From: Basidiobolus meristosporus CBS 931.73
Taxonomy: Eukaryota; Fungi; Basidiobolomycota
Assembly (NCBI GenBank): GCA_002104905.1
Contig: MCFE01000751.1
Coordinates: 1 to 39,313, forward strand
Reading direction: 5' to 3'
DNA: 39,313 nt
This document shows positions 1 to 39,313 of the stretch, one piece after another (within the stretch, counting starts at the first letter, position 1; each line of letters starts with the position of its first letter). Under the pieces are notes generated by a model that had not been told where the DNA came from, made no database searches, and saw nothing but the letters and a program-made list of their open reading frames with translations. Both the position numbers and the translations under genes were made by a program.

Positions 1-779
1 ACCCTGGGTTAATCAAAACTAAGAAAAAACTAGATCTAATTCACTCCAATCTGTTTGGACCTATGCATAATTTATCCTTAGGTGGGATGAATTATTTGAC
101 ACTTTAATTGATGATTATACAAGATACACATGGGTCTACTTCATGGAGAGAAAGGAAGAAGCTCTGTCAAACATTAGGGAGTTTAAATCCATGGTGGGAA
201 GAGAAAATGATAAAAGAATCAAGAAATTATGCTCTGATAATGGCTGAGAATATTGCTCAAAACTCTTCATCCACTTCTGCAAAATTCATGCCACAAAGCA
301 AGAGACTACTGTACCATACTCCCCACAGCCAAATGGAGTGGCAGAATGTGCAAATAGACCAAAAACTAATATGCAGACAAAGTGGAGAACATACAAAAAT
401 ATCTGGGTGTACAGCATATGCCAAGAAACTGTCCAGAAATCCGTCAAAATTTGAGTCAAAAAGTCAAAAATGCATATTTTGGGATACTGCAATGAGATTA
501 AGACATACAAACTCTACAATACCAAAGCAAAGAAGCTGATCAAGTTCAGGAATGTGTTGTATGATGAAAATCAAATTTTCGCAAAAAATGACATTATATT
601 ATGACAAAAATCTGATCTCAAATCCACTGATAGTCAGGATTGAATCAGAGTAAAGCAATGAAAACTATTTTACTCCAGATAACTCTACAACCATGGCTCT
701 GCCTGAGTTGGTGTCTAGGAATATCCCAGAAGTGGTCATTCCAGTATCACAAACCAGGAGATCCAACCAGACCAGAAAT
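1..779 (+). mobile_element. Ty1/copia (family C1) remnant: integrase core plus integrase-RT linker, frameshifted
   Basis: Broken frames give LIHSNLFGP, IDDYTRYTWVY and TPQPNGVAE, typical copia rve motifs. 610-779 is homologous to the reverse complement of 2780-2948 and to 17330-17500. Confidence 0.85.
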
Positions 780-1129
780 TGTTGTAAGAGTCTTGGAGAT
801 ATTGGAAGTGATCTGGGAGAACAAGTAGATTATGTAGTTTTCACTTAATGATTTATTGATTGTAAAAGTTGTATTTATATTTTTACATGGTCTTAGCATA
901 GCAAACATGTAGAATACGTTACAGAAGGTACAAAGGACATGTGAGTCAAGTTTGGGGCTGTTTGGACAACTTTGAGAATTCTCATGTTCTGGGTACCTGG
1001 TATTTTGGTGAAAATATTTTAAGTAAGTCCCAACAAGGAATTTGGTCAGTATTCTCTAAGATTTGAAGGTGATGATCTAAGTGACTAAGTTAGGTGAATA
1101 TTTAGGTGGAATTACAAATTTTTACAACA
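780..1129 (-). repeat. 3' LTR of the minus-strand copia C1
   Basis: Bounded by TGTTGTAA...TTACAACA inverted termini. A PPT (GAGTGGGAG on minus, 1130-1138) abuts it right after the RNase H stop. The first ~135 bp recur at 2949. Confidence 0.8.
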
Positions 1130-2948
1130 CTCCCACTCAGCTAAATGTTCATACTGACTAGTCCTAATTTTGACCTAAGATATTCAAACTTGTCTTTAGC
1201 TAATGATTTGGTAAATATGTCTGCAATTATTTCATCTGAAGGATAGTAAACTAAGCTGACTAAGTGATTCACTATAGCTTCATGTATGAAAAGATGTCTA
1301 ATATCTATGTGCTTAGTTCTAGCATGAAAATTGAGTTTTCTACCTAATTCTATACATCCTTGATTATCTTGAAATATTGTAATAGGCATTTTTTGACATT
1401 GGCCTAAGTCTGTAAAAAGCTTTCTTAACCTCATTGCTTCTTTTTTAGCATCACAGACTGTCATATACTCTGCCCTTGTGGTCAAAAGTGCTACAGTTGG
1501 TTGCTTTCTTAAGTTTCATGATATTGCTCCTTGACAGTATAGAAAGGTGTATCCTGTGGTGGATCTTCTATCTTCCAGATTTCATCCCCAACCAGCATCA
1601 GAGTATCCTACAAGATCCTGCTCTAAATCCTTATAAGTGTATCTTAAGCAGATATCAGCATTTCTATTTAGGTATCTAAAAATCCACCTAACTGCTGCAA
1701 TATGATCAGATCCATAGTTCCGATTATGTTGGCTGACAACTCCCACTGAATATGAGACATCTGTACATGTTCCAAGCATGATATACATTAGACTGCCAAC
1801 CATAGATTGATAAGGAAATTCAGAGCTTTCAGATGGCACCAAGCTCTCTTGATTTGATTGAGTTTTGACCAAGTTAAGGTTTGTCTCCATTGAGGTAGCT
1901 GCCGGTTTACAGTCTTCTATTTTGTACTTCTTTAGTACATCTTGAATATACTTGGATTGGCTTAGGGTGAAAGACTGGGTACTTCTGTCTATGAAGATCT
2001 CTATCCCTCAGTAGTAACTGAGTTCTCCTAGATTGGACATCTTGAACTCCTTAGATAGGCTGGATTTAGTTTCTTCCAATTTTGCTAGATTATTGGTAGC
2101 TGTAATATAATCATCTTCACATAGAGCTAATAGAGCTGGACTTGCTCTATCTTGCTTATAGTATATACAATAGTCAGCATTACTCCTTTTAAAGCTCGGA
2201 GATTCCAAATAAGAATCTATCTTGCAATTCCAGGCTCTGAGCAATTATTTGAGACCATATAGAGAATTTTAAAGTTTGCAGACCAAATAGGGATTATCTT
2301 GGTCAAAACACCCATTAGGCTGGTCCATATACACATCCTCATCATGTTCTCCAATCAAAAATGCAGCTTTCACATCCTTGTGATGAATCAAAACTTATAT
2401 CTGGCTGCATTAGCCAATGTTAATCTGATGGAATTAAACTTGGCTACTGGTGCAAAGGTCTCAGTATTGTCAAGTCCTTTTGTTTCAGAGTATCATTTGG
2501 CCACATGTATTGCTTTGTATCTTGCAATTGTACCATCAGCCTTGTAGTTTGTCTTGAAGACCCACCTTCATCCAATTGATTTTTGGTTGATTGATGAATT
2601 GACCAAGTTGCAAGTTTGATTTTCCATCAGGGCCTGATATTCCTCAGTCATTCCAGAACTCCCAAACTTTGTCAGAGGGCTATTTAAGGCCTCATTTACA
2701 GTCTGGGGTTGATCAATATGGACTGAATAGGCATAGGCTAAGTTTGTACCCTCATTAATATAATAATTTGGGCTATTTCTTGTCCAATTGGGTCTCCAGG
2801 CATCTGATACTGGAATGATCACTTCTGGGATATTTCTGGGCACTGATTCAGGCTGAATCACAGTTGTAGAGTCCTCTTGAGTGAAAAGAATTCCATTGTT
2901 TTGCTCTGATTCAATCCTGACAATTGGTGGACTTAAGACCTAATTTTT
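1130..2948 (-). mobile_element. Ty1/copia C1 RT-RNase H pseudogene
   Basis: Minus ORFs carry FPYQSMVGSLMY, LVGYSDAGW, a degenerate YVDD (LALCEDDY), HARTKHIDIRH and IADIFTKSL, with many stops and frameshifts. Confidence 0.95.
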
Positions 2949-3085
2949 TGTTGTAAGAGTCTTGGAGATATTGGCAGTGGTTTGGAGGACAAGTAGATTA
3001 AGTGGTTTTCACTTAATGATTTATTGAATGTAAAACTAGTATTTATACTTTTACCTGGTGTTGGCATTACAAACACGTAGAATAG
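2949..3085 (-). repeat. Truncated copy of the C1 LTR
   Basis: Direct repeat of 780-915 (TGTTGTAAGAGTCTTGGAGATATTGG...), then homology stops. Confidence 0.8.
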
Positions 3086-4065
3086 GCTAAGGCTGCCAAT
3101 AAACTGAATCTCCTCAGATATTCAATGTATGCTCTAACCCCACTCTGGAATGACTAAATAGTAGAGCTTCTGCTTCCTGCTAAGCACACCATTCCTTGGC
3201 TTCCTATAAGCTGTAGTACATCCTAATCTCTGACAATCCTCTCCTCTATAAGCCAAGTCTGCCATACATTTCTCCCCTCTACTGAGTTCTGGATGATTCT
3301 CTACCCAGAGTGCTTTGCCATGCCTACTTCCAGCAAATGGCCCACTAAACCAGATGATGTTACCCTCAATGTCAGACAGTGCTTGAAACTTCACACAGTG
3401 TGCCTTGTACTTACCACAATAAAAGTGCCTCTGCCCTCTAGAAGGTCTGTTAATCCTGACTGGGAAGGTATCCAAAATACTCCTTATATGGAACTTGTTG
3501 CTGAACACTCTGGGATATAGAAGTCTATTGAAGCTTCTAAACCTAGTACTCCAAGCTTGCTCTAAGTCATTCATACCCTCTGCATGGTGGTTCTCCATTG
3601 CTGTCAGCTGGGAATGAAAGCTTCTAGGACTTTTGTTGCCATGTATGGTGGGATGAAACCTTGTAGGGTAATAGTTATTGTGATAGCAGAGAAACTTAAC
3701 AAGGGATCTCCTTGAGTAGATAGGGGTAGATGGACCACAGTACTTGGTATAGATCTCCTCTAGTGTGTCAAAAGGAAATCCAGTGGTAATGATGGGATTG
3801 ATGAGAAAAGACCATTCAGATGAGTAAGTCATATTCAAATTGGTAATGATTGGGCTGAACTGATTTGATTTGATTTGGCGCAATCAGCTTTATTTATCTC
3901 ATTTTCCATGCATTGTGACTAAATCTCCATCAATTGCCATGTATCCCATCATTATGTTGCAAAAATCATCCTCAAACAATGACTGGGTTTTTGTTTTGAT
4001 GCTTTACTCACAAGTCTATAATCAAATAGGAAATCTGCAATTGATGTGATCTGATCCATGTCAAT
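3085..4065 (-). pseudogene. PIF/Harbinger-like (DDE_Tnp_4 family) transposase pseudogene, copy 1
   Basis: ORF 3134-3883: ILDTFPVRINRP...YCGKYKAHCVKFQALSD...FSGPFAGSRH...MADLAYRG...YRKPRNG matches the DDE_Tnp_4 layout. The frame continues upstream through stops to about 4065. Homologous to 24535-25400. Confidence 0.8.
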
Positions 4066-4454
4066 GCAATCCAAGATGCATCATGCTTAATATATGGAAA
4101 ATTCAACAATCACATTAGTTTTCATATATATTTCACTTAAGGCCAGGTTGATGCCAATACACCACCGTATAAGTATCCAAATCTGTCACTATGGTCCCTA
4201 TAACAAGTCTCAACTCATCTTTAGCTCAACCTAGACAAAACCCATCCCCCTGTTCACAAGCATGGTCCAGACCAGAAAAAGCAATGTTGGATCTGCTTGA
4301 GTTCTTACCAAATGATATCAGTATGGCCCAAGTGTCTCTGATGAGCCTTCATACAGATATTTGGGCACTCAGTACTCTAGCAGAACTAGATACCTTGGAG
4401 AGTCAAAAGAGATGGAAGAACCTCAGTAGAAATGTAGTTTGAATCAGAAAAGGT

Positions 4455-5359
4455 TGTGGCCTTCTGTTGATAACCCTTTATATACAGGCACACCTGCAGC
4501 AATTGACATAATTTTATTACCACAGCCTTACGGCCATTTTGTGTTATACATGCAAAGTTACCGTATACCTTGTATTGCTGGTAGCATTTATATCTTGCAT
4601 ATGTATGATTAGTTGCTGCTACTTTTGCCATGAATAGCTCTTTAATATCTGCAAAATACTTTTATCTGCCTTGCCTTTATATTTCTTATCTCTACTGGAT
4701 ACTAGTCCCCCTTATAGGTGCACTTTGATTCTTGTTTGTACGAACTACAAGCTGCAGGGTGTACAAATTGACTGATAAAAAATGGAAACCTGGCATACTT
4801 TGGTAAAGTTGCCCTACTCAAAACTAGTTGCCAATTACATCCAACCTAATATTTCATTACCTAACTGATTACTCACACATTGGGCTGCTTGACTTCTTAA
4901 TGCCAATGACAAAGGTGTCTTCAAGTGCTTATGACATCTCAGTATTTTCCAACTATTACTGGCTGTACTCACTGTGTCAACTTATCACATCCACAACAGA
5001 CTTGAAGATTGTATTCTGACAAGATTATGATAAGGAGATAATTGCAATTAGGCTTGTCTTCCTATCAGCCCACACACTTTATCATTAGTAAAGAGATAGT
5101 GTTGTAGAGCAAATGCATTGCTTTCAGTGGAAAGCTTTTGCTCCAGCAGAGTCCCACTGTCTTTGATTTCTTCAATTTTGATTTGTCTAATATTCTGGTC
5201 TATGGCTTATAGAGTGCTAGCTTTGTGACAATTGCCTGTTGACTACTATATGTTCTTGCTGTGAGAGAATGATGTTCTTAGTGTTGATGTATATATAACA
5301 AAAACATGTCTGGATTGTGGAGTAAATCCCATGGTTCTCACACATTCAACAGCATAGAC
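4455..5359 (-). pseudogene. CACTA/En-Spm-like (tnp2 family) transposase remnant, internally deleted
   Basis: SFPLKAMHLLYN motif. 4935-5080 matches 21255-21395, 5085-5355 matches 21855-22140, and 4455-4830 matches 29945-30325. Cut at 5360 by a copia LTR. Confidence 0.7.
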
Positions 5360-8335
5360 TGCCAAAATATGAGACTACTTGGTATTATTCAGCAGCTAAA
5401 AGCTTACTTAAAAGCTCTGGACTAGTTGAAGTTGCAGTACCACTAGCTTAGAGCCCTAAATTAGCCACTTTCTTTCAGATCCGTGATCCTAGGATTGTAT
5501 CATAGTTGATAGTTTTTTTAGGTTCCTAGATCCATAACACTTCTCAAGTTGCAAGAGGAAAGCCTCATTTGCCTTAATCTACTCTTAACAATGACAGCTA
5601 TCTGCCAACAAAGTAACAAAGGTATCCTCTCTGCAAAGGAGAGGCTTGATTCAAAGACCTACAGACTCTGCGGAATCTAGAAGAAGATCCACCTTAGAAA
5701 ACAATGATATGAAATGTAGTAACAGGAAAGGAAATTGAGCCCATAATAACAGCAGAAGAAGCTTAAATATCTTAAGAGAAGGATTGAAAAGTTGTTAAAG
5801 CCATATTTATCAATATGCAAGATTCCTTCATTGGGCAAGTCCATGCTTCTAATGCTACCAAAGCAGCATGGAAATCCTCAGAGATGATCTCCAGAGCAAA
5901 GTTGGTATTAAGCAACCCTTAATTATAAAAAAAGCTTTTCTACATGAGGGTGAAGCCAGAGGATGAGATGCCTCAGCTGATTATCAGAATGAAGAGAATT
6001 GCACAAGAGCTTTAAGCTTTAATGTGGATATAGATGTTGAAGTATATAATAGCTGTCTGCTTTGCAAATAAGACAAGTATGTGCCACTCATACTTTCTGT
6101 TGAAAGCAAAGAAAACAATCTGACATAGACTTTATCAAAGGAAGACTACCCCAAGAAGAGCTCAGACATAGTGACCAATCACAGAATGCTCAAGACAATG
6201 CTTTATTCAGAGCAGAATGACATATAGAAAGAGGGAAAGCAATACAGCCACAGAGAACATGGCTGCTGTAACTACTCCAAGTAGCCAGGATCAAGGACAA
6301 GGAAATGCAAGAAAAAGAAGCAGACAAAAGACCAAAATTGGAGAATACAAACCATATAACTACAAATGAACAGTTATTTGAAACTGCACAAAAGTGCGCA
6401 AGCAACAGCAATAATGAATGATAAATTGATTTTAGAGCAGCACATCATATTTGTGGTACCAGGGGTTGGCTCAGCAGCTTGAAGACTTTTCCTCAAAGAA
6501 AGGCTTATTGGAGATTCAACTCTGCACTGGAAGCTACTGCCAGTAGGCTTTTACAGCTAAATACAAGTGATATCTCTGGGGTACAAAAGCAAGACCAATT
6601 GATGTATTCTACATGCCTGCAATAGCTAAGAACTTATTCTCAGTGGATAAAGCAATTACTCAGGGGCTGTGATTTGTTTTAACCCAGCAGATCTTCTGAA
6701 TATTGAGTGAAAGTGGTCAATAATCCACTTTTGGAATCAGAGATTACAACTTATACAAGTGGTAATGCTAGAAAATTGTACCTATATTGGTCAACATTGC
6801 TGAAACTGATGAAGTTTAGTGTGAGTTATGCAATCAAAGGCTGGGAAATAATGGGAAACAGAAAATGAGCCAATGTGTGAAAATTCAGTTCTTTTTGACT
6901 CAACAACTGCATTTCAATCCTATTCAACATCTGTAAGGGATGCGCATATGACAAACAAGCTACAAGTATCAGATTTTCTAAAAATTATTTACTTCACTAG
7001 TTTCTGATAATTTGCTGATATCTTACAAACTGATTTCCCAGCAAGTAATCTGAAATGTGTGATTTAATTAAGTGCTAGTTGAGAATACATTAAAAATTAG
7101 GTGGACACCTAGCCATTTCAACAGGACCCTTAGAAAAATGTGCTTTGGAGCCAAGAGATATTACACAACTGTTCCAAGGAGTTTGCAAAGTACTGTTCAC
7201 CTACTGGTATATGTCAGCCCACCACTGTACCACAAATTCAACAGCAAAATGGAGTAGCTGAACATGCAAATAGGACTTGAATAGAGATGGCAAAATGTAA
7301 GCTACATACAATGCAAATAGACAACATTTGTTGGGCTGATTCTGCTGCTACCACACTATTCATTGATAGTAGATGTCTCACAACAGTATCCCAAGATTTT
7401 ACGCTCTTTAAAGCACATATGGGCAGAAACACAGACCTCCAGCACTTGATGATCTTGTGTAGTGATTTCTTCTATCAAATCCCTGACAAATATGCTCAAA
7501 TTTGGGTCCAAAAAGTAGAAAAGGGATCTTTCTTGGCTATTGGGAGGATACTCAATATTACATATTGTATGAAGGTAAGCTTGGAAGCTATCAAGAGCAG
7601 CAGCATTGAATTTGAGGATAAGTTGGATCAGAGAGCTAATAAGACTATTGCTAGCTGCCTGATGATGCAAGCACTACTAGTCCAGACCAAAAGCAGAAAG
7701 CTATGCTTAATCAGTCCAATTATATTATAGGCATTCTTAGATGCTTGATAATTCCAATAACTGAAAGCTGTGCTGAATCTGTCTAAGTATATCATGGGCA
7801 TTCTTGGATGCTTCAAGTTGGCAACTTGCAAGCCTTCAGCAACACTAATGGACATAAACCTAAATTTGAGCAAATCTCAGCCAGCAGTAGATGTAAACAG
7901 CTCAAATATAGGCCAGAACTTTCCCTATCTATCAGTTATTGGTAGTCTGATGTACCTGATGATATTTACATATATGAATAGTGCATTGGCAGTTGCAATA
8001 ATCATTCAATTAATACACAACTATAGTTCTGATCAAATTAGAGCCAGTAAGCATATTTTCAGAGATCTACAAGTTGTTTTAAATATGGAATTGGAATTCC
8101 CTGAAGCAGCTAAAAAGCAACGATATGATTTTTATGGTGATTCAGATTTGGATGGGGAACATATTGACAGATGTCCACCACTGAGCATTTGCTTTTACCA
8201 GCTGGTGCAGCTATAACCTGGAATTGCAATCAACAATCAACTGCGGCTCTCTCCACGTTTTAGACAGAGTTTATGTCCAATTGTCAAGCAACTATGGAGA
8301 CTATATTGTTGCAAACTTTAATCAAGGACTTAAGT
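5360..8335 (+). mobile_element. Degenerate, internally deleted Ty1/copia (family C2): partial 5' LTR, gag, PR, IN and RT/RH pieces
   Basis: 5360-5555 aligns with the reverse complement of the LTR at 14206-14574. Downstream sequence aligns with the gag/pol of 9893-14574 (FPYLSVIGSLMY, FYGDSDL). Confidence 0.8.
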
Positions 8336-8899
8336 CAAATAAGTTAGTTTGATGTTAAGTAATCAATAGGTCAGTTTTATCTGCTCAATTAGTAGTCCAG
8401 TCAGCAGCTGAATCAGCAGATCCTAATCAGACAGAAATAGATATATTATGTAGGAGCTAGCTGGGTGATGTTGATGCAATCAAATGAGTTATTAGCCATA
8501 GACTATATTAGAAAGTACAATTAGTCAGCAATTGAACTGGAAAAATGTTCACAATACCAGATGGAACCAAAACAAAAGTCAGTTTAAGTATTAGTGAATA
8601 CAGTACTAGCCATACTTCATATTCCTCTACAATTTGTATATCCACACTTTTAACATTAGTAGCAGCAATTACTAGAAACCTTCCCGCTGAAGAAAGAAGA
8701 AGCCACCCTCATGATGTCAGAAGTACAAGATTGGAAGAATGCTATGCATTAAATTCTTGTCCAACAACAACTGTTACTCCAGATCCTTAGCCAGTAGCAA
8801 CAGGGAATGACTACCATGGCCCAGAGTCAGCTAAACTCTGTCAAGAGCAACTTTAGTGTGATGATCAACCAATACCATGACAGGGCCAATTAAAGCCTC

Positions 8900-9892
8900 A
8901 AAAGTTGGCTCTTTTGGATTGAAGGAACTTCTTAGCTCAAAAGAATATCCCCAAAAAGGAAGTTACATTGTACAGCCTCTTACCTGGCAGATGCAGCTTT
9001 ACAGTGGTATCACAACAAGATCAGGTCAGTCATTGTGATTGTATGCACTACTATCTTAACCTGGAATGAGTTTGTGTTGGAAATTCAAGATGCCTTTGAA
9101 CATCCCTACCAGCAGACACTACTAGGAAGGGAGCTGAAGACACTTAGACTGAAAGAAATGGTTTAGGAACACATCTATAAGTATAAATGTTTACTCTAAC
9201 AAATTGAAAAATGGACCTCATTGATCAAGTTAAATACTTATTGATGGACTGAAAGTCAGAACTTACAAGGAAGTGAGTTATTGAAGACCTCAGACTATTG
9301 GAGAAGCCGTCAAAATTGCAATTGACTATGATGCAGCTTTGTTTAAAGTTGGGAAGCCCACCATGACTAATTCAAGAAGTTGTAATAACTATGAAAGAAG
9401 ACAATATGAAGCAGTGCCAATGGAAATAGGTCCTATGCAGAAGATGCCCACCTCAGAAGAATGTAAGCAGAAAGGACTTTGCTTTAACTGCCACCAGCAA
9501 GGTCCTATTGCAAAAGTACTGCTTGTAGAGATGTAATGGACACCAGTCAATAAGAGCCTTCAACTGGACTGAAGCCTTTGAGTGTAGTAACATGGAAGTT
9601 GAACTTTGAGAAGACTTATATCTTACTCTCCATATGACATAAGAATACATGTCTAAAATGTCCTCAGCCTCAGGGAAGCTATTGTTCTTGATTGGAGGAA
9701 TCAATGGCATACCAGCCAAGATCAAGTTTGACTCAGGAGCATCAAATAGTACATGCCAGAGCAATTTGCCATGAAAACTGGAATCAACTCAGAACTCACC
9801 AAATCAGCTTCAGTCTCAACAGCTAATGGGAACTGTCACATAATCAGTCATATTACACAGTCAGTAAGAAGGAAGCTCAATAACTATGAAGA
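8900..9892 (+). mobile_element. Ty3/gypsy (G1) gag and protease N-part, decayed
   Basis: YLADAALQWY, WNEFVLEIQDAF, VPMEIG, a CFNCHQQGPIA knuckle remnant and KFDSGASN protease motif. Interrupted by the copia at 9893. Confidence 0.85.
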
Positions 9893-10261
9893 TGTCGCAA
9901 TTTAAGAAGTGGTTTAGATAAAAGGAACTTATCAAGAAATAGTGATAAAAGTTGAACTGTTTTTTATTAGTAAAGAAGCTCAGTATTTATACCTTTGTAG
10001 AAGTAATACAGCAGTAACACTAAGTAAGGAGGGTTTCTCAATATTCAGGAGCATTCTGTAACAGCTTCAGGGTTAGTATATAATAGTTAGTATTAGTGCT
10101 AATTTGATCCTGACTATAGGGGAGTAATCATAAGATCATAGATCTGAAGAAAGCGGCAAAGTTAGAGCTGTAAATTAGTCCCATAGTGACCAAGACTATT
10201 CCAGAATTGTTAATTAAATTTTTAGCTGCAGAATGATACCAAATAGTCCAATATTTCAACA
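9893..10261 (-). repeat. 3' LTR of copia C2
   Basis: TGTCGCAA...TTTCAACA. PPT GAGTGGGAG on minus at 10262-10270. Roughly 30 mismatches versus 14206-14574. Confidence 0.95.
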
Positions 10262-13200
10262 CTCCCACTCAACTAAATAATTTCTGAATCCTAATTCCTC
10301 TCTGAGATTCTCAAATTGAGGCCTAGCTAGTGGTTTTGTCAATATATCTGCCACCATTTTGTTAGTTGGGCAGTACACTAACTCTACTAATCTATTTTCT
10401 ACAGCTTCCCTCACAAATTGATGTTGTTTATCAATGTGCTTAGTTCTGGCATGATTAGTAGGATTTCTAGCTAATGAAATACAACTTTGATCATCCTTGT
10501 AAGCACATGTTGGTTCATCAGAACTACAACCTAAGTCTTTGAATAATTTTTGTAGCCATATAGCCTCCTTAATTGCTTGACATGCAGCCATATATTTGTC
10601 TTCAGTTGTAGATAGGGCCACAGTTGCTTGTTTCTTGCAATTCCAAGTAATATCTGTACCAGCATAAAGAAATACATAGCCTGTGGTAGAGCGTCTGTCA
10701 ATCAGATCCCTACCCCAATCTAAATCACTTTGACCATCCAGTTTTTGCCTATTAGCTGCTCCAGAGTATTCCAGTACCATATTTATGGTACCTTGTAGAT
10801 ATCTGAAAATCTACTTAACTGCTGCAATTTGATCTGATCCATAATTCTGCATGAATTAACTGACTATTCCAACTGCCACTGCAATATCAGGATGTGCAGA
10901 CACCATCAAGTACAATAGGCTACCATCCGTTGATTGATAGGGAAAGTTTTGGTCCATATTTGAGCTGTTTTCATCTAAAACTGGCTGAGATTTGCTTAAT
11001 TTTGGGTTATTGCCCATAGGGGTAGCTGCAGGTTTTCAATTTTTTATTTTGCAGTGTCTAAGAATGTCCCTGATGTACTTAGACTGATTCAGCACAGTTT
11101 TCTGCGTAGGTATGTCAAATTTGACCTCAATTTCAAGAAAATAGCTCAATTTTCCAAGATCTTTCATCTCAAACTTGCTGAAGAGATCTGATTTTGTCTG
11201 TATAAGTGCATCTTAGTCACTTAAAGCTATAATGAGGTTGTCCACATAAAGAACTAGGATAATCACACCATTTCTGAGCTGTTTCACATATACACTGTGA
11301 TCTGCAGTGCTACAAGAGAACCCAATTTCCTCTAAATATGTGTCAATCTTGTTATACCGTACTCTGGGTGCCTGCTTAAGCCCCTACAACAATTTTCTAA
11401 GTTGGCACATGTTATGGGGTACTTTGGGATTGGTAAAGCCGTCTGGTTGCTCCATATAAATTGTTTCTTGCAATTCCCCATTTAGAAAGGCTGTTTTGAC
11501 ATCCATTTAGTGTAGATCTACACTGTGTACAACTGCCAGGGCTAGAACTGTCCTAATGGAGTTAAACTTAGTAGCTGGAGCAAATGTTTCCTTAAAGTCT
11601 AGTCCCTGGAACTGGGAATAGCCTTTAGCCACCAATCTAGCCTTGTACTTATCAACAGCACCATTTGAGGTTATCTTGATCTTGTAGACCCATCTACATC
11701 CTATTGGCTTTCTCCCATTTGGTGAATCTACCAGTTCCCACGTTTTTGCCTTGATCAGTGATTGGTACTCCTCCTGCATGGCTTGTTGCCACTTAGTGGC
11801 ATCTGGACCTTGCATTGCCTGTTCCAGATTCTGAGGTTTGGCACATAAGGCAAGATGAGCTTCTTCATGATCATTGGATGTCTGCCACCAGGATCCAGGG
11901 GCATTTCTTATTGTGGTAGATCTCCTAACTGGGATAATCTATTCTGATCTGCAACTGGTAGAAGTATCTTCTGTATCTGGCTGGATTTGGTACGTATCTT
12001 CTTCATTAGTGTTGATTGCATCATCAGGCAGCTGGGCAATGATTTCCATGGCTTTCTGATCTGAACTCTCCTCAATTACAATTTCCCTGCTCTGGATCAG
12101 CTTCTGAATATTGCCATCATACACTCTATACCCTTTAGTATCTTCACAATACCCAAGAAAGATCCATTTCCTGCTCTGTGGTTCCAACTTTGAGCGTTTT
12201 TTGTCAGGGATGTGATAAAAAACATCACTACCAAAGATCTTAAGGTGCAGGAGATCTGGGTTTTTGCCTATATATGCCTCAAAGAGTGTAGAATCACATA
12301 GTGCTGTTGTTGGGCATCAGTTCTTGATGTATACAGTGGTAGCAACAGATTCAGCCCAAAATCTGTAGTCCATTCCCTTATCATGTGGCATAGATCTTTC
12401 CATCTCTACTATTGTTCTATTTGCATGTTCTGCTACTCCAATTTGCTGTGGAGTATGAGGACCTGTGGTCTGTTGAAGTATACCAGTAGACAAGCATTAT
12501 TTTGCAAGCTCCTTTGAGCAGTATTCTCCTCCATTGTCACTTTGCAGTACCTTTGATTTACACCCAGTTTGTGTTTCTGCCATGTTCTTAAAGTGCTTAA
12601 ACATCTCTGACGCTTCATCCATTGTTTTGAGGAAGTACACCCATGTATATCTTGTTTTGTCATCTATAAACGTCATAAAGTAGCTCTTAGCTCCAAAGGA
12701 TAGTGTTCTCATGGGGCCACATATATCTGAGTGTACAATAGCCAATATTATGGTGGTATTGATGCCTTCTGAGCTCTTCAAATGTTGCCTGGCTTGTTTG
12801 CCATATGAACATCTCTTACAAACAATCAATTTGATCGGAATTGAGTATTTCAGGCTCAAAACAAGCTGATTTTTCAACAATTGGCTCATTTTCTGTACTC
12901 CAATGTGTCCAAGCCTCCTATGCCATGTCTCCCAGTTGGTTTCATCAGTTTCAGTAGTGTTGACATACACATGTACAATGATCTTGCATTGTAACTTGTA
13001 TATATTGTGATCTCTGATTCCCAAAGCTAATTTTGGTCCATTCTCTCTCAATATTGAGCAGCTCATCTTAGTAAACACAAATTTCAGTCCCTGAGCAGTT
13101 GCTTTACTGACTGAGAGTAAGTTCTTAGCTATTCCAGGTACATAGAGTACATCAGTGAGTCATACTGTAGTTGCCCCTGAGCCATTGCTCATATTTAGTT

Positions 13201-14191
13201 GCATAGACCCACTTGCGGTAGCATCCAGAGCGGAGTTATCTCCCAAATAAACCTTTCTTTTGGGAACAGTCCTTAAGTTGCTGAACCACTCCTTTATACC
13301 ACAAATATGCTGTGATGCTCCAGAGTCATTTTACCACTCATTACTTTGGTTACTTGCACTCTCTTGTACAATTACAAATAACTGTGCATCAGTAGTTATA
13401 TGGTTGCCTGCTCTAGTTTCTGTTTTTTGTCTGCTTGTTTCTTCTTGCATTCTCTTGCCCAGTGTCCTGGCTTTTTACAATAGTTGCAGCAACCAGATTT
13501 TCTTTAGTTTTGTTGTTTTCCCTTCTTTTCTGAGTGCCTTTCTGAACTGAATAGAGCATTATCTGCAATTTTCTCTGCTTGATCATTATGTTTGAGTTCT
13601 TGATGGAGAAGTCTTCCTTTGACATAGTCTAAAGTCAAGTTGTCTTCTCTGCTTTCAAAAGAAAGTATGAGTGGCTCATACTTGTCTGGTAGGCTGCAAA
13701 GCAGACAGAGTATCTTTTCTTCATCATATACACCTGCATTAATGCCGTAGAGTTCTTCTGCAAGTGTCTCCATTTTGGTAATGAGTTGCAGCATGTCATC
13801 ACCTGGCTTCTTCCTCATGTTAGAGAACTTTTGCTTCAAATAAAGCTTGCTTAATACTGACTCTGCCCTAAAGATCTTCTCCAAGGATTTCCATGCTGCT
13901 TTGGCAGTATTTGAGGCATGTATTTGTCCAATAAAGGAATCTTACACATTAATACATATGGCATCAAAGGCCTTTCTCTCCTTCTCTTGAAACTTCTCCA
14001 CTTCTGCTGTTCTTTTGGGCTCTACTTCCTTTCTTGTTACTATTTTCCAAAGCTTCCTTTTCTCAAGGTGGATCTGCATCTTGATTCTCCAAAGTCTGAA
14101 GTTCCTTCCATCAAACCTCTCCTTTACAGGGAAGATGTTTGTGTTGTTCTGTTTGCTTGTAGAAGTCATCTTCAGAATAGATTAAGGCAAT

Positions 14192-14205
14192 TGGGGCGCA
14201 TAACC
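14192..14205 (-). other. Copia-type primer-binding site (tRNA-iMet half-molecule type)
   Basis: GGTTATGCGCCCCA directly after the 5' LTR, resembling the Drosophila copia PBS GGTTATGGGCCCAG as recalled. Confidence 0.7.
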
Positions 14206-14574
14206 AGTTGCAATTTAAGAAGTGATTAAGATATAAGGGACTTATCAAGAAATAGTGATAATAGTTGAACTGTTTTTTATTAATAAAGAAGCTCAGTATT
14301 TATACATTTGTAGAAGTAATACAGCTGTAACACCAAGTAAGGAGGGTTTCTCAATATTCAGGAGCATTCTGTAACAGTTTCAGGGTTAGAACATAATAGT
14401 TAGTATTAGTGCTAATATGATCCTCACAACAAGGGAATAATCATAAGATCATAGATCTGAAGAAAGTGGCAAAGTTAGAGCTGTAAATTAGTCCCACAGT
14501 GACCAATACTAGTCCAGAAGTGTTGAGTACATTTTTAGCGGCAGATTGATACCAAATAGTCCAATATTTAAACA
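14206..14574 (-). repeat. 5' LTR of copia C2
   Basis: Direct repeat of 9893-10261. The base adjoining the PBS differs from the canonical CA end. Confidence 0.95.
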
Positions 14575-15640
14575 GAATAAGACCTACAGGCCTATATATT
14601 TGGGAACTGCAAGTTTGACCTTGTACTAGGGAAAACATGGCTATTCTGTCATAATCCATCAATCAACTAGAGAACCCATGCCATCCAGATCCAAAAAGGC
14701 AACCGTACTTATGTGCTCCTACCTGCCAGATAGGTTTTTTACTTGGCCAATTCCAATGTGCATCAAACAAATGAGCTTAACAAGACACTGCTCTGTAGAG
14801 CACTTAGAAGTGGCACCCAGATGTTTCTCATGGTGGTATTACAGCAGATGTCTTCTACTTCACCCCAGAAGGTACAGACTTTTTGAAAGGATTTGTAGGC
14901 ATGCTTCCAAAACTTGTGAGCCTATTAATGGTCTGAGATATGGATCATGCCATTGACATTTAAGATAGCCCTCCAGTGAGTAAGACACCTTACCAAATGA
15001 GTCCATCAAAGTTGGAAGAGATGAAAAGACAAATGGATCAGCTATTGGAGCAAGGATATATCAGACCTAGCAAGTCACCATGGGGAGCACCAGTACTTCT
15101 TGTGAAACAGAAAGATGGAACACTTGGGATGTGCATTGACTACAGAGCTCTCAGCTCATTTACCTTGAAGAATAAGTACCCTGTACCTTGGATTGATGAG
15201 CTTTTGGATCATTTCAACACAGCTTCTATATTCAGCAAGATTCATCTCAAATCATGATACAGCCAGGTTAGGGTGAAACCAGAAGACATCCCTAAGCAGC
15301 ATTCAGCACCAGATATGGACATCACAAGTACAAGTCATGAGGTTAGGCCTTACCATAGCCTTGGCAATATTTGTGAACTTGATGCAAACAGTGTTCCAGG
15401 AATACTTAGTCAAGTTGGTGGTAGTCTATCTAGACAACATATTGAAATACACTAAGACAGAAGAGGAGCACTTGGTGCATGTTGGAAAGTTCTTGAAGAA
15501 GCTAAGAGAGAGCATGCTTAATGACAAGCTTGGACAGTGTGAATTCTTGAAGCAACAAGTTGAATACCTGGAACACATAGTGACTAGCACTAGAGTGACC
15601 TTGGACCCCAAGAAGGTTGAAGTCATAAAGAATCTGAAGC
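14575..15640 (+). mobile_element. Ty3/gypsy G1 continuation: protease C-part and RT
   Basis: FDLVLGKTWL continues the protease broken at 9892. Then [47 protein letters not shown]. Confidence 0.9.
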
Positions 15641-15699
15641 TGCAACATAGTATAACATGGCTCAGATCATGGAGGACCATATCATTCTTAATGAAGTGG

Positions 15700-15975
15700 A
15701 TGAAGATATCAAGAAGAGAATCCAGGATGAAGCCAGCAAATTTGTGGCACAGGATGAAACACTCTACCAAATTGCCAACAAGAAGTTGTAAGTTTCATCT
15801 ATCAAGGTATTCTTATGAAGTCTGGATGCCCTGGGAATATTTATCTGGCAGAGGAGCAAGCTTTATGGCAAAGACATTGGAAGCTTACCTGGAAATGCAG
15901 CAGATCAAACACTTGAAAACCTTGCCAAATTACCCTAGAACTAATGGAGTTGCTGAGTGGCTAGTGAATTACTTG
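15700..15975 (+). mobile_element. Short LTR-retroelement integrase fragment, probably from another element
   Basis: GRGASFM...YPRTNGVAE resembles D(RG)...HPQTNG(MV)E. Confidence 0.5.
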
Positions 15976-16324
15976 GAAAAATGCCAAGTATGTGTGCAAA
16001 TGGAGCTGTCAGTAGATGGGTTGAGTATGTTGACCAAGCACTTTTTATCTGCAGAGTAAGAGTGCACAATGAAGCTAGGCTAACTATCTATCAGTGAGCC
16101 TTCTGCTGTAGAGTTATCATTCTGCAGACCCTGTTGAAAGAGCAGAGATGAGCCCAAAGGCATCATATACTAACCTTGATCAGTTGCACAAGGCAATAAG
16201 TACAGCTAGGGATTGATATGAAGGTATCAAGTGGTCAGCATGATTTTGTAGGTAAAGTAGAGACTGATGAATGCTTAAACTAAGCATACTGCACTAATTA
16301 TGACCGCCCACATGGAATTTCAGA

Positions 16325-16445
16325 GATGATACATAGACTCTGGAGCATCTCCACACTTTACTCACCAAAAGAACTTTTTACTCAAAATTAAGAAATTTTA
16401 ATTAAGAAGGTTTTCATGAGTGAAGATAAAAACTTCATGCAGCTG
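16325..16445 (+). mobile_element. Copia C1 protease fragment
   Basis: YIDSGASPHF. Homologous to 27370-27480. Confidence 0.6.
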
Positions 16446-16589
16446 TAGATGGAACCATCTAAGTCAGCCTCAGAAGTGGTGAAGGGAGTCACACACTCAC
16501 CTTCAAAAATATACTCTATGTGCCAGAAATAGCTGTTCTAATCTGGAGAAGGCATCAGCAACCACGTTGTTTTTTCAGGGCTGTAGACA

Positions 16590-16960
16590 ATCTCCAAATC
16601 ATGTTACAGAATGTGTTCACTCTATCTTGTTATTCTTGTAGAGAGTACCTTCTGAGTATTTGTATACTTGAGGGAGGCATGATCAGTCTTTGAAGTGTAG
16701 ATGACTCCTTTAATATAGCAACTCTATTTCCTCAAGCAGTGAATTATATCAAGCATCTCCTTCTCATACACTGGATAGTTTTGTTCTGCTGAGTTCAGTT
16801 TCTTGGACTCAAAGGCAACTGATTAGTCCTTTCCCTTGTGTTCTTAGCTTAAAACTCCACCTATTGTATAATCTGAAGCATCTGTGCACAGTGTAAACTC
16901 TTTCTGAAGTCAGGTATTATTAAGCTTGGTAGCTTAGCAAGTTCATTCTTGAGCATCTGA
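16590..16960 (-). mobile_element. Ty3/gypsy RNase H fragment
   Basis: PDFRKEFTLCTDASDYTIGGVL...VAFESKKLNSAEQNYPVYEKEML...TDHASLKY. Confidence 0.9.
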
Positions 16961-17329
16961 GAAGCAGTCTCAGATGCTATGTCTCACCTGTAAGTATTGT
17001 CTTTCTTTCAATGAGTTCACACATCTCAAGTAATAGAAAATCACTTCAAGGATATCAAATTGATTTGACTAAAAACTGATCAAACTTAAACACTCAAGTG
17101 GTAGATCATAACACATATACCAAGAAACTGACCAGAATTCAGTCACAATTTGAGCCACAACATGTAAAATGCTTTTTTAGGCTATTGTAAAGAGAGTAAT
17201 CCAAATAAACTGTACAATACCAATGCAAAGAAGCCTCTCAAGTCTGAGGATGTGTGGCTTCAAAGAAATTCAAAACGCTCACACAAAATGAAATAAGAGA
17301 TTATGAAAGTCTGATTGCAAGTCAACCAT

Positions 17330-17660
17330 TAGTCATGATTGAATCAGAGCAACTCAATGAAGTTGTCTTCACTTGAAGGGACATTATAACTGTGGCTTGG
17401 CCTGAATCAGTGTCTAAGAACATCCAAGCAATGCTCATTCCAGTATTACAAGCCAGTAGATCCATCTGGACCAGAAATAGCACATATTACTACACTAATG
17501 ATGCTACAAACTTTGTTTATGCCTATTCAGCTCATATTGATGAGCCCCAGACTGCAAAAGAGGCCCTAAATTACCTTCAGACAAAGTCTTGAAGATCTGC
17601 AAAGACTGGGGATCCTGAGGTACTAATAGAAGATCAAGGTTGGGACTTAGTCACGTTGCC
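17330..17660 (+). mobile_element. Copia C1 integrase-RT linker and RT start fragment
   Basis: YAYSAHIDEPQTAKEAL matches 2568-2861 (YAYSVHIDQPQTVNEAL). Confidence 0.8.
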
Positions 17661-18099
17661 AATATATCAAGTGTCATATAGATTCAGATAACAATTATCA
17701 GACTCCACTTGACTTACCTGTAGATCTCTGCCTTCTACCCACAGCTCTTGAGAAGAACTTGAAAAGGAATACATACCATAAGTATCACCCTGTATCTTTC
17801 CCTAGTATTTTTCCTCAAAATGCAAATACAATGTGTCTTTTTAAATTATTGGCCAATGCTGCATTCACTTTATTACCCTGCTGGTGTAGTTTACAGTTGC
17901 AACAGTATTGGAAGATTTAGTACAATACTCTATCAAAGGATGTTCAAGCAAGTACCATCTGAAGTGACGCTAACTTATTCAGAATTGGGGATGGGGGCTC
18001 AATCATTATATTCTTAACAAACTAGTAGAGTTATAACCCATATATTAGCTAGTAGTATCCAGTATTCCTGAACAAGATTTCTTCCACTACCAAGTTCAG

Positions 18100-20920
18100 T
18101 GTCCCTTAAAATGAATTCTGAGGTTTTATCAACACATTGATCAAGCCAGAACTGCTGTCAGCAAGATCAAGAACTTGAAGCAATGAATCAGACCTGAATC
18201 TGCCTATCCTTCTGAATTCTGGTCACTAGCAAGTGATTTGAGCATTTGGGGTGATGATGCCTTGATTAGTCAGTGTCAAGATGGACTTAATGATGCAGTC
18301 AGTGGCCTACTACTCACACCCCTGGACCCAACTAGCTTGGATGAAGCTATAAATCAAGTAATCCAATGTGCCAATTGCCTTTTCCAGAAGAAACAGAAGT
18401 CAGATACTTATCTGCCAACCTCCTACCTAGTAATCCAGTCACCAGGTACTAAGCCTGATGATCCTATTCATAATGACAGTGCCAAATACAAGAAGCTTAC
18501 AAAAGAAGAGAGATCTAAATGTCAACAGGCAAACCTCTGCCTTTACTGTGGCTAATCAGGTCACTTTGCCAAGTCTTGTCCAAACAAGAAGTCCAGCTAC
18601 AAACTCATACAATCATCCAGTGAACAGCCTTCTGCAGGGTTGTTGGGAAGCTCCAGTGTCCAGTTACAATGACAGGCTTGTAATTGGATCCTCTAATGAA
18701 AATTCAACATATTCAAGAAGCATCACATACTACCAAGTCCATGCAACCTTGAGAATGCCTGTCAACATCCATATCCCTGAATCTAGTCCTGTTCATATGC
18801 TTGAGCTCATATATTCAGGTGCTTCCTCCTGTCTCATTGACCATTCCTTTGCCCGGAAGCAAAATATCCCTACTATCCTGTAGTCCCATGTTTATCTACC
18901 TTCATGATATCCTGATCTACTCCAAGACTGAAGAAGAGCATAATTCCCATGTGAAGAAAGTGTTTACCAAGCTTGACACAGCTGGCCTCTACACCATAGT
19001 GGAAAGCTGTGAGTTTGATCAGAAAGTGATTGAGTTCCTAGGCTATCTTGCAAGCTCTAATGGAACAAGAATGAGCCCTAGAAAAGTGGAAGCCATCCAG
19101 TCCTGAAAAACTCCCTGTTGCATAAAAGAAGTGCAATTCTTCCTTGAATTTGCCAGTTTCTACTGTAGATTTGTTGCCAACTACTCCAGCATAGTCACTC
19201 CCTTGACAAAGCTCACCCAGAAAATTCTGCCCTTTGCCTAGAGTAAGGGATAGTATGAGTCATTTGGTTCTAGCAAGAAGTCCTTCTTGTGTGCCCTCCG
19301 ATTGCCCACCCTGACTTTGAGAAACCTTTCATCTGGCAAACTAATGCCTCTGACTTTGCCCTTGGTGCCATCCTTTCCCAGTATGATGACAAGAATGTAC
19401 TACAACCCATGGTATTTTACTCATGAAAATTTACTTCAGCCAAAGTAAACTATGATATCTATGACAAGAAACTACTTGTAATCATTGTTGCCTTTAGACA
19501 ATGAAGACACTACCTTGATTGTTTAGCCCAATTGATAAAGATCCTCTATGACCACAAGAATCTTAAGTACTTTACTACCTCAAAAGTACTAAACCAGAGA
19601 CAAGCCAGATAGTCCCTGTTCCTGTATAGCTTTGACTTTGGCATTGCCTATAGACCATTGGTGAAAAAACAAAAACCTGATGCCCTGTCCAGAAAGGCAG
19701 AGTATTCCCTTGAAGTAGGAGACAATGCCTGTAGGCAAATGAAATACCCTGTACTCAACAAAATACACTTTGAGGTCCTTGCAATCCAGTCCCCCAGTAT
19801 TCTAGCTCCTTTACTCCTTGAGAATGTCAAGACCTGCTAATCCACCTACTCCACAGCAGCAACAATCAAGAAATATCTCAAGTCTCTCAATGACTCACCA
19901 CCCAGGTTTCAAAACCCCCAGTACCTACATCTAGTCAATGACATCATCTATTACAAGCACCAGCTGCTTGTCCCATACCTTGATACCCAGTTGGATATCA
20001 TCCATTCTTGCCATGATTCAACGGCTGCAGGACATCTTGGTACTACCAAAACCATGAATGTAATTGAGTGACTTCTGGTGGCCCAGATAATATCCCTTGT
20101 CAAGGAGTACATCTAATCCTGTGATACATATAATTGCACAAGATCTGCCAGACACCAGCCATATGGACTTCTTCAACCCTTACCAATCCCTGGCCAGTAA
20201 TGGCAGTCAATCTCAATGGAATTCATCTTCAATCTCCCCAAACCCAACTAATTCAATTCTGTCCTGGTAGTGGCTGATAGACTCACAAAGTTGGCCAACT
20301 GCATTCCCTGGTCTACAAATATAGACACTAAGGAGACTGCCCCCTTAGTGATCAGGAACATTTTCTGTCTACTTGATATCTCAAGTGACATTGTATCTGA
20401 TAGAAGACCCCAGTATATATCAAAATTCTGGAAACACTTGTTGCAATATCTTGGTTTACAAGTCAAGCTCTCATCTGCTTTCAATCCTCAGACAGATGGT
20501 TGGACTGAAAGAAATAACCAGATCCTTCAACAACACCTCCAGTACTGTATTAACTATAAGCAAGACAACTGAACCCAGCTGCTACCACTTGCAGAATTTG
20601 CCTACAACAACTCATGTCAAAGTGCAACTGGTCTTACACCACTCTTTGCAAATTATGGTTTTTATCTGCAATTTGGTATTTGGATTCCAACAAACTTTAC
20701 AAGCTCCCCTGCAGCTAAACATATAGCAACAATTCTAGAAATCCAAGAAACACTCAAGTAAGAACTATCCTTAGCCCATGAAGGGTACAAAAAATTGTAG
20801 ACAACAACAGTAGCCTAACCCCAAGCATAATGAAGGAGATTTAGTACAGCTCTTGAAAAGAAACATTCCTACCAGCCACCACTTGTGACAAATTAGACCA
20901 GAAGAAACTGAGCCCAGAAT
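18100..20920 (+). mobile_element. Decayed Ty3/gypsy (G2, Tf1/sushi-like): gag, PR, partial RT, RH, IN
   Basis: CLYCG*SGHFAKSC, IYSGASSCLID, YLHDILIYSKTEEEH, NYDIYDKKLL, HDSTAAGHLG, PYGLLQPLPIP, SSAFNPQTDG. The N-half of RT is deleted near 18885. Confidence 0.9.
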
Positions 20921-21199
20921 GGATTAGTTGAAAGCCGTTTAAGTATTGATCGGTGCATGAGATATGTGAAAACTATATGATTAGTCAGCTAATGTCTTGG
21001 CAGTTGCTAAGTGAATGGATAGATCTTAGATGGCTGATCACTAGGAAAGGCTTAGCAGATAAGTTGAGGAGTTAATGATCACATGAAGTTAATCAGATGT
21101 GACAGCTAATAAAATATTCTGAGAATTGATAACATAAACCATAACTGGGATTTGTTATGTTTGGGTTAGGGAAAATCAGTTAAGACAAAAGAATTTCTA

Positions 21200-22214
21200 G
21201 CACAGTAAAGTTGGCACAGTTTTGAATGTTGATGCACAACATGCATATCTGTGCTTAGCATTCTCCAACTCTTCCTGGCTGTCCTCTACATGCCAACTCA
21301 TCTCATCAGTGACAGACTTGAAAGTGATATTCCTGATGAGATTGAGATGTGCTAGTACCTGCAACCTGACTTTTCTTCCTATCCTGCCACACATTTGCTC
21401 CATAGAAAACTTCCAAAAGGTGATGCAGGGCTTAAGATTCTCCACACACCTAGCAAGATGAAATACAGAATGGATACAGTAGCAGCAGAGATCTAAACAT
21501 TCAGCTTTATGCCTGTAGGGTAGACACTTAACTTATGTCACAAACTGCTTGCATCAAAGCTATAGATGCACCCATTTGGCTTGGTGATCTGCTTCTTGAT
21601 ATTGCTTCAGTATCAACATAAGACTCCCAATGCTTCAAAAGTACTTGTGGTCAAAATTGCTTCAAAAGGCCACTTGAGTTAACAAATATCCAGTTCATCC
21701 AGCCCTTGCATTTGTATTGTTGTATATGCATGTGATTATTGATTGGAGCTTGTGAAAAGTAGTTGGGGAAGCAAACACTCCTTGATATCTTGTCAGTTCT
21801 TTCAAATTTCTCTGGTATCTCAAAGGGTTCATTTAGCTTGGAATGCCCTATGTACAACTTAGTCATCAGTATAGGGATGTTGTTGAAAAGCAAATGCATT
21901 GCTCCCAGTGGAAAGCTTTTGCTCTAACAGATACCCTCAATCTTAAGTATCTAAAGTTTCCAGTTAATTCCATTTTCTGGCCAATGGCTTATATCATGCC
22001 AGCTTTGTTGCAATATCATACTGACTTCTGTACATTCCCTACGTGGGAAAGTAACGCTCTTGGTGCTGGTATTTGGATGGTAATAATGTGTGTGATTTAT
22101 GGAGTATGTCTCATGGATCTCACACATTTGTCAGCAATACCATCTATTGAGCCCAGAAAAGTCATCCATCTTGCTGATGGCTGAGGTGTTTTCAATGCAG
22201 ATTATAATATATGC
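21200..22214 (-). pseudogene. CACTA/En-Spm-like (tnp2 family) transposase pseudogene
   Basis: ENTSAISKMDDFSGLNRWYC*QMCEIH (GDxPAxSK...GHN...CRxC), SFPLGAMHLLFNNI (FPxDxMH), YKCKGWMNWI and IHSVFHLARCVENLKPCITFWKFSMEQMCG (HxxxHL...GP...W.F.MER.CG). Confidence 0.8.
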
Positions 22215-23510
22215 TGTAGTGGTGTATAATGCCGATGGAGAGATACATCTAAAACTCTTTGAGTGTATTGGGCATGTAGTGTGTTCAATCTGTGCAATAG
22301 CCATTTGCAAAAGCCTGCTAGGAATACATGGGTCTTGCCTCTACTCTTTTGTAAAGGGGAATAAAGCCACAAGCTTGTCAAGGGAAACTGTTGCACTGCA
22401 GTTTCCAACTTATTTGGCATGTTGACAAAAGTATGTGCTGGGGCTGGCATCCTTTGAGATGACAATGTACTAAAGCTTCCAATGTCAAAGCCACTGTAAA
22501 CTCCACCAGCAGGGACTTGATAAAAATGCAGCTGTGGTTGCTAGTTACAAAGACAGCAAAGTATCTTTGCATGTACAAGAACAAACTTGGGAAAGAATCA
22601 AATATAATAAAAGATACCAACTCTGAGTATTCCTCAAAAGTTGTGCCTCTAAGGTCAGTTAGCTGTCAACGTGGTTTCCTAGGAGTGTTGTGTGGTCTGG
22701 GGTTGGAAGTTCAGGTAGCAGCTGGTAGCAGTGATCACATTAATCCACAAGTTGGTATATTGATAAAAGGGATGATGATGTATTGTTGTGGGATTGTCAC
22801 CCTCATATGCTTTTCTCACTGGCTAAGTGATTACTAATCATGGTGTTCCAGATGTCAATAGAAATCTTAATGACATCAGAATAAGCTGTGAGCTTACTAA
22901 GTAGGTGCTGGAAGGTTCTAAGAGGCACAGCACATCCAACCAATCAGGAATCAGTACTCTGAAACCTGTGTAACACATGGATACCATATATAGTATGGAA
23001 ATGGTAGGGATGGTGACACTGGTTGCTCATGTGTCACAGGTACTGATGTGGGTACTTGCCAAATATAGAAGTACTTACAGCTAGTAATCTTACATAAAGT
23101 GAGGGGTAGCTAATGCAATGAGGTAAGCATGTGTGATAGTCTACCGGCTTATGAGATATTACTGATCAGGTAAAACAAATGGGATAAAACTAAAACATAA
23201 GCACAGTTTCCTGGAAGTGGCCTGTGGTCTGAGATTGGCAGTTCAGATAGCAGCAGGTAGCAATGATCACTCTAATCAACAAGTTGCAATATTGATAAAG
23301 GGATGATGATTTATGATTGAGGAATTGCTTCCCTTCAAAACTTTCTGTGCCGGCAAAGTGACACCACCTCCAGTGTTCCAGAAGGTTCTCTAGCTCATTA
23401 GAAATCATGATGACATCAAAATGAGTTATGCATGTTCTGAGTATATGCCCAAACATTCTAAGACACACAGCATGTCCAAGCAATCAGGGGTCAGTATATA
23501 AAGCTTGTGT
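22215..23510 (-). repeat. Older diverged LTR related to the young gypsy LTR, with an internal duplication
   Basis: 22215-22800 aligns with the reverse complement of 31510-32071 and ends ...TATACACCACTACA. 22675-22970 is repeated at 23205-23510. Confidence 0.8.
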
Positions 23511-23539
23511 AACATAAGGATATCATAATTGTATCTTAG

Positions 23540-24050
23540 ACAAAAATTCTTTGTCCCAAAGATGCTGCCAGGATTAAAAATGAAAAGTTTAATTTGCAGA
23601 GTTACCCTGCTGGTGGATGAAATGGAATCTGTAGGTGTACCAGCTACTGATGAGGATGTGATAGTTACCATCCTGAGTAGCTGGAAAAATAAGTTTCAGG
23701 GCTTTGTATCAGCCCTAGAGCCTAGAACTGAAGATTTGAGTTTGAATCATATATAGGGAAGGCACCTGGATGAAGAATTAAGAAAGTCAAGTGCCAATGA
23801 GAAGGAATAAGATGATGCTTTAATAAGTTATGATGACCAACAAGGGAGGTACTGAAAACCCTTCAAAGGCAACAGCAATCTGCTTTGGAGCTACTGGAAA
23901 TGGAAAGGACACAGATTAGACCAATGCTTCAACAAGAGAGACAATCAGCAAAAGAAGCCTGAATATGGAAATGCTTCAATGACAAAAGCAGACTACTTAT
24001 GTCTTCCCTGCATATGACCACAAACAAAGATTCTCAGATGTAGTACATTA
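23540..24050 (+). mobile_element. Ty1/copia gag fragment
   Basis: LVDEMESVGVPATDEDVIVTILSS...FVSALE resembles the copia gag (UBN2-type) core, followed by a CWSYWKWKGH knuckle remnant. Confidence 0.7.
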
Positions 24051-24534
24051 GACTTCTTCCATTGGATAGTGCCACATAATGCTGGCCTGTTTAAAGTATC
24101 AGCTTTATCTGTCACTCTATGGCACTACCTGGCATTCTAATCTCATTATGCCAGTGGTAGAATATAGTTACTGGAATTTTTACTCAATCCTGCTTATGTT
24201 GCTCAGAAAAGTGCTTTTCTTGCTTTACTTATTCTTTGTAATGCTCCGGACATGTTTCTCTCAGTAGAAGTCTTCTTGTAGGAAATATACTGTACTTTAA
24301 AAATATCTTGACTTTTTTACCTATTCTGCTGTTTTCTCCTATATATGACTTTCCTCTGTATTTTCCTGCTAATATGCTGAATCTCTTAAGATATCCAAGT
24401 GTTTGCTCTGCTCTCATGCTGAAGTGATTAACATCTCATTGTAGTGCTTCTGCTAAGCACAACATTCCTTAGATTCTTATAAGATGTAATACATTCTACT
24501 CCCTGACAATTCTCTCCTACTTAAACTAATTCCA

Positions 24535-25700
24535 ACAAATATTTCTTCCCTCTGCTGAACTCTGGATGATTCTCTACCCAGAGTGCTTTACTATGCCTAC
24601 TTCCAGCAAATGGCCCACCGAACCAGATGATGCTACCCTCAATGTCAGAGGGTGCTTGCAACTTAACACAGTCTGTCTTGTACTTGCCCAAGTAAAAGTG
24701 CTACTGCCCTCTATAAGGTCTGCTAAACCTGACTGGAATGATATCCAAGATACTCCTGTTATGGAACCTGTTGCTGAGTACTCAGGTATTTGGAAGTCTA
24801 TGGGAGCTTCAGAACCTAGCAGTCCAAGCTTGCTGTAAGTTGTTTATACCCTCTCCAAGGTGGTTCTCCATAACTGTTAGCTGAGAATGAAAGCTTCTAG
24901 GACTTCTGTTACCATGAATGGTGGGATGAAATCTTGTAGGGCTCTTGTTCCTGTAATAGCAGACAAGCTTAACATGGGACCTCCTTGAGTAGATTAGGGT
25001 AGATGGTTCACATTGCTTGTTATTGATCACCTCCAATGTGTCAAAAGGAAATCTAATGGTAATGTTATGATTGATGAGAAAAGTCCATTCAGATTAGCAA
25101 GTCATATCAAGATTGGTATGTGATTGAGTAGAAGCAATATGGATTGATTTGGAGCAATCAGCTTAATTCATCCAATTTTCCATGCATTACTATCAAATCT
25201 CCATCAAGTGCCATATATCCCATCATAATGTTACAAATATTAACCTCAAACAATGACTTAGTGATTTTGTGGATGATTTACTCAGAAGTCTATAATCCAG
25301 AAGTGAATCTGCAATTGATGCAATATGATCCATGTCAATGCAATATGTTACGTATACTGCATATTATATGAAAAATTCAACAATCACATTAGTTTTCATA
25401 TATATTTCATATAAGACCAGGTTGATGCAAATATACTACTGAACAACTATCAAAATCCATCACTATGGTCCCTATAGCAAGTCCAAAGTCATCATCAGTA
25501 CAACATAGACAAAACCCATCCCCAGTTTGCAAGCACAGTCCAGACTGGAAAAATCAATGCTGCATCCATTCAAGTTCTTGCCAAGTGACTTTAGTATGGC
25601 CCAAGAGTCTGTGATGAGCTCTCATACAGATATTTGAGCACTATTCATTAATCCAGCAGAACTGGATACCTCAGAGAGTCAACAGAGGTAGAAGTATTGG
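24535..25700 (-). pseudogene. PIF/Harbinger-like transposase pseudogene, copy 2, with upstream region
   Basis: Collinear with 3260-4420 in the same orientation (the 24566 and 3293 ORFs are homologous; YSRRSHVKLVCY...PTRFHPTIHGNRSPRSFHSQL). Confidence 0.8.
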
Positions 25701-27359
25701 AGTAGAAAGCTGTGGCATGAGTTCTACATCAAGATGCCAGCAGATGTATTTAAGTAGACATATAACAAGACAAGTAGTTGAATCCAGAATGAGCTGAGAG
25801 TGAGGGTGTTTGATGGGGAAGCTTTGTGCAATCAATTCCTAGCACAATTTGCACTGTACAGGCTGGATGCATCTGTTTATGCCTCAACTTTGGGAGCCAA
25901 AGAGATTTTGAATGAGTTTTTACCTCAAGTGGCTAATGTACCACATGTTATATTAGTGGAGCTGAGTGGCTTCCAAGAGCTATACACACAGGACTCATTA
26001 ATGCAACAGTTTAAAGTATCAGAGAGAGGGTAAGTGAGTACCTTGAGGAATCAGAAGGTGAGCTTCAGGAGGATGCATAGAGACCATAAGCAACTGTGTC
26101 AAGATTGTGCCAGAATGCCTTGCTGGATTCTTTACCATCCCCTGCAATGTTAGCATGCCAGTACAGGTCAGTCCTATCTATGTCAACACCCTTCACAAGA
26201 GCACCCTGCATCAATTCAATGCACACCACATCAACATGAACACTTCAGTATAAATTACCAGAACTCACCATTCTGCTCATGTAGACACAATTCCATTGGA
26301 GCAGGCCAAGTTGCATCAACATGTAACATCACATCAAACTCAGCCAAGGGCTGTGCCAACACATCAAGTTGCAACTGCACATGTCAGTACACCTGAACAT
26401 TGGCAAGTTACTTCTGGTGAACTGACTGAAGATGACCCACATGAAGTGCCTCCATCACCAGAACCTTTGGCAAGTAAAGAACACATCAGCACATGGCACT
26501 TTATGCTGTTTCTATTATATCATCTGGAGCAATTCAGTGCAGCCAAGCTCCTGCATTGCACTCAGCAACTAGGAAGCAAAATACTGACTACAAGTACACA
26601 AGTAGCCAAGATGATAGTCAACTAGGAAGTAGTTCAGGTGTGCAGAGTGAGTCACTACTAAATACATCAATAGTAATCCCTATGAGTAAAAACCTAGGAG
26701 AAGATGATGCAATTGCATTGAATTGTTACCATTTGGCATGGACCAAATAATGCATTTTTTTGTAATCCAAATTGAACTATTGCAGATCAGTGATCACTTG
26801 TTTTTTTGTTATAAGCTATGTTGAGGTGATCTCACATTTGAGATACAGCCTTTATGATAAGCTCACTGCATATGAATACAGCATCTGTAAACCAGTGCAG
26901 CTATTTGATCTGATTTGCACTTGCACAATTGGTTGCATGCTTGCTACGATGCCACATCTACTTGCAAGGATGAGGGCCTTACTTGCTCAATGAGCAAAAT
27001 TGGATATTTGATGGCAAATCAGATAGCTTGTGTATTGGTCAATAAGCCAATTGGTGGCTAAGAGCTTCAGGATACTTTTAGACCAATCAGCTATTAACAT
27101 TCCATCCAATTGGAGGGATGGTAACCATAATGGTAAGTAACATTGTAATTGATAGTGTGATACACATTTATTTCTGTTTGCCTTAAAGAAACATCTCCAA
27201 GTACTGTATTTTATCTACCACAATAATGGTATCCAATTGCGCATATGACGCAAACATTACAAGCAGGCACAATTGTCTATGCCAACCTGATTGTGACAAG
27301 CTGTACTATAGTGTGCAGAATGGTTCAAGAGCAATCTTCTAATGGTAGAATTATTATTT

Positions 27360-29480
27360 TTTGCAGCTGCAAATTGACTCTGGAGCATCTCAACACTTTG
27401 CACAAGAATAAGAATGTTTTACCCAATTTCAAGAAAATGCAATTAAGAAGGTTTTCATGGGTGACAATAGAACAATTCATGAACTAGGAGAAGGGAGTAT
27501 CCAAGAAAACCTTAGAAGTTGTGAAGGGAACTATACACGGACTTTTGAAGAAGTTTGCCATGTACCAGAGAAAGCCATGAACCTACTATCTATAAGCAAG
27601 CCCACAGCCAAAGGATACAGTTTCAGCTTTGCTAATTCTGGATGCATGATCACTAATCCAAATGGTGCCCATCTTGCTTTGGGTATCAGGGATTGGAACC
27701 TGTAATATTTGACATATATGCCATCATATCTGGAAGCCATTATAAGTAACTTGAATGAAGGAACACCAATGCTTTGGCACAGGAGATTTGAGCATATCAA
27801 TTTGATCATTTGTGCAAAATGATCATGGATCAGCTAATTTCTGAAGTAAAAACTGCTCCGTAGCTAATTTAGAGTACTGTGAAGCCTGAATACATAGAAA
27901 AAAAGCCAGACTACCATTCAAGACCTCTAGATTAGTCAATACTAAGTAAAAATTAGATCAAATACACTCAGACCTTTGCAGACCTATTCAAAGCCTGTCC
28001 TTTGGTGGGATGTGGCATTTACTCACTATTATTGATGATTATACAAAATACACTTGGGTTTACATCATTGAGAGAAAGGATGATGCTCTGTCTAGGCTTA
28101 GGGAGTCTATAGCCATGGTGGACAGAGAAACTGGTGAAAAAATCAACAAAATACACTCTGACAATGGTAGAGAATAGACTTGTTCCGTTGGGCAGTGCCA
28201 CATTGAGCCATGAGTGCCAAATGATGCCATAGTGTGCCAGACAGGCCAAGTGAGCCTCTAGCTGGCCACAGAGTGTGAAACATAGCTTTGCATCTTCATG
28301 CAAAGCAGCCCCTGTGTTTCACCCATTGTGTAGGAGAAAATCCATTTTTTGACCTTTTTTTTTGGATCAATGTTGTGCAGGATGTGTTGGAGCACAAAAG
28401 AATTGAAGATATGCATCTGGTACTCAATACCCATGGCACTCTGAATCTAGCTCCTGTAGCTTGTATCATGTCACAAAAATGAATGGCACCATCTTGGTCC
28501 ACTGGTACTATCTGGCACTATAAGTGCTTTATATTGATCTTACTTTAGGTCTAATATTTAAATATAGTGCCAGATAGTACCAGTGGACCAAGATAGTGCC
28601 ATTCATTTTTGTGACATGATACAAGCTACAGGAGCTAGATTCAGAGTGCCATGGGTATTGAGTACCAGACGCATATCTTTAGTTCTCCTGTGCTCTTACA
28701 CATCCTGAGCTACATTGATCCACAAAAAAAGGTCAAAAAATGGATTTTCTCCTGCGCAATGGGTGAAACACAGGGGCTGCTTTACATGAAGATGCAGAGC
28801 TATGTTTCACACTCTGTGGCCAAGTATAGGCTCACTTTACCTCTCTGGCACACTATGGCATCATTTGGCACTCATGGCTCAATGTGGCACTATCCAACAG
28901 AACAAGTCTAATATACAGCAAAAAAAAGACTTCATATTTGAACAGAAAACTTAATGAGGATGTGTATACAAATCAGCCTGATGGGTGTGCTGACCAAAAT
29001 AACCCCCATTTGGTCTTCAAACTTAAAAAAACTCAATATGGACTCAAACAATTGCCAAAAGCCTTGAACTGCAAAATGAATCTTATTTGGCATCCTTGAA
29101 TTTCATAAGGAGTAATGCTAATTATAGTATGTGCTATAAGCCAGATAGAGCAAGTTCAGTTCTATTAGGTTTATATATGGATGATCTTATTATAGCCACC
29201 AATAACTTAGAAATTTTGGAAGAGACTAGCTCCAGCCTATCTAATGTGCTCTAGATGTCCAATCTAGGAGAACTCAACTACAACTTGAGGATAGGGTTTT
29301 CCATATATAGGAGTATGCAGACCATCACCCTAAGTGTATCCAATTATTTATAAGATATACCAAAGAAGTACCAGACGGAAGACTGTAAACTGTCAGCTAC
29401 CCAAATGGAGACAAGCCTTATCATATGAAAAATGAAATGGTCCATTGGTGGAACAAATCCAGGTCAGCTGTCAAGATCCT
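27360..29480 (+). mobile_element. Copia C1 pol remnant (PR, IN, partial RT), interrupted by the foldback element and internally deleted
   Basis: IDSGASQHF, LWHRRFEHI, IHSDLC, IDDYTKYTW, SDNGREY, then KTSYLN...QPDG, YGLKQ, LYMDDLII. Confidence 0.9.
28176..28909. mobile_element. Non-coding foldback (palindromic) element, copy 1, 734 bp
   Basis: 347-bp inverted arms starting AGACTTGTTC around a 40-bp loop (28523-28562). TSD AAT/AAT. Removing the element and one TSD restores the integrase motif DNGREYTAK. Confidence 0.95.
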
Positions 29481-29944
29481 ATTAGGAGACTCTCAAAATA
29501 CCAACAGCTTGGAACAAATGACCATTCTCACAATCTTATGACATGTTCACAACAGCATGTAGCTAATTTTAGTGCCAAATAAAGTTAAAAAGCATAATGG
29601 TGTTTAAGCAGTGTTCTACCAAGGGTGGCATGGCATTGTTGTGGTCTCAGTGTGCTCTTCAACTATGTGAGTGGATTTAACTGGCCAGTATATCCAATTG
29701 CCTTATCTGGTAAAAACTTGATGGTGTTTTGATGACCTCATTCTAAGCCTCTGATGGTATTATGACGGTGGCATGGTGGCCAACAGCTAGTTCTGCATAA
29801 TGCTACCATGCCAATTTACCAAATGGTGTTCCCTTTTCTATGCCCCCTTGCATAATTCATATACTCTGCTGTAGAATCACCCATCATTTTTGCTTACCCA
29901 CTACTATCTTGGGCATTCCACATATAGCTCAACTCAAAAAATAA

Positions 29945-30325
29945 TATGACCTCCTGCTTACTAACCTCTACAAACAGGCACACCTGCCACAATTGTCATA
30001 CTTCTATTACCTCAACTTTAAGGCTTTTTAGCTCAATACTTGCAAAGCTGCCTTATACCTTGAATTGCTGGAAGCATATACATCTTTCAAACATATGCTT
30101 GATTGCCACCACTTCTGCCATGAACACCTCCTGAATATCTGCAAAGAACTCTTTAGTATTTAGCTAACATGTTCCTTCTCTCTGATGAGCTCTAGTTCCC
30201 CTTATTGATGTGCTCTGGCTCTTGTTTGTGTTAATATTGTATTGAATGATGTAGCAGTTGGCTTGTGACCAAGAGATATCTGGCATACCTTGATAGAGCT
30301 TTCCCAATAAAAGTTAGTTGCATGA
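29945..30325 (-). pseudogene. C-terminal fragment of the CACTA-like transposase family
   Basis: Homologous to 4455-4830, which lies downstream of the tnp2 core in that copy. Reads EFFADIQEVFMAEVVAIKHMF...EVIEV. Confidence 0.6.
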
Positions 30326-30333
30326 TGTACCCA

Positions 30334-30637
30334 ACCCAGGAATTTTGATTGGAGCTCATCAACAACAGACTTGGATTTGAGATCCCAGATCTTGATGCAG
30401 CATGAGGCAAAAGCACAGAGCCAGTATCTGCTGAGGCTGAAGACCAGAGTGGTAACTTATATCACTAGCCTCCAAGGAGTAAAGGTGCTTGCTGTTGTTG
30501 AGATCCCATAACATGACAACAATATCCTTACCAGCAGTAGTGCAAAGGGAACCATTAGGAGAGATGGAAGCAGTGTTGATGTAACTGGTGTGGCCAATGT
30601 GGTTGGTGCAGATCTTGCTCTTGCAGAGATCCCAGAC
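30334..30637 (-). pseudogene. RACK1: RACK1/Asc1 (G-beta-like WD40) gene fragment: one exon with a 1-bp frameshift
   Basis: After ...TTTAG reads [60 protein letters not shown], then +1 nt, [39 protein letters not shown]. This matches RACK1 GHTGYIN...SPDGSLCASGGKD...WDLNEGKHLY...FSPNRYWLCA...KIWDL...VDEL. Confidence 0.95.
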
Positions 30638-30710
30638 CTAAAGTAGAAAAATGCAGGTGAATGTTGCAGGCTAGGAGAGAAGTGGATTGGATGTGGGAAG
30701 AAGGGTAGGT

Positions 30711-30782
30711 AATTAGAATATAATGATTGTTTGTCTCATAGCAAGTTACTCTGAAGTAACAAGTATTTTGAAACATCATGTA
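30711..30782 (-). ncRNA. snR24: Degenerate U24 (snR24/SNORD24) box C/D snoRNA in the captured RACK1 intron
   Basis: Box C ATGATGT, guide ATACTTGTTACTT with box D' CAGA, box C' ATGAGAC, decayed second guide and box D (CTAA). Recalled yeast U24 has ATGATGT...ATATTTGCTACTTCAGA...ATGAGACA. It lies in the intron at the ASC1-equivalent position. Confidence 0.8.
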
Positions 30783-30833
30783 ACCCCATGAATCTTCCCT
30801 CTGTTCTGGAGAAATACCTGACCCTAAGTAGCT

Positions 30834-30992
30834 CTGCAAAGGTTCTGAATTGCCTACACAGCTGAGAGCCTGAGGAGTCTGCATTATTACCTTCAATGGG
30901 CACACTGTCCACAGGGCCTTTTTTGGATGTAGCCCTGCTTGTTGTACTGAGTGTCAAAGCAAGCTGTTGTCCAAACATTCTTCTGTTGCCAT
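30834..30992. repeat. Unit of a degenerate ~159-bp tandem repeat, left of the gypsy
   Basis: Aligns with 38184-38255 plus 38992-39077 once the foldback is removed. Confidence 0.8.
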
Positions 30993-32071
30993 TGTAGTGG
31001 GGTCACAGTGACACCCACAGGCAGATGTGCTCATTCTTATGCGTTCACTTCCCTAAAAAGGATTACCCCGCCTATATTATTATCATCCCAAATTTGCAAT
31101 ATTTCCTATTTTTGTCTATGTGATTATTACTATGCAACCTGACAAACTATTTGTCACTATTAACCCATTGCACAAGCTATTCTTATTCCTTGCCGAGATG
31201 CCAAGATAAGATAGTTACCTTATAAGGCATGTACCCCAACAGTGCCCATGTCACGCGACCATCTTGGTTTCATAATCCCCCATCTCACTACCATAAGAGG
31301 CAACCACATGACACAGAGGTTTCATGTTACCACTACCTGATTGGCTAGGTGCTACTATGTCTCATGGAACAATCCGCCAAGAGTTTGCGCTATTTTTAGT
31401 ACACAAAGACATGATTGGTTGTCTACTACCTTCTGGAAACTTCCGGAAAGTATTTTCTAGCAAGAAATTGAGCAGCAAAAAAGTATATAAGGGAGGCTAT
31501 CCCTTAAAATAAATCATCCCTCTTCCAATATTCCGACTTATTGATTAGTGAGATCACCGCTACCTATTACCACTATTTTCTGACTCAGACCTGACAACAC
31601 TCCCAGGAAACCGCGCTGACAGCCAACTGACCTTGGAGGCACTACTTGTGAGGAATACTCAGAGTAGGTATATTTTATTATATTTGTTTGTTTTCCCAAG
31701 TTTGTTCTTGTACAGGCAAAGATACTTTTCAGTCTTTGTAACTATTGGTCAAAGCTGCATTCTTATCAAGTCCCTGTTGGTGGAGTTTACAGTTGTTTTG
31801 ACTTTGGAAGCTTTAGTACATTGTCATCTCAAAGGACGTCAAAGCCATTATAAACTTTTGTTAAGACGCCAACTAAGTTGGGGATTGTAGTTCAATAGTT
31901 TTCCCTTGACAAGCTTGAGGCTTTATCCCCCATCACATTAGATTAGACAAAAGACCCAGTATTCCTAGCAAGCTTTTGCCAGAGGTTATCGCACCCAGTG
32001 AACACCCCACACACATTCACACTTGAGAAGTGTTGGCCGTATTTTGCCCTTTGGACTTATACACCACCACA
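30993..32071 (+). repeat. 5' LTR of G3
   Basis: Differs from the 3' LTR by 3 C/T substitutions and 6 single-base homopolymer indels. Confidence 0.98.
31484..31490 (+). promoter_or_regulatory. Possible LTR TATA box
   Basis: TATATAA in mid-LTR, with AATAAA about 20 bp downstream. Motif only. Confidence 0.3.
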
Positions 32072-32075
32072 TAAT

Positions 32076-32092
32076 TGGCACCCAACGTGGGG
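32076..32092 (+). other. PBS complementary to tRNA-Lys(CUU)
   Basis: TGGCACCCAACGTGGGG versus the canonical Lys1,2 PBS TGGCGCCCAACGTGGGG (one CpG-type change), 4 nt after the LTR. Confidence 0.85.
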
Positions 32093-32212
32093 GGGTTCAT
32101 ACAAGCTCCCTAGGACCCAACAAGATTTACCTGAAGATTTGAGCCGTTACCCATTTATTGAAACAAGACTACCGATATTATCAAGACTATAACACCAACC
32201 TACCTACCAAAA

Positions 32213-34063
32213 ATGAACTCTATGCCGTTACCACTCTCACATGGAGCCCCACAGTTTGATGGAAAGAATGTGGAGAGCTTCATATTCAAATGGGAGAAGC
32301 TCTGCAAGATGTGCAGCCTATCTGAACAAGAAATGGCTGAAGACTTCCCCTACTACTGCACCGATGATATTACTACTAAGCTTCTCAGACAAGGAGACAT
32401 TCTGACTGACTGGACCTCAATGAAGACCTACCTTCAGACCGAGTATGGCAGACCCCAGATATACTATGGAATTGAGGACCTCAGACACTTTGGAAGGATG
32501 GGACTCTCCAAGCTACCACTTGAAGAGTTCATTCAACAATATGAAGATATGGCCAAGCCACTCCTAGAGTCCCAGGCAATAACTGAGTTTACCATGACAC
32601 TTTACCTTGCACAAGGGCTTCCCCAGGAGCTGGCAAGGAAAGTTGACCTACATGCAGCCAAGGATGACAAGTCTGGCATTCCTTGCTTTGCAGAGATGAA
32701 ACGTGTACTCCTAGAGGCAAAGCAAACTTCTACCTTTATGAGACTCCTGACATCTAATCTGCCAGACCAGCCAACCAAGGAGCTAAAGAGTGCTGTTGCT
32801 GACAATCAGACCTACACTACCGACAGAATTGACCAACTTGCTGAACAGCTACAAAAGCTAGCCCTCAAGGTTAACGGCTCAGCTGAGGTAGCTACTGAGG
32901 GCCAAAGAGCTTTGCCTAGACACTGCATTTGGTGTGACTCTACTCAGCATGCCAGACGTGAATGCTCAGAGCTTAGCCAGCTACTTAGAGAAGGAACAGT
33001 ACAGTTTGATGCTGATGGAATGCTTGCTGATAAGGAAGGAAAAAGGATTCCCACTAATTTCCAAAGAGGTGGAATGAGAGCCCTTTTCCAGAAGTCTGAC
33101 TCAGCAACTAGAAAGATTACTGTTGATGCCCCTATTGAGACTCATACAGTGAGTCCAAACAGCCCTGACAACAGAAAATACGAAGTAGACACCTTTGCTA
33201 CTAAGAGACACCTTCCTGAAGAACCTGTCAAGCCCATCCTTAGAAGACCACGATTTGAAGAACCTGAGGTTATCATTGACAAGAGGCCTGGAACACTGCC
33301 CACCCAAGACCCATTACCTCACTTTCAGATGACCTCAAAGATAGCAGGCTACTCAAGCCCCCAATTGATTACGGAGAAATTGTTGAAGCAGAACCTCACT
33401 TTGTCAGTTGGAGAAATCATGAGTGTATCACCGTCTGTTAGGAAGACCTTTGATGAGCAGCTTAGAACAAGAAGACAAGCTGTTGAACATATGGACACCC
33501 ATATAATCCAGACAAACCATGAAGACCACAAAAAGGGTGACACCACTACCAAATACAAGACGTTTTACTCAGTTGCAACTGCTGTGGTGAAAGGGTACAT
33601 ATATGATGACCCTGTTGACTGCCATATTGACAGTGGTTCAGAGATTTGTGTTATGCCGCTAGACTTCTGGAAGACACTTAGAAGCAAGGAGCTACTGCCT
33701 GTTGATAGAGATATTGGATGGAACATGACTGATGCAAACTCAGGGTCTAGCCCACTCTATGGTGTAGTGCACAAGTTCCCTATTGAGGTACAAGGAATCA
33801 AGGTCTGGCTTCCCCTCTTTATCTGCCAGAAGGCAAACTTTGACCTTCTGTTAGGCAGACCATGGGAGACCAGTACTAAGGCTACAACTACCAACTATTC
33901 TGATGGGTCAGTGTGGTACACTATACAAGGATCCAACCCAGGACTACAGTCAACATTCTGTGGGGTAACACCCAACAATAAGAGGACACATACCGCTTGC
34001 CAGAAGACACATCTTGTTATAGAAGAAGATGAGGAGCCTGACAGTATACACCCTAACAGTTAG
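32213..34063 (+). CDS. Gypsy Gag plus aspartic protease (616 aa)
   Basis: APQFDGKNVESF, CIWCDSTQHARREC zinc knuckle, HIDSGSEIC protease, FDLLLGRPW. Confidence 0.9.
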   Translation: MNSMPLPLSHGAPQFDGKNVESFIFKWEKLCKMCSLSEQEMAEDFPYYCTDDITTKLLRQGDILTDWTSMKTYLQTEYGRPQIYYGIEDLRHFGRMGLSKLPLEEFIQQYEDMAKPLLESQAITEFTMTLYLAQGLPQELARKVDLHAAKDDKSGIPCFAEMKRVLLEAKQTSTFMRLLTSNLPDQPTKELKSAVADNQTYTTDRIDQLAEQLQKLALKVNGSAEVATEGQRALPRHCIWCDSTQHARRECSELSQLLREGTVQFDADGMLADKEGKRIPTNFQRGGMRALFQKSDSATRKITVDAPIETHTVSPNSPDNRKYEVDTFATKRHLPEEPVKPILRRPRFEEPEVIIDKRPGTLPTQDPLPHFQMTSKIAGYSSPQLITEKLLKQNLTLSVGEIMSVSPSVRKTFDEQLRTRRQAVEHMDTHIIQTNHEDHKKGDTTTKYKTFYSVATAVVKGYIYDDPVDCHIDSGSEICVMPLDFWKTLRSKELLPVDRDIGWNMTDANSGSSPLYGVVHKFPIEVQGIKVWLPLFICQKANFDLLLGRPWETSTKATTTNYSDGSVWYTIQGSNPGLQSTFCGVTPNNKRTHTACQKTHLVIEEDEEPDSIHPNS

Positions 34064-34342
34064 AGCTGCTCATTAGGTATACAAGAGCAGTCAGCTATGG
34101 TTTGCACAAAATACAAGACAGTGGAACAGAAGATTAGACCATCACTTACGCCTTTAACTGATGGGTCTTGACCTGCTGATTACATCAGACCACCAGAAGG
34201 AACACCAGAAGATATACGACTTACACCTGAGAGACTTAAGCAACTTATCATTGGTGATGGAAACCTAACACCGGAGGAGATCTTACTATTTGAAGAAACC
34301 CTGAAAAGGCATGATAAGGTTTTCTCATATAATGACAAGGAG

Positions 34343-36274
34343 ATGGGACTCTTAAAGACATCGGTTGAAAAACCTACCAAAATTCATACAGTGCCCCACA
34401 CACCCTGGTCATTTAAACCCTACCCACTGCCTAGAGGACTCCAAGCTGATGTGCATGACCTACTTAAGAAGAAGATTGAAGCTGGTATCCTAGAACCTTG
34501 CCATGGACCTTATGCTAACAGATGGTTTGTGACCAAAAAGAAGAATGGGAAGCTCCGATTCATTCAGGACATGCAACCTGCAAATGCTGTCACTATCAGA
34601 GATGCCGCAATACCTCCGTCTACTGATGACTTTGCAGAAAGCTTTAGTGGTCACTCCATCTACTCAACATATGATCTCTACTCAGGATACGACCAGATTC
34701 CCCTAGATGAGACATCAAGAGATATGTTTGCACTCCAGACACCATTTGGACTGTTAAGAATGACAAGACTTAGCCAAGGGGCAACAAACTCCGTGGCTCA
34801 GTTCCAGAGGTGCATGGTAAATGTGCTCTACCGGTTTATACCTGAGAAACTTGCTGTCTTTGTTGATGACATAGGCATCAAAGGACCAAAACTCCGGGAC
34901 ACAACTGAAGTTATGCCTGGAGTAAGAAAGTTTGTCTATGACCATATTTCAGACAATGATGCCATATTAGGAGCCATTGAAGAATCTGGACTCACCATCA
35001 GTGGTGAGAAAAGCAGCTTTGGTGTATCAGAGATATCCATTGTTGGACAAAAATGCAACACCTTTGGTCATTCACCCGGAGACTCCAAGACACAAAAGAT
35101 ATGCAACTGGCCTACCCCCACAAATCTAACACAAGCTCGTGGCTTTGTGGCAGCTTGTGGGTTCTTTAGGATCTGGATCCCAAGATTTTCTGAGATAGCA
35201 GAACCAATCTACCAACTACAGAGAAAGAATGCCCCATTTAACTGGGGAGAAGAGCAAGAAGAAGCCATGCAATTACTAAAAGAGGCCTTAGTATCTCCAC
35301 CAGTTCTGAGACCTCTTGACTATCAGAACACTGAATGCCCACCTATCTTGACGGTGAATGCAAGCCCTGTAGGAGCTGGAGCACTACTTGGCCAAGATGA
35401 TGAAGATGGTAACCGCTATGCCTGCAGATATGAGAGCTGCCTCTTCTCTCCTAGAGAACAAAGATACTCACAGATTAAGAGAGAGCTACTAGGAGTTGTG
35501 AAGATGCTGAGAAAGCTGAAGTCACAACTCTACATGACACATTTCATCCTGGAGACAGATGCTAAGCCACTTATAGGAATGATCAACAAGCCTGATCTAC
35601 CTGATGATGCCACAAATCGGTGGATGGCATGGCTGAAAATGTTTGACTTTGAGGTCAGACATATCCCTGGCAAGACAAATGTTGTGGCTGATGCACTCTC
35701 CAGGAAGGGACCACAGTTGTCTGAAGATATGGACCCTGACTTTGATGACATATTTGATGCAGAAATCCGACAACTACACGTGAAGAAGCCCAGCAACTCT
35801 ACATGGAACACCATTCAAGACTATCTGAGAACCTTAGAGAAGCCACCAGGAATGAGCCCACATGATTTCAGAAAGCTCAGGAAGAAGGCCCATCATTTCT
35901 ACATAAAAGACGGCCTCCTCTTCAAACAAGTAAAGCCTGGACAGACACCAAGAAGAGTTATAGTTGAGCCCCAGGAACAACTGACTATTATGTCAAGCCT
36001 TCATGAAGGAAGACCCAGTGGTCATAGAGGCAGAGATGCCACTTACAATGTTGTTTCCAGTAGATACTACTGGGAGCATATGTATCATGATGTCCAACAC
36101 TTTGTTGAATCTTGTGACATTTGCCAAAGAAGGTCAACCAAGAGATATGAGGAGCCGCTCCATCCAACCTACACACCTTGTCTATGGCAGAAGGTTGGCA
36201 TTGACCTGGTCCACATGCCAACTGCTGGAACCAAGAAGTACCTTGTTGTTGCCAGAGATGATCTGAGTGGGTAG
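34343..36274 (+). CDS. Gypsy RT-RNase H-integrase N-part, in frame with gag; ends at a premature TAG
   Basis: YSTYDLYSGYDQ, LSQGATNS, VFVDD, RNase H with D replaced by N (TVNAS), LHEGRPSGHRG...CDIC, GIDLVHMP. Confidence 0.92.
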   Translation: MGLLKTSVEKPTKIHTVPHTPWSFKPYPLPRGLQADVHDLLKKKIEAGILEPCHGPYANRWFVTKKKNGKLRFIQDMQPANAVTIRDAAIPPSTDDFAESFSGHSIYSTYDLYSGYDQIPLDETSRDMFALQTPFGLLRMTRLSQGATNSVAQFQRCMVNVLYRFIPEKLAVFVDDIGIKGPKLRDTTEVMPGVRKFVYDHISDNDAILGAIEESGLTISGEKSSFGVSEISIVGQKCNTFGHSPGDSKTQKICNWPTPTNLTQARGFVAACGFFRIWIPRFSEIAEPIYQLQRKNAPFNWGEEQEEAMQLLKEALVSPPVLRPLDYQNTECPPILTVNASPVGAGALLGQDDEDGNRYACRYESCLFSPREQRYSQIKRELLGVVKMLRKLKSQLYMTHFILETDAKPLIGMINKPDLPDDATNRWMAWLKMFDFEVRHIPGKTNVVADALSRKGPQLSEDMDPDFDDIFDAEIRQLHVKKPSNSTWNTIQDYLRTLEKPPGMSPHDFRKLRKKAHHFYIKDGLLFKQVKPGQTPRRVIVEPQEQLTIMSSLHEGRPSGHRGRDATYNVVSSRYYWEHMYHDVQHFVESCDICQRRSTKRYEEPLHPTYTPCLWQKVGIDLVHMPTAGTKKYLVVARDDLSG

Positions 36275-37065
36275 GTAGAAGCTCAAGCCCTACCCAATAA
36301 CAAAAGCCACACCATATGGAGATTTATTCTTGAAGATATAATATGCAGATTTGGCTGCATCAGCCAGTTTGTTGCTGACCGAGGAGAACTGACCTCAAAT
36401 TTGATCCAGGAACTCTGCTCACAATACAAGATTCATATTGCTTTCACTACCGCTTATCACCCACAGGCCAATGGAATGGTTGAAAGAGGCCATGGCCCGT
36501 TAGTTAACTCCCTGGTCAAGAGCTGCAACAACACAACACTACAGTGGCCTACACAACTTCATCTAGCACTCTGGGCAGATAGAATCACTACAAAGCGCAG
36601 CACAGGTCTATCTCATTCAAATTGCTTTACGGACATGATTGCGTTCTTCCCATAGAGCTTGACTCAATATCCTGGAACATGCTAGAGTGGAGAACTACAA
36701 TGAGTACAGAAGAACTACTGACTACACGCATCAAACAGCTTGATCACCATGAACTTGATATTACCCAAGCAGCTGCTAAACTCAAAGAGACAAGACTTCA
36801 GAACAAGGAACCATTTGACAAGTCACATAGCCTTAGACCAAAGCCATTACTGCAAGGAGATCCAGTACTGCTCTATGATTCCACTTTAGACAAGCAGTGG
36901 AGTTGCAAATTTGACAATAAGTGGTCTGGCCCATATATGGTCTCTAAGGTGATTGGAAATGGAAGCTACTACCTGTCTGAACTTGATGGAACACCGCTAA
37001 GAGCACCTGTGGCAGGAAACCGACTTAAGCTATTCAAGCACCGGAATTTCGCACATCACATTTAG
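36275..37065 (+). pseudogene. Integrase core and C-terminus, split by a stop and a 1-bp frameshift
   Basis: VADRGE, TAYHPQANGMVERGH, a frameshift near 36612, YGHDCVLP, KWSGPY. Confidence 0.9.
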
Positions 37066-37090
37066 TTTGCTTTGACCTGAGTTCAAAGCT

Positions 37091-37104
37091 GAGAGGGGGG
37101 TGGA
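37091..37104 (+). other. Polypurine tract of G3
   Basis: GAGAGGGGGGTGGA immediately before the 3' LTR. Confidence 0.9.
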
Positions 37105-38183
37105 TGTAGTGGGGTCACAGTGACACCCACAGGCAGATGTGCTCATTCTTATGCGTTCACTTCCCTAAAAAGGATTACCCCGCCTATATTATTATCATCC
37201 CAAATTTGCAATATTTCCTATTTTTGTCTATGTGATTATTACTATGCAACCTGACAAACTATTTGTCACTATTAACCCATTGCACAAGCTATTCTTATTC
37301 CTTGCCGAGATGCCAAGATAAGATAGTTACCTTATAAGGCATGTACCCAACAGTGCCCATGTCACGCGACCATCTTGGTTTCATAATCCCCCATCTCACT
37401 ACCATAAGAGGCAACCACATGACACAGAGGTTTCATGTTACCACTACCTGATTGCTAGGTGCTACTATGTCTCATGGAACAATCCGCCAAGAGTTTGCGC
37501 TATTTTTAGTACACAAAGACATGATTGGTTGTCTACTACCTTCTGGAAACTTCCGGAAAGTATTTTCTAGCAAGAAATTGAGCAGCAAAAAAAGTATATA
37601 AGGGAGGCTATCCCTTAAAAATAAATCATCCTCTTCCAATATTTCCGACTTATTGATTAGTGAGATCACCGCTACCTATTACCACTATTTTCTGACTCAG
37701 ACCTGACAACACTCCCAGGAAACCGCGCTGACAGCCAACTGACCTTGGAGGCACTACTTGTGAGGAATACTCAGAGTAGGTATATTTTATTATATTTGTT
37801 TGTTTTCCCAAGTTTGTTCTTGTACAGGCAAAGATACTTTTCAGTCTTTGTAACTATTGGTCAAAGCTGCATTCTTATCAAGTCCCTGTTGGTGGAGTTT
37901 ACAGTTGTTTTGACTTTGGAAGCTTTAGTACATTGTCATCTCAAAGGACGTCAAAGCCATTATAAACTTTTGTTAAGACGCCAACTAAGTTGGGGATTGT
38001 AGTTCAATAGTTTTCCCTTGACAAGCTTGAGGCTTTATCCCCCATCACATTAGATTAGATAAAAGACCCAGTATTCCTAGCAAGCTTTTGCCAGAGGTTA
38101 TCGCACCCAGTGAACACCCCACACACATTCACACTTGAGAAGTGTTGGTTGTATTTTGCCCTTTGGACTTATACACCACCACA
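37105..38183 (+). repeat. 3' LTR of G3
   Basis: Direct repeat of 30993-32071. Confidence 0.98.
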
Positions 38184-39120
38184 CCGCAATGATTTTCAAC
38201 TGCCTACTTGACTGAGAGCCTGAGGTGTTGTATTATTACCTTTAGTGGGCACTATAGACTTGTTCCGTTGGATAGTGCCACATTGAGCCATGAGTACCAA
38301 ATGATGCCATAGTGTGCCAGAGAGGCCAATATAGCCTCCACCTGGCCACAGAGTGTGAAACATAGCTCTGCATCCTCATGCAAAGCAGCCCCTGTGTTTC
38401 ACCCATTGTGTTGGAGAAAATCCATTTTTTGACCTTTTTTTTGGATCAATATTGTGCAGGATGTATTAGAGCACCAGCAGATTGAAGATATGCATCTGGT
38501 ACTCAATACCCTTGGCACTCTGAATCTAGCTCCTGTAGCTTGTATCATGTCACAAAAATGAATGGCACTATCTTGGTCCACTGGTACTATCTGGCACTAT
38601 ATTTAAATATTAGCCCTAAAGTAAGATCTATACAAAGCACTTATAGTGCCAGATAGTACCAGTGGACCAAGATAGTGCCATTCATTTTTGTGACATGATA
38701 CAAGCTACAGGAGCTAGATTCAGAGTGCCATGGGTATTGAGTACCAGATGCATATTGTCAGTTCTACTGTGCTCTTACACATCCTGAGCTACATTGATCC
38801 ACAAAAAAAGGTCAAAAAATGGATTTTCTCCTGTGCAATGGGTGAAATACAGGGGCTGCTTTACATGAAGATGCAGAGCTATGTTTCACACTCTGTGGCC
38901 AAGTATAGGCTCACTTGACCTCTCTGGCACACTATGGCATCATTTGGCACTCATGGCTCAATGTGGGACTATCCAACAGAACAAGTCTTATGTCCACAGG
39001 GCTTTTTTTGGTTGTAGCCCTGCATATTGTACTGAATATCAAAGCAAGCTGTTGTCCAACCATTCTTCTGCTGCTGTCAGCAGGGGGTTTAGTTGGGAAC
39101 CAGATGATTATGCATTATTT
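38184..39120. repeat. Continuation of the ~159-bp degenerate tandem repeat, split by foldback copy 2
   Basis: Homologous to 30834-30992. A third partial unit start appears near 39092-39120. Confidence 0.7.
38256..38988. mobile_element. Non-coding foldback element, copy 2, 733 bp
   Basis: Arms 346/347 bp, loop 38602-38641, TSD TAT/TAT. The empty site GGGCACTATGTCC has the same length as the paralogous GGGCACACTGTCC at 30898-30910. Confidence 0.95.
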
Positions 39121-39313
39121 CTTGGCAGCATATACATCAAAGTGAGTCATACCAAAGGGAAAATGGTGTAATATGTATATGTGTAAGTGGTGCCACAACA
39201 TTACTTGTAATGCTTACTATGACAGATCAACATTTCATCTTACATTCATGTAGGTGTAATGTTTCGATTGGAAAACTGTCTTGAATTCACATGAGTATTG
39301 ACAAAAATACAAT

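Follow-up and report, generated by a model that had tools for sequence, protein, structure and literature searches.

Two full copies of one foldback MITE were located by BLAST in the window, as the whole 39,313-nt stretch of DNA under analysis is called here (28176-28909 and 38256-38988). Both copies are inserted in the same orientation and share 92% mutual identity. As assembled, the centre of the element is inverted relative to the outer arms between the two copies, which is confirmed here far beyond chance. The best explanation, to which we assign a probability of about 0.58, is that one reciprocal exchange between the inverted inner arms flipped the centre of this non-autonomous MITE, which is probably moved by a Pangu-type transposase. 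This reading is limited to two copies, takes the orientation of the loop from the assembly, and includes one copy (copy 2) whose target site duplication (TSD) departs from the A-N-T pattern.

Polarity of the arms and of the centre

A repeat search identified the arms of copy 1 at 28175-28522 and 28563-28910 (348 nt, 93% complementary, with 40 nt between them). The outermost pair of this repeat, T and A, belongs to the flanking duplication, which leaves 347 nt for each arm proper. Folded as single-stranded DNA, copy 1 reaches -382 kcal/mol, compared with -95 +/- 5 for shuffled sequences (z = -59.5). A 16-nt terminus is identical at all four ends of copies 1 and 2. The element is without a notable reading frame, the longest stop-free stretches being 90 and 66 aa, and no match to an Rfam family was obtained across the whole window. 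With terminal inverted repeats, a TSD with an empty site, small size, no transposase gene and many copies, the element has the attributes of a MITE. The coordinates of its parts and insertion sites are collected in Table 1.

Table 1. Positions in the window of the two foldback MITE copies, their parts and their insertion sites.
Feature	Position	Strand	Remarks
Foldback MITE copy 1	28176..28909	+	734 bp; host is a copia-like integrase reading frame
Outer left arm of copy 1	28176..28403	+	Holds arm-specific markers; mirror 28682-28909; arms differ at 23/232
Inner left arm of copy 1	28404..28522	+	Mirror 28563-28681; nearly perfectly symmetric; putative exchange interval
Loop of copy 1	28523..28562	+	40 nt, 23% G+C; 37/40 to reverse complement of copy 2 loop
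Right arm of copy 1	28563..28909	-	From repeat search and alignment
Left TSD of copy 1, AAT	28173..28175		Right AAT 28910-28912
Empty paralogous site for copy 1	242..258	+	Second copia-like integrase; single AAT at 249-251
Foldback MITE copy 2	38256..38988	+	733 bp; host is LTR-like sequence adjoining a Ty3/gypsy element
Inner left arm of copy 2	38483..38601	+	Mirror 38642-38760; arms differ at 3/116 vs 32/232 outside
Loop of copy 2	38602..38641	+	Inverted relative to copy 1 loop
Left TSD of copy 2, TAT	38253..38255		Right TAT 38989-38991
Empty paralogous site for copy 2	30896..30916	+	LTR-like paralogue; ACT at 30904-30906

The polarity of arms and loop was compared by aligning both copies with their own reverse complements and scoring the columns in which, for each of the two copies, left arm and mirrored right arm disagree. 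Thirteen independent shared arm-asymmetric sites were found, all in alignment columns 12-229 (the outer 232 nt), and their polarity is the same in the two copies at 13 of 13 sites and opposite at none. These sites include TTCCGTTG/TTCTGTTG, CATGCAAAG/CATGTAAAG and GTGCAGG/GCTCAGG, the three motif pairs from which the sequence-only reading had concluded that the outer arms of the two copies lie in the same orientation. Its second claim, that the loop of copy 2 is the reverse complement of that of copy 1, holds as well: asymmetric loop sites have opposite polarity between the copies in 17 of 17 cases, and 37 of the 40 positions of loop 1 agree with loop 2 read as its reverse complement, compared with differences in 27 of 43 aligned columns in the same orientation. 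Same-polarity comparisons of the arms (232 sites each) gave 21 differences on the left and 7 on the right, and the cross comparisons gave 25 and 29. The left outer arms have thus diverged threefold more between copies than the right (p = 0.01), an imbalance that hints at a mosaic history.

The inner part of each arm is far more symmetric than the outer part. Arm differences in copy 1 number 2/116 in the inner zone and 23/232 outside it (Fisher p = 0.004); in copy 2 the counts are 3/116 and 32/232 (Fisher p = 0.0006), and shared asymmetries occur at 0/116 inner and 13/232 outer sites (p = 0.006). The inner arms are symmetric at 97-98% over 116 nt, which is similar enough for recombination of the flip-flop kind. 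Symmetric inner arms combined with shared outer asymmetries indicate that the common ancestor of the two copies already had perfect inner and diverged outer arms. Between column 229 and the loop, neither copy holds an informative site; therefore, the inner arms (about 119 nt each) are the only place left for the exchange, and it had also been placed there from the letters of the DNA.

The inner arms differ between copies at 5/232 sites and lack CpG altogether; in the outer arm of copy 1 there is a single CpG. Because of this low divergence and lack of CpG, it is conceivable that constraint or a low mutation rate, and not conversion, underlies the symmetry of the inner arms. Arm-to-arm conversion since the copies split was considered and found no support in copies 1 and 2, given that mirrored private changes, the expected trace of such conversion, number 0 in these copies.

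Where the diverged outer arm passes into the symmetric inner arm, a short hypervariable segment is found at 28390-28402 (mirror 28683-28695), and contigs of other copies depart from copy 1 exactly at this point, with loose ends at 28397 and 28402. The arms also carry a recurrent motif. GTGCCA occurs three times at the outer end of each arm (element positions 20, 39 and 59), and its inverse, TGGCAC, three times at the inner end (259, 309 and 338), with the same arrangement mirrored in the right arm. The density of the motif is 16.3 per kb in the element compared with 1.7 per kb in the window, and the inner end of the arm is 74-77% like the outer subterminal region over about 40 nt. Each arm therefore resembles a unit bounded on either side by end-like motif clusters, and a second, outward-facing pair of clusters flanks the loop.

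Insertion sites, family and genomic surroundings

Each copy can be compared with a real empty paralogue in the window. When the flanks of copy 1 are joined with one AAT removed, the sequence ...HSDNGREYTAKK is obtained. At the empty site for copy 2, a stretch of exactly 3 nt (ACT) takes the place of the TAT, element and TAT of the filled site. The precise 3-bp TSDs that had been claimed by empty-site logic are borne out by these comparisons (AAT/AAT and TAT/TAT), and together with the empty sites they uphold the further claim of a mobile unit. The TAT of copy 2 conflicts with the family target A-N-T and with the ACT of the empty paralogue; either the LTR copy differed before insertion, or the target rule is loose. 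The copia-like host of copy 1 (27976-29112) is an internally deleted derivative, in which the integrase frame (...DNGREYTAKK) joins, shortly past the insertion site, reverse-transcriptase-like sequence with a paralogue at 2183-2370 (minus strand).

The Pangu group of the PHIS (PIF/Harbinger/ISL2EU/Spy) superfamily is characterised by the TSD 5'-ANT-3' and by TIRs that usually start with AG or GG (PMC4482050). The termini of the foldback element begin with AG (AGACTTGTTC...). Other copies in contigs of the source sample are common up to ...CAAGTCT followed by A, after which they continue with TT.., CT.. and TT.., giving the flanks ATT, ACT and ATT. Set against A-N-T, copy 1 has AAT, the other copies have ATT, ACT and ATT, the empty paralogue of copy 2 has ACT, and copy 2 has TAT on both sides. 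Because the A-N-T flanks of copy 1 and of the other copies in the contigs fit, as do the AG termini, the foldback MITE is likely to be a member of the Pangu group (PMC4482050). It resembles that group in its termini starting with AG and, apart from the TAT of copy 2, in 3-bp duplications of the form A-N-T; it differs in having no coding sequence and in inverted repeats that cover almost all of the element (11-40 bp in Pangu). No autonomous element with the termini of the foldback family was found in the 39,313-nt window. A 249-aa frame at 3134-3883 (minus strand) matches the DDE_Tnp_4 (PIF/Harbinger-type) transposase domain (E = 8e-11), and this fragment has no matching foldback-family ends nearby.

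The abundance of the family was gauged from Logan contigs of four runs of one sample, which were compared with the copy 1 locus. In run X1, 7,778 contigs (>=95% likeness) fall on a 2.5-kb stretch with copy 1, nearly all of them inside the element. Summed contig depth is 2x10^5 to 1.3x10^6 in the element compared with about 50 on the unique flanks, which is a rough indication and no copy count. These values are a sign of a very abundant family. The unique flanks of copy 1, at 27770-28135 and 29185-29647, agree with the contigs (0 differences), and one contig (28124-28221, run X1) spans the left junction of copy 1, also with 0 differences, which shows this junction to be real. A 23-mer common to all four inner arms had zero matches in metagenome, prokaryotic genome and viral contigs, and a gapped pattern of the loop had zero matches in metagenome contigs. 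The only other match to the terminus in the window belongs to a decayed relative of the family at 24050-24163 (about 115 bp), with a left terminus AGACTTCTTCCATTGG preceded by ATT and a right subterminal region 69% identical to the arm; an intact right terminus is absent from it.

Several other elements share the window. The second copia-like copy is split: its integrase sequence lies at 58-400 on the plus strand and, some 2 kb from there, its reverse-transcriptase sequence at 2183-2370 on the minus strand. Either a rearrangement or a nested insertion has taken place here, close to a 174-nt inverted repeat (606-779 / 2775-2948). A diverged large inverted repeat at 7168-8256 / 10608-12522 (74-75% over blocks of 300-400 nt) includes copia-like integrase sequence (12497-13078) and probably represents two retroelement fragments facing each other. 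A Ty3/gypsy element lies within 30836-39191, with one frame of 616 aa at 32213-34063 (DUF4100) and another of 643 aa at 34343-36274 (RT, RNase H and an integrase zinc-binding domain). Its pol ORF has no entry of its own in the protein collection, where the best homologues are only 46-52% identical. For the retrotransposon gag-like protein, the nearest clusters are those of Streptophyta or Basidiomycota. LTR-like repeats flank this element (31944-32071 vs 38056-38183, 98%; 30836-30989 vs the flanks of copy 2, 84%), and, judging by the order in which they match, two such LTR-like units seem to meet near 38185.

Routes to an inverted centre

The transposase that moves the foldback MITE is probably PIF/Harbinger-like (PHIS), of the Pangu type, and supplied in trans from another locus of the genome. 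At some point in the history that separates copies 1 and 2, a single reciprocal exchange may have occurred between the two near-identical inverted inner arms, either as a crossover or as a pair of replication template switches. The loop and the inner parts of the arms would have turned over as one block, and the diverged outer arms would have stayed put. Because both copies have kept their outer asymmetry, two mirror-image breakpoints are needed, as reciprocal exchange gives. A one-way template switch on its own was rejected, given that it would overwrite one arm with the other and so erase that asymmetry. Since the 40-nt spacer hampers duplex pairing of the ~119-nt arms sterically, a replication or repair route is favoured over a classical crossover, and paired template switches in replication or repair would more plausibly have turned the centre. 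Through repair of heteroduplex DNA, the near-perfect inner arms may be both substrate and by-product of such exchanges; their identity would confine later exchanges to the inner zone and leave the outer arms to drift. Two independent foldback births were also considered as a source of the two copies and were rejected, as they could not yield 13 shared arm asymmetries.

The centre could also have been flipped by repair with a mis-paired donor, in which a central break or an excision gap is copied from the sister chromatid or from another copy of the family. The symmetric inner arms would let such a donor pair either way, and in half of the cases the new copy of the centre would come out flipped. 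The near-identity of the inner arms, both between arms and between copies, together with the uneven divergence of the outer arms and the mosaic history it hints at, would be in keeping with this, and abortive gap repair was suggested as the probable cause of an internal inversion in a Medicago element by the authors of that study (PMC2213677). However, the loops still differ at 3/40 positions and are no closer than the rest of the element, two copies allow no donor to be assigned, and two switch points would be needed just as with exchange in place; we therefore consider donor repair unlikely. An error of assembly appears more improbable still, although loop and inner arms form a marker-free segment of about 278 bp that short reads cannot orient, so that its orientation may have been chosen at random. 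The source-sample contigs break into pieces of 60-116 nt in the element, none of which joins a marker (the nearest being 120 nt away) to the loop. Against an artefact, the 39-kb window of nested repeats contains zero N, the unique flanks are identical to the contigs, and across about 230 nt the 13 markers keep a consistent phase in all four arms, an order hardly to be expected from a collapsed short-read graph of a very high-copy family. The loops, moreover, carry minority variants and not the family consensus: the letters of the copy 1 loop at 28531 and 28550 represent about 9% and 1% of depth in the family contigs, and the assembled loop is thus no pasted family consensus.

The motif clusters raise the prospect of a protein-mediated inversion, in which the transposase or a DNA-binding partner would act on the inner GTGCCA clusters as a second, outward-facing pair of ends. 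The three motifs at either end of each arm, their enrichment in the element and the likeness of the inner to the outer end speak for such a reaction; but the terminal TIR sequence is absent at the inner ends, the loop borders show no duplication or loss, and we know of no such inversion reaction for this superfamily, which makes it very improbable. Least credible of all is hairpin-transfer replication, as at the ends of parvoviruses or poxviruses, where flip and flop forms arise through nicking and copying of a hairpin. The element does fold as a near-perfect hairpin. This route would, however, invert the entire palindrome together with the arm mismatches, and it is contradicted by the retained polarity of the outer 228 nt of each arm (13/13); the element is also internal to a chromosome and has TSDs of the cut-and-paste type. 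The sequence-only reading had offered recombination or template switching within the inner arms, or else a hairpin-type replication intermediate. The first part remains the favoured reading, with the exchange confined to the inner arms, and the hairpin intermediate of the parvovirus kind is not supported, as the outer asymmetries are unmoved.

Related systems and the number of flips

Segments that lie between inverted repeats are well known to invert. In plastid genomes and in the spacers of sex-chromosome palindromes, a segment between highly similar inverted repeats occurs in both orientations, and conversion keeps the arms similar. The foldback MITE resembles these isomers in having both orientations of a segment bounded by highly similar inverted repeats; in those systems, however, the arms are of kb to Mb size and both isomers occur at one locus within a population or a cell, whereas here two different loci and arms of about 119 nt are involved. 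Very long inverted arms, a short centre and, in most copies, a lack of coding capacity are shared with Drosophila FB, Galileo and other foldback or hairpin MITEs, but FB and Galileo belong to other superfamilies with other TSD lengths. The PIF/Harbinger element MtPH-A6-4 of Medicago truncatula has an internal region that is inverted in some copies (PMC2213677). It is of the same broad superfamily, and its internal segment likewise lies between inverted subterminal repeats and is found in both orientations across copies (PMC2213677). Unlike MtPH-A6-4, with repeats in the form of 60-bp tandem arrays and a large inverted segment, the present element is an almost complete palindrome in which only 40 nt of unique sequence are inverted (PMC2213677). 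What is particular here is the scale, with 40 nt between arms of about 119 nt, and the setting, a very abundant hairpin MITE with two-zone arms. In a literature search of incomplete coverage, no publication was found in which centre orientation had been tabulated against arm markers in foldback MITEs. Nothing specific on flip-flop in foldback MITEs was found in the literature besides the Medicago case, nor was the terminal sequence of the element.

For two copies that are about 8% apart overall, one historical flip suffices, and the data agree just as well with one old event that divides two subfamilies. Recurrent and ongoing flipping, in a MITE family apparently of thousands of copies, is a tentative reading that we hold to be rather unlikely; under it, the flips themselves would maintain identical inner arms as the outer arms diverge. 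If there was one old flip, the orientation of the loop would be a mere subfamily marker. For annotation, the orientation of a hairpin MITE cannot be called from its loop alone, and short-read assemblies may orient such loops arbitrarily. If the flipping is real and recurrent, it would explain the two-zone arms, perfect near the centre and diverged outside, and would provide many independent natural trials of exchange between repeats of about 119 nt that lie 40 nt apart, otherwise a topic for engineered reporters. In that case each copy would amount to a small element with two states, and the family to a genome-wide natural record of the frequency of strand exchange between short, closely spaced inverted repeats in this organism.

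Follow-up and report, generated by a model that had tools for sequence, protein, structure and literature searches.

The window analysed here is one whole contig of 39,313 bases with a G+C content of approximately 40%, in which part of a RACK1 gene abuts a transposon-derived repeat family (repeat H). The contig is full of nested repeats, identified by Pfam and self-BLAST: copia gag, integrase and RT pieces, two gypsy-type elements, a PIF/Harbinger transposase in two copies, and 734-base foldbacks. The features that bear on the RACK1 locus are as follows:

3085..4858, minus strand: repeat H copy A, uninterrupted (self-BLAST, Pfam, BLASTP)
24232..25708, minus strand: remainder of repeat H copy B, with the decayed gene of a PIF/Harbinger-type DDE transposase (80% identical to 3093-4432)
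25709..29921, no strand assigned: other repeats, a 4.2-kb block interrupting copy B (self-BLAST, junction alignments)
29897..30336, minus strand: start of repeat H copy B (71% identical to 4858-4432)
30337..30637, minus strand: RACK1 exon relic (phmmer against PDB, tblastn with P0002-P0009, translations)
30638..30690, minus strand: splice-acceptor-like tail, pyrimidine-rich and ending in TAG, directly upstream of the RACK1 exon
30691..30835, no strand assigned: spacer, unique within the contig (self-BLAST, Pfam, PDB, Rfam)
30993..38183, plus strand: gypsy-type LTR retrotransposon (self-BLAST, Pfam on ORFs, LTR ends)

The RACK1 exon noticed in a first-pass annotation of this DNA is real, occupying 30637-30337 of the minus strand according to both phmmer searches of the PDB and tblastn. 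The translation of 30637-30461 (59 residues) is collinear with RACK1 residues 176-234 by phmmer, its best quoted match being Cryptococcus Gib2 (E 1.6e-30), with further matches to human/mammalian, plant and yeast RACK1/Asc1 chains; residues 237-278 are matched by 30456-30337 in another frame (E 3e-9), the two frame pieces having been queried separately and never as a joined or mended reading. The same limits (30637 to 30334/30340) are given by tblastn with eight partial RACK1 proteins (P0002-P0009, each extending to the C-terminus), to which the relic is 60-74% identical. It spans approximately codons 176-278 of about 315 (about 300 bases, about 102 codons), and over residues 176-278 the match is collinear and specific to RACK1, not to generic WD40 proteins. 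Pfam searches with ten frame pieces around the junction yielded only WD40-type matches, and these on the RACK1 pieces only. The tblastn queries, which represent the C-terminal half of RACK1, detected no further RACK1 exon in the contig.

A single inserted base at 30457 throws the exon out of frame, and there is no in-frame stop inside either frame piece. The homologue consensus residue is found at 68 of 100 positions, and 12 of the 58 columns at which all eight homologues agree are altered (for example, SPDG to SPNG and GGKDG to AGKDI), with G>A the commonest inferred single-step change. Because of the insertion and the changes at invariant columns, the RACK1 piece is evidently a dead relic. 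A complete seven-blade RACK1 reading frame is absent, the sequence amounting to about 102 codons with the frameshift at 30457; only about two blades of the seven-bladed propeller are encoded, and the relic, being frameshifted and drifting without constraint, is predicted to be without protein function.

At its upstream edge, RACK1 homology opens at the first base after the splice-acceptor-like sequence TTTTTCTACTTTAG, bearing out the earlier description of an intron acceptor at a conserved position. In the homologue ORFs P0002-P0005, which come from short contigs, unrelated sequence runs through Q or K (cag/aag) directly into VWEL; therefore, an intron position just before that valine is common among them. 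The pyrimidine-rich tail (30638-30690), for which no protein match was found, is presumably the 3' end of the RACK1 intron that preceded the exon, kept in the copy. A resemblance of the acceptor-proximal translation ..FSPSLQHSP.. to ..FSPN.QNP.. of RACK1 was tested and was unsupported. The spacer (30691-30835) has no coding similarity (Pfam, PDB), no repeat similarity within the contig (self-BLAST), and no match to the flanks of either copy of repeat H, and no snoRNA was found by Rfam in the presumed intron. No RACK1 or WD40 similarity was detected by Pfam or PDB searches in the 355 bases upstream of the exon, as far as the gypsy LTR at 30993, or in the long open frame 38935-39114, the sole one tested in 38184-39313. 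A DNA-level copy, not a processed retrocopy, is supported by the exact start at a common exon boundary, the acceptor-like tail, and the lack of RACK1 coding sequence upstream. The segment 30638-30835 would be native RACK1 intron, and an intact RACK1 gene presumably resides elsewhere in the genome. Thus, of the first-pass proposal of DNA-level capture as opposed to retroposition, the DNA-level origin is upheld by the exon boundary and the acceptor-like tail, but capture is not.

The gypsy-type element (30993-38183), with LTRs of 1079 bases that are 99.2% identical, forms the edge of the locus, 355 bases from the RACK1 exon on its upstream side. This young element has no short target duplication (its flanks are GCCAT and CCGCA) and lies between direct copies of a 155-base sequence, 79-90% identical (30836-30989; 38186-38252 plus 38991-39074), the right-hand one split by a 734-base foldback; the direct copies could be due to insertion into a tandem duplicate or to a recombinant element. 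An inverted partial copy of the gypsy LTR (22215-22814, 79% identical) was left by a related, older element, as a solo LTR or a truncated one.

On its other side the relic adjoins repeat H. The uninterrupted copy A includes a 91-codon open module (4661-4389) and a 249-codon Harbinger transposase ORF (3883-3137) that contains a DDE_Tnp_4 domain (PF13359, E 8e-11 by Pfam) and is 58% identical to P0010, a complete Harbinger-type transposase of 294 residues (8.6e-23 against PF13359); a word search with the Harbinger ORF returned one relative only. Copy B is collinear with copy A in two parts (30350-29922 and 25708-24232) on either side of the 4.2-kb block, inside which are a 734-base foldback (28176-28910) and a copia fragment (28925-29420). 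The start of copy B consists of approximately 170 bases conserved at the DNA level only, followed by a decayed coding module with two stops (30163-29897), and the C-terminal ...LKRFSIL... of its transposase remnant is found also in P0010. In both copies, the module is located on the same strand as, and upstream of, the PIF/Harbinger-type DDE transposase. The neighbour of the RACK1 relic is therefore transposon-derived, but its description as a CACTA transposase remnant is not supported: no Tnp2 domain was found in the pieces scanned, and the adjoining transposase is PIF/Harbinger (PF13359).

Copies A and B are 78-91% identical in the transposase part and 59-74% identical in the module part, the 430 bases that touch RACK1. 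To judge from the alignments, the module may be an older, different element that lies beside the Harbinger element or was invaded by it. Between 3085-4858 and its counterpart (24358-25712 plus 29922-30350), identity drops from roughly 81% to roughly 70% at 4374-4432, and the drop coincides with the split in copy B; this points either to a pair of elements that differ in age or to a site favoured by insertions.

The module comprises about 90 residues with a conserved pattern (F-A-K/R-C-x-C ... V-E-L-C-Q-L ... F-F-D-S-x-Y-x-W-N) and is encoded by 4389-4661 in copy A and 29897-30163 in copy B, both on the minus strand. A search of all representative proteins identified two relatives, P0012 (141 residues, E 2e-5) and P0013 (74 residues, E 2e-4), and a third match, P0011, was dismissed as a tandem-repeat artefact; in pairwise BLASTP the values were 4e-14 for copy A and 1e-8 for the copy-B piece 29897-29995 against P0013. 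The module relatives P0012-P0015 are unnamed and have no Pfam family. No candidates came from a word search with the copy-A module ORF, and no family was assigned by Pfam, at E values up to 10, to pieces of 29897-30313 or to P0012 and P0013; the Transposase_21, DUF4216, DUF4218 and DUF6830 profiles matched none of the pieces scanned. A scan of genome and metagenome contigs with the module alignment yielded nothing, and a match in viral contigs (L001 3930-4097) is attributed to chance, being situated inside an 838-residue phage primase/helicase-like ORF. In a language-model look-up of P0012, the named clusters included six with DUF6830 (at least 0.9) and one with DUF4216 (0.82). DUF6830 and DUF4216 accompany Tnp2/CACTA-type transposases. 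The module is probably an unannotated transposon protein domain, and the CACTA label for the neighbour of RACK1, which derives only from this language-model resemblance, may be regarded as a weak lead.

RACK1 homology stops at ..DELQSKF (30340-30337), in an exon that runs on to the stop codon in most homologues, and similarity to repeat H opens on the same strand at 30336 (GGTTGG), or at 30350 in the loosest local alignment, leaving a gap of at most 4 bases. The bases 30350-30337 can be explained as RACK1 codons altered by transitions (RPE to QSK), and the junction is therefore sharp, to within about 4 bases. The first-pass annotation, which had RACK1 ending about 10 bp from CACTA homology on the same strand, was thus correct about a sharp same-strand junction, but its CACTA label is not supported; RACK1 and the transposon sequence, which it had called fused, are not joined in frame, the RACK1 frame being different from the conserved frame of the neighbouring module. 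The piece just past the junction was considered as a last RACK1 exon and rejected, having matched nothing in a PDB search. Both copies of repeat H open at the same base, which suggests that this is a real element end or that both descend from one truncated ancestor. The flanks of the common boundary are TTA in copy A and CTG in copy B, and searches there gave neither a matching inverted end nor a target duplication; likewise, no candidate matching end was found in a search for PIF-type terminal inverted repeats or a TWA duplication for H.

Such a junction might be produced by transduplication, with RACK1 as the cargo of a non-autonomous Pack-CACTA or Pack-Harbinger DNA transposon that has moved or is movable. 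This is highly unlikely, even though a host exon with an intron tail and coding sequence derived from a transposon directly adjoin each other on one strand, and though the look-alikes of the module by language model include DUF6830 and DUF4216 clusters. The adjoining transposase is of the Harbinger type, and no Tnp2 domain was found in the pieces scanned. A target-site duplication of 3 bp would be expected for CACTA and for PIF alike, but neither a target duplication nor surrounding inverted repeats nor CACTA ends were found: CACTA-type end motifs occur in the contig at chance level only, and when sequence past the transposase was compared with the boundary and with the upstream spacer, candidate inverted repeats scored no better than in shuffled sequence. 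At the second copy of repeat H, RACK1 is absent from the boundary flank by tblastn, so that RACK1 is not a cargo common to the H family copies of the contig. Bases 4988-5004 in the copy A flank match 30357-30373 of the RACK1 exon (codons KSKSVVD) at 16 of 17 positions, and this was rejected as a trace of RACK1 and taken as chance (p of approximately 0.02 by shuffling, in a small search, with no extension). Homology to repeat H does not resume in the contig beyond the RACK1 relic. Amplification is also unseen: the relic ORF (P0001) forms a 90% cluster of one member on one contig of the protein collection, in which other short ORFs reach 74% identity to it at most and no second copy was found, although decayed copies need not be called as ORFs.

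With copy A lacking RACK1, no repeat H beyond the relic, no bracketing ends, and P0001 standing alone, the available sequence does not support Pack-CACTA capture of RACK1 within the contig. Capture by a CACTA element, which the first-pass annotation had proposed, accordingly finds no counterpart in copy A or in any inverted repeats or bracketing CACTA ends; the annotation had itself held that a lack of CACTA ends around the piece would speak against capture, and none surround it within the contig. It is very unlikely that RACK1 is the cargo of an unrecognised Pack-type transposon with decayed or unusual ends and other copies elsewhere in the genome of this early-diverging fungus.

The locus is probably best explained as a single, dead, partial copy of RACK1 made at the DNA level, comprising an exon and the end of an intron, in a transposon-rich contig, and not as mobile-element cargo; the evidence that it is single covers the contig and the protein collection, not the whole genome. 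As to how the join arose, we infer that the RACK1 copy lost its 3' side where repeat H, consisting of the module and then the Harbinger-type transposase gene, now adjoins it, and that either H would have cut it on arriving or the cut would stem from a rearrangement or from a join made during repair. If H was inserted into a longer copy of RACK1, the last approximately 40 codons would be expected beyond the far end of H; they were undetectable there by tblastn, and that region has been overrun by other repeats. The start base common to both copies of H counts against this explanation, since it fits a true element end, but it is accompanied by no matching inverted end or duplication.

These observations are also accounted for, without mobility, by a single capture of filler DNA when a break was repaired. 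In this case, repair of a broken end of a truncated H copy would have involved template switching to the native gene, from which the RACK1 stretch was copied; the product would be a single chimeric junction, and the stretch would never have belonged to a larger RACK1 duplicate at this site. The piece is suitably short (about 300 coding bases and at most 200 bases upstream), its junction is sharp, RACK1 exon sequence from upstream and from downstream is absent from the contig alike, and the two similarities may overlap briefly at 30337-30350. However, transitions in the RACK1 consensus codons account for the overlapping bases, leaving microhomology unproven; on its other side the piece is flanked by unique sequence (30638-30835) of unassigned origin; and, without the native RACK1 locus, filler capture is indistinguishable from the decay of a larger duplicate. 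Filler capture is considered unlikely, and the RACK1 relic is most likely ordinary genomic debris.

If the RACK1 piece were real transposon cargo, it would be a rare fungal case in which a core ribosomal scaffold gene had undergone Pack-type shuffling, and RNAs overlapping RACK1 or antisense to it might arise from the piece. On the present evidence, it is a further decayed gene fragment among repeats, useful mainly as a caution that a sharp gene-to-transposon junction is by itself no proof of capture.

Comparison with known systems indicates where the locus fits. Pack-TYPE elements carry captured DNA between terminal inverted repeats, with target-site duplications (PMC8903248, PMC6379663). The locus is similar to Pack-MULE and Pack-CACTA elements in that a host gene fragment with intron sequence adjoins DNA-transposon sequence, but the relic lacks terminal repeats, a duplication, and transposon sequence on its second side, and the other copy of repeat H lacks the RACK1 fragment. 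Its likeness to CACTA/EnSpm (Tnp2) elements is limited to the language-model resemblance of the module relatives to DUF6830/DUF4216 clusters, whereas repeat H and its module have neither a Tnp2-associated profile match nor CACTA termini. Both copies of H share a DDE_Tnp_4 transposase gene with PIF/Harbinger elements, from which they differ in the absence of PIF-type inverted repeats and in having TTA beside the boundary in copy A only. Unprocessed partial pseudogenes differ from the relic in that one of its ends falls exactly at the base where a repeat family starts; in other respects it resembles them, keeping an intron boundary, covering part of the parent gene, being frameshifted with relaxed substitution at invariant residues, and lying among nested transposons.
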